This document shows, piece by piece, positions 1-57,802 of a DNA stretch of 57,802 nucleotides (positions are counted from its first letter, which is position 1; every line of letters starts with the position of its first letter). The position numbers and the translations under genes are program-made. The notes under the pieces are model-generated. The model was given only the letters and a program-made list of their open reading frames with translations, was not told where the DNA came from and did no database searches. The stretch is taken from assembly GCA_044229075.1 (NCBI GenBank), contig JBGATS010000009.1, positions 1-57,802 of the forward strand, read 5' to 3'. The DNA comes from Minisyncoccia bacterium (GTDB lineage Bacteria; Patescibacteriota; Minisyncoccia; Phycocordibacterales; UBA1006).

Positions 1-537
1 TATGAAGATGTTTTACTCTTAGAACAAGTTCAAAATTCTATACTTTTAATACTGTCTGAGATAACGACGATCGTAACTGTTTTATTATATGCACCTGATA
101 AAAGTATTCAGCTATTCATTAATCAATTACCAGAGCAAGAAAAGATATGCTTAGATGATGTATTTATAACTAACATTGATACCTGTAGAGAAAGTTTAAG
201 CAAAGAGGATTACCTCGATATATTTAGATTACTTTATATTGAGAGACTGATAGAGAATAAAAATATACAGGATATGTTGCAAAGGTTTTTTACAATAAGT
301 AAAAAAACAGGGCAATATTCTGAAATATTTGATATTGATACAACATTTATTAGTAATAATTACTACTATGAGATAAAACAAAAAGTTACACTCCTAAACT
401 TACTTACATCTCAAATCATTTTAAATCTTGAAAAGAAAAATACCAAGATAAATCTTGATATGTTTTTCTTTAATCCATTTATAGATCTAGAGGGCGTCGA
501 GAACTCGCCAGATCTCAACCATAGCGAGAGTATCTAA
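1..537 (+). CDS. Hypothetical protein, 5'-partial
   Basis: Frame 1 is open from base 1 to the stop at 537 (the ORF track starts it at an internal Met, 274). No recognisable motif. The last 51 bp overlap the convergent gene. Confidence 0.6.
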   Translation, partial: YEDVLLLEQVQNSILLILSEITTIVTVLLYAPDKSIQLFINQLPEQEKICLDDVFITNIDTCRESLSKEDYLDIFRLLYIERLIENKNIQDMLQRFFTISKKTGQYSEIFDIDTTFISNNYYYEIKQKVTLLNLLTSQIILNLEKKNTKINLDMFFFNPFIDLEGVENSPDLNHSESI

Positions 538-1980
538 GTGACAATAATCTTGCAATGCTTGAACTTTCATATTCTTTTCATCTTCAGAATACTCTTTAGA
601 CACTATTCTATTCCATGTATCCGATGCGGTGCCGCCTTCTTGGATATGCATATCTTTATAGGACAAGTGTGGCACAAGCGCAGGTAAAACATACTTAATC
701 GACGCACTTCCTTTAAATTTAGGATGATCATACATAGTTGTTTTACCATAAAAAGGAATCATGAGGTCTACAACGCGATCGTTCACAGACTCCATGAATG
801 TCTTGTAATCTGGAATTCGATCTGCGACTTGAGAGTTAATTCCTTTCTCAAAACGCTCATTCCATACAATCACACTTCCTTTTTCAGGGAGGTGTTTTTG
901 TAATGAAGAAGCAAAGAACTCATCAGGATTCTGATCTCCTGTATGAATAAAGTCATAATGCAGTAATTCTCCGTTGGGATTTTCAATTATATGGAGAGAA
1001 TATTGAAACGGTATTTGTTGATATGGACGATAACCATTAAACCGAGGAAGTGCTGATGGGTAGGTCTCATAATCAAGAAATGCAATTGGATAGTGTACAC
1101 GAGAAAGAAAGTCTCTAATTCCAGGTTTATCAATATACTCCTCTCCCGTTTGAGCAGTATCAACTTGTCTTCGTTGATTATCTGATAATGCAAAATCACT
1201 TGGAACATCATGAATACTAAATATATTATTATCTATAAGCTCGATAAGTTTATTCTTATTAATTCGAGATATTGCATGCACAGGATATTCAGGAAGATCA
1301 TGCATTGAGTACTTAGAAGTCGTACAGTGTGAGTTCTTTCCTTTTGTAATACAATCACAGCGACCTGTCGGCTCTGTGTCTTTTGCAAGATACTCATACG
1401 CTCCATCCATTTTTTGTTTTATTTCTGGACATATTTCCGATACTTTGTCGGTAAGATTTTCAATAATGAATAGCTTTGAAATATCTATACCTCCATGTCT
1501 CACATACTCTTTGTTTATACGGATCAAGTTAAAACTACCGATAGTAACACCTAGATCATCTAAAACATTCTTTTGGAAAGAAATATCAATAATATAATCA
1601 TCTGTCTTTCTACCACCACCTTCCTCTGCCACAGTTGAAGATTTAACCTCATACAGATCATATAAACCAGTTTCTTTGTTAAAAACGAAAATATCACAAG
1701 CAGTAGTATATTTACTGGTAGAAAAAACTGGTTGGTAGATAACAGGTGTTTTTTCAGAAACTAACTTCTTAGTTATCTCTGTATCGCCTCTGTTTTCAAC
1801 AGTGATCCCGCCAGGAAAAAGTTGTCTCGCAAGGAGGTCAATCTCATTTCCAGTATCAATAATGTTTTGCTCAAACGAAGATAATGGGTACTTGTTATAA
1901 ATTTCAGGCTTGTGAATTTTTAACCATGCATTTTTTGCACATTCGAGAAAAGTTATAAAGTTGGTTTTGGATAGAATCAT
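487..1980 (-). CDS. DUF2779-family protein (N-terminal PD-(D/E)xK/Cas4-like nuclease, C-terminal RNase H-like domain)
   Basis: LSKTNF..FLECAKNAWL N-terminus; CDIFV...LYEVKSS nuclease motif; FLDYET and YCHLDTLAMV acidic motifs. Start placed at MILSK (1980), not 2016. Confidence 0.8.
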   Translation of the reverse strand: MILSKTNFITFLECAKNAWLKIHKPEIYNKYPLSSFEQNIIDTGNEIDLLARQLFPGGITVENRGDTEITKKLVSEKTPVIYQPVFSTSKYTTACDIFVFNKETGLYDLYEVKSSTVAEEGGGRKTDDYIIDISFQKNVLDDLGVTIGSFNLIRINKEYVRHGGIDISKLFIIENLTDKVSEICPEIKQKMDGAYEYLAKDTEPTGRCDCITKGKNSHCTTSKYSMHDLPEYPVHAISRINKNKLIELIDNNIFSIHDVPSDFALSDNQRRQVDTAQTGEEYIDKPGIRDFLSRVHYPIAFLDYETYPSALPRFNGYRPYQQIPFQYSLHIIENPNGELLHYDFIHTGDQNPDEFFASSLQKHLPEKGSVIVWNERFEKGINSQVADRIPDYKTFMESVNDRVVDLMIPFYGKTTMYDHPKFKGSASIKYVLPALVPHLSYKDMHIQEGGTASDTWNRIVSKEYSEDEKNMKVQALQDYCHLDTLAMVEIWRVLDAL

Positions 1981-2077
1981 ATTAGTAAATATGACATATT
2001 TTAGAGAAAAGTTCATCTATAATATAGATGAACTAAAATAGTTTTCCACAGGAAATATTTTTATACAAAAAATACTA

Positions 2078-2106
2078 TTGACATAATATTATAAGTATGA
2101 TACGAT
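2078..2106 (+). promoter_or_regulatory. Sigma70-type promoter of the DGR target gene
   Basis: TTGACA (2078-2083), 17-nt spacer ending TGn, TACGAT (2101-2106). Confidence 0.75.
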
Positions 2107-2193
2107 GATACTGATATTTGATACCCGACCTCTATCTAACTTTCGAGGCTGGGTGTCGGGACCCAGTTCTTTAATTTTTAAATCAAGGAAAAG

Positions 2194-3099
2194 ATGATGA
2201 CGACTAAAAAGTTGATCACGTCGGATGACCCCAAGGGTCGTCAGGCTACGGATTTATTCCGTGGTGCTTACAACAAAGCACAGCTCACAGAAGAGCAAGC
2301 ACAACGCTTAAATGAAAACAGAGGCGGTGAGTTCACAACAGAACTTCTGCAACTGATTCAAAAGTATTCGGCTACAAACCAGTACGCTAATGAGGTGGTG
2401 TCCTCAAACTACACCTACCCCAAAGAGTACAAAGGTCCGAAACCGATTGCAGAACAGGTAAAAACCATTGCCACCATGTTCGGACTTGATCCGACACAGG
2501 CATTGGAATTTGCCAAAAACCTGCCTACGCTCCCTGAAGGCTCTGAAGGATGGTTCGCTATCCCGAAAGTGTCTGCCGTTGCAAGAAAGCAGTTTCCTGC
2601 AATCACCGACAAAGCCGAGCAGTATTGCGAAGCAGTGAAGTTGGTGCACACGAAGTTAGCCGAAAGCCGTAGCTTTTACAACTACCGCAACAGTGAAATC
2701 GTACCAAGCAAATTACGTCAGCATGCCCGCACCGTTGACTTCCTGGAACACCTGGAAGCCGAACAAACAGGCGACATTCTGATCATCGCAGTACAGTACG
2801 GTATGCGTCACCGTGGCAAATCCGTTCGCAGAGCAAGGGAAACCTTCGCAGGCAACGAATTCGGCTTAGGTGCATTCGCTATCGGCTGTATGGCTCTGGT
2901 TCACCCCGAACGCTACGTTCGCTGGGAAGAATTGGATACCGATTGTGCCGGTGACGAGTTTGCTCCGGATGCGGATGGTGTCTTCTCGAAGTCTCCGATC
3001 TTCGGCTTCTATGGCGGCAGGCTCAGGTTCTACACCAACGATGTGTCGGTTGCCTACGGTTGCTATGGCTCCGTGTCGGGCTTCGTTCCGCAGAATTGA
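2194..3099 (+). CDS. DGR target (variable) protein with C-terminal variable region
   Basis: 301 aa ORF whose C-terminal codons match the downstream TR except at TR adenines. No signal peptide or TM segment seen. A C-type-lectin-like fold is expected for DGR targets but was not verified. Confidence 0.93.
   Translation: MMTTKKLITSDDPKGRQATDLFRGAYNKAQLTEEQAQRLNENRGGEFTTELLQLIQKYSATNQYANEVVSSNYTYPKEYKGPKPIAEQVKTIATMFGLDPTQALEFAKNLPTLPEGSEGWFAIPKVSAVARKQFPAITDKAEQYCEAVKLVHTKLAESRSFYNYRNSEIVPSKLRQHARTVDFLEHLEAEQTGDILIIAVQYGMRHRGKSVRRARETFAGNEFGLGAFAIGCMALVHPERYVRWEELDTDCAGDEFAPDADGVFSKSPIFGFYGGRLRFYTNDVSVAYGCYGSVSGFVPQN
2962..3093 (+). repeat. DGR variable repeat (VR)
   Basis: 132-bp ungapped match to 3464-3595 with 18 mismatches, all opposite TR A. 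A-free GC-rich 3' tract GGCTCCGTGTCGGGCTTCGTTCCG (3067-3090) is identical in both repeats. Confidence 0.96.
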
Positions 3100-3152
3100 C
3101 GTTTGAACTTTGAGGTCTTGAGTCTTTTGACTTCTTGATCCTTGAATCCTTG

Positions 3153-3183
3153 AGAGGGTTTGCGAAAGCAAACCCTCTTTTTT
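3153..3183 (+). terminator. Hairpin downstream of VR (intrinsic terminator and/or DGR homing hairpin)
   Basis: AGAGGGTTTGC-GAAA-GCAAACCCTCT, an 11-bp perfect stem followed by a T run. Confidence 0.8.
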
Positions 3184-3209
3184 ATTGCCGTAGGCAATTT
3201 TTATATTTT

Positions 3210-3218
3210 TGATATAAT
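3210..3218 (+). promoter_or_regulatory. Extended -10 promoter, candidate start of the TR-containing RNA
   Basis: TG-A-TATAAT about 250 nt upstream of TR, just after the target-gene terminator. Confidence 0.5.
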
Positions 3219-3463
3219 GATATCTGAGTCTAGGTTAGTGTATAGTAGTTCACGGATTACTATCACCGAACTCTTTCTCCTATGAGAAATCACAATCAGG
3301 ATCACAACGACTAAGGTTTTTGTGACAGTGTTGTTGCTCTAGAGATACTGCTTACTATTTTCTAAGACAAACAAGTAATTGTATTGTTGGATTAAATACA
3401 GAATCGTGATTTATGTGCAATATCATACTTCGTGGTTTGTGGCGTAGATGGAAAATAGTAAAA

Positions 3464-3595
3464 GCTCCGAATGCGAATGGTGACTTCTCGAAGTCTCCGA
3501 TCTTCAACTTCAATGACGACAAGCTCAAGTTCAACACCAACGATGTGTCGAATGCCAACGATAACTATGGCTCCGTGTCGGGCTTCGTTCCGAAG
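3464..3595 (+). repeat. DGR template repeat (TR)
   Basis: A-rich copy of VR with 34 adenines, all at codon positions 1-2 in the target frame, including nine AAC/AAT codons. Confidence 0.96.
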
Positions 3596-3608
3596 TATCA
3601 ATTAAGCA

Positions 3609-3637
3609 CAAAAGGTATCCGTAATGGATACCTTTTG
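3609..3637. terminator. Hairpin between TR and the 3' end of avd
   Basis: CAAAAGGTATCC-GTAAT-GGATACCTTTTG, a 12-bp perfect stem with A/T runs on both sides (could act bidirectionally). Confidence 0.7.
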
Positions 3638-3646
3638 CTTTACTGT

Positions 3647-3991
3647 TTACTTCTGTGACTTAATCCATCCACCGAGCATACGACCAATTTCATCAATGAT
3701 TCCTTGGAGAAGTGTGTACTTCTTTAGATCAAGACTTTTACTTTCTTTCATAAGACGGATGAAGAATCTTATTATATTCAACTTCACACTCGTCTTTTCT
3801 AAGAGAATTATCTTTCTGTCTTTTGAGACATAACTTGCTTCAAGTACAAGCTCAAGGATATCAATGATGATATTTTCTGTCCGTTCGTACACAGAGAATC
3901 TGTCTTGTTTGGGTACCAAATTTCTGTATTCATGAAAAGTTTTATACAACTCATGAATCTTACGGAGTATTGGAACATCATTATCATTCAT
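3647..3991 (-). CDS. avd: DGR accessory variability determinant (Avd, four-helix bundle)
   Basis: 114 aa, basic, with PKQDRF near the N-terminus and C-terminal EIGRMLGGWIK typical of Avd-like proteins; lies between TR and RT. Confidence 0.9.
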   Translation of the reverse strand: MNDNDVPILRKIHELYKTFHEYRNLVPKQDRFSVYERTENIIIDILELVLEASYVSKDRKIILLEKTSVKLNIIRFFIRLMKESKSLDLKKYTLLQGIIDEIGRMLGGWIKSQK

Positions 3992-5047
3992 ATGAGAATT
4001 TATACGAATTTATTTAATAAACTTATTACTCCAGAAAACCTATTTTTTGCATGGGAGGAATTTCGCCGTGACAAGAAAAAGAAAGAAGATGTGCTTATCT
4101 TCGAGAAAAATCTTGAACGAGAAATATTCTCACTTCACCGAGAGCTTAAATCACATACTTATAAACACAGCGGGTATACAGACTTTTATATTTCAGATCC
4201 AAAACGTCGCCATATACATAAAGCACAAGTCAGAGATAGAGTGCTTCATCACGCAATTATGGGTATCTTGTATCCACTGTACGAAAAGACATTTATTCAC
4301 AATTCCTTTTCGTGTCGTATTGGTAAAGGTACTCATAAAGGAGTAGAAGCTCTACGCGGAATGCTCTATAAGGCAAGTAAAAATAACACAAGAAATGTGT
4401 ATATTTTAAAGTGCGATATAGAGAAGTTTTTTGATTCTATCAATCACGAGATATTACTTTTGGTACTTAGTTCACGGATTAAAGATCAAGAACTAATGAA
4501 TCTTTTAACTGAAGTAGTAGGAAGTTTTACTAGTTACAGGTCAACACTTTTTGATAGATGTGGTGTACCAATTGGCAATCTTACTTCTCAACTTTTTGCG
4601 AATGTTTATATGGACATGTTTGATCAGTTCATGAAGCATGAACTTAAGGTGAAATATTATGCACGGTATACTGATGACTTTGTGATAGTAAGCGAGAGTA
4701 AAGAATATCTTGTTCAATTATTACCGCGAATACGGTCATTTCTAAAAGAAAAACTGAAGATACAGATACACCCAAAGAAAGTCACGATCACTAAATTTGG
4801 TCGTGGTATTGATTATCTTGGGTATGTATTATTTCCACACTTTACTTTAGTGCGTAAACGTACACAGAAACGTGCTTTGAGGAAAATAAATGAAAAGATG
4901 CTGCTTTACAAGAAAGAAGAAATTTCAGAAGACAAAGTTCATGCAACTTTAATGTCTTATCTGGGAGTTCTTTCCCACGCAGATACTTTTAGGTTTTCTG
5001 AGAAATTAAAGAATAGCTATTTCTTTAATATGGGTAACTTTGACTAA
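3992..5047 (+). CDS. DGR reverse transcriptase
   Basis: PKRRHI..A.VRDRVLHHA, LKCDIEKFFDSI, GVPIGNLTSQLFANVY (DGR-type), RYTDDF catalytic motif, GIDYLGY. Start placed at ATG 3992 (MRIYTNLF); no maturase/endonuclease tail. Confidence 0.95.
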   Translation: MRIYTNLFNKLITPENLFFAWEEFRRDKKKKEDVLIFEKNLEREIFSLHRELKSHTYKHSGYTDFYISDPKRRHIHKAQVRDRVLHHAIMGILYPLYEKTFIHNSFSCRIGKGTHKGVEALRGMLYKASKNNTRNVYILKCDIEKFFDSINHEILLLVLSSRIKDQELMNLLTEVVGSFTSYRSTLFDRCGVPIGNLTSQLFANVYMDMFDQFMKHELKVKYYARYTDDFVIVSESKEYLVQLLPRIRSFLKEKLKIQIHPKKVTITKFGRGIDYLGYVLFPHFTLVRKRTQKRALRKINEKMLLYKKEEISEDKVHATLMSYLGVLSHADTFRFSEKLKNSYFFNMGNFD

Positions 5048-5080
5048 GAAATTCGACTAGATTTTTTAGTCACTTATGTT

Positions 5081-7414
5081 TTATAAAAACTTCTGAAGCG
5101 ACATCACTTTTTCTATATCTGTAATAATAGTCCACTCTCCATTCATAAACACGACAATGCCACCGAACAATTTTTGTGTTTTTCTGCTATTATTTTCTTT
5201 CTCTATATATTCCTGGAGTGCTTCATTCTTGGCTTTAGTGTATGTATCCCTATCTCGGTCATTCTCATCTTTTGTTTCAAAGACACCGATTCTTCCATCT
5301 GTAAATTCTACAAGATAGTCAGGGTAAAAAGTATGTACTTCGCCTTGATATTCATACTTAATACCGAAATAATCTCTTCTCATCTCGCCGTTTTTATACC
5401 ACCAATTTATATCTACCCTTGATTCTAAATATTTTTCAAACTCTCGTTCTGGTTTTGATCTAGATTTAGAAAGATAACAAGGCTGTAGAATACATTTTGT
5501 ATAATTTTCTATCTCTTCGTCCACTTCTTTATTAAAATAATCTTTTTGAACAATTTCAAAATTACTAATGATGTGTTCGGTATCTTCTTTTGCTTTCTTT
5601 TGACGGACAAGGGAGTACTTTTGTACCGCATCTAAAAATATTGGTCTTATTTTTTCTTTATTGAGCAGTAAAAACGATTGAGAACTTAATACTCCGTTAT
5701 TAATAACTTCTTCTCCAAAAAATTCACGACAAGTTAGAAACCATGCAGTAGACATTGCAGGGATTGAACGTGCAATGTTAGTAAATGGAGCCATCATGCT
5801 TTTAAAAAGTGATTTTGAAACAAACTCAACCTGTCGTTCATTTATTTTTAAAGACTGAATATCGCCGTCGTCATCCTCAAAAATATTTTTATAGTTATCC
5901 ACTTCTGTAATATCTAACACGAGATCTTTTATAACCACATGTAAGATATTATCTGTTTCAAATTGCCAGCCATTATCAGATGCTGTAGTTGGTTTTACTT
6001 TTTTTAATTTGGCAATATTATTTTTATGATCACCCTGTTTTAATTCAAGTTTTTCAGAAATAGTTTCAATAAGTATTTTCTTAAAATCAGACTTAATATC
6101 TTGATAGTCTGCACGCTCTTTATAAAAAGAAGTTAGATTAATCGGTTTGTAAAACGATATTCTCTTCGAAGGTTGATCGCCCAGTATTTTTGGACTATAG
6201 CTTTCAATATCAAAACTTGCACTACTTGTATTGGTATATACATACGCCTTATTTAACACTTCAACATCATAGTGTTTTTGCTCTGGCATACGAAGAATTC
6301 TTCCTAGTACTTGTATATTAAATATCTCACTCTCACTTTCTCTAAACTTGAGAAGTATCTGAGCACGAGGACAATCCCATCCTGTATCAATAGCTTGTTT
6401 AAAAAGCAAATATTCTTGAGGTGCATTATTTTCTGAAATTCTTTCTAAATTTCTATCTATCTTATTTTCATCATCCAGCCATACAGACAGTCTATCATCA
6501 CCCAAACTGATTCCTTGAGTATTTTTTAACTGTTCAAGTATCAATTTTTTAACCACTTCTCCACTTTCACTATTCGGGAGTTGTATTAAAAGAAGTGGAT
6601 TAATATCAATATCGTTCTCCTTGTATATACGAGCAAGTTCGTCTCGCTTATTGATAGCAGTACGAAGTATTGCCTCATCACTGTCGTCTGATTCCTTAAA
6701 GTCAAAATCAAAATTTACCAAAATTTGATCCTTGATCATCTGTTCATCAATAACATCTTGTGGGTTAATCTTTTCAATCCAACCCTTACCGTCGATGACG
6801 TCTTCTGCGGATAGTTTTAATACTGGCGTAGCAGAAACCTCAACGGTTAGTGTAGGATCAATAAGATCGATAATCTCTTTTCCTCTTTCTGCATTTGTGT
6901 GACTATGAGACTCATCGATAATAAGAACTATTTTTCTGTTGAGATTTATCGTGTTTTGTAGTATCTCTCTAAAGTTAGTGTGATCACCGTCTTTCATAAT
7001 GATGTTTTTCCAGTCTTGTGTTTTACTATCCTTGGTTCGTATTTTTTCCCAGTTTACTACCATTACAGAGTCTTTCAAAAGCTCATACTGAGAAGTACCA
7101 AAAACATTATCAATACTCTGTACTGTAGGATATCCTTCAAATACTTTTTCTAGACTTCTTCTACTTTGATTATGCAGATCTCCTTTACCGATAGATAGCC
7201 AGATAAATGTCATATCGTTAGGTTTTAATTCTTCTTTGTTTTTGTTAATTAATGACTCGATAAAACTTGCCATCATGATGGTTTTTCCTGATCCTGTTGG
7301 TGCCTGTAATACCGCGTTTTTCTTATCACTTGTTTCACTTTTTAAAAACACAAAAGCCTTCTCCGTAAGAGAATCTACTGCTTTTTGTTGATAATTTTTA
7401 AGAGTTATTTTCAT
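5081..7414 (-). CDS. res: Type III restriction endonuclease subunit (Res)
   Basis: APTGSGKT Walker A, IIDESH, GWDCPRA, QVLGRILRMP, C-terminal PDYLVE...FETK nuclease motif; directly downstream of mod. Confidence 0.9.
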   Translation of the reverse strand: MKITLKNYQQKAVDSLTEKAFVFLKSETSDKKNAVLQAPTGSGKTIMMASFIESLINKNKEELKPNDMTFIWLSIGKGDLHNQSRRSLEKVFEGYPTVQSIDNVFGTSQYELLKDSVMVVNWEKIRTKDSKTQDWKNIIMKDGDHTNFREILQNTINLNRKIVLIIDESHSHTNAERGKEIIDLIDPTLTVEVSATPVLKLSAEDVIDGKGWIEKINPQDVIDEQMIKDQILVNFDFDFKESDDSDEAILRTAINKRDELARIYKENDIDINPLLLIQLPNSESGEVVKKLILEQLKNTQGISLGDDRLSVWLDDENKIDRNLERISENNAPQEYLLFKQAIDTGWDCPRAQILLKFRESESEIFNIQVLGRILRMPEQKHYDVEVLNKAYVYTNTSSASFDIESYSPKILGDQPSKRISFYKPINLTSFYKERADYQDIKSDFKKILIETISEKLELKQGDHKNNIAKLKKVKPTTASDNGWQFETDNILHVVIKDLVLDITEVDNYKNIFEDDDGDIQSLKINERQVEFVSKSLFKSMMAPFTNIARSIPAMSTAWFLTCREFFGEEVINNGVLSSQSFLLLNKEKIRPIFLDAVQKYSLVRQKKAKEDTEHIISNFEIVQKDYFNKEVDEEIENYTKCILQPCYLSKSRSKPEREFEKYLESRVDINWWYKNGEMRRDYFGIKYEYQGEVHTFYPDYLVEFTDGRIGVFETKDENDRDRDTYTKAKNEALQEYIEKENNSRKTQKLFGGIVVFMNGEWTIITDIEKVMSLQKFL

Positions 7415-7430
7415 AAGTATGTATCATTAG

Positions 7431-9221
7431 TTATTTCGTATGACTATTTCGCTTGTAAATAGTTTCATATATTTCAAGTATCTTTTGTGGTACTTCTTCA
7501 ATATTTACTCCTTTCCATTTACGGTAATCATCTATAAAATCAGAGACGTTTCGGAGAGAAAAGATATACGCTGTTTTGTATGTATCTTGGTAACCTTTTA
7601 GGTCATTTCTCATATCCTCGAGATAACTATCGTCTAGATCGTAATAAATACCTACATGATGTTTTTGACTGTTACCTGTATCATCTATTTTAATCCCGCT
7701 ATAAATACGGTACATCAGAGTATCTCCATCTTTGGCTTCTTTTTCTAGATTAAAAGAGTTCTCTTTGAGACAGAGCATTTCAGTACATGCTTTCATGAGT
7801 CTCATTTTCATATTGTCACTATGACGAGTCTTGTCTATGTATTCACATTTTAAATATTCCAAGTTACCACCAAGACCCTCCACCTTTTCTCCTTTCTTAT
7901 TCTTGTATCCTTTCATAACTCTTTTTAGTCTCTCATAAGTTACTTCTTCACAGATATTATTTTCATTATTGGTACAGAGAATATATTGGCGATTACCACC
8001 GTCTTGTTTATTTAGTTCCATTACGGCATGTCCAGTTGTGCCGGAGCCTGCAAAGAAGTCTAAAATAGTAGAATTCTTTTTTGAGGAAATTAAAAGAGAA
8101 TCAATTACGGCGTATAAAGATTTAGGATAGTTAAATAAACCACTATCTCCGAGTATATTTTGAAGGAGTATGGTTCCCCAGGAAGAAGCATTATACTTAG
8201 GCTCATCCCAAAATGTTTTTGGTTTCTTACCTTCACCAAAAGTATTAAGTAATCTTTTTTTGCAATAAATAATATATTTATTTTTGCTCTTTTTAGCACT
8301 TAATTCGGTAAATCTTTTTTCCTCTACAGTCTCTTTTCCCCAACGCCAAACCCTCTCTATTCCAGAAGAGTCGGTGGGATATATTTCAATAGAATTGTCT
8401 CTTTTTTCTGTTAAAACTTCAAGTGTATTTATATCTATGAATAAAGGATAGAAAAGATTTGGTCTATCTGTTCTTTTTGAATTAGAGCCAGTTCTTATAA
8501 AGGATTGTAGTTTATATTTAGATATATCGTCTTCATGTTTAAACTCATCTTTTTGTTCTTCGCTAAAAGGAAGTAAATTTATTTTTGCTTTTTCCGAATT
8601 ATTTGTATAGACAAGCATGTATTCATGTGAGGTTGCAATAAAACGATCATCACTTCTACCGCCTGGGTTATGAACAACTGTTATTGTTCCTAGTCTATTA
8701 TGTTCTCCAAAAACGCTGTCTAAAATAAATCTTGAAGTGTGAATTTCATAATCATCTATTGTGAACAAAAGTATTCCGCCATCAGATAATAAATCCTTAC
8801 TACTACGAACCCTTTTTTCTATAAAAGATATCCACTTACTATGTTTATAAGAATCATCTTTTTCAACATAATCATTGTTATATCTCCAACTCTTATTACC
8901 AGTATTATACGGTGGATCAATGTATATCACATCAATCTTACCTTTATGGGTATAATTCAAAACAGAAAGAGCGTGATAATTATCTCCTTCGATTAATAAG
9001 TTTGTTCGTGAGGTATTATCTGTTACGATTTTTCTATCTTTAATTTCTTTTAAAACTGGGAACTGTTTTTCGCACTGTAAAACAACATCTTCTGGTTTAT
9101 CTTCCCAGACGAGTCCAAATTTTTTCTGCTTCTTTATTTTTTTTAATTCTGTTTCAAGTTCAGAAATACGAACAAGAAGATCCTGTTCGGAATAGTTTTT
9201 TTGTGATGACATAGTGGGCAT
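7431..9221 (-). CDS. mod: Type III DNA methyltransferase subunit (Mod, N6-adenine)
   Basis: NLLIEGDN, IYIDPPYNTG, and LDFFAGSGTTGHA in beta-class order; N-terminal FGLVWE. Confidence 0.92.
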   Translation of the reverse strand: MPTMSSQKNYSEQDLLVRISELETELKKIKKQKKFGLVWEDKPEDVVLQCEKQFPVLKEIKDRKIVTDNTSRTNLLIEGDNYHALSVLNYTHKGKIDVIYIDPPYNTGNKSWRYNNDYVEKDDSYKHSKWISFIEKRVRSSKDLLSDGGILLFTIDDYEIHTSRFILDSVFGEHNRLGTITVVHNPGGRSDDRFIATSHEYMLVYTNNSEKAKINLLPFSEEQKDEFKHEDDISKYKLQSFIRTGSNSKRTDRPNLFYPLFIDINTLEVLTEKRDNSIEIYPTDSSGIERVWRWGKETVEEKRFTELSAKKSKNKYIIYCKKRLLNTFGEGKKPKTFWDEPKYNASSWGTILLQNILGDSGLFNYPKSLYAVIDSLLISSKKNSTILDFFAGSGTTGHAVMELNKQDGGNRQYILCTNNENNICEEVTYERLKRVMKGYKNKKGEKVEGLGGNLEYLKCEYIDKTRHSDNMKMRLMKACTEMLCLKENSFNLEKEAKDGDTLMYRIYSGIKIDDTGNSQKHHVGIYYDLDDSYLEDMRNDLKGYQDTYKTAYIFSLRNVSDFIDDYRKWKGVNIEEVPQKILEIYETIYKRNSHTK

Positions 9222-9249
9222 TTATGTATCAAATTGATATTATTTTTAT

Positions 9250-9385
9250 AAACAAAATGGACACCTCGAAAGGTGCCCACAAGTTGATAACAAAAAGTCA
9301 CCAATCCTGTTTCCGATCAAGGTGTCCATTCTGGACAGGATTGGTACAGCAAAATTACTTGCTTATCATTATCAACTTGTGGGCA
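9250..9385 (-). ncRNA. Candidate structured leader/sRNA upstream of mod-res
   Basis: Nested 17-bp and 11-bp perfect inverted repeats, a terminator-like hairpin with U tail, and TGn-TATATT on the minus strand at 9399-9391. Confidence 0.55.
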
Positions 9386-9521
9386 AATGCAATATAACAT
9401 AAAAACCTTAAAAAATAAAGTACGGGTGGTTTTTCATTGTTTTAGTTACCAACATCTTACCAACAGATACCATCTGAGATGTCTGGACTTCGTCAGCGAC
9501 TTGCGTCATCAATGTGTGTAT

Positions 9522-10868
9522 ATGAATACAACCGACCACATGCCTGGTGCTATGACCGCCAGAGGGATAATAACCGAGACAAAGGTAAAGTACTGTCTAT
9601 ACGCCCGAAAATCGACTGAATCAGAGGAACGACAAGTACTCAGTATAGACAGTCAAATCAAAGAAATGCTTCAACTGGCAGATCGAGAAGGACTTGAAAT
9701 TGTAACCATGAAACGAGAAAGCCACAGCGCAAAAGAAACTGGACAACGACCCGTATTTAATGAAATCGTTCAAGAAATCTCTGAGGGTAAATTCAATGGA
9801 ATACTAACATGGGCACCAGATCGTATTTCTCGAAACGCAGGAGATCTGGGGAGAATAGTAGATCTCATGGATGCAGGAAAACTAGTAGAAATACGAACCT
9901 TTGGTCAAAAGTTCGGTAATAATCCAAATGAGAAATTTCTCCTGATGATCCTTGGTTCACAGGCTAAGCTTGAAAATGACAACCGAGGTATTAATGTAAA
10001 ACGAGGTCTCCGAACACGCGTTGAGATGGGACTCTGGCCAGGTGTGGCACCTCTGGGATATCTCAACCAAAGAGACCTTGATAAAAAATGCCAGTTAATT
10101 ACTGATACATTACGTGCACCTATTGTAAAAAAGATATTTGAAAAGGTAGCCTACGAAAAACTCAGTGGTAGAAAAATCTACAACTGGCTCAAATTTGAAG
10201 CTAACTTTTATACCAGAGGAAATAAGCCACTTACTCTGGCAGGCGTATATAGAATATTAGAAAGTCCGTTCTATTACGGGATGTTTGAATATCCAAAAGA
10301 TAGCGGTAATTGGTATCAAGGAAAACATGATCCATTGATTACTAAAGAATTGTTCGACCAAGCTCAAGCACAATTAAAACGAGATAATATACAAAGAGAA
10401 AACAAAGAATTCGCATTTACGAAATTATTCACCTGTGGATACTGTGAAAGTGGAATATCAGCAGAAGAAAAGTGGAAACAGCTCAAAGATGGTACCCATA
10501 CAAAATATATCTACTACTCATGCAGTCGAGCACGAGATAGAAACTGTAAAAACAAGTACATTCGTGAGGAGGAACTTATTACTGAAATACTTAAAATACT
10601 TGATGAAGTAAATATAAACGAACTTGGTATGAGACAGAAGCTAGAGGATGAAATTGCTCGATTTAATATATTCCAAAGATCCGTATTAGGAACAACGGTA
10701 AAGTCAGACAAGGATATCGTGACCGATATCCGAAACTATGCAAAGTATATTCTCAAAGAAGGTACAGTTACAGAAAAACGCGAATTGCTCGCGAATTTAA
10801 GGAGTAGGATTGTGTATAAGGATAAGGAACTTACCTTAGTTAATTATCAAAGAGACCAATATTTTTAG
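9522..10868 (+). CDS. Large serine recombinase (resolvase, recombinase and zinc-ribbon domains)
   Basis: YCLYARKSTE catalytic Ser motif, PDRISRN, APLGY, GKHDPLI, CGYC...YYSC...C zinc ribbon. Start placed at 9522 or slightly later. Confidence 0.92.
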   Translation: MNTTDHMPGAMTARGIITETKVKYCLYARKSTESEERQVLSIDSQIKEMLQLADREGLEIVTMKRESHSAKETGQRPVFNEIVQEISEGKFNGILTWAPDRISRNAGDLGRIVDLMDAGKLVEIRTFGQKFGNNPNEKFLLMILGSQAKLENDNRGINVKRGLRTRVEMGLWPGVAPLGYLNQRDLDKKCQLITDTLRAPIVKKIFEKVAYEKLSGRKIYNWLKFEANFYTRGNKPLTLAGVYRILESPFYYGMFEYPKDSGNWYQGKHDPLITKELFDQAQAQLKRDNIQRENKEFAFTKLFTCGYCESGISAEEKWKQLKDGTHTKYIYYSCSRARDRNCKNKYIREEELITEILKILDEVNINELGMRQKLEDEIARFNIFQRSVLGTTVKSDKDIVTDIRNYAKYILKEGTVTEKRELLANLRSRIVYKDKELTLVNYQRDQYF

Positions 10869-11679
10869 ATCTATGTATTCTCAATCGCTCAACCATTATC
10901 TCTAAATGATACTTTGTGGTTAACTTTTCCGCTTTATATAAAGCATATCTACTTCTTATGGGACTATTGAATGATTTATACTCTGTTGATAATGCTAAGT
11001 ATGCATCAGCAAGATTTCCCCAAGCTTGTTCCTCTTTAAAACATCTAATCGCTTCCTTTATGTATCTTATAGAGTCTTTGCTGATGGCAACAGACCTCTT
11101 TCGAGATTCTTTATCTATCAAGAAGAAAAGATCCATGTTTAAAAAACGAATTATTTTCAGCATAGCAATCTTTGACCTCCAAGGTCTACCAGAACCCATT
11201 TTGTATAGCGTAAACTGTAAGTAAAAATCACCATAAACTTCTCCCGCTATTTGGTAGCAATAGCCAGCAGGACCAACATAGGCTTTCTTTTTTAGATATT
11301 CAAAGCCGGTATTTAGGTATGACTGTATGACACCCCATGATTCGTTTACTTTTTTATCTAGTTCCTCGTACCTATTCTTCTCATTCTTCAAAGCATGACT
11401 GAACCACCCAAGTGCAAGAGTAAGATTTTTCATCTCATGAATTAGTTCAGGTGTCTTGGAAATTTCTGCCTTTGCTTTCATTATATAAAACTGTGCCAAC
11501 ATTTCGGTTCTGCCTAGTTTTTCTGCACACACTATTGAAGCGTTGCACACCAAATGAATTTTATCAGCATCTTGAATAGGCTTCAGAGTACTCAAAAGAT
11601 CTCCTAACTTTTGAAGGACGATATTCAAATCGGGATCAGAGGCAATAATATTAAGTATTTCTTCTTTAATTTTTTCCAT
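10840..11679 (-). CDS. Hypothetical alpha-helical (TPR-like) protein
   Basis: Long ORF with AGYCYQIAGEVY and LADAYLALS helical-repeat-like segments. Start uncertain (11679, 11691 or 11724); overlaps the stop of the DUF4238 gene. Confidence 0.65.
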   Translation of the reverse strand: MEKIKEEILNIIASDPDLNIVLQKLGDLLSTLKPIQDADKIHLVCNASIVCAEKLGRTEMLAQFYIMKAKAEISKTPELIHEMKNLTLALGWFSHALKNEKNRYEELDKKVNESWGVIQSYLNTGFEYLKKKAYVGPAGYCYQIAGEVYGDFYLQFTLYKMGSGRPWRSKIAMLKIIRFLNMDLFFLIDKESRKRSVAISKDSIRYIKEAIRCFKEEQAWGNLADAYLALSTEYKSFNSPIRSRYALYKAEKLTTKYHLEIMVERLRIHRSKNIGLFDN

Positions 11680-12637
11680 ATTTTCTTTCATGTTTTTTCC
11701 AGAGTCTTTTTGACTTGTAGTCATGGATAAATATTTTTATCTTGTATTGCAAAACCTTAAAGATAAATATCGGATCAAGCGGAACTTTGTAAAACCAGAC
11801 CCATTTTTTATTAGGCGTTGATGAAACAAATTCTTTATCACAGTGCCCTCGAGTCATACGATTTAAATCCTCAACCTGGGTCCCAGTTAGAAGACCGTAT
11901 CCGTGATAATTAGCCCAAGAAAACATTACAGTTATTTCTGGAGATAACGGCAAAGTAAGCTGAATATTTTTTTGACCAAAACCAGGACCATAGAACCGTT
12001 GCCATTGAAGATCTGGGTTGAATAGAACACATGGTTCATCAGATGTTATAAAAGGATATTTCTTTATGTCTGGAGAACAAAGAAAAGCGATATTCATTTG
12101 CTTAATGATATTTGCCAAAAACGGCAGGCTGTCCATTAGTTGCAGTTTATGGATATCCTTTTTGTATTCTATCCATTCTTGAACTTGTTTTGAAGCTGTA
12201 ACCCCATATGCCAATGCTATTTGTGTACCGTGATCAATGAGTTGCTGAATGAATCCTTCCTGGTTTCTTTTAAATCGGAGAGTTCTTTGAAGTTGCGCAG
12301 CAACAAAGATACATAGATATGCATGCTCATGATCAGATAAAGGCTTTTTGGCTTTTACGGTTTTCATCACCTCTACAAACTTACCCTCTATCCTTGAAAG
12401 ATTTGTTTCAATAGAAAAATCTTTTACTCCATTGAAATTAATAGTGTATAGATGATTTTCTGTAAAAATGTTAGCAGGTGATCTTTTCTTCTTCTCTTTT
12501 CCATTTTTACTAAAAACCCACACATAAGGTTCATAACCAGTGGGAGTATTAGGATCAGTAAATTCAGAAAGATAGCACCTTGGAACAAAGTGCTGACTCG
12601 TGGGACCTTTTTGTTCTTTCTTAATTTTTTTTGACAT
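11666..12637 (-). CDS. DUF4238-family protein
   Basis: N-terminal QHFVPRCYLSEF, IETNLSRIEG, FITSDEP and LPLSPEI motifs. Confidence 0.8.
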   Translation of the reverse strand: MSKKIKKEQKGPTSQHFVPRCYLSEFTDPNTPTGYEPYVWVFSKNGKEKKKRSPANIFTENHLYTINFNGVKDFSIETNLSRIEGKFVEVMKTVKAKKPLSDHEHAYLCIFVAAQLQRTLRFKRNQEGFIQQLIDHGTQIALAYGVTASKQVQEWIEYKKDIHKLQLMDSLPFLANIIKQMNIAFLCSPDIKKYPFITSDEPCVLFNPDLQWQRFYGPGFGQKNIQLTLPLSPEITVMFSWANYHGYGLLTGTQVEDLNRMTRGHCDKEFVSSTPNKKWVWFYKVPLDPIFIFKVLQYKIKIFIHDYKSKRLWKKHERKYGKN

Positions 12638-12768
12638 AACTTAATATTAGCATATTACCATTTTGAATACAAAAATACATGATAGTATCATGTATTTTTG
12701 TATAACTTACATATCTGAGTCGCACCACTTGCTCAAGCAAGTGAGTTGACTCCGATACTAAATTGTGT

Positions 12769-12858
12769 TGGCGGAGGATGTGGGATTCGAACCCACGGAC
12801 AGTTTTACCCGTCGACAGTTTAGTAAACTGTTGATTTAAACCACTCATCCAATCCTCC
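12769..12858 (-). tRNA. tRNA-Ser (anticodon ACT)
   Basis: Cloverleaf: acceptor GGAGGAT/ATCCTCC, anticodon arm ACAGT-TT ACT AA-ACTGT, long variable arm GACGG/CTGTC, T arm GTGGG-TTCGAAT-CCCAC, G73, encoded CCA. Confidence 0.92.
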
Positions 12859-12868
12859 TGATATCTTG

Positions 12869-12955
12869 CGGAGACGAGAGGATTCGAACCTCCGAGGGCT
12901 GTAACACCCTGCCTCTTTAGCAAAGAGGTACGTTAGACCACTCTGACACGTCTCC
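12869..12955 (-). tRNA. tRNA-Ser (anticodon GCT)
   Basis: Acceptor GGAGACG/CGTCTCC, anticodon arm CCTCT-TT GCT AA-AGAGG, long variable arm, TTCGAAT loop, G73; CCA not encoded. Confidence 0.95.
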
Positions 12956-13003
12956 AGATAGAAAATAACTTACCATAAAATGAAAAATAAAAAAAGAGTT
13001 CTC

Positions 13004-13672
13004 TTAATGAACTCTTTTTGAATATTTTTTATTTACATTTTTAATAATTCTAATTACGGTCAGGATTAAAACTCCTCCTGAAAATATAAAAAGGGTTGTA
13101 TCCATAATTGAAGTAATGAAACTCCCTGTAAAGGTTACCCAAAACAAAGTTATAAACCCAATACAATCCATAAGTAAATGTCCTTCGGAACCGTGACATA
13201 GCGCATCGCAAGAATCATTTTCTGTTTTTATGTGTAGTATATACCACTGTAAAAAAATTAATGCATTAATAAGTAGTAAATACCATCTCAACGTTGCCAT
13301 ATTCCCGAATATCATTTGTTCAAATGCATGGTCAAGTAATTCATAAACTCTAAATATTCCAAGTCCAATTACAAGAATGATCGTTCCGTAACTAACTATT
13401 TTTTCTATTTTTTCTTCTTGATTTAAATTTTTATGATGTAAAAGATAAGAAAAAATAAAGAGTGTCCCAAAAAATGCTCCGTGAAATAACATATGCATCA
13501 TTGCAATACCTAATGTATTACTATTGGTTTTTTCAAAACCAATATACTCAACTATTCCAGTAATTACTGATAGTATGGTCAGTACTGCAAATTTTGTGTA
13601 CTCTTTTTTAAATGTAATTATATTTTTCATAATTTTTTTGTTTACTATATATAACAAATCATATTTATGCAA
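13004..13672 (-). CDS. Hypothetical multi-pass membrane protein
   Basis: About six hydrophobic segments and several His residues; start may be 13630. Confidence 0.7.
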   Translation of the reverse strand: MHKYDLLYIVNKKIMKNIITFKKEYTKFAVLTILSVITGIVEYIGFEKTNSNTLGIAMMHMLFHGAFFGTLFIFSYLLHHKNLNQEEKIEKIVSYGTIILVIGLGIFRVYELLDHAFEQMIFGNMATLRWYLLLINALIFLQWYILHIKTENDSCDALCHGSEGHLLMDCIGFITLFWVTFTGSFITSIMDTTLFIFSGGVLILTVIRIIKNVNKKYSKRVH

Positions 13673-13724
13673 GTATACATATACCCTTGCTTAGTTTATT
13701 AAATTAATTTATACTACCTATTAT

Positions 13725-14093
13725 ATGGCATACAGAATATTAATTATAGAAGACGACGATTTCCTGCGTAGTCTAGCAGTATCGAAACTGGAAAAAGAAG
13801 GATTTGTTATGGAAACAGCGGGTACAGGCGATGAAGGTCTCGAGAAAGTCCTAGCTTTACCGCCCGACCTCTTAATCCTTGATCTCATGCTCCCAAATGT
13901 TTCTGGTTTTGATATTTTGAAGCAAGTTCGCGAACATGAAACAACTAAGAAACTCAAAGTTATTGTGTTTTCAAATCTTGGCGATGAATCAGATATTAAA
14001 CAATGTCTAGATCTTGGGGTGAGTGAATACCTCGTAAAAGCAAATTTTACTCTGGATGAACTTGCAGAAAAAGTAAAAATATTAGTATCGTAA
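13725..14093 (+). CDS. Single-domain response regulator receiver
   Basis: ILIIEDD, LILDLMLP (phospho-Asp), VFSN, YLVK. Confidence 0.92.
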   Translation: MAYRILIIEDDDFLRSLAVSKLEKEGFVMETAGTGDEGLEKVLALPPDLLILDLMLPNVSGFDILKQVREHETTKKLKVIVFSNLGDESDIKQCLDLGVSEYLVKANFTLDELAEKVKILVS

Positions 14094-14181
14094 TTCCTAA
14101 AAACAAACAGGTATACTGTTTGTTTTTTTAAATAATCATAAAACCTATCCCAATACCGTGCAGATATGTTATAGTGAAACC

Positions 14182-16350
14182 ATGGACGCAAAAACTCCAC
14201 TCGTAAAAATACTGAAAATCACTCCTGATCAAAAAAAGTCATTATCACGACTCTCACTTATTACTGTTCAAGATTTATTAATGCATTTTCCAGTACGATA
14301 TAACAATGTAGGGACACTCACCCTTATCGACCATGCCAACACTGGAGACGAAGTAACGATATACGGCGAATTAACAGGACTTATTGCTACAAAAGGTTTC
14401 AAAACAAAAATCCCTATGACGAAGGGGTTATTTCGTGATATTGCGAATACTTCTATTGCTGTTGTTTGGATGCACCAACCTTATCTTGCAAAGATGTTCC
14501 CTGATGGTTCATTGGTAAAATTAACAGGAAAAATCAGTGACGGGAAAAATGGTCGTGTGTTTATGAATCCCCATATTGAAAAAACAAAACATCTCCCGAT
14601 TGATGTTTCTGATTCCCTTTTTACTGACACCGATCAAGAGTCAAGTATTGGATTCCCGATATACCCAGAAACGCGCGGTATCACCAGCAAGTGGTTATAT
14701 CATGCTGTAAAAAAAATCTGTACCCAAAAACTACATACAACAATTACTGATCCGATTCCCCCTCAAGTTTTAAAAAAATATAATCTCCCTGACCTAGCAA
14801 CCGCTCTGTTATGGATTCATTTCCCAACAAGACGTGAACATGCGGAGGCCGCCAAAAAACGATTCGCATTTCAGGAAATATTTTTGATCCATTTGCAAAA
14901 AGCGTTCGAACGTAAACAGTATCAACAATTATTTTCTTTTAAACTTTCTGTACCAAAAAAAGACGTCACTGATTTCATTAATGCATTCCCTTTCAAACCA
15001 ACAACTGGGCAAATGGATGCACTAAATCAGATTTTCCGAGATATTGAATCCGACGAGCCTATGTCACGCTTAATCGAAGGTGACGTAGGATCCGGAAAGA
15101 CATTTATCGCAGCCGTTGCAAGTTATGCAACCATTATGAATCGTCCAGGTGACCAGACATACGGAAATCTGCAAGTTGCATACATGGCACCAACGGAAGT
15201 GCTTGCCGTGCAGCTGTTTGAAAACTTTATCGAATATTTTAAAAACACAGGAATCAGTATTGGATTGGTCACGGGTTCCGGTTGTCGTAAATTCCCTACC
15301 AAGGTTGCTTCAAGTCAAAAACCATGGACGGAAATTTCAAAAACTCAACTCACCAAATGGATTAAGTCTGGTGAAATTGCAATCACAGTTGGAACGCATG
15401 TATTGATTTCGAAATCCATTGATTTTCATGATCTTGGCTTGGTAATTATTGATGAGCAACATCGATTTGGAACCAATCAACGGATGAAGCTCGCGAAAAA
15501 AGAAGGCCATGCGCCACATTATCTGTCCATGACCGCAACACCGATTCCACGAACACTTGCTCTGACCATTTATGGAGACCTCGATATTTCTGTACTCGAT
15601 ACGATGCCATCCGGACGAAAGCCGGTGATTACAGAACTGGTAAGTCCTGATAAACGCGAAACTTCATACGACCGTATGCGCACAGAGCTTAAATCAGGAC
15701 GCCAAGCATATGTGATCTGTCCACGAATTTCAGACCCAGATCCAGACGAGGAGCAAAAATTGCAATTACGAAGCGTAACCGCAGAGGCAAAAAGACTTCA
15801 GGAGAAAGTGTTTCCAGATTACACCATTGGAATCATGCATTCAAAAATGACAAAACAGAAGAAAGAAGAGGTGATGCAAGAATTTGCAAATCATGAAATC
15901 GATATTCTGGTTTCCACATCAGTAATTGAGGTTGGTGTAAATGTACCCAACGCAAGTGTTATGATCATCGAAGGAGCCGAGCGATTCGGATTATCACAGT
16001 TGCACCAATTACGTGGACGTGTTATGCGAAGCTCGCACCAGCCCTACTGTTTCCTGTTTACCGAATCAATGGGTGACGTTACGGAAAAACGATTGAAGAG
16101 TTTTTTGGAAGCAAAAAATGGATTCGAACTTGCTGAAATGGATTTAAACTTGCGCGGTGCTGGAGATCTTTTAGGATTAAAACAATGGGGTATGTCCGAC
16201 CTTGCTATGATTGCATTGCGAAATATAAAACTCGTTGAATATGCACGAGAAGAAGCAAAACAATTACTCTCCTATGACCCAACATTAGAAACACATATAC
16301 CTCTTCATCAATTCATTAAAGAAATACAAAAAGTTCCGCATTTGGAATAA
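14182..16350 (+). CDS. recG: ATP-dependent DNA helicase RecG
   Basis: RLIEGDVGSGKT, MAPTEVLA, IIDEQHRFG, MTATPIPRTL, RFGLSQLHQLRGRV. Start placed at 14182. Confidence 0.97.
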   Translation: MDAKTPLVKILKITPDQKKSLSRLSLITVQDLLMHFPVRYNNVGTLTLIDHANTGDEVTIYGELTGLIATKGFKTKIPMTKGLFRDIANTSIAVVWMHQPYLAKMFPDGSLVKLTGKISDGKNGRVFMNPHIEKTKHLPIDVSDSLFTDTDQESSIGFPIYPETRGITSKWLYHAVKKICTQKLHTTITDPIPPQVLKKYNLPDLATALLWIHFPTRREHAEAAKKRFAFQEIFLIHLQKAFERKQYQQLFSFKLSVPKKDVTDFINAFPFKPTTGQMDALNQIFRDIESDEPMSRLIEGDVGSGKTFIAAVASYATIMNRPGDQTYGNLQVAYMAPTEVLAVQLFENFIEYFKNTGISIGLVTGSGCRKFPTKVASSQKPWTEISKTQLTKWIKSGEIAITVGTHVLISKSIDFHDLGLVIIDEQHRFGTNQRMKLAKKEGHAPHYLSMTATPIPRTLALTIYGDLDISVLDTMPSGRKPVITELVSPDKRETSYDRMRTELKSGRQAYVICPRISDPDPDEEQKLQLRSVTAEAKRLQEKVFPDYTIGIMHSKMTKQKKEEVMQEFANHEIDILVSTSVIEVGVNVPNASVMIIEGAERFGLSQLHQLRGRVMRSSHQPYCFLFTESMGDVTEKRLKSFLEAKNGFELAEMDLNLRGAGDLLGLKQWGMSDLAMIALRNIKLVEYAREEAKQLLSYDPTLETHIPLHQFIKEIQKVPHLE

Positions 16351-16381
16351 TACAAAAACCACATTATGTGGTTTTTGTATT
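16349..16381. terminator. Bidirectional terminator-like palindrome after recG
   Basis: AATACAAAAACCACAT-T-ATGTGGTTTTTGTATT. Confidence 0.75.
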
Positions 16382-16472
16382 GAGTGGTCACTTATCTGAT
16401 AATCTTCGAACCAGGGGCCGCAGAGGTATATCTAACAATGGAGCGGGTTCGCTCGAATCTTGGAGAAACATG

Positions 16473-16546
16473 TGGGAGTAGGTGGACTCGAACCACCGAC
16501 CGCAGAGGTATAAGCTCTGTGCTCTAACCAACTGAGCTATACTCCC
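16473..16546 (-). tRNA. tRNA-Ile (anticodon TAT)
   Basis: Acceptor GGGAGTA/TACTCCC, D arm GCTC/GAGC, anticodon arm CAGAG-CT TAT AC-CTCTG, T arm GGTGG-TTCGAGT-CCACC, A73; CCA not encoded. Confidence 0.93.
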
Positions 16547-16759
16547 ACATGTTTTCCCATATTCTCACTGCCCGCAATATCTACGATATAGCGACATAGT
16601 TCTCGGATTTCATAAAAAAAGAATTTTCACAAAACTATTCACCCGTCCCAATAAATTCTGTACTCTGATCAATTTAACTATATACTTAAAATACATTTTA
16701 ATAGTACCTTATTTTAGCATCAAAATCAAACAAAAAACCGTTTTCACGATTTTTTGTAG

Positions 16760-18040
16760 TTAGTCACACATATAAAAACTTTTACGATTTGAAAAAATTG
16801 ATAAATATGCACAAACATTCTTTTGTACAACAACATCTTTCTTTGACCCAATGATTAGCGCGGTTTTTGCGCTAGCTGAATAAAATTGGTGTGCAAGGTA
16901 TACAGGAATACCTCTGGCTGAAAAGAGATCAGAAACTTTTTTCAGGTAGTCCAAATGCTCTTTTGACATTACATAAGAGCTTTTTGCACGAATATCCCCC
17001 GTTGAAAACCCAAGTGCAACATTATATTCAGTTATCCAAATTTCCTTATTAGGAGCCGCTGCCTGAAGTCTATCTAATACGGTTGGCATATTTGCAAGAT
17101 CAGCATAAGCAGTTCTTGCAAGACACTTCTCGAGCGACTCGTTAATTGATCGAGAATTAACACATAGGGAAGTATCTGCATAGGGGTGAATAATTACAGC
17201 ATCTATATTCATAGGTAATACTCGTTCATTCCAATATCTAAAGTAATTACTAAAATCTCCTTGATAATAATTATTATAATTTGGGTTAAAAACTGCCGAA
17301 GGTGTTATTATGGGCGCTCCAGTTTTAATTGTAATTATTCTTCCTAATTCTTTTGATTTACGTTCTGCTAGTTGATCAAATGCTAAAGAGTACTGGTTCA
17401 CTAATTGTTCATATCGATCAAGCGTTGGTCCAGCAACTGCTGTAACTTTTGCAAAATCTTTTTCTTTTCTCACTTTCCCACGAAGTAGTTTTGTTAAATC
17501 ATATGCATAAAGCTCGTTTCCTAATTCTATAAAAGGAACTTCAACCCCTTGATCAATCAAATATTCGACCGCTCGTACATTCATTGCAATTAATTCTGCA
17601 TCTGATTTATTTCTGATAGGTTTTGGTATTAGCCCGGGAGCTCCATAATAATTAGGAAAATGAGCCGCAAGGTTTGCAACATATACAGTTTTCACACCGG
17701 TTCCTTTCATGGTAGTAGCATATTCAACTAAGAAATTATTTTTAAAACCCTTATCAAAACTAGTTTGTTTCCCGAGCCCCGGATTATCAAGTAGTGGTAT
17801 AAACTCATTCCCTCGAGTCCCTCCTGGAAACCGCATAAAACTTGCACCCGTATCAGAAAGAACTTGTTGGATAACCTTGGTCTGACCAACCCGATCAGGA
17901 CTTTTGATAAGCGATTCAATAAAAAATCCATTATACCCGAACCCTGGCTTTTTAAAAACTTCGGTAGTAGTATCCGCAAAAACAAACAGAGGCGTTCCTA
18001 TTATACTTATCAAAAACGTAAGAATGGTAATCTTTTTCAT
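16760..18040 (-). CDS. Secreted clan GH-A glycoside hydrolase-like protein
   Basis: Signal peptide, MRFPGG, ELGNE (acid/base), HPY, WITEYN (nucleophile). Family (GH79/51/39-like) not resolvable by eye. Confidence 0.75.
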   Translation of the reverse strand: MKKITILTFLISIIGTPLFVFADTTTEVFKKPGFGYNGFFIESLIKSPDRVGQTKVIQQVLSDTGASFMRFPGGTRGNEFIPLLDNPGLGKQTSFDKGFKNNFLVEYATTMKGTGVKTVYVANLAAHFPNYYGAPGLIPKPIRNKSDAELIAMNVRAVEYLIDQGVEVPFIELGNELYAYDLTKLLRGKVRKEKDFAKVTAVAGPTLDRYEQLVNQYSLAFDQLAERKSKELGRIITIKTGAPIITPSAVFNPNYNNYYQGDFSNYFRYWNERVLPMNIDAVIIHPYADTSLCVNSRSINESLEKCLARTAYADLANMPTVLDRLQAAAPNKEIWITEYNVALGFSTGDIRAKSSYVMSKEHLDYLKKVSDLFSARGIPVYLAHQFYSASAKTALIIGSKKDVVVQKNVCAYLSIFSNRKSFYMCD

Positions 18041-18077
18041 ATTCAGTAATTAAATTAATAGGTAATGTTGATAAAAA

Positions 18078-19958
18078 TTATGAATGTTTTGGGTGAATGC
18101 CAAATGATTCAATGATAGTATTATATTCCTTTTGTTCTAAAGTTTCAATCTCTAATAATTTTTGAACAACTGCCTCGAGTGCGTCACGGTATTTATGAAG
18201 AGTATCAGTTGCAACCTGTAATGCATTATGTACAATTTTTGCTACTTCTTCGTCAATTTTTTGTTCGAGATGATCAGAATAATGATACCGATCCGTACCA
18301 GAACCTGCTCCAGGAATCATGCCTTCAGATTTTGAATATGCCACTGGACCAAGTAAATCACTCATTCCCCATTTGGTTACCATATCACGCGCAGTGCGTG
18401 TAACCACTTGTAAATCATTTGATGGGCCAGTCGTTACGTCACCGTATACAATTTTCTCGATTGCATACCCACCCAATGTTACCGTGATGTCATCAATATA
18501 CTGTGCACTTGTCATATTTTTTCGATCCTCAAGTGGAACATTTAGTATATACCCATTCGCCGCACCGCGCGGAATAATAGTAATCTTATGAACAGGATCT
18601 GCATGTGGAAGAACTGAGGCAAGAATAGCATGACCCGCCTCGTGATACGCAACAAGTTCTTTTTCTTTCAGTGTGAGGAGGAATGATTTGCGTTCTGGTC
18701 CGATCATAACTTTTTCAATAGCAGATAACAGGTCGGCCTGGGAAACTTTTACACGATTATCACGTGCTGCAAAAATTGCACCTTCGTTCATCACTGATTG
18801 CAGGTCTGCACCAGAAAATCCTGGTGTTCGTGCAGCAACGGTAGCCAATTGAATATCATCTGCAAGCGGTTTTTCATTGGCGTGAATTTGTAAAATTGCT
18901 TCGCGATCTTTACGATCTGGAAGTGTTAAATACACACGACGATCAAATCGTCCTGGACGCAAGAGTGCTGGATCAAGTACATCCGCACGGTTGGTTGCCG
19001 CCATGACAACTAGTTTGCTGGTAGGTTCGAACCCGTCCATTTCTACCAAGATCTGGTTCAAGGTTTGTTCACGTTCATCGTTTCCACCACCGAATCCAAC
19101 ACCTCGTGCGCGACCCACTGCATCAATTTCATCAATAAAAATTATTGCAGGCGACGCCAGTTTTGCTTGTTCGAACAAATCACGCACCCGTGACGCACCA
19201 ACACCAACGAACATTTCTACGAATTCTGATCCGGATAGATGGAAAAACGGTACGCCAGCCTCGCCTGCAACCGCACGTGCGAGGAGTGTCTTTCCAGTTC
19301 CTGGATTTCCTGTGAGGAGGACACCTTTTGGCATTTTTGCACCCACATCAAAGTATTTTTTTGGTTGTTTTAAAAAATCAACAATATCTAATAACTCCTG
19401 TTTTGCTTCCTCGTTTCCAGCTACATCTGCGAACGTAATTTTTTTATCTTTTCCATTTGGATCAGTTACACGCGCCTTTGATTGACCAAATGAAAACGCC
19501 TTCATACCACCTTGACCATTCATCTGTCGTGTCATCACCCAGAAAAAGAATCCGATAAATACAATTGGTGCAAGTATCGAAAGAATATTCAAGAGAATAA
19601 TAATAATATTATTACTCTCTTGTTTAATGGTAATAGGGGTTGTACGTAAAATCTCACCAGACACTCCGTAGGTTGCCAGTGTTTCGGTGAGCGACGCATC
19701 TGATTCTTTTTTTGCAATCTTTTTACTCTCATCCTTTGCGGTGATTGTTATCGTGTCTCCTTTTACCAAGATGTTAGCAATCTGACCAGTAGTAACCATT
19801 TCTGCAACTTGAGATAAGGAAATTTCATTTGATTTTTTTTGATGTTCGCCAAAGGTGCTATACATCATCCCAATTGCAATAAAAATAAGTATTGTTGAAA
19901 GGATTTGTTGCCAAAACCTATTTGGTGTTTTATTCTTCTGCTTGTTCGCTTGTTTCAT
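18078..19958 (-). CDS. ftsH: ATP-dependent zinc metalloprotease FtsH
   Basis: Two TM helices, [33 protein letters not shown]. Confidence 0.98.
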
Positions 19959-20116
19959 ATAATACGCAGTATAGCATCGAACTACCGTTTTGAAAAGAAA
20001 AGCAACTCTAAGTGGAAAAACCTCCTGCTAAGTATTGCACTATGAGAATTTAGACTTATTACTTTGATATTCTTACACACTATCTACCTATGAATCTTTT
20101 TATAAATCTTTTGATT

Positions 20117-21496
20117 CTATAAATACAACTCCACATGCTCACCCTCTGTTGGGGTTACCGCATTCACAGCAACCTGATCACGTAATCGACTTGCCAGAAA
20201 TTCTGATGAAGACGACTCCCCCATTACTACAAATACCGTTTCGATGTTTTTGTGAATACTCTTTACAAAATCTATTAACTGATCTGATCCTTTGTGTCCA
20301 GAAAACCCTGTAATCGTGTCAATCGTTGCTCGTACTGGAATTGTTTCTCCGAAAATTCTCACCTCTTTTTCACCACTTTGGATGACTCGGCCAAGTGTTC
20401 CCACGGCTTGATACCCAACAAGGAGGAGTGTGTTATTCGGGTCAGGGAGGTAGTGCCGCGCATGATGTACCACGCGACCACCGTTCATCATTCCTGATCC
20501 TGCAATGATAATTTTTGGATCTGGTGCGCCAAAAATCGCCTTGGAGTCTTCTGTTGTTTCTGCAATCTGAAGTCCTGGAAACTGAAAAATATCATCGCCG
20601 CCTATAATGTCAGTTTTTGCGGCGTGGTTGAAATAATCTTTTGCATCACGATAAATTTCAGTAATCCCGATCGCCAGCGGTGAATCCAAATAGGTAGTAA
20701 TACGTGGAACGTGACCATCTTCGATCAAGTTGTTAATTTCATAAAGTACTTCCTGGGTACGTTCTAATGAAAACGATGGGATGATTAAGGTTCCATGTCT
20801 TGCAATTACCTCGGCAATAACTCGTTGGAGATGTGCAGTACGATCTTCTGTATCATGGTTACGATCGCCATACACCGATTCCATCAAGAGGAAGTCTGGT
20901 TCCATAAATACCTCGGTATCACGAAGGAGTGTTGTAGGGGTATTCCCCAGATCTCCTGTACAGAGAAGTTTTTTCCCGCCATAAGAAAATTCCACCATCG
21001 CTGATCCCAATACATGTCCCGCATCAAAAAACTGTACTCCAATATCGTTCCCAATATCCAGATGATTGTGGTAAGAAATTACCTTCCAAAGTGAAAGTGT
21101 CTTTTGGATATCAGACTTATCATACATTTGTGGTAAATTTTTTTCTTTTGCTTCTGCTTCCATTAGACCAACTGCATCGTCAAACATTAATGCAGAAATA
21201 TCTTTGGTTGGTGGTGTAGAATAAATTACCCCATGAAAACCATCACGAATGAGTTTTGGAATCTTTCCAATGTGATCAGTATGGGCATGGGTAACGAATA
21301 AAATATCAATGGTTGCAGGGTCGTACGGAAATGCTCCAAAATTACTATCAGGATCCTGGTCGGCCTGTTCACCTTGATGCAACCCACAATCCACCAATAT
21401 TCGTTTTCCATTAATCTGGATCAAGAAATTCGCACCGGTCACATCACCAGTTGCCCCATGAAAATCAATTGTTCCAAAGAGTTTTTTGTCAGTCAT
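20117..21496 (-). CDS. MBL-fold beta-CASP ribonuclease
   Basis: VDCG, THAHTDHIG, AGHVLGS, TGDLG, MESVYG, FSGH. Start placed at MTDKK. Confidence 0.92.
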   Translation of the reverse strand: MTDKKLFGTIDFHGATGDVTGANFLIQINGKRILVDCGLHQGEQADQDPDSNFGAFPYDPATIDILFVTHAHTDHIGKIPKLIRDGFHGVIYSTPPTKDISALMFDDAVGLMEAEAKEKNLPQMYDKSDIQKTLSLWKVISYHNHLDIGNDIGVQFFDAGHVLGSAMVEFSYGGKKLLCTGDLGNTPTTLLRDTEVFMEPDFLLMESVYGDRNHDTEDRTAHLQRVIAEVIARHGTLIIPSFSLERTQEVLYEINNLIEDGHVPRITTYLDSPLAIGITEIYRDAKDYFNHAAKTDIIGGDDIFQFPGLQIAETTEDSKAIFGAPDPKIIIAGSGMMNGGRVVHHARHYLPDPNNTLLLVGYQAVGTLGRVIQSGEKEVRIFGETIPVRATIDTITGFSGHKGSDQLIDFVKSIHKNIETVFVVMGESSSSEFLASRLRDQVAVNAVTPTEGEHVELYL

Positions 21497-21885
21497 ATGA
21501 TAGGAGTATAGCACATATACAAGAAAAGCGGGGCGGCCAGAGGCCGCCTATAGGTATCTCGTGTTGTTTCTTGTAATACAACTTCCAAATTACCATATTG
21601 ATCAAATGCCCACTCAATCACTTCTACTCCAATTCCAGCAACCAGTGTCACCAATAAAAGCCACAGAAGTTTCTGAAAAGGATTCATTCCACGTACAGAA
21701 AACGAAAGCGCAATGAGTCCTGCCAAAAAACCACCAAAAACATGCATCGGGATATCAAAATGAGGAAAAATATAAAACCAGTCGAACAAAAGAGCGCCGG
21801 TATATACAATTCCGAGAAGAATAAATGACACGACTGCGTATCGAACAAAAAACCAATCAATGACAAGATTTTTGAAAATACTCAT
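21493..21885 (-). CDS. Small membrane protein, probably 3'-truncated
   Basis: FDIPMHVFGG and VEVIEW in TM segments; the C-terminus reads through a broken palindrome and a promoter. Confidence 0.6.
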   Translation of the reverse strand: MSIFKNLVIDWFFVRYAVVSFILLGIVYTGALLFDWFYIFPHFDIPMHVFGGFLAGLIALSFSVRGMNPFQKLLWLLLVTLVAGIGVEVIEWAFDQYGNLEVVLQETTRDTYRRPLAAPLFLYMCYTPII

Positions 21886-21903
21886 ATTATAGATAGTACC
21901 ACA

Positions 21904-21936
21904 TATAAAAAAACTCGCAAAGCGAGTTTTTTTATA
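21904..21936. terminator. Intrinsic terminator
   Basis: TATAAAAAAACTCGC-AAA-GCGAGTTTTTTTATA. Confidence 0.8.
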
Positions 21937-22063
21937 CTGAACCCAGAGAAAAGAGATTTATAACCACTTTATAAAAAATGGTTGTCCTACCGATAGTCCC
22001 ACAGGATTATCGAACACGGATTCCCTTGAAAAAATTGTTTAAAAATCTTTTTGTGAGGTTCAG
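21937..22063 (-). ncRNA. Candidate structured ncRNA with 6S-like architecture
   Basis: Closing stem, central bubble with side hairpin, apical stem; own TGGTATACT promoter (22080-22072) and downstream terminator. Confidence 0.5.
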
Positions 22064-22101
22064 ATACCATGAGTATACCAAAACTGTCCACAGTATGCAA
22101 A

Positions 22102-22569
22102 TTATTCAAATAAATCAGAATATACTACCTGTTCACCCAGTTTTTCGTAATCAAGAATCTCTTCATCTTTGAAAAATCTCTTAATTTCAATTTCTCCGTT
22201 CTCTACTGAATCAGATGCATGTACTACGTTTGATTGCATACTCATTGCGAGATCTCCACGGATAGTTCCTCCTGCTGCTTCAAATGCTTTTGTTGGCCCA
22301 ACAATAGTTCGAATTGCTGCTACCGCACCAGATCCAGAGAGTGCCATCACAATAACAGGAGCTGATTTCATAAATTTTTGAATTCTTGGGAAAAAGGGTT
22401 TATCAGCAATGTGTGCATAATGTTCTGACAAGAGAACATCGTTCAAGTGCATCATTTTCATCCCGATAAGTTTGAGTCCTTTTCGTTCGAATCGTCCAAT
22501 AATTTCACCCACTAAATTTCGTTGAATTGCGTCTGGCTTAATAATAATAAGCGATCGTTCTGTTTGCAT
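22102..22569 (-). CDS. ndk: Nucleoside diphosphate kinase
   Basis: IIKPDAIQR, GTIRGD, NVVHASDS. Confidence 0.97.
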   Translation of the reverse strand: MQTERSLIIIKPDAIQRNLVGEIIGRFERKGLKLIGMKMMHLNDVLLSEHYAHIADKPFFPRIQKFMKSAPVIVMALSGSGAVAAIRTIVGPTKAFEAAGGTIRGDLAMSMQSNVVHASDSVENGEIEIKRFFKDEEILDYEKLGEQVVYSDLFE

Positions 22570-22636
22570 AAAAATTATAAATTAAATAATAACTTTCTTA
22601 CGGTATCAAAAAAATGCTTATTAGGAAAGAAAATTC

Positions 22637-22685
22637 ATAATACAAAAAGCGGGGCGGCCAGAGGCCGCCCCGCTTTTTGTATTAT
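22637..22685. repeat. GC-rich palindrome (dispersed family; terminator/REP-like)
   Basis: 23-bp perfect arms ATAATACAAAAAGCGGGGCGGCC with AGA loop. Confidence 0.85.
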
Positions 22686-22690
22686 TAGTA

Positions 22691-25525
22691 TTACATATTC
22701 AAATACTTATTCTGAATTTCTTGTTCAATCTCTGCACGGTCACGGCCGTATTTCATATAGGATAACTGTTTGATCAATTCAATCTGATCAGGGTTACCAT
22801 TTTTTGGGCCTATATACCCATTGGGCGCAAAGGTGTTCAAGTTAAACGCAGGTTCTGGTTTACCGTTTACCAACAGACTGGCAATACAGTTGAAGTTCTC
22901 TTGTTTTACAATATCATCCTTGGTAAATCGTGGAGTGATTCGAGGCTCTGCCTGTGCGGCGTCATCGGGATCAATACGGAAAAATGCCATGTTTCCAACG
23001 TTTCCAAAAATCGCAGATCTAATATAGTCAGGGAGTTGTTTCATGTATTGGTGAGTCATATTGAGCACCAATTTATATTTTCGTGCTTCTGACAGAATCG
23101 CTGCAATAGACTCGGTCACCACATTTTGGAACTCATCGAGGTACACATAAAACGGTGGAAATTGCGAAAGATCTACCGCATCCGCACGTGACATGGCTGC
23201 CATTTGTAGTTTCATGATAATAATCAAACCCAGGAGGTTTCCGTTTTTTTCACCCAATAACCCTTTTGACAAGTTCACGATCAAAATTTTCTTGTTATCA
23301 ATAATATCTCGGAAATTGAATGCGGATTTTTCCTGTAAAATAATCGGGCGTAAAAATTCGTTAGAGATAAAGTCATCAAATTTTGATGAAATATACGGCA
23401 CAAAGTTTTCGAGTCCCTGTTCACCACTGGTTGCCTCTGCGGATTTCCAAAATTCTGCAATAATGGGATTCTTGTTTTTTGATAATTTCATTTTTCTGAA
23501 ATTCTCATTGGCGAGTACTCGTGTAATTTCCAGTACCGTGTTTCCCGATGCAGGATCTTCCATGTTCAGGAGTGCTGCGTTACGGAAATACTGCCCAAAC
23601 ATGGCACCACCTTGGGCTTTCATATCAAATAATTTATCAAAAAGTGACATCAATTCCCCAATCACCAACGATTTGGTCTGTGGAGATCGTTCGTCGAATT
23701 CCAACATGTTCAGCGCCATGGGTCTCGGTATGTATGCCGGGTCAAAGAAAATAACATCGTCGAAACGTTCTGGGGGAATATTTGCCAAAATCGTATTGAT
23801 ATCCGTACCGTGTGGATCGACAAAACAACACCCATCACCATTTTTGATATCCTGGATAATCATTTTCAAGAAAATTTGTGTCTTACCCACCCCCGTCTGC
23901 CCAATGGTGTAAAAGTGACGCAATCGATCTGCAGGAGAAAAATAAACGTTCTTACTATTACCGCGGTGTTCATTTACTCCAATCATGAGCCCTTCTGTTC
24001 CCATAGTCATTGGTGCTGGTTGGGTTGCTGCACCCGATTGTTTCAATTGTGCGGAACCCTCACTGTGTGTAGGAAAATGGAACATGGTTGCGAGTTCCTT
24101 GAAATTCAGACGGAACACTTTCTCTGGATCGAATCGCCGATAACTGTAATCGCGGAAAAATTTTTGCATTTCTGATTTTTTTGGTTTTTTAAACTCAATA
24201 CCGTTTGATTGTACCTCGGTATATTGCAAAAATGCCGACTCAAAATCTCGCAACATTTCATCTGCGCGTGCCTGTGTTTCTGCAGAGGTAATAATACGGA
24301 TGGTCGTTTCTACAATCGTTGCTTGTAATTTCTTGGTAACATTTTGAATTGCCATGTCGTCAATTTTTTTCTCGTCTTCTTTTTTATCTGATTTCACACC
24401 ATCATCTTTCCCGAGCCCTGTTCCGAACAGTGCATGCATAGCGGCTTTCCCCCATCCTGCAAGTTCGTTTCCGATGTCGAGTGAATATGATTCCTTGATC
24501 TTTTTCATAGACTCGCCCTTACGCAATCGATCCAGCGCCTTACCATATTCAGTGGTGAATCTGTCACCTACTGGTTTTACGATTACCTGTATGGACGCAC
24601 CTTCCCCTGTTTTTTTAATGCGATCAAAAATTCCCAAAACCAAATTCATCGGATCATGATCAAACGTATCATACGTTTTCAGGGTAAGCATATCAGTCTG
24701 GGTTGGTTGTGCGTATGATCCTGCAACGAACCCTTCGGGAAAGAATATATTATAATCATCGGTAACCTCTTGTACCTGTGCATGATGAAACAGTCCCAGG
24801 ACTTGTTTTTCAAAGAGTGCTGCAAATGTTCGAGGAACTTCAATAAAGAAAATCACCTGCTCTGTTTCATTGGGAAGAGCAATTTCAAAAGAAAAATAAT
24901 TTCGCTTTTCATTTTTCCCTGGACCAAGTACCTGCATCGATGCATAAAACTGCTCCATCAGGGACATGGATTCCTTAAAACTTTTTCCGGCCTCTGCGGC
25001 TGGCAAGGTAATTTCATAGAGTACCGTATCCAGGTTTTTATACGTTTCGGTATCATTTTTCAATCCTGGAACGGTGTGATACGCAGAAAGATACTGAACA
25101 AGAAATCGATGAAAATCATCATCCAGATGGGGGCTATTCATTTTTTGTAATAATTCAAGTGCATTACGAATCCCCGACTGCATCAACACAGAGACGAGTT
25201 CTTCGATTTTTGTATCATGCGCCTCTGGATGTAATTTTAATGCAATTACCTCGAGTTTTTGATCAGGTATTTTTTTATCAGGATGAACAACTTGTTCTAC
25301 GGGAGTTTTTTTATAATTCTCGATCAAATTATGTGCGAGTGATTCACGTGGTGTCTCGATATTTTTTGCAGAGAGTTCTGCCTCTTTTTGTGCGAGTTGT
25401 GCGCGCAAAAAATGTAACTCTTCATCAGGGGTTTGAAATGACTGAATGGTTTTTTGTTCTCCATGAAAGGTGTCATGAAAATGATTATCCTGTCCTGGTG
25501 TAAAGATTGGTGATTGAAATTCCAT
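22691..25525 (-). CDS. VirB4/TraD-HerA-like ATPase (type IV secretion DNA-binding domain protein)
   Basis: DRLRHFYTIGQTGVGKT, FVDPHG, YLDEFQN, ILSEARKY.L.L..THQY, AIFGNVGN. Confidence 0.88.
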   Translation of the reverse strand: MEFQSPIFTPGQDNHFHDTFHGEQKTIQSFQTPDEELHFLRAQLAQKEAELSAKNIETPRESLAHNLIENYKKTPVEQVVHPDKKIPDQKLEVIALKLHPEAHDTKIEELVSVLMQSGIRNALELLQKMNSPHLDDDFHRFLVQYLSAYHTVPGLKNDTETYKNLDTVLYEITLPAAEAGKSFKESMSLMEQFYASMQVLGPGKNEKRNYFSFEIALPNETEQVIFFIEVPRTFAALFEKQVLGLFHHAQVQEVTDDYNIFFPEGFVAGSYAQPTQTDMLTLKTYDTFDHDPMNLVLGIFDRIKKTGEGASIQVIVKPVGDRFTTEYGKALDRLRKGESMKKIKESYSLDIGNELAGWGKAAMHALFGTGLGKDDGVKSDKKEDEKKIDDMAIQNVTKKLQATIVETTIRIITSAETQARADEMLRDFESAFLQYTEVQSNGIEFKKPKKSEMQKFFRDYSYRRFDPEKVFRLNFKELATMFHFPTHSEGSAQLKQSGAATQPAPMTMGTEGLMIGVNEHRGNSKNVYFSPADRLRHFYTIGQTGVGKTQIFLKMIIQDIKNGDGCCFVDPHGTDINTILANIPPERFDDVIFFDPAYIPRPMALNMLEFDERSPQTKSLVIGELMSLFDKLFDMKAQGGAMFGQYFRNAALLNMEDPASGNTVLEITRVLANENFRKMKLSKNKNPIIAEFWKSAEATSGEQGLENFVPYISSKFDDFISNEFLRPIILQEKSAFNFRDIIDNKKILIVNLSKGLLGEKNGNLLGLIIIMKLQMAAMSRADAVDLSQFPPFYVYLDEFQNVVTESIAAILSEARKYKLVLNMTHQYMKQLPDYIRSAIFGNVGNMAFFRIDPDDAAQAEPRITPRFTKDDIVKQENFNCIASLLVNGKPEPAFNLNTFAPNGYIGPKNGNPDQIELIKQLSYMKYGRDRAEIEQEIQNKYLNM

Positions 25526-25566
25526 ATTATGCTAAATATAGCATAATATATTACTAATATACAATC

Positions 25567-27054
25567 TTATTTACTATTCCTTAATAATAAAACCAACCAA
25601 GAGAAAATCACTGCATAGATGCCAATCATAATCCACACAGAAAACGGTTGCAGAACCATTCCCCATGGGTCATGTTGCGCAGTCCATGTAGAAAAGCGAA
25701 TAATTACATCAATGATTACTTGAATAGGAAACGCAACAATCTTCCCCAGAATTGGTAGTATCATTCCAATAAATATCGAGAGAAATCCAAAAACAGTAAT
25801 CCATGGGATAAAACCAAGTACTGCAATATTCACGGGAAAGGTCACGGGTGAAAAATATCCCATCTGATAAATAATGAGCGGTAGGGTTACCACATTCACT
25901 GCAAGAGTCTGCAATAATATCTCTCCAAAAGTTTTCTCTGCAAGATTCTGAAATCTATCTTGGAGGAGTGGGAAAATATACACAATTCCAATCGTTGCCA
26001 GGAACGAGAGTTGCAACGACATATCGAACAAGATTGCATACGGTGATATCCACGTCATGATCACCAACGCCAACAAAATTCCTCGCGTAATCATGTAGGG
26101 CTTGATAAAATACCGAGCAGAAAAAGCACACAATGCCATAATACCCGCTCGCAACGATGTTTGTGAGACACCTACAATACCAATAAATATCACCAGTGCA
26201 ATCATGGCAATAATGAGTCGCCGATAGTATCCCAGTGGTGCCGCCATCCAAACAAAGAAATTTGCAACCAGAGTAATGTTATACCCGGAGAGAACCACGA
26301 TATGAATCAGCCCCACCATACGGAATATGTCCAACATATCAGTATCGAGAGATGAGGTGTCGCCAATAATAATCCCTGACAATAACCCCGAACCTGGTGC
26401 AACATACAACTGATGTAGTGTAGTAATAAAATGATTTTTTATACGAACCAAGAAGTTGGAAAATATATTTTCTGATGGCGGAATGATTCTCTGAAATACA
26501 GGAAATCGAATATCACCACTAATTTTCCGACTATAACTCATCAATCGATACTGAACAGTTCGATCGGTATCAGAGGTAAAATTCTGTCTCAAGGAAAACT
26601 TCCCCGAGACGACTACTGTGTCTCCCAGGGTGAATGAAAGCAGGTCGCTGGTATGAATAACAATATCCATGGTTGGTTGAATAATTTTTTTACCATCGAT
26701 CGTTGTGGGGTGAATACGTACCTGCTGTTTTCCTGGTTGAAAAACTGGTGGACGCTGTATGGTACCAACTACGGTAATTTGTTTGTTGTGATACTCATCA
26801 TACCTATTGAATGGATAGTGCCGGTGATAGTGTGTTGTTCGCAAAAAACCAAGAGAGAAAAATACCAGGGTTATCAAAAAAACAGGGAGCTTCCTCTTCA
26901 TTGGAACCAATTTCTGAAGTAAAAAAATCCAGACGATCATTCCCAGGATTATCCATCCGAGAGATCCTGTAATCTGGTCAGGTGATACAAATTGGGCGAG
27001 AATCATCCCAGAAATGAGCCCAATACCTGCGCTATAAAAAAATCTCGACTGCAT
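25567..27054 (-). CDS. comEC: ComEC/Rec2 competence channel (membrane part)
   Basis: GLIHIVVLSGYNI, LRAGIM, SLQLSFLAT; multiple TM segments; no C-terminal MBL domain. Confidence 0.92.
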   Translation of the reverse strand: MQSRFFYSAGIGLISGMILAQFVSPDQITGSLGWIILGMIVWIFLLQKLVPMKRKLPVFLITLVFFSLGFLRTTHYHRHYPFNRYDEYHNKQITVVGTIQRPPVFQPGKQQVRIHPTTIDGKKIIQPTMDIVIHTSDLLSFTLGDTVVVSGKFSLRQNFTSDTDRTVQYRLMSYSRKISGDIRFPVFQRIIPPSENIFSNFLVRIKNHFITTLHQLYVAPGSGLLSGIIIGDTSSLDTDMLDIFRMVGLIHIVVLSGYNITLVANFFVWMAAPLGYYRRLIIAMIALVIFIGIVGVSQTSLRAGIMALCAFSARYFIKPYMITRGILLALVIMTWISPYAILFDMSLQLSFLATIGIVYIFPLLQDRFQNLAEKTFGEILLQTLAVNVVTLPLIIYQMGYFSPVTFPVNIAVLGFIPWITVFGFLSIFIGMILPILGKIVAFPIQVIIDVIIRFSTWTAQHDPWGMVLQPFSVWIMIGIYAVIFSWLVLLLRNSK

Positions 27055-27067
27055 AAACGTTTTTTAA

Positions 27068-27799
27068 TTAACCATTCCAAGACCGTATCAAAGCTTCTTG
27101 TTCTTTTTGTGAGAATACTTTCTTATACTTTGACGACTTACCATGTACTGCTGCCTTGCACGATTCCCAATCTTTGAATATCTGCACGGTTCCGTTGACG
27201 TGTGCGACATATGCATAGGCTTTTTCAGAGGTTTTTTTCTTTGCCGTATTTTTTGATGGAGTAGTAGAAATAGTCGGGGTCAATATCCGTTGATCATACG
27301 CTGCTAGTTCGCCATGAAAGAGATCTTGTTTTTTATGCATCGCAAAACTCGTCGCGATTGTATCACAACGCTCATTACCCCATACACCCGCATGGCCGCG
27401 AACGTGTATGAATGATAATTTTTTAAAATGACTTTTCAAGGAAACTAATTGCTTCCAAATTTCACTATTCAACACAGGTGTTTTTGTACTGGTTATCCAA
27501 TTGTTTTTTTGCCATCCAAACATCCATTTTGTAATTCCATTGATTGCATAGGACGAATCTGTGTGAATAACAATATGCGAATCTGGTGAAACATTATTTT
27601 TTTTCAAGTTCTGAAGTGTTGTTAAAATCGCCGTTAATTCCATCTTATTATTTGTCGTTTTTGGATCATAACCTCCAAATTCAACTACTTTGTTTTCCGA
27701 TTGAAATACAATCACACACCCATAACCACCTGGACCAGGATTTCCCATGGATGATCCATCGGTATAGATAATAATGAGTTGGAAAAAATTTTGTTTCAT
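27068..27799 (-). CDS. rnhA: Ribonuclease HI with C-terminal hybrid-binding (Cauli_VI-like) domain
   Basis: YTDGSSMGNPGPGG, TTNNKMEL, TDSSY, HVRGHAG..GNERCD; C-terminal FKDWESCKAAVHG..SKYKK. Confidence 0.93.
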   Translation of the reverse strand: MKQNFFQLIIIYTDGSSMGNPGPGGYGCVIVFQSENKVVEFGGYDPKTTNNKMELTAILTTLQNLKKNNVSPDSHIVIHTDSSYAINGITKWMFGWQKNNWITSTKTPVLNSEIWKQLVSLKSHFKKLSFIHVRGHAGVWGNERCDTIATSFAMHKKQDLFHGELAAYDQRILTPTISTTPSKNTAKKKTSEKAYAYVAHVNGTVQIFKDWESCKAAVHGKSSKYKKVFSQKEQEALIRSWNG

Positions 27800-27864
27800 A
27801 AATATAGTAAAAATTCTATACTAAAAAAAATACCCATTAATTTAATAAAAATTAACTCTTACAA

Positions 27865-28365
27865 TTAAGATTGTCTTTCATTTTTATCTTCATAATCAAA
27901 TTTTGGATCTGGAAAAAATTTTAATCGAATTTTTCGTTCAAAAAATGATAAAATTGCAAGTACAAAAAAGGTAAGCATGGTGACGAAAACAGCCTCTCGA
28001 AACATACCAAAACCTACCGCGATACCAATTCCTGCACATGTCCATAATCCAGCGGCGGTTGTCAAATTTTGTACATGTCCATTATCGAGAAAAATTAAAC
28101 CTGCTCCTAAAAACCCAACACCGGTTACCACTGCTGCAGCAATTTGTGCTGGACTAAAACCATCTCCCGCCATTGATAAATTTGACCCAATGTAAAGTGA
28201 TATAATAATAAATTGACAACTTGCAACAGATGTCAGTGCGTAGGTACGTAGTCCAGCTGTTTTATGTGCATAAATTCTCTCAAGACCAAGAACTAAACCT
28301 AACATCATTGCCAAACATAGTTTCGCGATAACGATTAAAAAACTTTGATCAATAATAAATTCCAT
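27865..28365 (-). CDS. MgtC/SapB family membrane protein
   Basis: GLER...K.AGLRT, VVTGVGFLGAG, LTTAAGLW. Confidence 0.92.
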   Translation of the reverse strand: MEFIIDQSFLIVIAKLCLAMMLGLVLGLERIYAHKTAGLRTYALTSVASCQFIIISLYIGSNLSMAGDGFSPAQIAAAVVTGVGFLGAGLIFLDNGHVQNLTTAAGLWTCAGIGIAVGFGMFREAVFVTMLTFFVLAILSFFERKIRLKFFPDPKFDYEDKNERQS

Positions 28366-28423
28366 AAATATACTATACCATAAAAAAATTTATAATCATT
28401 ACACTTGTGTTTATTAAAAAAAT

Positions 28424-29035
28424 TTACACGCCCGTAATCACACGAACAACAGAGAGTACAACCGGACTAATAAATCTCCATAATACAAATGCAACAATAA
28501 ACATCAAAATAAAACTGTATTGATAGAGTGATGTATACGCACGACGCAGTTTCTGTGGGAGTAATGCTGCGAGAATATGATGACCATCCAGTGGCGGCAC
28601 TGGGATAAGATTAAATACTGCCAGGGAAACATTAATAACAACAATCATCAAGAAAAATTGTCCCATCAACGCACTCACAGGCATAAACCGAAACAATAAC
28701 CCAAAAATTACTGCGATAATCAAGTTCACTGCAGGTCCTGCTGCCGCCACTAATGCCCCTCCATATCGTTCCTTCCAGGCTGATCCACGGATATTCCGTG
28801 GATCATACGGAACAGGTTTTGCCCAGCCGAACACAACAGGTGAGCCAGAGATTACAAATAAAATTGGTAATATAATGGACCCCATTGGATCGATATGTGG
28901 AATTGGGTTGAGTGTTAATCTCCCTAATAGTCGAGCCGTTGGATCACCCAGATATTCTGCCATATAGCCGTGCGATATTTCATGGAGAATAATAGAGATG
29001 ATTAAAATAATAACTGAAAGTATTCCTAATGTCAT
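28424..29035 (-). CDS. Site-2 protease (peptidase M50)
   Basis: HEISHG, GDPTA..GRLTLNP, FNLIPVPPLDG. Start placed at 29035. Confidence 0.93.
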   Translation of the reverse strand: MTLGILSVIILIISIILHEISHGYMAEYLGDPTARLLGRLTLNPIPHIDPMGSIILPILFVISGSPVVFGWAKPVPYDPRNIRGSAWKERYGGALVAAAGPAVNLIIAVIFGLLFRFMPVSALMGQFFLMIVVINVSLAVFNLIPVPPLDGHHILAALLPQKLRRAYTSLYQYSFILMFIVAFVLWRFISPVVLSVVRVITGV

Positions 29036-29105
29036 AGACGGGCAGTATACCACATTTACTAAAATGAAAAAACCCTCGAATATATCGAAGATTTTTCATA
29101 TAAAA

Positions 29106-29354
29106 TTATGCAATCACTCCAGAATCTTTCAAAGCTTTCAGGATGCCTTTCTTTGCGATTGTTCGCATACCTTTTGTAGATACAGTTAATTTGATTTTTT
29201 GATTGTCGAGTTCTGGGATTGTATAGGTTTTTGTCTGGAGATTTGCATAACGACGACGTGTTCCAGTAGGGTTAAATTTTGTAGCACGAACACGGTCAGA
29301 GTATCCACCTCCTACTAATGAACTTTTTCCTGTAATTGCGCAAGTACGAGCCAT
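29106..29354 (-). CDS. rpmB: 50S ribosomal protein L28
   Basis: MARTCAITGK...RRRYANLQ...VSTKGMRTI. Confidence 0.93.
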   Translation of the reverse strand: MARTCAITGKSSLVGGGYSDRVRATKFNPTGTRRRYANLQTKTYTIPELDNQKIKLTVSTKGMRTIAKKGILKALKDSGVIA

Positions 29355-29419
29355 AAAATATAATGTAAACTAACTGATAATTGATTTATGATAGCATACT
29401 ACCAAAAAAAATGCAAGAA

Positions 29420-30334
29420 TCATCGTTCCCCTTCACAAAGAACCTCTTTACCGTCAGAAATACACGTAATAGTCCCCATGGTCATCGTTTCCATAATATG
29501 GGCAGAAGTTTCCCCAACACGTTCAACAACCTCTGGACTTGGGTGGCCGTATTTATTCCCAAGCCCAGCAGATACAATCGCAATCTCTGGTTGTACGGCT
29601 TGTAAGAAATTATCTCCTGATGAGGTTTTTGATCCGTGGTGACCCAATTTCAGAACATTTGATCGTAATTGATCTCCGTAAATAGCTACCAAATGATCCT
29701 CTACTTCTGTTGGTGCGTCACCTGTCAGGAGGAACGAGGTTGTTCCGTAGGAAACCTTTGCAACAATTGATGCCTCGTTCGTTTCCCAACCTTTTGGATT
29801 TTGGTCGGGAAAAAGAATATCAACAACGATTCCTCGTTTATCATCGAGAATAATGCGTTCTCCTGCCCTGGCTAATAATCGATCAGATTGTTCTGTAGTA
29901 ACCCGTTGCCCAAAAGCTCGATCAACAACCGTTGGAGACGCAATCTCTGACTCAATCAGAAGAGGTATCTGGTACCGATCAAAAAGATACGGAAATCCAC
30001 CAATATGATCAGCGTCGGAATGTGTTGCCAGTACAATATCAATCGTCCGATCAAAAAAAGAAAGCTGTTCCCCTACTTTTGAGGTAACTGTTTGGTCAGG
30101 ACCCGCATCGATAAGTATTGTTCGTCCGTTCGGTGCCGTAATCAGTATTGCGTCACCTTGACCAATATCAAGAAAAGAGACGCGGAGCGTCTTTTCTTGT
30201 AATAATGGATACACCCAAATTCCAACAATAATAACCCCTGTACCAAAAAGAGCTGCGAGAATTATTACATGTTTTTTCATTATTTCTGTTATTTTTTCAC
30301 CTATCTTGGTAAAAAAAGATACTACGTGTTTCAT
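29420..30334 (-). CDS. ComEC-type MBL-fold hydrolase (stand-alone)
   Basis: N-terminal TM, FLDIGQGDA, THSDADHIGG, LLTGD, LKLGHHGSKTS, NKYGHP. Confidence 0.92.
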   Translation of the reverse strand: MKHVVSFFTKIGEKITEIMKKHVIILAALFGTGVIIVGIWVYPLLQEKTLRVSFLDIGQGDAILITAPNGRTILIDAGPDQTVTSKVGEQLSFFDRTIDIVLATHSDADHIGGFPYLFDRYQIPLLIESEIASPTVVDRAFGQRVTTEQSDRLLARAGERIILDDKRGIVVDILFPDQNPKGWETNEASIVAKVSYGTTSFLLTGDAPTEVEDHLVAIYGDQLRSNVLKLGHHGSKTSSGDNFLQAVQPEIAIVSAGLGNKYGHPSPEVVERVGETSAHIMETMTMGTITCISDGKEVLCEGER

Positions 30335-30376
30335 AACATATAAACCTACAAACTAATAACATGTACCAATAGTTGT

Positions 30377-31372
30377 TTACACTTGTTCACCTAATAATTC
30401 TGTGATGAGTATTGCACATGGAATCGATAGTAAAATTCCCAATATTCCTGCAAGTGTTCCCCAAGCGACAACACTGATAATCATAATAACAATAGGTATT
30501 CCAACGGTTTTTCGTATGATCAACGGCTGAATTAAATAGACTTCTATATAATGAATAATCATATAGAGGATAATAATCCAAAAACCCATACTGAATCCCC
30601 CAACTGCAAATCCAATCAGTGCAGCAGGAACAGCTCCTAAAATAGTACCAAAAGGAAGTAGGTCAAATACAGCAGCGGTAATTGCAAGAATTAATGCGTA
30701 CGGAATCTGAAACAAAAGTAGTCCACCGTAGGTAATTACTCCAACAATAATAGCAGCTATCACCTGTCCTCCAAACCAGTCACCGATCTTTTTCTCGGTA
30801 CGTTGCCACAATATTAATACACGGTTTTCATATTCTCTTGGAGTTACTGCTCGTAAAAAATGATCAACTCCTTTTTCTTGAATTGCAAGATAAAACGTAA
30901 GTACTGCAAGAATTCCGATATCAAATAGTCCTCGCGCAATATTGCCGAGTCCAGAACTCGTGATCATTTCCCAAATATTCGATAATGCTGTAAATATATT
31001 CGACGATCCGCCAAAACGCTGTAATGTAGCCTCTGAAAAACCTTCCTGGGAGAAGGTACTGATCCCCTTTGCCAGCGGTGACCCCTTTGGAAGTAGTGAT
31101 ACCAAATCACTCATTTCCTTGGTAAATACTGGAATGAGCAGTGCAATCGTACCAATAATTACACCAATTCCCACAAGAAATAAAAACGGTACTGATACAT
31201 AGCGAGGAATTTTTATCTTTTTTAGTTGTAATACTGCAGGCTCCATAAACGACGCCAACACAACAGCTGTTAAAATAATCAAGATGAAGTGTAAAAGTTT
31301 CCACGCAAGAACAACTAGTATTCCAATACCAAAAAAAGTAACTATATTTCTTATACTAATCTTGTAATTCAT
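30377..31372 (-). CDS. AI-2E family transporter
   Basis: Multi-TM profile, WFGGQ, LIQPLI, GILGILLSIP. Confidence 0.88.
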   Translation of the reverse strand: MNYKISIRNIVTFFGIGILVVLAWKLLHFILIILTAVVLASFMEPAVLQLKKIKIPRYVSVPFLFLVGIGVIIGTIALLIPVFTKEMSDLVSLLPKGSPLAKGISTFSQEGFSEATLQRFGGSSNIFTALSNIWEMITSSGLGNIARGLFDIGILAVLTFYLAIQEKGVDHFLRAVTPREYENRVLILWQRTEKKIGDWFGGQVIAAIIVGVITYGGLLLFQIPYALILAITAAVFDLLPFGTILGAVPAALIGFAVGGFSMGFWIIILYMIIHYIEVYLIQPLIIRKTVGIPIVIMIISVVAWGTLAGILGILLSIPCAILITELLGEQV

Positions 31373-31478
31373 TACCTACTATATTACTACATAAAAACTA
31401 ATAATAAAAGTGTTTATCTTGTATGTGTATATAAAAAGTGAGGGTATTTACACCATCACTTTTTATCTCTATATTTTA

Positions 31479-31796
31479 TTAAAGATCCGTTTTTAAATCT
31501 TCAAGAGCGGCATCCATTTCAGGAAAAGATATGTTTGTAGGTCGCCCATTCATTGGCTCATTAATTTTCATATTCACTCGAGCATTGTGTTTCATGCCCG
31601 CAACACGCAATAATGTACGAATTGATTTTGCAGTAGCTCCTTTTTTTCCAATAATTTGACCCATATCCTTTGGATTAACATCTAAAGTCATTAACACACC
31701 CATTTCATCAACAGTTTTAACAACCTTTACATCATTAGGATAATCAACTAAACCTTTCACAATATTTTCCAAGTAAGTAATCACAAGATCATTCAT
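31479..31796 (-). CDS. khpA: KH-domain RNA-binding protein (KhpA/YlqC)
   Basis: DMGQIIGKKGATAKSIRTLL. Start placed at 31796. Confidence 0.88.
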   Translation of the reverse strand: MNDLVITYLENIVKGLVDYPNDVKVVKTVDEMGVLMTLDVNPKDMGQIIGKKGATAKSIRTLLRVAGMKHNARVNMKINEPMNGRPTNISFPEMDAALEDLKTDL

Positions 31797-32053
31797 AGTA
31801 TAACACAACTGATTATCTGATAATATCAAAAATTCTTTTGATTACAAAAAAATAACATAGATAGCAAAGAAAAACAATCATGACATATCCATATACTGGT
31901 GGTAAAATATAAGAATCTTTTGCACCTTGACATACTTTTAAAAATGGGTAGGATATCTCTTGAATTAAAAAAAACCAAGAATATTCCAATACAAGAATGA
32001 ATCTTACATAAAGAATATTTCTTTATACATGAAAAGCCTGTTGTGAAACAGGC

Positions 32054-32908
32054 TTATTTTTTTAACACAACAGTTCCTTTTTGGAGATGGATAAAATTTT
32101 CTTTTTGTAATTGATCAAGAATATTTTGAATTCTCTTTGTATCATCGGAAAATTCACTCAACTGTGCAAAGAGTTTTTTATCGGTAATTCGAGATCCTGT
32201 AGAAAGCAAGAGTTCCAAAATTTTGCCACGAATTTGTCGGTCACTTCCCTGAAATTTTGATTGCTTCGTATAATGTTTACTCTGCACGTTTGGATTATAT
32301 TTTTTACCTTTGATGTTCAATGTCCTACCCAAGAACGATCCATAATCCATTAGTGCCCAATACCACTGCCGAGGATTTTTTATATCAAGGGTTTGCTTAA
32401 CGAGTTTTAAAATATCTTCATCGTGTATATCATTTGCATCTGCAAAAAAATGATGGATGAATACACGTCTGATATTTGTCTCAATAATCACCACCGGTTG
32501 ATTGTTGGCGAATGCGGAAATTGCACCTGCGGTGTACGGGCCAATTCCTGGTAATTTCTGAAGTTCGTTATAATCAGTTGGAAACTTTCCTTTATATTTT
32601 CCCATAATTACTTGTGCTGCCTTCTTTATTCGTAATGCACGAGAATTATAACCAAGTCCTTTCCATAATCGAAGTAAATCCACTTGTGATGCGTTTGCAA
32701 GTGTTGCAACTCTCGGAAATTGTTTCATCCATGCCTGAAAAAAAGGAACTACTCGATCTACCTGCGTCTGCTGCAACATTACCTCGGAAACCCAAATTCG
32801 ATAGGAATTAATTTTCTCTCGCCACGGCAAATTATTCCGCCCTGATTTTGTGTAATAACCCCAAACTATTTTTTGAAAATTTTTTATCTTCTGTTCAGAA
32901 AGTTTCAT
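32054..32908 (-). CDS. mutY: A/G-specific adenine glycosylase, short form
   Basis: LPWR, VSEVMLQQTQV, WKGLGYNSRA, LPGIGPYTA; no 4Fe-4S cysteine motif. Confidence 0.9.
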   Translation of the reverse strand: MKLSEQKIKNFQKIVWGYYTKSGRNNLPWREKINSYRIWVSEVMLQQTQVDRVVPFFQAWMKQFPRVATLANASQVDLLRLWKGLGYNSRALRIKKAAQVIMGKYKGKFPTDYNELQKLPGIGPYTAGAISAFANNQPVVIIETNIRRVFIHHFFADANDIHDEDILKLVKQTLDIKNPRQWYWALMDYGSFLGRTLNIKGKKYNPNVQSKHYTKQSKFQGSDRQIRGKILELLLSTGSRITDKKLFAQLSEFSDDTKRIQNILDQLQKENFIHLQKGTVVLKK

Positions 32909-32993
32909 ATAACCACTTTACCAAATTCAGAAAAAGTGTATAGTACTACTGTTTATTACAAGTAATCTCCTAATTATTAGGAAATCAATTATT

Positions 32994-33326
32994 ATGGAAC
33001 ATATTTCAAAAGTTTCTGGTGGAACTTCAAGTTTCATCGAAGAATTCAAAGCATTTGCACTCAAGGGAAATGTCTTGGATCTTGCAATCGGTGTGGTGAT
33101 CGGTGCTGCGTTTAATAAAATTGTTGACTCATTGGTAGCTGATATCATCATGCCTATCATTGCTATGATTTTTGGAGCACCAGATTTCAATTCAATCGTA
33201 CTGGGAAGTGTTAAAATCGGAAGTTTCATCACATCAATTGTGAACTTCTTGATCATTGCTCTTTCTGTATTCGTAGCATTGAAATTCATCATGCGATGGA
33301 TGCCAAAGGCAGAAGAAGTTGTATAA
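32994..33326 (+). CDS. mscL: Large-conductance mechanosensitive channel
   Basis: [33 protein letters not shown]. Confidence 0.96.
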
Positions 33327-33333
33327 TAATAAA

Positions 33334-33363
33334 AAAAACCATGTCGTAAACGACATGGTTTTT
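33334..33363. terminator. Bidirectional terminator between mscL and the SPFH gene
   Basis: AAAAACCATGTCG-TAAA-CGACATGGTTTTT. Confidence 0.8.
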
Positions 33364-33380
33364 GATATTAATCAATTCTT

Positions 33381-34178
33381 TTATTTTATTGGAATATTCA
33401 TTACTGTACTAGCATTTCCTGCTAATGTACTCGGTAATTTCCCATCCCATTTTTGAATTGCTTGTTCTTGCAAGATTTGAGGAGTAATACCCTTACTTTT
33501 TATAATATTCTCCTGGGCCTGTAATTCTGCAAGTTCATTTCTCTTCTTTTGTTCAGCAATCTGTTGATCCAGAACAGAAATGTTAGTATTTACCTCATTT
33601 CTGGTGTCAATTTTTGCTTTTACCTTATCAGAAAAATCAAGCTGACAGGAGAAAGTAATCAGTTCAAAACCTTTTTTTGCAAATTCAATTTTAACAAGGT
33701 CTTGTACATGCTCTTCAAACTTAAGCGATCCACCATTTGCCATAAGTGTATCGGTTGGATACGACCTGCTGGCCTCCTTCATGAGATCATAAATTTTTGG
33801 CTCAAGAATGTTATCTTCTAAGGCTTTTAAGAAATCTTCTTCATGATTAAGGTTTGAGTTTTCAAACACTACATCAACAGCTTTTCCTGGTATCACTTTT
33901 ATTGAATAAACCGGTTTTGCTGAAAATTCCGTATTATCTGCCGATTTTAAATGGAGTACCCTATCTTCAAAATCTGCTCTTTGCTCCCACATAGGAACCT
34001 GAAATAGTTCTGTTCCTGGAGCCATGGTCCAAACACGACCTTTTACTTCTGAATAATCTGACTTACCAGCTTTACCAAAGTTTTCCATTAGGACACCTTG
34101 GTAATTCGGCGCTACACGACTACATGAAGCAAAAAATACTGTAATGATGGTGATTGCTAAAATTTTAATTGTTCTCAT
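33381..34178 (-). CDS. SPFH/band-7 domain protein with lipobox-like signal
   Basis: FASC lipobox-like motif, C-terminal coiled coil and ITPQIL...IQKWDGKLP tail. Confidence 0.85.
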   Translation of the reverse strand: MRTIKILAITIITVFFASCSRVAPNYQGVLMENFGKAGKSDYSEVKGRVWTMAPGTELFQVPMWEQRADFEDRVLHLKSADNTEFSAKPVYSIKVIPGKAVDVVFENSNLNHEEDFLKALEDNILEPKIYDLMKEASRSYPTDTLMANGGSLKFEEHVQDLVKIEFAKKGFELITFSCQLDFSDKVKAKIDTRNEVNTNISVLDQQIAEQKKRNELAELQAQENIIKSKGITPQILQEQAIQKWDGKLPSTLAGNASTVMNIPIK

Positions 34179-34341
34179 TTTCTTTCTTTTTTGTTTTTTG
34201 TTTTGAAAAATAGTTTAATATCGCAAAAATAAGGACTGCGAAAGCTCCTATGCCGAACCATGGATTTACATGGTTGAAAAGTTGTATACAGCCATATATT
34301 ATAGCTATACCAATAAGACCAAGTATTATTTTCTTGTTCAT
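34165..34341 (-). CDS. Small two-TM protein (58 aa, absent from the ORF track)
   Basis: MNKKIILGLIGIAIIYGCIQLFNHVNPWFGIGAFAVLIFAILNYFSKQKTKKKENENN; its stop overlaps the SPFH start by 14 nt. Confidence 0.7.
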   Translation of the reverse strand: MNKKIILGLIGIAIIYGCIQLFNHVNPWFGIGAFAVLIFAILNYFSKQKTKKKENENN

Positions 34342-34582
34342 TTTCTTTTTTTAAATTTAAAAAATCTTATATTTTTGCAAGTTTATTATTCTTGATCTAT
34401 CTGAGTATCAGACTCTTTCTAAAAAAGATGATAGATGTGTCTGTCCGTACTAAAACCATATATTATATTGATTTTTTCGAGAAGTATTTTAAAGAACCAT
34501 TCTGGAAGAGATGATAGCACAAGAAGAAGAAGAAGAAGTCAAGTCCCTGTTTTGTTTTTTCCGTGGTAGTATCACGATATCT

Positions 34583-36343
34583 ATGGAACACAACGAACAC
34601 CTCGCGCCCATGCGCCACACCCTTGCCCACCTGCTCGCCCAGGCAGTTTTGGAATATTATCCAAATGCTCAGTTAACGCTCGGTCCTGCGGTTGATAACG
34701 GATTTTATTATGATGTTGATTTTGGAACTGATAAAGTTACCGATGAAGATTTGAAAAAATTCCAAACATCCATGCGCAAGAATTTAAAGAACTGGACAGA
34801 ATTCACCCACGAGGAAGTTTCTGTAGATCGTGCAAAGGAAATTTTCAAGGGAAATATTTACAAACATGAATTGATTGATGAAATTGTTGCGCGCGGTGAA
34901 ACAATCACCCTCTACACCTGTGGTGGATTTACTGATCTGTGTCGCGGTGGACATGTTCATAATCCTGCAGCGGAAATTGATGCAGATGCATTCAAACTCG
35001 ACCGCATTGCCGGTGCCTACTGGCGTGGTGACGAAAAAAATAAAATGCTCACCCGAATTTATGGACTTGCATTTGCGACACGTGAAGACCTTGAAAAAGA
35101 AATCTGGCGACAGGAGGAAGCCATAAAACGTGATCACCGAAAACTTGGGAAAGAATTAAAACTCTACACACTTTCTGATCTTGTTGGCTCAGGACTACCC
35201 TTGTTCCAACCAAAAGGGGTTATCCTACGCCAAGAAATCACCAACTATTTATGGGATCTCCACAAGGCACATGGATATCAATGGGTATGGACACCACATC
35301 TCGCAAAAGAATCACTGTATGAAATCAGTGGTCATGCAGGGCACTATCTGGATGACATGTTCAAAGTCCACGGTGGAACCAGTAAAGAGGATTTTTATTT
35401 AAAACCAATGAACTGTCCACATCACTACCAATTGTTTGCAGATAATCAGTTCAGTTATCGTGATATGCCCGTCCGCTATTTCGAACCTGCAACCATCTAT
35501 CGTGACGAGAAAACCGGACAACTGGCAGGACTTGCTCGAGTTCGTTCAATCACTCAGGATGATGGGCATCTCTTTGTTCGTCCAAATCAAATTCATGAGG
35601 AGTGTATAAAAATTGTAAATATTATCAAGGATTTTTACACAACTATGGGAATGATGGATGGATATTGGGTACGACTTTCTCTGCGTGGTGAAGATAAAGA
35701 AAACTATCTGGGAAGCGATGAGGTCTGGGAAACTGCAGAAAACGCACTTACCAAAGTTTGCCAGGATCTCGACTTGAATTATAAACCAGGTCCAGGTGAA
35801 GCTGCATTTTACGGACCAAAACTTGATTTCATGTTCCAGGATGCAATTGGCCGACAGTGGCAATTAGCAACCGTACAATGTGATTTTAATGCACCAGAAC
35901 GATTTGATATGTCCTATATCAATGAGGAAGGAAAACCAGAACGACCGGTCGTGATTCACCGCGCAATCGCAGGGTCATTGGAACGATTCATGGGTGTTGC
36001 GATCGAACATTTTGCCGGAGCATTTCCCGTATGGATGTCACCAGTTCAGATTGCAGTACTTCCTGTTTCAAGTGAACATCATGGCGAGTATGCAGACATG
36101 ATTTTCAAGAAACTAAAAGATGCAAACATCCGCGCAATCATGCTTGATGATGATTCTCTTGGAAAACGAATTCGTAAGGCAAAAACCGAGAAAATTCCGT
36201 ATCAGATCATTATCGGTGACAAGGAACGCGATTCAAACACTCTGACGATCGAAGGACGTAATGACACAAAGATTGAAAATATTTCTATTGAAGACTTGCT
36301 TTCAAAACTTGAGACTGAAATCAGCAAAAGAATATTGAATTAA
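34583..36343 (+). CDS. thrS: Threonine--tRNA ligase
   Basis: RHTLAH, DLCRGGH, GAYWRGD, RDHRKLG, KPMNCP, AFYGPKLD, HRAI.GS.ERF. Start placed at 34583; no N-terminal TGS domain. Confidence 0.98.
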   Translation: MEHNEHLAPMRHTLAHLLAQAVLEYYPNAQLTLGPAVDNGFYYDVDFGTDKVTDEDLKKFQTSMRKNLKNWTEFTHEEVSVDRAKEIFKGNIYKHELIDEIVARGETITLYTCGGFTDLCRGGHVHNPAAEIDADAFKLDRIAGAYWRGDEKNKMLTRIYGLAFATREDLEKEIWRQEEAIKRDHRKLGKELKLYTLSDLVGSGLPLFQPKGVILRQEITNYLWDLHKAHGYQWVWTPHLAKESLYEISGHAGHYLDDMFKVHGGTSKEDFYLKPMNCPHHYQLFADNQFSYRDMPVRYFEPATIYRDEKTGQLAGLARVRSITQDDGHLFVRPNQIHEECIKIVNIIKDFYTTMGMMDGYWVRLSLRGEDKENYLGSDEVWETAENALTKVCQDLDLNYKPGPGEAAFYGPKLDFMFQDAIGRQWQLATVQCDFNAPERFDMSYINEEGKPERPVVIHRAIAGSLERFMGVAIEHFAGAFPVWMSPVQIAVLPVSSEHHGEYADMIFKKLKDANIRAIMLDDDSLGKRIRKAKTEKIPYQIIIGDKERDSNTLTIEGRNDTKIENISIEDLLSKLETEISKRILN

Positions 36344-36392
36344 TGATTTTTATTAAAAAACAGTTCCTTTAGGAACTGTTTTTTAATAAAAA

Positions 36393-36965
36393 TTATAATG
36401 CTGGAGGAACTTTTACTCCCTCTGATCCATCGGCAACAACGAGCCATTCACCAGACGTACATACGTATGCCGCGTCAGCGAGAGTACCTACGTTACCATT
36501 ATCGTCGTGTACTTCCTTGAGAACATCTCCCTCTTTATAAGTTTTACCATTATCGGTACAAGTAGTTTTTTTAATGGTTGTATTTTTCCCACTAAAAACA
36601 TTTTTATCAGCAATATTGATCATTATTTCGTCTCCTTTATTCCAGAGTTCTGTTTTTCCGTCTTGTGAGAGGTATCGTGCACCGCTTGCACTTTCAGCTA
36701 TTTTAAATGTTGCCCCACTAATTCCAAGCACTGGTGCATCGACAATAACATTTTGTCCATCAGGAGAATAGACAACTGTTACTGTTTCAGGTCCTGTACT
36801 AGATTTATAGGTCACAGTATTGTCTAGTGTTTTAACAAAATCTCCGACTGTTTCGGTAGTTACTGGGACTATATTATCAATAAGTTTTTGCTTTTTAGAA
36901 AAAAGAAATCCTCCACCAATAAGTAAGACCATGAGTAATAAAATTAAAATTATTTTTTTATTCAT
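36393..36965 (-). CDS. Membrane-anchored MliC-like lysozyme-inhibitor domain protein
   Basis: N-terminal TM, then SASGARY and ELWNKGDE. Start placed at MNKK. Confidence 0.8.
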   Translation of the reverse strand: MNKKIILILLLMVLLIGGGFLFSKKQKLIDNIVPVTTETVGDFVKTLDNTVTYKSSTGPETVTVVYSPDGQNVIVDAPVLGISGATFKIAESASGARYLSQDGKTELWNKGDEIMINIADKNVFSGKNTTIKKTTCTDNGKTYKEGDVLKEVHDDNGNVGTLADAAYVCTSGEWLVVADGSEGVKVPPAL

Positions 36966-37103
36966 AAAATGTGTTATATGTGTTTTATTATTTAATAACT
37001 CTACCAATATAGCACAAATATTTTCTAATAACAATATTTTGACTTTTAAAATATATCTGTGATATACTATTCATATTAATCAGTAATTTTATTTTTCATT
37101 TAT

Positions 37104-37340
37104 ATGGCACAAAAAACAATTAAAAAATCAGCTAATGCATCGTCTTTACATGATAACAATCTGTATAATTTAATGACCCAATTAGTTCAGGAGCAAAAAT
37201 CGCTCTGGCGGATCAAAGATGAATATATGAAAGACGCAGGGAAAGATAAAGACTTGAAAGCGTTCTGGGCAGAAGTTGCTGCAGAAAAAGAACTCTTGAT
37301 CGAGGACTTGCAGGCAATTATTAAAATGGAATTGCAATAA
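37104..37340 (+). CDS. Small helical hypothetical protein
   Basis: DNNLYNLM.QL..E.KSLWRI...Y..DA; followed by a terminator palindrome. Confidence 0.75.
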   Translation: MAQKTIKKSANASSLHDNNLYNLMTQLVQEQKSLWRIKDEYMKDAGKDKDLKAFWAEVAAEKELLIEDLQAIIKMELQ

Positions 37341-37375
37341 AAAAAACGTTTACCAGCTGGTAAACGTTTTTTTTA

Positions 37376-39448
37376 TTAAATATCCAATTCCACGCTTTTA
37401 GCATTAGTCTGAATAAATGCTTTTCTGGCAGGAACGTCTGTCCCCATTAATATATCAAATGTTTTGTCAGCCTCGATTGCATCATCAATGGTTACCTGTT
37501 TTAATACTCGTCGATCTGGATCCATAGTCGTTTCCCATAATTCGCTGGCGTTCATTTCACCAAGTCCTTTATACCGTTGTGTATCAATCTTTGGTGATTT
37601 TGTTGATTTTGTTTTTACTGATGATTCTTCTGATTCGTCGTCAATAGATTCTTCATCTGATGAGACCAATACTTCTGACAGATTTCCTCCCCACGATTCT
37701 ATAACCTTGTCACGTTCTTGATCAGAAAACGCATAGGCAATCTCTTTTCCTTTTTTAATTTTATACAATGGTGGTTGTGCGATATACATGTACCCTGACT
37801 CGATCACAGGGCGCATGTACCGATAGAATAAGGTCAAGAGTAATGTTCGAATATGTGCACCATCAACATCGGCATCGGTTGCAATTACAATTTTTTGATA
37901 ACGAATTTTTCCGATATCGAATGTTTCCCCAATAGATGTTCCGAGCGCGATGACAAGGTTTTTCACCTCGTTATTCGCAATCAATTTATCGAGTCGCGCA
38001 CGCTCTACGTTCAAAATTTTCCCACGCAATGGCAAAATTGCTTGGGTTTTACGGTCACGACCCTGTTTTGCAGTTCCACCCGCAGAATCTCCCTCTACAA
38101 TGAATATTTCTGCATCTTCTGGCTTAGTACCACTTTGACAATCAGATAACTTTCCAGGAAGCGTAAACCCTTCCAGGGCTCCTTTTCGTAAGATTGAATC
38201 CTTTGCAGCTTTTGCGGCTTTTCGTGCACGCAGGGCAAGTACTGCCTTTTGCAGAATTGCTTTCGCCTCGTCTGGATGTTCCTCGAAAAATGTTCCAATC
38301 GCTTCCCCAAACACGGTTTCTACAGCACCTCTGGCCTCGGGACTTCCCAGTTTTGCCTTGGTCTGACCCTCGAACTGGATTTCTGGCATCTTGATCGAAA
38401 TTACCGCAGTTAATCCCTCCAGTACATCACCACCGTCAAATGTTTCTCCGTCTTTCAGGATTTTCTTTTCCTTGTTATAGGTATTCAAGGTTCTGGTGAG
38501 TGCGGTCTTGAAGCCAGTAACATGCATTCCTCCTTCCATAGTATAAATATGGTTTGCAAAAGGAATAATCTTGTTATCAATATCATCAACATATTGTAAT
38601 GCGATTTCGACATTGATATCGTCAATACTTTTTTCTACATAAAAGAGTGTGTCGTGTACATTCTTTTTCCCAATATTCAAAGCGCGTACCATTGATGGTA
38701 ACCCACTCTCAAAATAAAATGACATTGATGGAGCTTCAATTGCGAGATCTTTCAAAAATACTTTTCCAAGGAGATCAGGAACATTTTTATTTTCACGCGC
38801 ATCAATTGCGGTAATACGTAGTTTTTTCGCCAAGTACGCCTGTTCGCGCAATCGGTTAATAATTTTTGACCAATTGAATTTAATTTCCTTGAAAATTTCG
38901 ATATCAGGTTCAAAGGTGATAATGGTTCCCGTGAATTTTGTTTTACCAATAGCTTTTACTTTTGCTTTTGGTTTTCCAATACTGTATTCCTGCATATGCA
39001 CCTCACCATTTTTGTGAATCTCTGCACGCATATAGACCGACAGTGCGTTTACTACTGATGACCCTACGCCGTGCAACCCTCCTGAAACCTTATACCCAGA
39101 TTCATCACCTCCAAATTTTCCACCCGCATGGAGCACGGTTAAAATAGTTTCCAATGCTGAAACTTTTGTTTTTGGGTGAATATCAACTGGAATACCACGT
39201 CCATTATCCACGACACGCACGCGATTACCAGGAAGGAGTGAAACCTCGATATGGTCCGCATGTCCTGCCATCGCCTCATCACGAGAGTTATCAAAAATTT
39301 CTGTGATCAAGTGATGGAGCCCCTCTGTTCCGGTCGAACCGATGTACATTCCGGGACGTTTACGCACCGGATCAAGTCCCTCGAGGACGGTAATCGATTC
39401 TGCGCCGTAGGATTCTTTTTTAGGTTTTTTTTCTGGGTCTTTTGCCAT
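37376..39448 (-). CDS. gyrB: DNA gyrase subunit B
   Basis: VRKRPGMYIG, LHAGGKF, SGGLHGVG, VEGDSAGG, PLRGKILN, TDADVDG, QRYKGLGEM. Confidence 0.97.
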   Translation of the reverse strand: MAKDPEKKPKKESYGAESITVLEGLDPVRKRPGMYIGSTGTEGLHHLITEIFDNSRDEAMAGHADHIEVSLLPGNRVRVVDNGRGIPVDIHPKTKVSALETILTVLHAGGKFGGDESGYKVSGGLHGVGSSVVNALSVYMRAEIHKNGEVHMQEYSIGKPKAKVKAIGKTKFTGTIITFEPDIEIFKEIKFNWSKIINRLREQAYLAKKLRITAIDARENKNVPDLLGKVFLKDLAIEAPSMSFYFESGLPSMVRALNIGKKNVHDTLFYVEKSIDDINVEIALQYVDDIDNKIIPFANHIYTMEGGMHVTGFKTALTRTLNTYNKEKKILKDGETFDGGDVLEGLTAVISIKMPEIQFEGQTKAKLGSPEARGAVETVFGEAIGTFFEEHPDEAKAILQKAVLALRARKAAKAAKDSILRKGALEGFTLPGKLSDCQSGTKPEDAEIFIVEGDSAGGTAKQGRDRKTQAILPLRGKILNVERARLDKLIANNEVKNLVIALGTSIGETFDIGKIRYQKIVIATDADVDGAHIRTLLLTLFYRYMRPVIESGYMYIAQPPLYKIKKGKEIAYAFSDQERDKVIESWGGNLSEVLVSSDEESIDDESEESSVKTKSTKSPKIDTQRYKGLGEMNASELWETTMDPDRRVLKQVTIDDAIEADKTFDILMGTDVPARKAFIQTNAKSVELDI

Positions 39449-39526
39449 AAATAACGTGGAAATTAATGATAATAATTAAATCGTATACATTCTAGTATAG
39501 CATATTTTTCAAGAAAAATCATAGAA

Positions 39527-39555
39527 AAAGAGCGCTTACGAAGTAAGCGCTCTTT
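39527..39555. terminator. Palindrome/terminator after the coiled-coil gene
   Basis: AAAGAGCGCTTAC-GAA-GTAAGCGCTCTTT. Confidence 0.75.
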
Positions 39556-39574
39556 AGGCTTAAGTCTAAAAAAA

Positions 39575-40993
39575 TTAATTTACTTGTTCTGGCTGAAGTC
39601 TGAAAAATTTCCGAACCCAATTTCCTTTAAATAATCTTTTTACAGATTCTTCTTGGGTTGATTGTTCGATAATTTTTGTGACTTCTGAAGCATGCTTAAA
39701 TTGATCTTGCAAACGCTCTTTTTCAAGAGGATATAGTCTCAATTCTGATTCATGGGCACGAATCTCGTCACCTGCTTTTTGTTCTGTTCTCTGAAACAAA
39801 ATTTCGGAAATACCTGCTTCGTATTCTGATATCATTTTTTCATTATTAATTTTTTCATCAAAAATCTTTTCTTTAAAAACTTTATTCAAATGATTTGCAA
39901 GAATATCATGATATTCATCGCGTCCCATCATGGTAAGTTTTACAATAAGAATTGAAGTCTCAATAAAGAAAAATAAACCGAATACCATCCATACCAAAAA
40001 ATTTTGTCCACCGATTCTACCCAGCGCATGATAGCGATCCAAAAAACCGTCATTGCGCATTTTTTTCAAATCTGTTTTTTGCTTTTCCAGATTTTTTTCT
40101 TCTTTTGTAATTTCCTCGTCAATTTTTTTGTTTGCCAATTCTTGATCCTTTCTCTCAGATTCCATAGCAACAAATTCAGGACGAGACTGTTTTGCAGATT
40201 CAAGAGCGGAAACTTGTTGGGCAAGTACTTGTTCCTCTTGCGCGATTGCTTCTCTTTTGGTATCCGCAACTGCACCATCACCACGTTTCTTACTACCTGC
40301 AGAACCTTCGACTTCCAGAACTAAGTCAGTTCTCCGTTGTTGAATGAGTGCGTTTTGGGCATCGATCTTTTTTTGTTCTTCTGCAAGCCAGGCTGTGTAA
40401 GAGGCAGATTTTGCATCAACAAGTTTCAAGTTTTCTGATTTTTGTTTTTGCAATGAATCAATTCTTGTACTGATTTCGTCCGAAAGTTTTTGAAATTGAT
40501 CCTGACGATATTCGTAAATATTCACCTTGATCTCAGGGTCAAATATTTTCATTTCTGCCATGGTTGAATTTAAATATGAAGTAAACCCAATAATAATTAC
40601 TCGAGCCGCGATCGAAAGAAATGAATAGGAATTCTTTTTTGCTAATTCTCGATTCATCAAATTCATCATAACAGAATCAAGTGAACCAAATACAGCAAGC
40701 CATGCAAAAAATACAAAAATTCCAACGATCGCCGAGTGCATAAGCTCGCTCCATGCAGAACCAGCAATGCACGCCTGTGTACAAACAATAATCGTTAAAA
40801 ATGCACCAAATTGTACGTGTTTTGCACGAACAACTGGATCAAGGTCTTTAGCTAGGGTTTTATCAAGTCCACCCATAATGCCAAAAAATTCTGTGCTATT
40901 CTCACGAATAGACTTAAGTGGTTTACCAATAATCCCACTAACATCCCCAAAATTAATTTTTGGAAAAGTTACTTTTTGATTTTCTCTACTCAT
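39575..40993 (-). CDS. DUF4407-like membrane coiled-coil protein
   Basis: Three N-terminal TMs, EMKIFDPEI, long coiled coil with EVEG..GS.KRG.G, GFLDRYHAL, then a TM with FFIET..LIVKL. Confidence 0.75.
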   Translation of the reverse strand: MSRENQKVTFPKINFGDVSGIIGKPLKSIRENSTEFFGIMGGLDKTLAKDLDPVVRAKHVQFGAFLTIIVCTQACIAGSAWSELMHSAIVGIFVFFAWLAVFGSLDSVMMNLMNRELAKKNSYSFLSIAARVIIIGFTSYLNSTMAEMKIFDPEIKVNIYEYRQDQFQKLSDEISTRIDSLQKQKSENLKLVDAKSASYTAWLAEEQKKIDAQNALIQQRRTDLVLEVEGSAGSKKRGDGAVADTKREAIAQEEQVLAQQVSALESAKQSRPEFVAMESERKDQELANKKIDEEITKEEKNLEKQKTDLKKMRNDGFLDRYHALGRIGGQNFLVWMVFGLFFFIETSILIVKLTMMGRDEYHDILANHLNKVFKEKIFDEKINNEKMISEYEAGISEILFQRTEQKAGDEIRAHESELRLYPLEKERLQDQFKHASEVTKIIEQSTQEESVKRLFKGNWVRKFFRLQPEQVN

Positions 40994-41106
40994 TTTTTAT
41001 AATTTTTTATTTTAATTTACAATGTATTTCCAAGGTATATTAACATAATTATAAATAAAAGTCAAGTATTCCCTCCAACCAAAAAAGCCCTTTCGGGCTT
41101 CCTTGA

Positions 41107-41310
41107 TTACGCCTCGATATATGGGAGAAGACCCATAAATCGTGCTCGTTTTACTGCGAGCGCGAGCGCGCGTTGATTTTTCAGCGTTGTTCCTGTTCGT
41201 TTGCGAGGTAAAATTTTACCGGTAGAACCCAGGAATTTTTTCAATATCTCGATATCTTTGTAATCGATATGTTTGATATTGTTTGATTTAAAGTAACATT
41301 GTTGTGACAT
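41107..41310 (-). CDS. rpsR: 30S ribosomal protein S18
   Basis: [28 protein letters not shown]. Confidence 0.97.
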
Positions 41311-41335
41311 AAAAAATTATTCACAGAAACAAGTA

Positions 41336-41788
41336 TTAAAACGGAATGTCATCAGGGTTAATATCGAGCGCATCTGCATCAGGATATTCAATAGCAGATT
41401 CTGACGGCGCTGCAGCAGGCGATGTATATTGCTGAGAAGATGGAGACGAGCCAGTAGTGTTTGGACGAGATCCGAACTGTACATCTTCAGCGATGATTTC
41501 AGTTCGGTATTTTTTTTGTCCATCTTGTTCCCAACTGCGTGTCTGAATACGTCCAATCACAGAAACTTGTGATCCTTTTTTTACATATTGAGCACAGTTT
41601 TCTGCCTGGCGACCAAACACCACAATATTGTGATATTCAGCCATTTCTTTTCGTTCTCCAGTTGTTGCATCTTTCCAGAATCGATTGGTCGCAACAGAAA
41701 ATGTTGCAATTTTGATTCCTGATGGTAATGATCGCAACTCTGGATCACGAGTTACATTTCCTGCAATGATTGCTTTGTTGATATACAT
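41336..41788 (-). CDS. ssb: Single-stranded DNA-binding protein
   Basis: NKAIIAGNVTRDPELR, C-terminal DDIPF. Confidence 0.98.
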   Translation of the reverse strand: MYINKAIIAGNVTRDPELRSLPSGIKIATFSVATNRFWKDATTGERKEMAEYHNIVVFGRQAENCAQYVKKGSQVSVIGRIQTRSWEQDGQKKYRTEIIAEDVQFGSRPNTTGSSPSSQQYTSPAAAPSESAIEYPDADALDINPDDIPF

Positions 41789-41865
41789 ATAATTTCTTGA
41801 TTAATTAATTACTAAACAAAGAAAGTATATCGCAAAGATATTACCCTGACAAGTATATTCCCGTT

Positions 41866-42426
41866 TTATTCTGTTTCTGTTGGTTCGTCAATTATTGAGT
41901 CGACCACGTCTTCGATTTCATCATTCACTGGTGTTTGTAGTTCTACTGCTGCAATTCCTGGATCAATGTCTTCGGTATCACCGTCAATGATTTCCTCTTC
42001 TGCGATTTCTTCTCGTGCAGTTGCTTTGAGGATTTTTGATAATGGTTTTTTGCTGATGATGGTATTTTCTGCAACCGTTGCAACGAGTAACGCACGGATC
42101 ACCAGAGCGTGTGATTCGATAGATTGGAGAATTCCTTTTACCTGATCAGGACTGACGGTGAATTTAATCCATCCGAAATATCCTTGGGTAAATCGAACTC
42201 GCTTGTTATCGATTACTTTTACCATCTCGTATGCAATATCGATAAATTCTGGAGCTCCATCACTGATGATTGTAGCTCCTGTTTTGGTAATGATTTCCTT
42301 GATCTCGTCAGTACGAGTATCGAGGTCTTCCTCGCGAATCACTGGTGACAATAGGAAGCCGAGTTCGTACACTCGAGGCTCCAGTGTTTCTGTCGAGGCT
42401 TGAGTAACTGCCTTTTTTCGTGCCAT
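41866..42426 (-). CDS. rpsF: 30S ribosomal protein S6 with acidic tail
   Basis: RVYELGFLLSP, IAYE, GYF; canonical rpsF-ssb-rpsR order. Confidence 0.9.
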   Translation of the reverse strand: MARKKAVTQASTETLEPRVYELGFLLSPVIREEDLDTRTDEIKEIITKTGATIISDGAPEFIDIAYEMVKVIDNKRVRFTQGYFGWIKFTVSPDQVKGILQSIESHALVIRALLVATVAENTIISKKPLSKILKATAREEIAEEEIIDGDTEDIDPGIAAVELQTPVNDEIEDVVDSIIDEPTETE

Positions 42427-42515
42427 ATTTTATAGTTATTTGTTTAAATTAATAAGCACTTTGAATGATTCAAAGTGCTTGTACACTAGCAGATTTTACG
42501 TTTTTTGTAAAGGTT

Positions 42516-43409
42516 TTATTCCAGACTGATTCCAAAGAATTTCGACGTATTTTCGAGTAGTTGCAAACGAACAGCTTCAGAATCCATTCCTTTCAGTTCT
42601 GCAATTTTCCGAGCAACCTCCACCACCATCCACGGCTCGCATGGCTTTCCACGATATGGAACAGGCGCTGCAAACGGTGCGTCTGTTTCAATCATTAGAC
42701 TTTCAATCGGGCAGGCTTTAACCATTTCGTCATAGTCGCGTGAAAATGTAATCGGACCATCAACCGATACAGTAAAACCCGCTGAAACAATATCCAACAT
42801 ACATTGCTTTGATCCAGAAAAGAAATGAAAGTTTGCATAGATACCGGTACTCCTCAGTCCTTCGGACAGCTCCTCTATAAGAGGAGCCACTTCCAAACGT
42901 GTAGTGCCATGCTCCTCTGGTAGAGGAGCTCCGCGAAGCGGTGAGGAGTACTGTTCCAAAATCCCAAGCGCATCATAATACGCATCATCAGTTCCTTTTG
43001 AAGAACGAACGTGAAGCATGAGTGGTTTATTTACACGCATTGCAAGTTCAATATGTTTTTTAAAAATTTCTGTTTGTTTTTGTTTTGTTTCTGGTGATTG
43101 ATCGCGAAAATAATCCAATCCTGTTTCACCGATTGCAACTACTTTTTCATGACGTGCCAATTTCTCGAGACTATCCCAATCTGATTCCTGTGGGACAAAT
43201 CCATCAGCCGGATGAAAACCAACTGTTGCCCAACAAATATCAAGATTACGCTCTGCAATTTCTATTGCCATTTTTGATGTCTTCATATCCGTCCCCACGG
43301 TAATTGTCCCAATATTCATTTCTCGCATTTTCGCCAAAATCGCCTCCTGGTTTTCAGAAAGTGGTGAGAGGTTTAAATGTGTGTGGATGTCTATATATTG
43401 TAAATTCAT
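42516..43409 (-). CDS. tatD: TatD family hydrolase with a 35-codon internal insertion
   Basis: IDIHTH, VGFHP, AIGETGLDY, PLMLHVR, FHFFSG, IETDAPF. Confidence 0.93.
   Translation of the reverse strand: MNLQYIDIHTHLNLSPLSENQEAILAKMREMNIGTITVGTDMKTSKMAIEIAERNLDICWATVGFHPADGFVPQESDWDSLEKLARHEKVVAIGETGLDYFRDQSPETKQKQTEIFKKHIELAMRVNKPLMLHVRSSKGTDDAYYDALGILEQYSSPLRGAPLPEEHGTTRLEVAPLIEELSEGLRSTGIYANFHFFSGSKQCMLDIVSAGFTVSVDGPITFSRDYDEMVKACPIESLMIETDAPFAAPVPYRGKPCEPWMVVEVARKIAELKGMDSEAVRLQLLENTSKFFGISLE
42847..42951. repeat. REP-doublet (REPIN-like) element inside tatD
   Basis: Two inverted 41-bp units (42847-42887, 42911-42951), each GTACTCCTCA-stem(TTC)-A-GCTCCTCT-nnn-AGAGGAGC, separated by 23 bp. 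Confidence 0.85.
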
Positions 43410-43437
43410 AAAACTAATCTAGCACAAAAACAAAAAG

Positions 43438-43468
43438 CCGGGAAATTTCGCTTCGCGAAATTTCCCGG
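43438..43468. terminator. Palindrome/terminator
   Basis: CCGGGAAATTTCGC-TTC-GCGAAATTTCCCGG. Confidence 0.7.
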
Positions 43469-43484
43469 GTTAATTATTAGTTAT

Positions 43485-44189
43485 TTAAATCTGGAAATAA
43501 CAAAGCCCCATAAATAAACCCATTAATAGATAATATAATCTTAGAAAAAAGATATATCTTTTACTATCCGTATCTACTGTTGCTACTGCTACTACTGCTA
43601 CTGCTGCTACTAATGCTACTAATGCTACTAATGCTGATAATGCTGCTGCTACTGCTGCTACTGCTGCTACTAATGCTACTAATGCTACTAATGCTACTAA
43701 TGCTTCTGCTGATAATGCTACTAATGCTGCTGCTACTAAATTACTTTTTTTAACTAAATAGTGAAATAACAACATACATATAATACTTATTATTCCAAAG
43801 ATAAACCAGAATGATGGTATTGACTCCCCTCTTTCTTCTGAAAAAACAGATCGAACATCATTGTTCGAATTTGTTATAACCAACCGATGTATTCTATATG
43901 TTGGTGTAAAAGTAAAAACAATATTGGAATATTTTCCCTTACCTTTTATAATCTTTCTAGAAACTTCCACTGATCCAGAATCAAGTAATGTTTTTACTCT
44001 GTCATCTGTCAGGTATGCAGCTGAATATGTCGACAAATGTAATTCGTATTCAGACACAATCTTTGGTATCGGTTGATCTGGTTTTTTAGTAACAACCCCA
44101 TTGTCATATTTTTGATACACTACAGTATCAGCAAAACAATGAGTACCTAAACTTGTTAAGATCATTAAACTAATGAATAATTTTTTCAT
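43485..44189 (-). CDS. Hypothetical membrane protein with Ala/Leu/Val repeat tract
   Basis: Signal peptide, soluble domain, TM, 55-residue hydrophobic low-complexity tract, final TM. Confidence 0.7.
   Translation of the reverse strand: MKKLFISLMILTSLGTHCFADTVVYQKYDNGVVTKKPDQPIPKIVSEYELHLSTYSAAYLTDDRVKTLLDSGSVEVSRKIIKGKGKYSNIVFTFTPTYRIHRLVITNSNNDVRSVFSEERGESIPSFWFIFGIISIICMLLFHYLVKKSNLVAAALVALSAEALVALVALVALVAAVAAVAAALSALVALVALVAAVAVVAVATVDTDSKRYIFFLRLYYLLMGLFMGLCYFQI
43575..43739 (-). repeat. Degenerate 3/9-bp tandem repeat (GCA TTA GTA)n
   Basis: 55 consecutive codons, all ending in A, drawn from GCA/GTA/TTA/TCA/GAA/ACA. Confidence 0.9.
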
Positions 44190-44318
44190 TTTTCTTTGTT
44201 TAAATTTATTTAATTTTCAAACAACAGACCCTTCTCGGAAGGCGACCGTAGTTTCCTGTATATTAGCATACCTATATATAAAAGTCAAGTAACTAAAACT
44301 AGGCCTAGTGGCCAGTTT

Positions 44319-45221
44319 TTAGATAACACCTACATGCTTCCCATCTTTCACACAGTCCTCACACACCACATGCAGGTGTCTGCGGATATTTCCACTGTTG
44401 AGTACATTACTCGTTTTAGACTGACAAATCTCACACTCACCGATATCCTGTGTTTCTTCATCGAACGCCATGCGCATACGCCCGTCGAACACGAACATAT
44501 TCCCTTCCCAGAGAGCTTTTGATCCGTATTTTTCACCGTATTTTGCAATACCTCCGTCGATCTGATAGACCTCTGTGTACCCGCGATTCTTCATCATGGC
44601 TGACAGGATCTCACAACGAATTCCTCCAGTACAATAGGTTACAATTGGTTTATCTTTAAACTTACTAATCTCACCATTTTCGATATCATTAATAAATTCT
44701 TTTGAGGTATCTATCGGTGGCACAATTGCGTTTTTAAATTTACCAATTTTACCCTCGTACGCATTACGTCCATCATAAAAGATCACCTCGTCTCCCCGTT
44801 CTGCTACGAGCTGATTTACTTGATCGGGTTTGAGATGTTTACCACCATTTTCAATACCATTTTCTCCGACAATAATTTCATCAGGTGCACCAAATGCTAC
44901 AATTTCAGATTTTACCTTTACTTTTAATTTTGGAAAATTATCTCGTCCACCTTCACTCCATTTGTAGGTGATCTTTTTCATCAAGTGATGCTTGTTCATT
45001 TCCTTTTTATAAGCTTTCAAGTCTTCGATACCACCACCGAGTGTTCCGTTAATGCCGTGAACACTAATCAAGACCCGTCCACGCAAATTCAACCGTTCAC
45101 ACAAATGACGCTGCCAGTGCATGACGGTTTCTGGGTCGGCAATAGGAACAAATTTGTAAAATAAGATAATTTTTTGTAAAGCGTTTTTATTTGTTTTTGC
45201 GGATAGGTCTGCTGAATACAT
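44319..45221 (-). CDS. trhO: Rhodanese-related protein, UPF0176/TrhO (tRNA U34 hydroxylase) family
   Basis: ILFYKF, GRVLIS.HGINGT, D.RN.YE..IGKF, YCTGGIRCE, GGI.KY, FVFDGR. Start placed at MYSAD. Confidence 0.85.
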   Translation of the reverse strand: MYSADLSAKTNKNALQKIILFYKFVPIADPETVMHWQRHLCERLNLRGRVLISVHGINGTLGGGIEDLKAYKKEMNKHHLMKKITYKWSEGGRDNFPKLKVKVKSEIVAFGAPDEIIVGENGIENGGKHLKPDQVNQLVAERGDEVIFYDGRNAYEGKIGKFKNAIVPPIDTSKEFINDIENGEISKFKDKPIVTYCTGGIRCEILSAMMKNRGYTEVYQIDGGIAKYGEKYGSKALWEGNMFVFDGRMRMAFDEETQDIGECEICQSKTSNVLNSGNIRRHLHVVCEDCVKDGKHVGVI

Positions 45222-45311
45222 ACTAACTCTATAGCATAAATTCTGTAGTTTGGGTAGGGGTAAAAAACTAATTCCTTCCCGAAAGACTTCAACCGTGATA
45301 CAGTAATCCAT

Positions 45312-46718
45312 ATGAAAAAAACAAAAATTATTGCAACCATCGGCCCTGCAACTGCTGACCAAGGAATACTCGAACAACTCATCACGTCTGGTATGAATGT
45401 TGCACGTATCAATATGAGTCACGGCGACCATGCAACCCATACTAAAACTATCGCCGCCATCCGTGCTGCCGAGAAAAAAACAAAATCCCATATTGCGATT
45501 CTGATCGATTTATCAGGACCAAAAATTCGTACCGGAAATTTTTCAACAGAAACAATCACCTTGGAATCTGGTAAAACCGTCATATTAACAACAGATACTA
45601 TCATTGGGAACGCAGAGCGATTGAGTGTTTCGTATAAAAAACTTCCGACCGAGGTAACAAAAAATTCGATCATCATGATTAACGATGGGAAAATTAAACT
45701 TGAAATCATTGCTATCAAAAAAACTGACATCATTTGCAAAGTTGTCATTGGTGGAACTATTAAGGGACGTCGCGGTGTTAATATTATTAACGGATCGCTC
45801 AGTGTTTCATCACTCACCACAAAAGATAAAGCTGATCTGGATTGGGTGCTCGACCAAAACATTGATTTGATTGCACTTTCATTTGTACGCACTGCACGTG
45901 ATATTACTGATTTGAAAAAAGTTCTCACAAAAAAATCTCTAAAAAATATTCCGGAAATCATCGCAAAAATTGAAACCGCAGAAGCAATAGAACATATTTC
46001 AGAAATTATCAATGTTGCAGATGGTGTTATGATTGCACGTGGTGATTTATCAGTTGAAGTTCCTCGTGAAATGGTTCCCATTTATCAAAAAAATATCATC
46101 GCCCAAGCGCGCACTGCCGGAAAATATTCCATAGTAGCAACCCAAATGATGGAATCGATGATCCATAATCCGTCGCCGACCCGTGCAGAAATTTCTGATG
46201 TTGCCAACGCAATATTCGATGGAACAGATGCAGTTATGTTGTCCGAGGAAACATCACTTGGAAATTATCCTATCGAAACAGTAACTGCTATGCGCGATAT
46301 TGCATTATCTGTCGAGGATGCATTTCCAAAAAAACTTCCTGTTGAATATGATACTGTGTTTCGTATTTCCCATGCAATCGCACATAGCGCAGAACGACTG
46401 GCACACAAACTCTCTGCACGCATGATTGTTGCACTGACCGAAAGTGGTCGCACAGCACGGGAAATTGCACAATTCCACGGAAATCAGCCTATTATTGCAA
46501 TTACTCCAGATATTCATACAGCTCGGAAACTTTCTATTATTCGAGGAATTACGAGCCACGTAGAAAAAATCAGTAGTCCAATTACCGTTCTTCGTAAAGA
46601 AATTGTTACTATTGCAAAACAATACGGCGCAAGTACAAATGACACTATTGTCATTGCCAGCGGTAATACTATGCACAAGAGTGGTTCGACGAATATGGTG
46701 ATAGTGGAAACGGTGTGA
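45312..46718 (+). CDS. pyk: Pyruvate kinase
   Basis: KTKIIATIGP, ARINMSHG, GPKIR, IAKIE, MIARGDL, ATQMMESM, PTRAE, DAVMLS. Confidence 0.98.
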   Translation: MKKTKIIATIGPATADQGILEQLITSGMNVARINMSHGDHATHTKTIAAIRAAEKKTKSHIAILIDLSGPKIRTGNFSTETITLESGKTVILTTDTIIGNAERLSVSYKKLPTEVTKNSIIMINDGKIKLEIIAIKKTDIICKVVIGGTIKGRRGVNIINGSLSVSSLTTKDKADLDWVLDQNIDLIALSFVRTARDITDLKKVLTKKSLKNIPEIIAKIETAEAIEHISEIINVADGVMIARGDLSVEVPREMVPIYQKNIIAQARTAGKYSIVATQMMESMIHNPSPTRAEISDVANAIFDGTDAVMLSEETSLGNYPIETVTAMRDIALSVEDAFPKKLPVEYDTVFRISHAIAHSAERLAHKLSARMIVALTESGRTAREIAQFHGNQPIIAITPDIHTARKLSIIRGITSHVEKISSPITVLRKEIVTIAKQYGASTNDTIVIASGNTMHKSGSTNMVIVETV

Positions 46719-46752
46719 TAATAAAAACAACTTCTAGACAAAGTTGTTTTTA

Positions 46753-47823
46753 TTATCTAAAATTCCTCTCACAGAACTCATCAATTTCGTCTTGTGATAA
46801 GACGTTCTGCATCACACCCCGGAAAATTGTTTCCTGTACATCGGTGTTCCATGATTTTTCTGGACCTCCTGGTGTTTTATGATCTTTCCATTTTTTATAC
46901 AAATAACTCGCTTGCTCTATTGGTAATGTTACCAATACAATGTCATCGATATCCCCGTTCAGACGTTTTTTGGCATTTTGGATTTGATGTTCTTTATGAC
47001 TTGTTTTGCTGGTATTCATCGTAAACTGAATACCAATATCACGAGCGGTTTCTGACTCCTCCACGCGTGCACCACGGTTTTTCTCGCCAGCCTTGCGATG
47101 GATAATAAAGTCTATTTTTTGATCAACATCCTGGTGAGCATCGGCATCAACAATTTCAAAATCTGCATCGGTATCTATTGATAATTTTTTCAAGAAATTC
47201 TTGACCATTTTCTCGGCAATAACCCCTCCCTGTTCACTACTGTTTTCCAGGCGTTCCCCAATAGCACGGTAAGCACCTTGCTTAAAAGTATCACCGTGCG
47301 TATTACTGGTTTCAGAGATGATGATTTGCCGATCGAGCTGGTTACGGAGCTCTGATTTTAATTGATTCAGATAATACTGACGTATGTCATGGATATTTAC
47401 CGAATTATCAAACGTATAGTGATTATCCCACTCGTCATCAGTCATAATCTCTCCGAGGGTTACCTCAACCTTATTTCCTTTTGCGTTAGTCACAATAAAC
47501 TTTTCACCAGAAAAAGAAACTATTCCAACCGTACCCCCGCGCTCCATGGTTGCATGTGTAAATACTCCGCCGGCACGTGTCCGCTCGAGAAATTTTTTGA
47601 ATTTATTTAATCGTTCGAGCTTCTTTTTCTGAATATCATAAATCTGCGCTTCTGCCTCTGGTGTTGTGTGTGCCTGACTAGCAATATCTTCTGTCACCTC
47701 GGTACGTTTTGCAGCAGCGAGTTCCTTGCCCTCACGACTAAAATCCTTCAAGGATTCCTTGATGGTTTCGGTATATTTTTTTAGGTTTTTTTCAAAGTGG
47801 AATTTCATATTTTTATTATACAT
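46753..47823 (-). CDS. Hypothetical protein, possible C-terminal nuclease-like fold
   Basis: Long ORF with G..AE, D...KIDF and IGIQFT pattern reminiscent of PD-(D/E)xK variants (weak). Start may be 47808. Confidence 0.65.
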   Translation of the reverse strand: MYNKNMKFHFEKNLKKYTETIKESLKDFSREGKELAAAKRTEVTEDIASQAHTTPEAEAQIYDIQKKKLERLNKFKKFLERTRAGGVFTHATMERGGTVGIVSFSGEKFIVTNAKGNKVEVTLGEIMTDDEWDNHYTFDNSVNIHDIRQYYLNQLKSELRNQLDRQIIISETSNTHGDTFKQGAYRAIGERLENSSEQGGVIAEKMVKNFLKKLSIDTDADFEIVDADAHQDVDQKIDFIIHRKAGEKNRGARVEESETARDIGIQFTMNTSKTSHKEHQIQNAKKRLNGDIDDIVLVTLPIEQASYLYKKWKDHKTPGGPEKSWNTDVQETIFRGVMQNVLSQDEIDEFCERNFR

Positions 47824-47847
47824 ATAATATAATAAATATGCAAATCA

Positions 47848-47894
47848 TATAACAACAAAGGGCGGCACCTGCGGTGCCGCCCTTTGTTGTTATA
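47848..47894. repeat. GC-rich palindrome (dispersed family variant)
   Basis: 22-bp perfect arms TATAACAACAAAGGGCGGCACC with TGC loop. Confidence 0.8.
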
Positions 47895-47900
47895 AATATC

Positions 47901-48290
47901 CTACCCGTGATGATGTTCTACCTCTGCAGCCATCGCCTCTGCTTTATCCTTGTGGATAGTTCCTTTTGGATGTTCTGCAGGTGTATAGATTGAATACAGT
48001 TTCATAGCAACATCACCCGTGTTGGTAACATTGTGATTCATACCAGCTGGGATAATAATAGCAAAGTCATCCTCGACAACATACTCTGTTTCTCCCACGA
48101 GTGCGACACCGCTCCCTTGCTCGATACGGAGGAACTGGTCAGTCGTGTCGTGCACCTCTGCTCCGATATCCTCTCCTGGCAATAGTGACATCACGGTCAT
48201 CTGGAGATGCTCTCCGGTGAACACTTCCTTGCGGAAATAGTCGTTTGATAAAGTTTCGTTTTCAATATTGTTTACGTATGGAGTAATCAT
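47901..48290 (-). CDS. Cupin-domain protein
   Basis: GEDIGAEVH..TDQFLRIEQG, IPAGMNHNV.N. Confidence 0.92.
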   Translation of the reverse strand: MITPYVNNIENETLSNDYFRKEVFTGEHLQMTVMSLLPGEDIGAEVHDTTDQFLRIEQGSGVALVGETEYVVEDDFAIIIPAGMNHNVTNTGDVAMKLYSIYTPAEHPKGTIHKDKAEAMAAEVEHHHG

Positions 48291-48341
48291 AAAGTAATTA
48301 ATAGTTATTAGTTAATAATGAATAGATTATAGCACAAAATT

Positions 48342-48896
48342 TTATTTATAAAAATCCTCCTCTTCATAATAATATGATTGCTCTATTCCTTTCATAAACA
48401 CTTCTCGGTCATCAATACCATCCACAAGTCCGCTGCGTAATAATTCGCGGAGTTCCAGTTCGTTTACATGACTACGTATCATAGCACTAAAATAATCACT
48501 TTTATCAATCTTTTCCCAATCGATACATTGAGCCAGATTTTTCTTGAGCATGAGATCCAGCCATATACGCATAGACCGACCATTACCCTCCATAAACGGA
48601 TGTGCGATATTCATCTCTGCATATTTTTCAATAATCTGCTCGTAGGTAACTTCTGACATTTCATCTATTTTTTTGAGAATTTCAGAGAGAAATAAACAAT
48701 TCGCAAATTTAAAATTATCTTTACTGATATTTTTTTCGCGAATTTTTCCTGCAAAATCATACAACCCTCCAAATAAATATTCATGAATCTGTTGCAATCC
48801 ACGAAATGTTCCCACCTCAAAAGCAGAAAGTCCACTATTCTCGAACAAATCTAATGCACGCATTTTACTGATAGTATCAATGTCTTTACTATTCAT
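48342..48896 (-). CDS. fic: Fic-family protein adenylyltransferase
   Basis: Canonical [12 protein letters not shown] motif; [14 protein letters not shown]. Confidence 0.93.
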
Positions 48897-49107
48897 AGAT
48901 GTATATTACCATATTTTGAGAGATTTTTACAGTACCTTATTGTACAAAAAACCCGCGGAACTCTTGGCTTATTACAGCTCGTCATTTAAATAGAGTTCGG
49001 CGGGTTATTAGCGATTTAACGCTGTTGCCTGGATACCAGATCAGTTGGCTTTAGTATTGTTTCTTTACACAAAGTACTGAATAACTACTACTTAGTATAC
49101 ATAAAAA

Positions 49108-49512
49108 TTACTTAAAAACAACCTCTGCGTTTCCTCGAGCGACAACAGTATTATCATGACGATACTCGACAATAATCTTTCCTTGGCTTTCTGATGTTTC
49201 TACGGTGTATATGTTTTTTGGATATATGGGGACAAGGAAATCTACTGACAAGTTTTTCGTCAATGCCGTACCTGATTTTCCAGAAAACAGTTGTGCATGA
49301 ATTCCAGAAATACTATCCATCACAAAACACGTAATCCCACCGTGAATAATTCCCTCATTTCCAGTCAGTTTTTCTGGGAATGAAATCGTGCAAGAAATTC
49401 TTTCATTTAAAACATGAATATTGCGAATATCAAACTCAAATAAATCAAGCCATCTTTTTGAAGAAGCTGCGTACTTTGCAAGTTTTGGGAGTTGGAAGAG
49501 TTTTTGAGACAT
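49108..49512 (-). CDS. PaaI-family (hotdog-fold) thioesterase
   Basis: GIIHGG....MD, T..LSVDFL.P. Confidence 0.85.
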   Translation of the reverse strand: MSQKLFQLPKLAKYAASSKRWLDLFEFDIRNIHVLNERISCTISFPEKLTGNEGIIHGGITCFVMDSISGIHAQLFSGKSGTALTKNLSVDFLVPIYPKNIYTVETSESQGKIIVEYRHDNTVVARGNAEVVFK

Positions 49513-49527
49513 ACTTGTTAATATTAT

Positions 49528-49629
49528 TTATAAAACATGAATACCAACAATCAATCCTAAAATTGCAATGATTACAATAATAAGTTCTGTCACCCATTGG
49601 TATTTTCTTAGAAAAGTAAATATATTCAT
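49528..49629 (-). CDS. Possible 33-aa single-TM peptide
   Basis: MNIFTFLRKYQWVTELIIVIIAILGLIVGIHVL fills the gap between metG and the thioesterase, starting 2 nt after the metG stop. Confidence 0.4.
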   Translation of the reverse strand: MNIFTFLRKYQWVTELIIVIIAILGLIVGIHVL

Positions 49630-49631
49630 AA

Positions 49632-51077
49632 TTATTTCCTTCCAAACAATGGCTCACTTGGTTTTTCTCGTTTGATAATCAATTCTTTCATCTTTTCTGC
49701 TGTACTTGGCATAATCGGTTGAAGCAATACTGCCACACGTGCAAGACCTGTAATTACGTGGTGAACATCTGCACGTGCCTTGTCTGGATCAACTTTGAAT
49801 GTCTTGAATGGTTCTGTATCAGTAATATATTTATCCAAGTCTGCAATTTCTGACCAAATTGAAGCAGTAACTTCTGCGTAATCAAAACGCTCGTATGCAG
49901 GATGTGCGATATCTGCAAAAACTGGGAATTGAAGATCTGAAATATCGACATCATATGACTGTGCCATAGTCAGTGTTCTTGATACCAAGTTTCCCAGTCC
50001 GTTTACCAGATTTGCATTATACGCAGCCGCAAATCGCTCAATCGTAAATGGAGAATCCTCGAACATGGAAACTTCTTTACAAACGAATAATCGAAATGCG
50101 TCAGTTCCATATTCATTAACAATACTATATGGATTCACCACGTTCCCAATTGATTTTGACATTTTAATTCCGCCTTCCCCTGTAAAAAATCCATTAATAA
50201 TTATCTGATGTGAATTGGGAAGTCCGGCAGCTATTAGCATTGCCTGCCACATTGCAGACTGTTGTCGCAGATTATCCTTTCCACAATATTGTGTTGGTGT
50301 TCCCTTAACCCAGAATTTATCAAATTGTGCAGAATCTTCTGGCCAACCGAGCGTTGAAACATAATTTGCAAGTGCATCAAACCATACATACATCACCTGA
50401 TCATCATCACCTGGAACAGGAATTCCCCATGACATTTTTGATTTCAAACGCGAAATCGAAAAGTCTTCCAAGCCTCGTTCAATAAACGCTTTAATTTCGT
50501 TAAAACGAAAATCAGGTATTACAAACTGTGGGTTTTTTTCATATAAATCCAAGAGTGGTTGCTGAAACGCAGAAAACTTGAAAAAATAATTTTCTTCATC
50601 AATTAATTGCAATTCATACGTTGGATGAATAGGACATTTCCCATCCACCAGTTCTGAATCTGTTTTTTCAAGTTCACATCCAACACAGTATTTTACCTGA
50701 TACTGTTTTTTATAAATATATCCGTTTTGATCAACTCGTTTCCAAAATTCCTGTGCTGCAGATTCATGATGAGTATCGGTCGTTCGAATATAACGAACAT
50801 CTGATGAAATATCCAGAAGATTTGAAAGACCTTTGAATTCTTTTGCAAATCTGTCTACGTATGATTTCACATCTTCTCCTGCCTTTTTTGCATCATCTAA
50901 TAGTTTTTGACCATGTTCATCGGTTCCTGTGTTGAAAAAGACTTCATGTCCAGTAAGGGTTTTGTACCGAGCCAATACATCAGCGCGCACTAATTCCATA
51001 CCAAAACCAACGTGTGGATCAGCATTCACGTAGGGCAAGGTAGTTGTTATATAAAAAGGTTTTTTTTCTGTATTCAT
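49632..51077 (-). CDS. metG: Methionine--tRNA ligase
   Basis: YITTTLPYVN.DPHVG, TGTDEHG, YVWFDAL, KMSKS. Start placed at MNTEK. Confidence 0.97.
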   Translation of the reverse strand: MNTEKKPFYITTTLPYVNADPHVGFGMELVRADVLARYKTLTGHEVFFNTGTDEHGQKLLDDAKKAGEDVKSYVDRFAKEFKGLSNLLDISSDVRYIRTTDTHHESAAQEFWKRVDQNGYIYKKQYQVKYCVGCELEKTDSELVDGKCPIHPTYELQLIDEENYFFKFSAFQQPLLDLYEKNPQFVIPDFRFNEIKAFIERGLEDFSISRLKSKMSWGIPVPGDDDQVMYVWFDALANYVSTLGWPEDSAQFDKFWVKGTPTQYCGKDNLRQQSAMWQAMLIAAGLPNSHQIIINGFFTGEGGIKMSKSIGNVVNPYSIVNEYGTDAFRLFVCKEVSMFEDSPFTIERFAAAYNANLVNGLGNLVSRTLTMAQSYDVDISDLQFPVFADIAHPAYERFDYAEVTASIWSEIADLDKYITDTEPFKTFKVDPDKARADVHHVITGLARVAVLLQPIMPSTAEKMKELIIKREKPSEPLFGRK

Positions 51078-51177
51078 ATCTACACTGTAGCGCAAAAATG
51101 ATGAAAACAAAAGAATTGCAAAATATTTGACAAAAATAGCAAGAATAGTAAACTTGAGGTAACTAAAATTTAACAAT

Positions 51178-51705
51178 ATGAAAACAATATCAATTGATGT
51201 TTATCAGCAAATTATTTGGGTCGTCCTTGAAACATTTGAAAAAGAACAAGTACCATTTAATTTTATACCCTCGATAGTATACTCTTCCGAGGAAGAACAA
51301 AAAAAAGCATTTCGTGGAGATCATTATGATTCAGCCAGAATTATTTTATCTTGGTATCATAATCAATTTCGCGAAAATGAAATAATACACCGCAAAAGCT
51401 TATGGGGTTTTGCAAAAAAATTGCAAACCTATTTAGCAAATACTGTTGAAACTAGATGGGAAGCAATCAAATGGGAAGGTAATTTTGATATTTCAAAACA
51501 AAAAAAGTTCACCTACCCTGAAAATCCATTTTCCACCATTGAACAATTTCCTGGGATTACCAAGGAAATGATTTTAACCGAACAAAAACTACGAGAAAAA
51601 AGAAGATCGATTCCAGAAAAAGGAATACGTACTGGTATTTTTATGAATACAGCAGAACGAGATTCTGATGATATTTATAAAAAATATACAGCGAAAACTC
51701 TTTAA
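51178..51705 (+). CDS. Hypothetical protein
   Basis: 175 aa ORF preceded by TTGACA-16-TAAACT (51127-51154). Confidence 0.65.
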   Translation: MKTISIDVYQQIIWVVLETFEKEQVPFNFIPSIVYSSEEEQKKAFRGDHYDSARIILSWYHNQFRENEIIHRKSLWGFAKKLQTYLANTVETRWEAIKWEGNFDISKQKKFTYPENPFSTIEQFPGITKEMILTEQKLREKRRSIPEKGIRTGIFMNTAERDSDDIYKKYTAKTL

Positions 51706-51771
51706 GATTCACGTCGGAAATTATTATTTCCGACATTTTTATTACAAAAAACAACCCTTTCAGGTTATTTT

Positions 51772-52536
51772 TTATTTCATCGCAAGAACTGCATCAGCGT
51801 CAATGACTGCAATCGTATCCATAGTTCCGGTTACTAGTTTCTTGTAATTCGGACGGATATGTGCAGGGTTGTATGCATCGAGGATTCCTGAAAGAGTTTT
51901 TCCTTGGTAGTGTGTTGCGGTTCTGGGGTTATGACCTCCCAGGTTTTTAGAAATGACGTCAATTGATTCTTCATAACTCGAAAAATCAATTTTACATGAT
52001 CCCCACCCGAACGCACTATAGGAAACTGACTTACACGCATGTTTACCTCCTGTGGATTCAATGAATCCAATTGCGGCAACCAGTCTCCAGTCGATTCCGT
52101 ATTGATCAGCAGCTTCTACCATTGCACGTCCATGTCCTGCCAATGGCAGGTCACCTTTTGCAATATAGAACGCATCGATCTTTGCGGCTCGTTCTGAAAC
52201 GGTTAGTCCGTCAACAACTTTTTCAAGGGGAGAAATAGTTGTTTCAGTTGTTGAGGTTTCAGTACTTTGTGATACTGGTGCCTCTGCGCGTGTTGTGTGT
52301 GCCCAAAATGAAACCATGGTCATTACTGCAATCATAATCACCGCAGTACTGTGGTTCATCCCTTTAAATAATCTAGCAAAAAAATTATGAATAAAAATTT
52401 GGGCACTCCACACTGAATTGTATATATATTTCGGCATAATCGACGGTATGTGCTCCGTCAAACTCCATGACTGATAACTTTTATCCTCAGAAAATAATCT
52501 CTGATAATAAAAAGACCCGAAATTGGGTATGCCCAT
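51772..52536 (-). CDS. Exported lysozyme-fold protein (glucosaminidase/lytic transglycosylase-like)
   Basis: TM/signal, S/T-rich linker, AADQYGIDWRLVAAIGFIESTGG, FGWG, YNP. Start uncertain. Confidence 0.75.
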   Translation of the reverse strand: MGIPNFGSFYYQRLFSEDKSYQSWSLTEHIPSIMPKYIYNSVWSAQIFIHNFFARLFKGMNHSTAVIMIAVMTMVSFWAHTTRAEAPVSQSTETSTTETTISPLEKVVDGLTVSERAAKIDAFYIAKGDLPLAGHGRAMVEAADQYGIDWRLVAAIGFIESTGGKHACKSVSYSAFGWGSCKIDFSSYEESIDVISKNLGGHNPRTATHYQGKTLSGILDAYNPAHIRPNYKKLVTGTMDTIAVIDADAVLAMK

Positions 52537-52651
52537 AGGGTAGCATAAAGGAATATTGATGTCAATAGATTTTTATGGTATAATCTCTATATTGTTATAA
52601 TAGCTTTATTTTACAGCCTTTTTTTATCCACACCTGTATTTTCAATTATCT

Positions 52652-52882
52652 ATGAACCGTCTTATTCGTGTAAAAACCTTCCCTGATGCAAAGAAGTTTC
52701 ACCTTGAGGAAGTTGAGCCATTTGTGCTCCGAATTTTTGTGCGCGAACCTGCAAAAAATAACCTCGCGAACAAAAAAGTCCTCGAATCTGTCGCAGATTT
52801 CTACTCGATCCCCAGAAACAAGCTCCGTATGGTGACCGGGCATCGAGGACAACAAAAAACTATTGAGGTTTTGCCAGAATAA
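52652..52882 (+). CDS. DUF167 (YggU) family protein
   Basis: VK..P.AK, V.EPA..N.AN, G.R...K.IEV. Confidence 0.85.
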   Translation: MNRLIRVKTFPDAKKFHLEEVEPFVLRIFVREPAKNNLANKKVLESVADFYSIPRNKLRMVTGHRGQQKTIEVLPE

Positions 52883-52937
52883 TACAAAAAAAATGGGGGG
52901 GGGCCTGCGGCGCCCCCCCCTTTTTTTTGTATTATTC
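52877..52937. repeat. GC-rich palindrome with homopolymer arms
   Basis: GAATAATAC-A8-T-G9-CC-TGC-GGCG-C8-T8-GTATTATTC between convergent genes. Confidence 0.7.
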
Positions 52938-52942
52938 GCTCC

Positions 52943-53524
52943 CTATCCCAAAAATCGCTCCGTCGCATTTCCCCAGCTCACCTGATCTAGGAAATCTATC
53001 ACGTGTTGTTTCTTCCCAGATGGTTGGTAATCAGCAACATAGGAATGTTCCCACATATCAATACCAAGAATGTATCGAGTACTATTAAGTTGGCCAAAAT
53101 GTTGCTCATCCACCCACCCATTCTGCAAAATTCCTGTTTCTGGGTCATATGACAAGACTGCCCACCCAATTCCGCGTGTCATGGCAATTTTCTCGAATTC
53201 TGCACGCCATCCTTCAACACTTCCCCATGTTTCGATGATCTTCTTCCCAAGTTCTGAATCGCTATTCAGTGGAACATATTCCTCGCACAAATCTGCAAAA
53301 TAATACTCGTGGTTTTTGATTCCATTGTATTCAAACGAACGACGACGATTCAATTCGGTAATGATATATTGTGCGTCAGGTTCATTCACATATTTCCCCA
53401 TCAAATCTGTTGCCAGATTATAATGCTTTACATAGCCATTATACAGCCCGACATGCTCGGAAAGGCTTTTTTCTGAAATTCCTTTCAGGGTTCGAAATGA
53501 GAATATTTTTGGTGTGTAGGTCAT
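52943..53524 (-). CDS. sod: Fe/Mn superoxide dismutase family protein
   Basis: H..LY.GYV, NHEYYF, G.GWAVL, DMWEHSY. Confidence 0.9.
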   Translation of the reverse strand: MTYTPKIFSFRTLKGISEKSLSEHVGLYNGYVKHYNLATDLMGKYVNEPDAQYIITELNRRRSFEYNGIKNHEYYFADLCEEYVPLNSDSELGKKIIETWGSVEGWRAEFEKIAMTRGIGWAVLSYDPETGILQNGWVDEQHFGQLNSTRYILGIDMWEHSYVADYQPSGKKQHVIDFLDQVSWGNATERFLG

Positions 53525-53546
53525 ATAAATTATATAGTATCATATT

Positions 53547-53957
53547 TTATTGAATTATATCGTTTTCTCCATCAAAATATCCTTCAATTACTTCAATCTC
53601 TATAGGTGAGTCTAAAAATTCAACCGTATTGTTTTTGAAAGCTCGCTCAATCATTTCATCTGAATATATTGGATCAATGAACTGATTACATGAAATAGTA
53701 ATGTGAGGATATTTTTTGTTAGATTTATCTGTTTTTACCAAAAGAGCATCTCCTTTTTCATCAAAAACTCTCCCTATTATTTTTAAAATAGATTTTTTCC
53801 CAATTTCTATATTTTCTAAACTGTTCGGCTTAAAAGCAATAGTTAAATGGTGCGCAAATATTTTTGTATGTTTTGGAGGAAAAATATGTAATAACTTTTC
53901 AGGATACATAACAAAATATGCAGTATAAATTATTTTTTTATTATAAACATAGTTCAT
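53547..53957 (-). CDS. 2H-phosphoesterase-like protein
   Basis: Two HxT motifs (HHLTI, PHITI). Start placed at MNYVY. Confidence 0.65.
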   Translation of the reverse strand: MNYVYNKKIIYTAYFVMYPEKLLHIFPPKHTKIFAHHLTIAFKPNSLENIEIGKKSILKIIGRVFDEKGDALLVKTDKSNKKYPHITISCNQFIDPIYSDEMIERAFKNNTVEFLDSPIEIEVIEGYFDGENDIIQ

Positions 53958-53958
53958 A

Positions 53959-54396
53959 TTATTCAATCGGATGCAAATGCGCTGCAATTCCCATTGCTGC
54001 TGCAATAATTACCAAGTTTTTTATAATGTACTGACCTACCAATGTCGGTACTAAAAATCCTAACCAAGATTCAGACGGTAATAATACCAATGGTCCAAAC
54101 GTCGTAATCATATGGATCAATAAAAGCGGCATCACGACGCGTGTCATTCGTGGAATCAAGAATAATACCCCAATCACCACTTCGAACCATGCAAAAAATG
54201 TATAAAAACTTGCAAATGATACGAAATGAATCGATGACTCAAAGAGGTTGTGAACCAACGCCCCTGCAGGCGAAAGACCGAGAACTTTTAACATCCCGAA
54301 CCAGATGAATACCACCGCAATAGCAAAACGCGCAGTAGTAATCCAATGTTTTTGAAAAAATCGAATAATATGGAGATCAATATTTTTTATGTTCAT
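53959..54396 (-). CDS. DoxX/DUF417-like membrane protein
   Basis: R..IAVVFIWFG.LK, EVVIG, GQYIIKN. Confidence 0.8.
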   Translation of the reverse strand: MNIKNIDLHIIRFFQKHWITTARFAIAVVFIWFGMLKVLGLSPAGALVHNLFESSIHFVSFASFYTFFAWFEVVIGVLFLIPRMTRVVMPLLLIHMITTFGPLVLLPSESWLGFLVPTLVGQYIIKNLVIIAAAMGIAAHLHPIE

Positions 54397-54451
54397 ATGC
54401 TGTTATTATATACCTTGATTAAAAATGTTGCAAAAATTCACTCTTAAAAAT

Positions 54452-54970
54452 TTATATTTTTCTACTATCATATGCCCAATGCAGTACTGCCTGACGTTGA
54501 CGCGCCCTGCAAAACATATCACCTGGACGACAATTATTTGAAATCTGAATAATATGCCGACGGATTGCGCGCCAACGTTTAATCTGGCGAGCATCCTCGA
54601 CAGGGATTCTGCGCCCCATATAATATCTACAATACCATTGGAACCATCCGCGTGGATCTTCATGATAAACCCATCCCTTTTTCCGCCAAACAGCCAGCGA
54701 TTGTGAAGCATTCACACCGAAACAATTCAATTCTGCAAGATGTTTCTTGGTAGTGCTTGGTGCAAGCTTAGCATTTTTAAACCAAGACTTTGGAAATTCA
54801 TTAGCACAATCGCGCATATACACACCACCAAACACCCCAAGCTCGAGCATTTCTGCAGGCGTTAATTGAGGCTTAAATTCTGGATCAAAATTTTTACCCA
54901 TCGGTTCAACTAATTCATAAGAATAATTCTTTTGCATTCGATCATTCACCATAATATGCTTTGTTTTCAT
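54452..54970 (-). CDS. Conserved hypothetical protein
   Basis: F.PQLTP.EML.LGVFGG.Y, DPRGWFQWYCRYY.GRR, RQAVLHWA; function unknown. Confidence 0.8.
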   Translation of the reverse strand: MKTKHIMVNDRMQKNYSYELVEPMGKNFDPEFKPQLTPAEMLELGVFGGVYMRDCANEFPKSWFKNAKLAPSTTKKHLAELNCFGVNASQSLAVWRKKGWVYHEDPRGWFQWYCRYYMGRRIPVEDARQIKRWRAIRRHIIQISNNCRPGDMFCRARQRQAVLHWAYDSRKI

Positions 54971-54995
54971 AGGAGTAGTATATCAAAAAAACGCA

Positions 54996-55367
54996 TTATG
55001 CGTTTTTTTGATACTGTTCTGCAAGTAATAGAAAAACTCCACCGACAATTGCAATATCTCGTGCAAGAATATTTCCTGATACGCTAATCAATACTGCACA
55101 AAGTGTTCCAATAAGGATAATGATTGGCCATTTCCCACCAATAGTACCCATAACCAGAATTGCACATATACTCATAATCACCCCGTGGATAACAACAAGC
55201 ACTGACGCAGGAACAAGCAAAAGCCACGCTGGCACCATTGCTGCAAACAATGCTGGGTGAATAATTCCCTCGATACCAAAATAAAAAATCACGCCGAGTA
55301 ATAATATCTTTCCAACCCAATAAAAAACCGATTGTGTTGAATTCATATTATTGTGTAAGTGTTCCAA
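54996..55367 (-). CDS. DoxX-like small membrane protein
   Basis: Four hydrophobic segments and an RDI motif; start probably 55346. Confidence 0.65.
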   Translation of the reverse strand: MEHLHNNMNSTQSVFYWVGKILLLGVIFYFGIEGIIHPALFAAMVPAWLLLVPASVLVVIHGVIMSICAILVMGTIGGKWPIIILIGTLCAVLISVSGNILARDIAIVGGVFLLLAEQYQKNA

Positions 55368-55788
55368 CTTCGAATCCTAGAAGAATTTTTTCTGGTCGAG
55401 ACTCACCTCCATGTTCTCCATCAAAAGCTGCACTTCCATCCTTTCCGCAAATAGAGAGAATTGCACGATCGCCGCCTGGATGTTTATTAATCCATGCAGT
55501 TAAATCATACACCTTTCCATTGATAGCACTATAACAATCCGCCTCGGTGTTGTGTGTGGCCACCTGTGTCAACGTAAATACTTTTTCAGAACTTGTTTGT
55601 GTTGTTGCAGTATTGGTACTTTCCGGTGGAGTGTTCTGAGAAACACCTTGTTCTGAATTTACTTGATTGACTACATTTTCTACTACCGATTCTTGAGCCT
55701 GTGTTAATTGGCGATTGTTTTTCTTGATACTGATAATACCAAAAACAATAATCGCAAGAATAATGAGAGCAATAATAATTTTTTTCAT
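55348..55788 (-). CDS. Membrane-anchored cytochrome b5-like heme-binding protein
   Basis: VATHNT..DCY..INGKVYDLT.W...HPGG, GKDG...F...H. Start placed at MKKII. Confidence 0.92.
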   Translation of the reverse strand: MKKIIIALIILAIIVFGIISIKKNNRQLTQAQESVVENVVNQVNSEQGVSQNTPPESTNTATTQTSSEKVFTLTQVATHNTEADCYSAINGKVYDLTAWINKHPGGDRAILSICGKDGSAAFDGEHGGESRPEKILLGFEVGTLTQ

Positions 55789-55908
55789 AATAAAATAAAT
55801 AATAAAAAGAGAATAATGACCTGGTATCATGGTTCGGTCGTCACCAAAATCATCGATACACCTATCCAGTATACTCTAACCACTAATTTCTGTGAAGAGA
55901 GTTCTTAT

Positions 55909-55951
55909 TACAAAAAGCGGGGGCGGCCTACGGCCGCCCCCGCTTTTTGTA
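55909..55951. repeat. GC-rich palindrome (dispersed family)
   Basis: 20-bp perfect arms TACAAAAAGCGGGGGCGGCC with TAC loop. Confidence 0.85.
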
Positions 55952-55958
55952 GTATGTA

Positions 55959-56834
55959 CTACCTCCCCAACCGCGTTTTCCATGTTGGGTTGAGTAATGA
56001 ATCCAGTTCATCAAAAGTAAACGAAACTTCTGGCTGACCAGCCGCATAGGGTGCAACTGCGTAACTTTGGAATTTTATTATCAATCCTGTATCGGTTGGC
56101 ATCACTACCCCAAACAACGACGCAGGATCACGTACTCCATCCTCTATCATTGCATCATTCGCCATATCTCCTAATACTTCTTGTAATTTTTTTATTACGA
56201 GACCTCTTATTTGGTCAATTTTTGTCTGGTCAAAAATATCACTACCGGTAACCGCTGTATGCTCTTGTGTATCATATATACTATTATGAAGGTTTCCCAT
56301 CCCGTGGGCACCTCCCGTGAACATATATTGGTTCGAGAAATAATTGATAACCTTCCACGGAGCTACCGGAATTTGTTTTGTTGCTAAAGTGTAACTATAT
56401 CGAGCAGTTACTGTATCAGAACCGATAAATCCAAGCATTTTCTGATCCTCCGGAGAAATAGCTGTATCGTTGTATGATTGTTCAAAATCACAGAGGTCAC
56501 CACTAATCACTGCCGCGAGATCCTCTGCAATACTATTGGGAACCTGTGCACCATTTTCAATACCGATATCATATTCGGCAAATTTTGTTACCTTGTTCGA
56601 TACCAATGCCCCTGATTGTGGATCAAGGGTAATTCCCACTGCTTCATGGCATGGAATAAGTGAGTACAAGGAAACAAGTGGTTGCCCCTCTTGATTGTTG
56701 GTAGTAGTAAGCAGGGTTTCTGTTGACACTACTTGTCGTGTTCGTAACACGATAATACCAGCAACAACTACCAATATGCTGATGAGGATAATAATGCGAG
56801 TTTTTTGGTTGAGTGATTTCATAATAAAATACAT
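55959..56834 (-). CDS. RsiV/DUF3298-family exported protein
   Basis: N-terminal TM, YMFTGGAHG, F.SYAVAPYAAGQPEV. Confidence 0.85.
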   Translation of the reverse strand: MYFIMKSLNQKTRIIILISILVVVAGIIVLRTRQVVSTETLLTTTNNQEGQPLVSLYSLIPCHEAVGITLDPQSGALVSNKVTKFAEYDIGIENGAQVPNSIAEDLAAVISGDLCDFEQSYNDTAISPEDQKMLGFIGSDTVTARYSYTLATKQIPVAPWKVINYFSNQYMFTGGAHGMGNLHNSIYDTQEHTAVTGSDIFDQTKIDQIRGLVIKKLQEVLGDMANDAMIEDGVRDPASLFGVVMPTDTGLIIKFQSYAVAPYAAGQPEVSFTFDELDSLLNPTWKTRLGR

Positions 56835-57097
56835 TAATTACGGATACCATCAATATTTTGATATTCTTTTGGTTTCTCGGTATTTATTTGTGTATTAATT
56901 TTTGATGGTGATAAATCTGTCCTTGATTCACCTAGTAGTTTTTGATCTTTTTCATCGACTAATGGATCGGGTATGCCGTTTCCAATGACCGATGCCCCAC
57001 TGCGCCCCTTGGTAAAATCAATCTGATCTGCAATAACAAGCCCAATGATTCCGAGAAATAGAATCCCGAGGAAAAATATAATTCGTTTTGTGGTCAT
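56834..57097 (-). CDS. Small single-TM hypothetical protein
   Basis: 87 aa, N-terminal TM; stop overlaps the next start. Confidence 0.6.
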   Translation of the reverse strand: MTTKRIIFFLGILFLGIIGLVIADQIDFTKGRSGASVIGNGIPDPLVDEKDQKLLGESRTDLSPSKINTQINTEKPKEYQNIDGIRN

Positions 57098-57112
57098 AGA
57101 TGTTTCGTTGTA

Positions 57113-57802
57113 CTATTTCCCATCAACAGACCAATGCCAGTTTTCTGATGGTAAATTATAAAAACCATACTTGTTCGCATTCGTCTTCATCCAATTAAAA
57201 CATACTGCTGTTGCTGGCCGCTTCCCTACATTAATAATACCATAATTCCCGCAGGTAAAATCAATGGCAAGTCCCGACTGATGCCGAGAAGATCCTGGAC
57301 GCGCCGTTGGCGGACTACACTGAGAAGATCGTTTGTTATAGATACATGATTGATTTCCTCCACATCCACAGTTTTTGTTACGTAGAAACAGTTGTTCTTC
57401 CATGGTTCTGAATCCTCCTCCTCCTAATATCACCCCAGATGATTTCGCTGCAGTAAGCATTGCGTCTAATTTTTCGGCTAATGTTTTACACACATTAATT
57501 CCTTGAACTTTTGTAATTCCTGCTGGACAACTCTTTGGTGCGGGACCAGAAAAATTACCATCAGGCGTAAAATTCACATCATCAAGTCCGTCTCCCACCT
57601 CTTCAATATCGAGATATTTTGTCTGTATCTCCGGCTCCACCACCAACAAATCAGGGTTGATAGTATTCAAGATAATAAAGATAGAGAGTAATAACAATAA
57701 TCCCAGAATAACATTACCAATCTTTTCTTTTAATTTACCAAATGTATTAATATTCTTATCATTGGAAGCATATCTAAACCCATAAATAACTAACATAATC
57801 AC
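57113..57802 (-). CDS. Pilin-like TM domain fused to M15 (D-Ala-D-Ala carboxypeptidase-like) metallopeptidase, 5'-partial
   Basis: IYGFRY...K.KI.N..LGLLLLLS...ILNTINP pilin-like segment; FRT.EEQ, ARPGSSRHQSGLAIDF, ENWHWS M15 motifs; runs off the window edge. Confidence 0.85.
   Translation of the reverse strand: MIMLVIYGFRYASNDKNINTFGKLKEKIGNVILGLLLLLSIFIILNTINPDLLVVEPEIQTKYLDIEEVGDGLDDVNFTPDGNFSGPAPKSCPAGITKVQGINVCKTLAEKLDAMLTAAKSSGVILGGGGFRTMEEQLFLRNKNCGCGGNQSCIYNKRSSQCSPPTARPGSSRHQSGLAIDFTCGNYGIINVGKRPATAVCFNWMKTNANKYGFYNLPSENWHWSVDGK

Follow-up and report, generated by a model that had tools for sequence, protein, structure and literature searches.

Our analysis of the window, by which we mean the whole stretch of 57,802 nucleotides from a contig of a Minisyncoccia bacterium, demonstrated that two genes of a diversity-generating retroelement (DGR), avd (accessory variability determinant; 114 aa, minus strand, 3647..3991) and the gene of the DGR reverse transcriptase (RT; 351 aa, plus strand, 3992..5047), start back to back on opposite strands. 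The junction at 3989..3994 has a zero spacer, with the avd start codon (CAT, 3989-3991) directly abutting the RT start codon (ATG, 3992-3994) and the two together forming the palindromic hexamer CATATG. The coordinates of avd, its minus orientation and the lack of any spacer to RT, as given in the first-pass annotation, were all borne out by the sequence, by the protein profiles and by homologue alignments. The element is a DGR of the published B3 type found in CPR bacteria, and the evidence taken as a whole makes it probable that it comprises three transcription units, with the promoters of avd and RT embedded in the respective partner gene and with mRNAs that are leaderless or carry short leaders; within this explanation, the locations of the promoters, the leaderless state of the mRNAs and any coupling of avd and RT expression are inferred.

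Layout of the element and its template RNA

The element is a complete DGR. A 135-nt direct repeat of 86% identity occurs on the plus strand as variable repeat (VR; 2962..3096) at the 3' end of the target gene and as template repeat (TR; 3464..3598) next to RT, and the element also contains Avd. TR and VR differ by 19 mismatches over 135 nt, 18 of which are located at TR adenines, and 17 of the 35 TR adenines are unchanged in VR. The RT matched PF00078 (RVT_1) with 92.9 bits and carries the motif PIGNLTSQ, common to 594 related loci, which we take to be typical of DGRs. The target gene, a plus-strand open reading frame of 301 aa (2194..3099) with VR at its 3' end, had no match to any Pfam or NCBIfam family and is followed on the same strand by a terminator-like hairpin of 12 pairs with a 4-nt loop and a subsequent T run (3152..3179). 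Since nearly all TR/VR mismatches affect TR adenines and independent metagenome assemblies break at VR, the DGR is apparently active. The assembly breaks were found at 2908-3066 of the window, where the depth of one of the assemblies (X2) was 0.25 at 2908-3008, and they fit an ongoing diversification of VR or heterogeneity of VR in natural populations. On the 3' side of the DGR and convergent with it, the region 5081-9221 contains a minus-strand gene of the ResIII helicase family (Pfam), followed on the minus strand by an open reading frame of 596 aa that reads like a DNA methyltransferase; the two genes may form a type III restriction-modification system.

Architecture B3, as defined in the main text of Wu et al. 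(2018; PMC5758913), has the arrangement TR-(avd)-RT, in which avd is encoded on the reverse strand; 90% of the CPR set studied there showed it (Wu et al., 2018, Nucleic Acids Res 46:11). The order in the window, TR (+), avd (-) and RT (+) with no other accessory gene, is that of B3, and the host is of the CPR (Patescibacteria) type, with a genome of 721 kb at 98% completeness and with Paceibacterota, Nomurabacteria and Patescibacteria as the sources of the nearest RT homologues and loci. Architecture B1 does not apply, because avd is positioned downstream of TR and on the strand opposite to RT. When the best 80 of the 594 related loci were scored with RT and Avd profiles built for this analysis, avd was found on the opposite strand and directly upstream of RT in all 76 scorable sources, i.e., those in which both genes were present and the start of RT could be resolved, the window and the second DGR of the same genome included. 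The same avd orientation was present outside this count in three loci with no callable RT start (L016, L042 and L062); one further locus (L035) had no Avd match, and two (L052 and L065) contain too little upstream DNA to be judged. Besides its B3 element, one locus (L060, 5266-6326) carries a second, distant avd-RT pair in which the genes are co-oriented. The avd gene is likewise inverted in two further DGRs of the 721-kb genome, L002 on contig C11 (60644-63455) and L003 on contig C12 (1-1805). Each of these is truncated by the end of its contig, in one case within RT and in the other within the N-terminal part of avd. The inverted avd had initially been regarded as unusual, with the reservation that its novelty would be reduced if the layout proved common among CPR DGRs, and the survey gave precisely this result. 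In view of the B3 architecture described in the main text of Wu et al. (2018; PMC5758913) and of the 76 concordant loci, it is the published and normal layout of CPR DGRs, real but ordinary, and as the textbook arrangement it carries little weight as a discovery.

Compared with the B3 DGRs of CPR and DPANN genomes as presented in the main text of Wu et al. [quoted passage not shown] The spacing between avd and RT, a terminator hairpin and a folded leader find no mention in the passages of that paper that were consulted. With the DGR of Bordetella phage BPP-1 (B1, avd-TR-brt) the element shares a target with VR, a TR, Avd, RT and the adenine mutagenesis signature. However, the Bordetella phage element has avd, TR and RT in the same orientation (Wu et al., 2018; PMC5758913, main text). 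Since avd lies upstream of TR there, the template is inside one operon RNA, whereas avd in the window is reversed and located downstream of TR. Furthermore, the template RNA in the window would differ from that of BPP-1 in having its own promoter, a folded non-coding leader that replaces the upstream avd sequence, and a terminator in place of the long downstream spacer.

The putative promoter of the template RNA, a sigma-70-like plus-strand site at 3191..3218, matches the consensus at 10 of 12 positions and has a TG-extended TATAAT, and its -10 block is conserved in an alignment of 17 loci. Right after this conserved TG-extended -10 box begins a conserved folded non-coding leader RNA of ~210 nt upstream of TR (3226..3438, plus strand; coordinates mapped from alignment columns), which nhmmer detected in 17 of 82 other loci. 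The consensus fold, derived from the window and 16 of these 17 loci (L010, cut by the edge of the locus, was left out), comprises 40 pairs, 25 of them with compensatory changes; 95.7% of the cells were paired, compared to 36-50% when the partners were slid by 1-3 columns, and the observed values were reached by none of 500 shuffles. On the other side of TR, between its end and the avd stop codon, there is a terminator-like hairpin of 13 pairs that can form on both strands (3609..3637). A hairpin with a dG of -15 kcal/mol or lower was present in this gap in 34 of 38 loci of the tight clade to which the window belongs, compared to 29 of 228 control windows, and its stem sequences vary among the loci with compensatory changes, the 5' arm being A-rich and the 3' arm T-rich. 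Its shape, which on the plus strand includes an interrupted T run, suggests a two-way intrinsic terminator. A search of 3050-4100 against Rfam returned just two sub-threshold chance hits. The B3 template would then be a stand-alone RNA consisting of the folded leader, TR and the terminator hairpin.

Transcription of avd and RT

In the arrangement that we favor, the target gene with its own terminator would form the first transcription unit, the template RNA with its promoter (~3191-3218), its folded leader of ~210 nt, TR and the terminator hairpin the second, and the divergent avd/RT pair with no intergenic DNA the third. The hairpin at 3609-3637 would be the end point of the template RNA as well as of the avd mRNA, and would shield each from antisense transcription. 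The first-pass annotation had argued that with a zero spacer each promoter must lie inside the coding sequence of the partner gene, or else RT is read through from TR, and this reasoning proved sound. Since there is no spacer at the junction and a two-way terminator is predicted between TR and avd, the promoters most likely lie within the first codons of the partner gene, and the resulting avd and RT mRNAs would be leaderless or would have very short leaders.

The related claim that neither gene has a free leader held insofar as no intergenic DNA is available for a promoter, but the problem it appeared to pose is a weak one in this organism. The canonical core of the anti-Shine-Dalgarno (anti-SD) sequence is CCUCC, and this core is absent from the 3' end (L084, 3120-3141) of the 16S rRNA of the same genome (C1:13718-15358, a full-length Rfam match). 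Among 517 open reading frames with an ATG start, as positioned by a crude longest-ORF call, only eight have an SD core (GGAG, GAGG or AGGA) at -18..-4, and upstream of the starts G is depleted and T occupies position -1 in 75%. On the same start calls, strong -10-like hexamers were counted 122 times at 6-9 nt before the ATG in the 517 genes, compared to ~7 per position further upstream, a pile-up that constitutes a leaderless-type signature. With neither an anti-SD nor SD motifs in this organism, the missing free leader matters little here, and leaderless expression of avd and RT would be workable, as the organism makes no use of Shine-Dalgarno pairing. No relevant paper on leaderless or SD usage in CPR bacteria was found in the literature searched.

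Candidate promoter elements at the junction itself are weak. Reading by eye, we noted -10-like hexamers 7 nt before each ATG, CATTAT on the plus strand (3979-3984) and TATAAA on the minus strand (4004-3999), but across 38 tight loci such hexamers showed no clear peak in their distance to either ATG. The best box on the avd side, TATAAA without the final T, keeps its distance to the ATG of RT, rather than to that of avd, as the spacer grows, and thus may simply represent RT codons. A scan for sigma-70 promoters found nothing convincing at the junction; within avd it gave two weak sites on the plus strand (3747-3775 and 3783-3811, 9/12 matches each), and promoter-like matches in this AT-rich sequence occur at chance level (12 found compared to 8.7 expected). 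Contigs from RNA libraries (two metatranscriptome runs of one study) represent relatives that are 90-99% alike over the whole of 2100-5028, and one of them extends across the junction (3708-4038); these contigs show neither strand nor transcript ends. The contig at 3708-4038 fits embedded promoters with overlapping 5' ends, and also read-through or DNA carry-over. Two discontinuities in the RNA contigs, a joint 3292>3663 (side 26) and an opposite-strand joint at 4257/4339, were each seen in one contig and were set aside as too weakly supported for use.

Among other ways in which the pair could be transcribed, the promoters might lie deeper in the partner genes. The two mRNAs would then have complementary 5' leaders of tens of nucleotides, and both genes would be held down by antisense pairing or by transcriptional interference, which corresponds to the mutual regulation proposed in the first-pass annotation. 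The RNA-library contig that spans the junction is in keeping with such overlap, as are a TG-extended -10-like minus-strand site at ~4033-4025, read by eye, which would give avd a leader of ~27 nt, and the weak promoter-like sites inside avd on the plus strand. However, these candidate sites are no better than chance, the contigs are silent on strand and ends, and the genome-wide signal favors -10 boxes at 6-9 nt from the ATGs, so that we regard this arrangement as unlikely, though still deserving of consideration. We are equally doubtful of a stricter form of the embedded arrangement, in which two leaderless promoters would be interdigitated, with the -10 box of each in the first codons of the partner, transcription starts one base apart and polymerases that exclude each other.

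Somewhat less likely again is that RT has no promoter of its own and is translated from the template transcript, which would start at ~3225, continue through the hairpin and run antisense across avd; the level of the template RNA and the antisense RNA to avd would then be tied to the supply of RT. Such read-through would recall the Bordetella phage element, where avd, TR and RT all point the same way (Wu et al., 2018; PMC5758913, main text), and some of it would be permitted by the interruption in the T run that follows the hairpin on the plus strand. Moreover, RNA-library contigs cover 3440-3642, and one of them, with small indels at 3642-3656, crosses the avd stop codon, but again the contigs hold no information on strand or transcript ends. 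In contrast, a strong terminator-shaped hairpin occupies the same place in 34 of the 38 relatives with compensatory changes in its stem, and RT could have an mRNA of its own, leaderless or with a short leader, in an organism that needs no SD. The conserved two-way hairpin thus disfavors the suggestion in the first-pass annotation that RT is read through from TR, although partial read-through may still occur.

Start codons and spacing of the junction across relatives

The two start codons were supported by several lines of evidence. Avd matched the Pfam family bAvd (PF22296) with 63.1 bits and the NCBIfam family DivGenRetAVD (NF033474) with 81.7 bits (cut-off 80), and in the latter case residues 7-111 were aligned with model positions 2-104, so that just six residues precede the profile. 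The next in-frame start of avd is a TTG at codon 15, the use of which would cut off conserved positions, and the next in-frame start of RT is a GTG at codon 34, the use of which would delete conserved residues. A homologue search with RT found 5672 proteins at E <= 0.001 among 7998 scored, and among the 120 matches listed most are 347-351 aa long and the named ones belong to Paceibacterota, Nomurabacteria or Patescibacteria. In an alignment of 31 RTs with identities down to 46%, the first methionine is nearly invariant and is followed by conserved residues, and the N-terminal extensions present in a few longer gene calls are unconserved; three of these extensions read H-M, which again corresponds to CAT|ATG. 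In addition, related loci have in-frame stops shortly upstream of both starts, at a distance of 0-3 codons from the aligned RT ATG in at least 12 loci and of 1-2 codons from the avd ATG in at least six. The profiles, the homologue alignments and the nearby in-frame stops in relatives together make both starts secure and the spacer zero, and the alignment of the RT and Avd N-termini with homologues, proposed earlier as a check, fixed the starts as originally placed and led to the rejection of downstream ones. It is therefore very improbable that the zero spacer represents an annotation artefact, with one true start further downstream and an ordinary intergenic gap left between the genes: nothing speaks for such an artefact beyond the general uncertainty of start calls, invariant or profile-matched residues would be lost with either of the downstream starts, and the relatives keep both N-termini with in-frame stops just upstream.

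Even more remote is a misassembly or an invertible segment carrying avd, for which there is no point in favor, since contigs from two other studies, X2 (3066-5100, 0 differences) and X3 (3102-5072, 36 differences), run unbroken through TR, avd and RT and cross the junction with no joint, no inverted repeats of at least 14 nt were found flanking avd, and the orientation of avd is identical in all 76 loci. An inversion of the avd segment or a local misassembly had been named as a point to check, and neither was found.

The hexamer CATATG as such is not rare in the window, where it occurs 14 times compared to ~19 expected, and its mere presence at the junction was accordingly rejected as significant by itself. 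Chance does not account for the fact that both ATGs are true starts, nor for the conservation of the junction in relatives. In a quick RT tree the loci fall into two clades, each with 100% support. In the clade that includes the window, the spacer between avd and RT ranges from -2 to +14 nt in 38 loci with clean starts, the window counted and two loci with doubtful avd starts (L050 and L077) left out: eight loci have a spacer of -2 (CATG, an overlap of 2 nt), ten a spacer of 0 (CATATG), 11 a spacer of +1 to +5 and nine a spacer of +7 to +14. All six rows of the RT subclade that contains the window, with RT identities down to 60%, have a zero spacer, and the zero state requires four changes on the quick RT tree, which indicates that zero is an inherited yet interchangeable state of a very tight junction. 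The exact zero spacing would accordingly be one drifting state of the tight junction kept by the RT clade. General compaction of the genome is not the source of this tightness. When the genes of the 721-kb genome were called crudely as longest open reading frames, a procedure that biases gaps downward and dropped avd itself, 98 divergent gene pairs had a median gap of 136 nt, and only nine of them are separated by 20 nt or less. In the literature searched, no description was found of the spacing between avd and RT or of divergent, leaderless or bidirectional avd-RT expression.

The DGRs of the sister RT clade, which include L002 on contig C11 of the same genome, resemble the window in their B3 layout and their very short avd-RT junction, but have a G/C homopolymer at the junction, whereas the junction in the window has no such tract. 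In 25 of 29 rows of this clade, a run of 7-14 G followed by a TAnnAT box precedes the RT ATG by 9-52 nt (13 nt in 10 of the 25), and on the avd strand the corresponding C run lies 1-17 nt before the conserved Avd N-terminus. From an ATG at 18-21 nt within RT, an open frame extends as far as the run, but in most loci this ATG does not share the frame of avd. The tract of L002 is found at ~1826-1852, and others are present in loci L047-L083. The G/C tract of the sister clade could be a slippage (phase-variable) switch or a site of reiterative transcription; no paper on phase variation of DGRs or on a poly-G tract in them was found in the literature searched. For the window, a slippery-repeat (contingency) switch at the avd start was ruled out, as 3940-4040 contains no G/C run, just two copies of an in-frame 6-nt unit that is unable to shift the frame.

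If the two promoters at the junction were interdigitated, the junction would be a built-in toggle that fixes the ratio of Avd to RT and caps DGR activity in an organism without a Shine-Dalgarno system, and the slippery G/C tract would be the sister clade's answer to the same problem. As a worked example, the element in the window illustrates how the B3 template may be made as a folded RNA with its own promoter and terminator, and how a "missing leader" is no paradox where the anti-SD is absent. The tight avd-RT junction, kept within -2 to +14 nt throughout a large RT clade, would provide a clean natural case for the study of back-to-back leaderless transcription.

Follow-up and report, generated by a model that had tools for sequence, protein, structure and literature searches.

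A conserved folded RNA leader precedes the type III mod-res operon of the window, by which we mean the whole 57,802-nucleotide stretch of DNA analyzed here, and this leader is a structural variant of a LOOT-like class of RNAs. On balance, we favor a cis-acting double lock, in which the leader is predicted to control expression of the operon by combining transcription termination with masking of the mod start codon. Support for the leader comes from its sequence elements and their energies, from conservation and covariation in homologues, and from strand bias and promoter spacing. The features of the locus are as follows, in window positions.

5081..7414, minus strand: type III res gene (Pfam ResIII, 5.7e-19)
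7431..9212, minus strand: type III mod gene, 593 aa from the MSSQ start (Pfam N6_N4_Mtase, 1.1e-28)
9231-9203, minus strand: start-codon hairpin, with loop AAUGCCCAC at 9222-9214 and the AUG (9212-9210) in its 3' strand; fold of -3.9 kcal/mol
9269-9253, minus strand: 3' partner of the pseudoknot (duplex of -28.0 kcal/mol)
9279-9250, minus strand: terminator-like hairpin (9279-9258) and U-run (9257-9250), from the terminator scan and hairpin energy
9290-9274, minus strand: 3' arm of the long stem P1 ("a prime"), whose last bases, GUGGGCA (9280-9274), are shared with the terminator
9333-9317, minus strand: apical part of hairpin P3, 5' partner of the pseudoknot
9346-9299, minus strand: hairpin P3, with an 11-bp perfect stem (9345-9335 with 9310-9300); -18.0 kcal/mol alone
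9363-9348, minus strand: small internal hairpin P2 (GCAAGU-AAUU-UUGCUG region), in the MFE and centroid folds
9385-9379, minus strand: first seven bases of P1, UGCCCAC, the presumed 5' end of the RNA
9385-9369, minus strand: 5' arm of P1 ("a"), 17 bp perfect with 9290-9274, in the MFE fold
9399-9391, minus strand: extended -10 element TGTTATATT, read from the sequence
9387..10868, plus strand: divergent ORF of a large serine recombinase (Pfam Resolvase, Recombinase, Zn_ribbon_recom), context outside the RNA

The start of mod was set by alignment with a paralog, both Mod proteins beginning MSSQ. Since the recombinase ORF reaches its Resolvase domain only at residue 71, the true start is probably an ATG at 9522-9552. 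The host of the locus is a member of the Saccharibacteria with a 721-kb genome. Only 8 of its 321 long ORFs have a Shine-Dalgarno sequence, and start-codon accessibility is a plausible control point because the genome is nearly devoid of such sequences. Many of its ORFs carry a -10 element 7-12 nt before the ATG, the genome looks rich in leaderless genes, and it encodes RNase III. The leader is single-copy in this genome, where its other matches span 14-27 nt at E values of at least 0.125, and its arm sequences are unique, a single 10-mer and a single 11-mer elsewhere being chance matches. On contig C6, a match of 16 nt falls within a long ORF and was likewise put down to chance.

The elements described in a first-pass annotation of this DNA, namely the extended -10, the perfect stems of 17, 11 and 11 bp, and the terminator-like hairpin, were all recovered in place by inspection of the sequence, a repeat search and a terminator scan. 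The long stem does follow directly downstream of the -10 element, at a distance of 5 bases rather than the 6 originally read. In the repeat search, complementarity extends to 24 nt at 88% for P1 (9274-9297 with 9362-9385) and to 17 nt at 88% between the apical loop of P3 and the terminator (9253-9269 with 9317-9333), including the perfect 11 bp (9330-9320 with 9266-9256). The hairpin UGGGCACCU-UUCG-AGGUGUCCA at 9279-9258 contains one G-U pair, has an energy of -13.2 kcal/mol and is followed by UUUUGUUU. The terminator scan matched 9280-9257 on the minus strand and gave two sites in 9100-9700, compared to 0.3 expected from shuffles. The layout of an intrinsic terminator or attenuator, consisting of a G+C-rich hairpin, a U-run and a competing upstream helix, is present in the window leader, and termination is predicted to occur there. 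The minus-strand leader (9392-9240) folds with an MFE of -54.3 kcal/mol (z = -6.11) that was equaled by 0 of 200 shuffles. The plus strand is nearly as stable (-51.0 kcal/mol, z = -6.12) and, because both strands fold almost equally, energy does not fix the strand for the window copy alone.

The proposal of two mutually exclusive folds held in that the terminator-like hairpin competes with P1, but the competition is limited to the basal 6 bp of P1. The P1-closed fold (-58.9 kcal/mol) and the terminator fold (-55.3 kcal/mol) are nearly isoenergetic, with a gap of 3.6 kcal/mol. The suggested pseudoknot was supported; in it, the pairing of the loop sequesters the 3' half of the terminator. A third competitor, at the mod start codon, had been overlooked. 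This is a third copy of the first bases of P1 ("a2"), UGCCCAC at 9220-9214, one base 5' of the mod AUG. In the repeat search, 9198-9220 is listed with 9274-9296 over 23 nt at 78%, and the best duplex of the P1 3' arm with the start region falls on 9220-9214, at -13.3 kcal/mol. The start-codon-paired fold of the window has an energy of -49.6 kcal/mol, 9.3 kcal/mol worse than the MFE of -58.9. The start-codon hairpin arrangement also occurs in several LOOT-type leaders and in a class of leaders that we call type A.

Three classes of leader were distinguished: Rfam LOOT (RF03000), the unannotated type A (model R1, alignment A3), and the window's own form. The same architecture is found 5' of a second, paralogous mod-res operon on contig C7, where the order of the parts is kept and the letters differ: UGUUCCCC stands in place of UGCCCAC at all three sites, and the fold reaches -65.4 kcal/mol (z = -7.9). 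Leaders of this design were found before 10 of the 49 other Mod loci examined and on 22 metagenome contigs. The latter came from a scan with the type A pattern, in which 24 stretches comprised the 22 leaders and 2 false ones. Leader-bearing loci made up 6 of 29 Mod loci in the class search, window and paralog included, and 6 of 22 in the order search. The three-way repeat varies by lineage (GUACCCC, GUUCACC, GUCUACC, CCCAUCCCUG, ACUGUUCAGGUAU, CCCACCACAG), and its start-codon copy co-varies across lineages. The type A members L094 and G046 do not have this copy. For each of the 13 leaders tested, the start region pairs most stably with the 3' arm immediately 5' of the start codon, at -12.2 to -25.1 kcal/mol; the empirical p values of 0.0045-0.045 are not strong singly, and the null includes the leaders' own copies.

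The covariation check called for by the first-pass annotation was positive in the type A class. Across 21 sequences, 86.9% of cells are paired compared to 38-52% with the partners slid, 14 pairs change on both sides compared to 5-9 slid, and 0 of 500 shuffles reach the observed score. In the type A antiterminator helix, pairing reaches 97.9%, but of the 16 pairs 8 are invariant and none changes on both sides. One type A helix consists mostly of U-G pairs. For alignment A2, an RNAalifold consensus suffered because the sub-lineages are offset from each other by one base in the outer stem and the terminator; because of this shift, P1 was counted in one register and its pairing is undercounted. 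A DNA search of 60 relatives yielded no homologue of 9222-9385; what matched instead was the N-terminus of mod, the recombinase gene and the AT-rich stretch close to the promoter. The window form is a singleton, and P2 and P3 are without covariation support because no close homologue was found among these 60 relatives.

Several observations bear on the relation of the window leader to the type A class, for which no Rfam family was found at E up to 1. The best R1 match in the whole window, on both strands, is the full-length match at 9386-9251 on the minus strand, a weak one with 15.6 bits and an E value of roughly 0.03, compared to 12.1 bits for the next best; the E values of this model are only roughly calibrated. 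The leader was not listed by a whole-genome R1 search at E up to 1, and the paralogous leader on C7 is a type A member, with 78 bits. The R1 alignment covers only the outer stem and terminator segment of the window leader, the latter aligning to the conserved GCUCGGCUGUCCCUUUUUG of type A leaders; in it, the window terminator change of GCUGUCCC to GGUGUCCA is matched in the partner by a change of GGGGCAG to UGGACACC. Type A and window leaders share the extended -10 spacing, a long stem at the 5' terminus that has its first bases repeated at the start codon, the overlap of the 3' arm with the terminator, and an antiterminator that pairs with the 3' half of the terminator and the U-run. Their terminator segments are alignable (UCG-GGUGUCC-UUUU compared to UCGGCUGUCCCUUUU). 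In contrast, the type A internal domain comprises about 83 model positions with the core CCGAGUUCCAUAA, whereas the window has 67 unrelated bases there. The window leader does not contain the conserved core CCGAGUUCCAUAA ... GGCUGUCC, and only GGUGUCC of its terminator segment resembles it.

Promoter and strand were examined across the leaders taken together. In 20 of 25 distinct leader flanks, the motif TGnTAnnnT, which matches the genome's usual promoter form, has its end 5-6 nt upstream of the long stem, compared to about 0.04 per flank by chance. The same spacing holds in 20 of 22 flanks when only window and type A leaders are counted, three LOOT-type flanks being set aside because their stem is not at the RNA 5' end. 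A generic -35/-10 scan did not list the extended -10 of the leader. Of 25 leaders, 21 have the more stable fold on the mod-sense strand, with a margin of up to 22.9 kcal/mol; for the window the difference is 2.2 kcal/mol. The first-pass annotation noted a G-U pair that works only on this strand, and the homologous leaders contain many such pairs valid on the mod-sense strand only. Two RNA-library contigs overlie the leader, 9274-9424 at depth 2.6 and 9291-9549 at depth 4.1 (unstranded contigs of runs X17 and X18). They give no support for a start at 9385 because both cross the predicted promoter, and they could be DNA carry-over or plus-strand RNA. The high-depth pieces in these libraries belong to conserved mod and recombinase parts of relatives, and parts without cover prove nothing.

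In the mechanism that we favor, minus-strand transcription would begin from the extended -10 element, at or next to 9385. GUGGGCA (9280-9274) would then choose among three mutually exclusive partners: UGCCCAC at the 5' end (9385-9379), the 3' half of the terminator (9266-9258) and the copy at 9220-9214. In the presumed ON state, P1 would be fully closed and the apical loop (9333-9317) pseudoknotted to 9269-9253, so that the terminator could not form and the G-rich segment would be kept off the start codon. In the presumed OFF state, the basal 6 bp of P1 would be open and the G-rich segment would complete the terminator, stopping transcription in the U-run (9257-9250) and yielding an RNA of about 135 nt. 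In any transcripts that escaped termination, the freed G-rich segment would pair with the start-codon copy and mask it. Candidate triggers for opening the base of P1 are 5'-end processing, RNase III, transcription kinetics or some other factor. We infer the transcription start and stop sites, the assignment of the ON state and the repressive effect of start-codon pairing from the arrangement of these elements. A leader peptide was also considered and dropped, the candidates being tiny non-conserved ORFs (UUG-CCC-ACA-AGU-UGA; AUG-AUA-AGC-AAG-UAA). No Rfam riboswitch matched in 8800-9900 of the window, and the P1-internal domain could not be aligned to type A or LOOT.

One alternative, which we consider unlikely, is that transcription starting at 9385 and ending in the U-run at 9250 yields an independent sRNA of about 135 nt whose G-rich segment acts on the mod mRNA or elsewhere, mod being transcribed from a weak second promoter close before its start (TGATACATA, 9231-9223). 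Rfam files LOOT as gene / sRNA, the hairpin and U-run satisfy the terminator scan, and the terminated form is very stable at -54.3 kcal/mol. The -10 elements close to the ATG of many ORFs in this genome, and a TATAAT 21 nt before the ATG in the C7 paralog, would also fit a second promoter. However, the candidate second -10 in the window is without the final T of the genome motif, and most type A leaders have no -10 between terminator and start. The antisense segment is, moreover, locked in P1 by the RNA's own 5' end, and each copy lies strictly next to a single downstream gene and bears a private address, which favors action in cis.

Alternatively, and in our judgment rather improbably, the logic of the start-codon pairing may be reversed. 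Pairing could activate instead of repress, since the start-codon hairpin has to open for it: the loop of that hairpin is filled by the copy, with 0 nt left before the 3' strand, and so copy pairing and the start-codon hairpin exclude each other. RNase III might then cut the helix to give a leaderless mod mRNA, with the 5' end of the leader as a decoy that delays activation, a route compatible with a genome that is nearly without Shine-Dalgarno sequences, looks rich in leaderless genes and encodes RNase III. In type A leaders, the 3' arm and terminator segment are continuously complementary to GGAUAGCCGAG plus the copy (about 20 bp), and this start-codon fold of about 20 bp is the MFE in the homologues L077 and L081. 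In the window, however, it lies the 9.3 kcal/mol above the MFE given earlier, and the start-codon hairpin that it would open is weak. Reversed logic is also incoherent with antitermination, since closed P1 would mean read-through of a silent mRNA.

It is very improbable that the fold is instead that of a plus-strand RNA, namely a long 5' UTR on the recombinase mRNA. The plus-strand fold is stable, a promoter-like site lies at 9215-9243 on that strand, and the RNA-library contigs run from 9274 or 9291 past 9399 towards the recombinase. However, the promoter-like sites found number 2 compared to a shuffle expectation of 1.8, and the conserved extended -10 reads towards mod, as does the strand preference of the homologues. 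The U-run is 3' of the hairpin on the minus strand only, and some leaders have no adjacent recombinase.

Scarcely credible is the idea that the repeats act as DNA, whether as an att or inversion site of the serine recombinase, a recognition site of Mod, or a MITE. The window stems are nearly perfect, with equal folding of the two strands, 12 of 26 loci have a divergent large serine recombinase at 125-525 nt from the leader, and a contig of an independent DNA run breaks at 9203-9219. However, a contig of that independent run is continuous across 9274-9385, homologous leaders rely on G-U pairs and favor one strand, and 9 of the 26 loci are without a recombinase in the DNA examined, with another 5 having one 3-4 kb away. 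The att-site and MITE possibilities raised in the first-pass annotation are disfavored: the window and G037 have recombinases with 89% identity beside different repeats (UGCCCAC and UGUACCCC), and a MITE is rejected because the leader is single-copy, only the locus itself matching in the genome. A Mod recognition site was likewise rejected, as Mods with 88-92% identical target-recognition regions differ in their repeats and those sharing a repeat are 17-47% identical in these regions.

Control of type III restriction-modification (R-M) expression is poorly understood, and Saccharibacteria are reduced episymbionts whose regulatory RNAs are largely uncharted. The double lock that we favor would give LOOT, a published motif without known function, and LOOT-like RNAs a concrete hypothesis testable by mutation. 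In this hypothesis, three structurally different leader classes share one logic, and in many copies a private address is written three times and placed at the start codon. If the model is true, such a switch could travel with mobile defense cassettes beside a serine recombinase; the motif might recur before unrelated genes because it would be a compact, portable switch. We speculate, as a wider and doubtful reading, that the LOOT-like leaders of Saccharibacteria are a modular, re-addressable platform with a terminator/pseudoknot core and a rewritable address of 7-14 nt. The address would stand at the RNA 5' end or in a hairpin strand, again as the complementary sequence, and a third time at the start codon of whichever gene the leader serves, tying each copy to its own gene. 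An RNase III cut at the start-codon pairing may release leaderless mRNA, and the leader would serve as a time-delay fuse while a mobile R-M cassette becomes established.

The first-pass annotation knew of no family for this leader. In the Rfam search that it proposed, no family was above threshold for 8800-9900 of the window at E up to 10; LOOT did not match, and the best chance match was BjrC1505, whose 23.7 bits fall short of the cut-off of 50. LOOT is nevertheless a related family: it and its unannotated sister class share the design of the window leader, although the LOOT model misses the window copy. The Mod-linked leaders L024, L033 and L064 match the LOOT model at 64-91 bits (Rfam threshold, 46.4 bits), and LOOT belongs to the same host group, being present in 29 of the 151 genomes of the class and in four copies in the window's own genome. 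The LOOT motif comes from Weinberg et al. 2017 (PMC5737381), whose main text does not describe it, the description presumably being in the supplement. Among the literature searched, LOOT is mentioned in one main text only, as a case of unusual covariation (PMC7657543).

LOOT and window leaders share one arrangement, a terminator-like hairpin followed by a U-run and, upstream of it, another hairpin with an apical loop complementary to that terminator; that this pseudoknot defines LOOT is our reading of the copies examined here, not the published description. In a subset of LOOT copies, the 5' strand of the hairpin is repeated 0-5 nt before the start codon of the next gene. The repeat is exact over at least 9 nt in 10 of 33 LOOT copies, plus the three Mod-linked ones, and no start-codon repeat was seen in eight LOOT copies inspected by eye. 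Unlike LOOT, the window leader (9385-9250) is without a first hairpin (CCUAA...AUGG) and without two GAAA/GNRA-type hairpins after the address hairpin, and its long stem encloses two hairpins, with a 3' arm that overlaps the 5' strand of the terminator. The pseudoknot partner is the 3' strand of the terminator in the window and the loop of the terminator in LOOT.

No RNA leader or attenuator for type III R-M was found in the literature searched. Terminator/antiterminator attenuators use mutually exclusive helices to decide between termination and read-through. In hok mRNA and IS10 transposase mRNA, translation is controlled by fold-back, and the translation start can be masked by a complementary segment that lies upstream. 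Compared to these systems, the window leader shows no evident leader peptide, tRNA, ligand pocket or antisense partner. In addition, the 5' end of its RNA repeats the start region, and this third element would neutralize the masking segment.

The structured leader upstream of the type III restriction-modification (R-M) operon is genuine, and structurally it is a new variant of a kind of leader that is known but uncharacterised. The following elements were read from its sequence:

9399-9391, minus strand: extended -10, TGTTATATT
9385-9369, minus strand: long-stem 5' arm, UGCCCACAAGUUGAUAA, 5 bases after the extended -10
9290-9274, minus strand: long-stem 3' arm, perfect complement of the 5' arm

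A repeat search extended the outer pair to 24 nt at 88% and recovered a perfect 11-bp inner pair (9335-9345 with 9300-9310) and a loop-to-tail pair of 17 nt at 88% (9317-9333 with 9253-9269). A terminator scan caught the hairpin at 9279-9258 with its U-run, with 2 sites in the 600 nt scanned compared to 0.3 expected. The 153-nt leader RNA has a minimum free energy of -54.3 kcal/mol (z = -6.1), and none of 200 shuffled sequences was as stable. The stems, loop-tail pairing, and hairpin with U-run described in the first-pass annotation are thus all present and far from chance; what that annotation missed is a second copy of the long stem's first seven bases, UGCCCAC, at 9220-9214, one base 5' of the mod start codon. 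We spotted this copy because a paralogous operon on contig C7 showed an equivalent repeat. The opposite strand of the leader folds at -51.0 kcal/mol with an equal z, and the energy of the window copy alone does not tell which strand matters.

The genome, G000, is 721 kb and 98% complete, and the window is its contig C3. Downstream of the leader on the minus strand lie mod (N6_N4_Mtase) and res (ResIII), and a large serine recombinase is upstream and divergent. Both paralogs begin MSSQ, which puts the mod start at the AUG at 9212 rather than at 9221. This genome is nearly devoid of Shine-Dalgarno sequences: SD-like 4-mers at -18 to -4 precede 8 of 321 long ORFs, fewer than the 12% in-gene background would give, and TGnTAnnnT occurs 7-12 nt 5' of the ATG in many ORFs, as expected of leaderless mRNAs. 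Convergent with the 3' end of res is a 380-aa reverse transcriptase ORF (3905-5047, plus strand; RVT_1, 3.6e-26), perhaps an additional defence gene or retroelement gene of the same island. Island neighbours at 10840-12637 and 487-2016 (both minus) include a DUF4238 protein (8e-33), a Pfam-less ORF, and a DUF2779 protein (1.3e-37); RecG (14158-16350) probably marks the core genome.

The Mod encoded by the C7 operon (G000:C7:93134-97300) is 43% identical to the window Mod, and its leader repeats the design. An extended -10 (TGCTATATT) precedes a long stem in which UGUUCCCCAUAU... pairs with ...AUAUGUGGGGAACA, a terminator-like hairpin overlaps the 3' arm and is followed by UUUUUGUUUG, and the stem's first bases, UGUUCCCC, recur immediately 5' of the AUG. 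This leader folds at -65.4 kcal/mol (z = -7.9). On its upstream side the C7 operon has another large serine recombinase, with a tRNA gene beyond it, and two Pfam-less ORFs of 450 and 438 aa. A third Mod is present as a C-terminal fragment, a 337-aa ORF, 49% identical, that runs off a contig end (G000:C12:15308-16306, minus), leaving its start region unassembled.

Of 401 genomes sampled from the class, 37 have Mod homologues, as do 32 of 401 sampled from the order. Upstream DNA was inspected at the 29 and 22 loci, respectively, where the match reached the Mod N-terminus, four of which had less than 130 nt of flank. Leaders of this design precede 6 of the 29 class loci (L017, the C7 paralog; L018; L019, the window; L021; L024; L033) and 6 of the 22 order loci (L050-L054, L064), or 10 of 49 other Mod loci when the window and its paralog are excluded. 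At the remaining loci the upstream position is taken by unrelated genes or by small ORFs that resemble helix-turn-helix proteins. A metagenome scan with a pattern built from two conserved blocks returned 24 stretches, comprising 22 leaders (4 of the stretches being duplicates over the compared length) and 2 coding false positives. Where the DNA suffices, the genes downstream of leaders mostly encode the same Mod family; exceptions are a different N6_N4 methylase with ResIII (L080), an RDD membrane protein (L082), and unknown proteins (L094).

These leaders fall into three classes. The Rfam family LOOT (RF03000; cut-off 46.4 bits) matches L033 (91 bits), L064 (79), and L024 (64). The first-pass annotation knew of no family for the window leader; LOOT is a related one, although its model does not match the window form. 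The larger group, type A, includes the C7 paralog and has no Rfam match at E values up to 1. Our type A model, R1, was built from 21 sequences and has 151 positions and 46 pairs. Among 151 genomes of the order, it detects type A in 3, counting G000. With filters off and on both strands, the best window match of R1 covers the full model at 9386-9251 (minus) and is not convincing (15.6 bits, E ~0.03; runner-up 12.1 bits): it is carried by the outer stem and terminator segment, and the inner 83 model positions correspond to 67 unrelated bases. In this alignment, two paired positions of the window terminator segment differ from type A, both compensated in the partner. A diverged type A-like leader (L133, G046:C2:134167-134314, minus; 51 bits) runs from its U-run straight into the start ATG of a gene for a 163-aa membrane protein and lacks the stem copy at the start codon.

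Covariation in homologues, a check named in the first-pass annotation, is found for the nested structure of type A, whose score was reached by none of 500 shuffles. In that structure 86.9% of cells are paired, compared to 38-52% with slid partners, and 14 pairs changed on both sides, compared to 5-9; all of these figures, the shuffle result included, are somewhat overstated, as the aligned sequences share ancestry and one of them supplied the structure. The helix between an internal A/G-rich segment and the terminator 3' half with its U-run is 97.9% paired in type A, and of its 16 pairs 8 are invariant, 7 show one-sided changes, and none changed on both sides. One internal type A helix consists mostly of U-G pairs. 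Of 25 leaders, 21 are stabler as the mod-sense strand, by 9-23 kcal/mol in diverged lineages and by just 2.2 kcal/mol in the window; the other four fold slightly better as the antisense. In 20 of 25 distinct flanks, TGnTAnnnT ends 5 or 6 nt 5' of the stem's first base (chance, 0.04 per flank); three of the five misses are LOOT-type, in which the stem is internal, and two have CGATAGAAT. This conserved spacing predicts that the RNA begins at the base of the long stem and is transcribed towards mod.

Within each leader, the stem's first bases, here termed the address, are also the bases 5' of the start codon, and they differ among lineages: UGCCCAC in the window, UGUUCCCC in C7, GUACCCC in the L018 group, GUUCACC in L050, L052, and L100, GUCUACC in L080, CCCAUCCCUG in L024, ACUGUUCAGGUAU in L033, and CCCACCACAG in L064. 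When the 3' arm was paired with the 39 nt surrounding the start codon, the best duplex fell immediately 5' of that codon in every one of the 13 leaders examined. The copy occupies a hairpin loop in the window leader, in type A, and in several LOOT-type leaders, and the 3' strand of this hairpin holds the start codon. No spare base separates the copy from that strand, so pairing of the copy and the start-codon hairpin are mutually exclusive.

In the window, constrained folding gave -58.9 kcal/mol with the long stem closed, -55.3 with the terminator enforced, which opens no more of the stem than its basal 6 bp, and -49.6 with pairing of the start-codon copy enforced. The terminator hairpin by itself contributes -13.2 kcal/mol, the start-codon hairpin -3.9, and the loop-to-tail duplex, left out of the nested-fold totals, -28.0. 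Prefix folding closes the long stem once 9274 is transcribed, ahead of the terminator's 3' half. We think it somewhat probable that the leader is a cis-acting double lock combining transcription termination with start-codon masking. With the stem base closed and the pseudoknot formed, the terminator would be blocked and the G-rich segment (GUGGGCA, 9280-9274) held off the start codon; with the base open, the terminator would form, and transcripts that escaped it would have their start codon masked. Under this assignment alone do termination and start-codon masking work towards the same outcome. Two live rivals seem unlikely, to much the same degree: that the leader transcript is instead an sRNA, and that the logic is reversed. 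In the reversed logic, pairing at the start codon would open the hairpin, perhaps with processing by RNase III, which this genome encodes, to a leaderless mRNA.

The expression data come from two metatranscriptome runs, as contigs alone, and cover small parts of the region. A 151-nt contig covers 9274-9424 (1 mismatch, depth 2.6) and a 269-nt contig, which comes from a variant, spans 9291-9549; each extends across the predicted promoter, so the proposed start is neither shown nor excluded. In run X17, a 923-nt contig from a relative (depth 208) matches 9078-9126 and 9591-9637, linking the N-termini of mod and the recombinase across 440 letters, compared to 464 in the window; the relative's intergenic region is therefore present in the RNA library at high depth.

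Readings at the DNA level fare worse. A recombinase att site, one alternative in the first-pass annotation, is disfavoured: the recombinases of the window and G037 share 89% identity and yet stand beside different addresses, the G037 leader being type A. Across the 26 leader loci compared, the recombinase is 125-525 nt away in 12, 3-4 kb away in 5, and absent from the examined DNA in 9. Loci with a close divergent recombinase include the window (9446-9640, plus), L021, L050, L051, L054, L085, L095, and L098. The window and G037 share 71% identical DNA over 9457-9640 and differ in leader class and Mod; the similarity stops near TGTTGGTAA, of which the window has two copies, at 9446-9454 and 9457-9465 (plus-strand form, TTACCAACA). 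Sequence comparison suggests that R-M cassettes may be exchanged beside the recombinase. No inversion was seen, an independent DNA run being contiguous across 9219-9700. Nor is the address a Mod recognition site: recognition regions 88-92% identical (L021, L051, and L077 compared to L052 and L100) accompany different addresses, and those of same-address Mods are just 17-47% identical. A MITE or other repeat element is dismissed by the leader being single-copy in this genome, a 16-nt match on C6 falling inside an ORF.

A literature search on leaders or attenuators of type III R-M operons found nothing relevant, and the closest published family is LOOT. Among 151 genomes of the class, 29 contain LOOT. 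Its model leaves the window form unmatched; the same genome has four copies, all outside the window (C5:73476-73603, C4:63524-63649, C4:42205-42322, and C1:41329-41451, all plus), each with a loop complementary, allowing G-U pairs, to its terminator-like hairpin. These copies precede genes for three small membrane proteins and one unknown protein, and a 10-14 nt copy of the address hairpin's 5' strand lies 3-5 nt before the next start codon. The start-codon copy is not general among LOOT copies: an exact repeat of at least 9 nt ending within 14 nt of the start codon occurs in just 10 of 33 (any such repeat occurs in 2 of 33 upstream flanks used as a control), and none was found in 8 copies inspected by eye. 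The main text of PMC5737381 holds no description of LOOT, its lone match being an author name; PMC7657543 credits LOOT with six helices totalling about 43 base pairs, and with 28 cross-covariations. We infer that an address common to three segments, as in the leaders described here, might yield this cross-covariation pattern.
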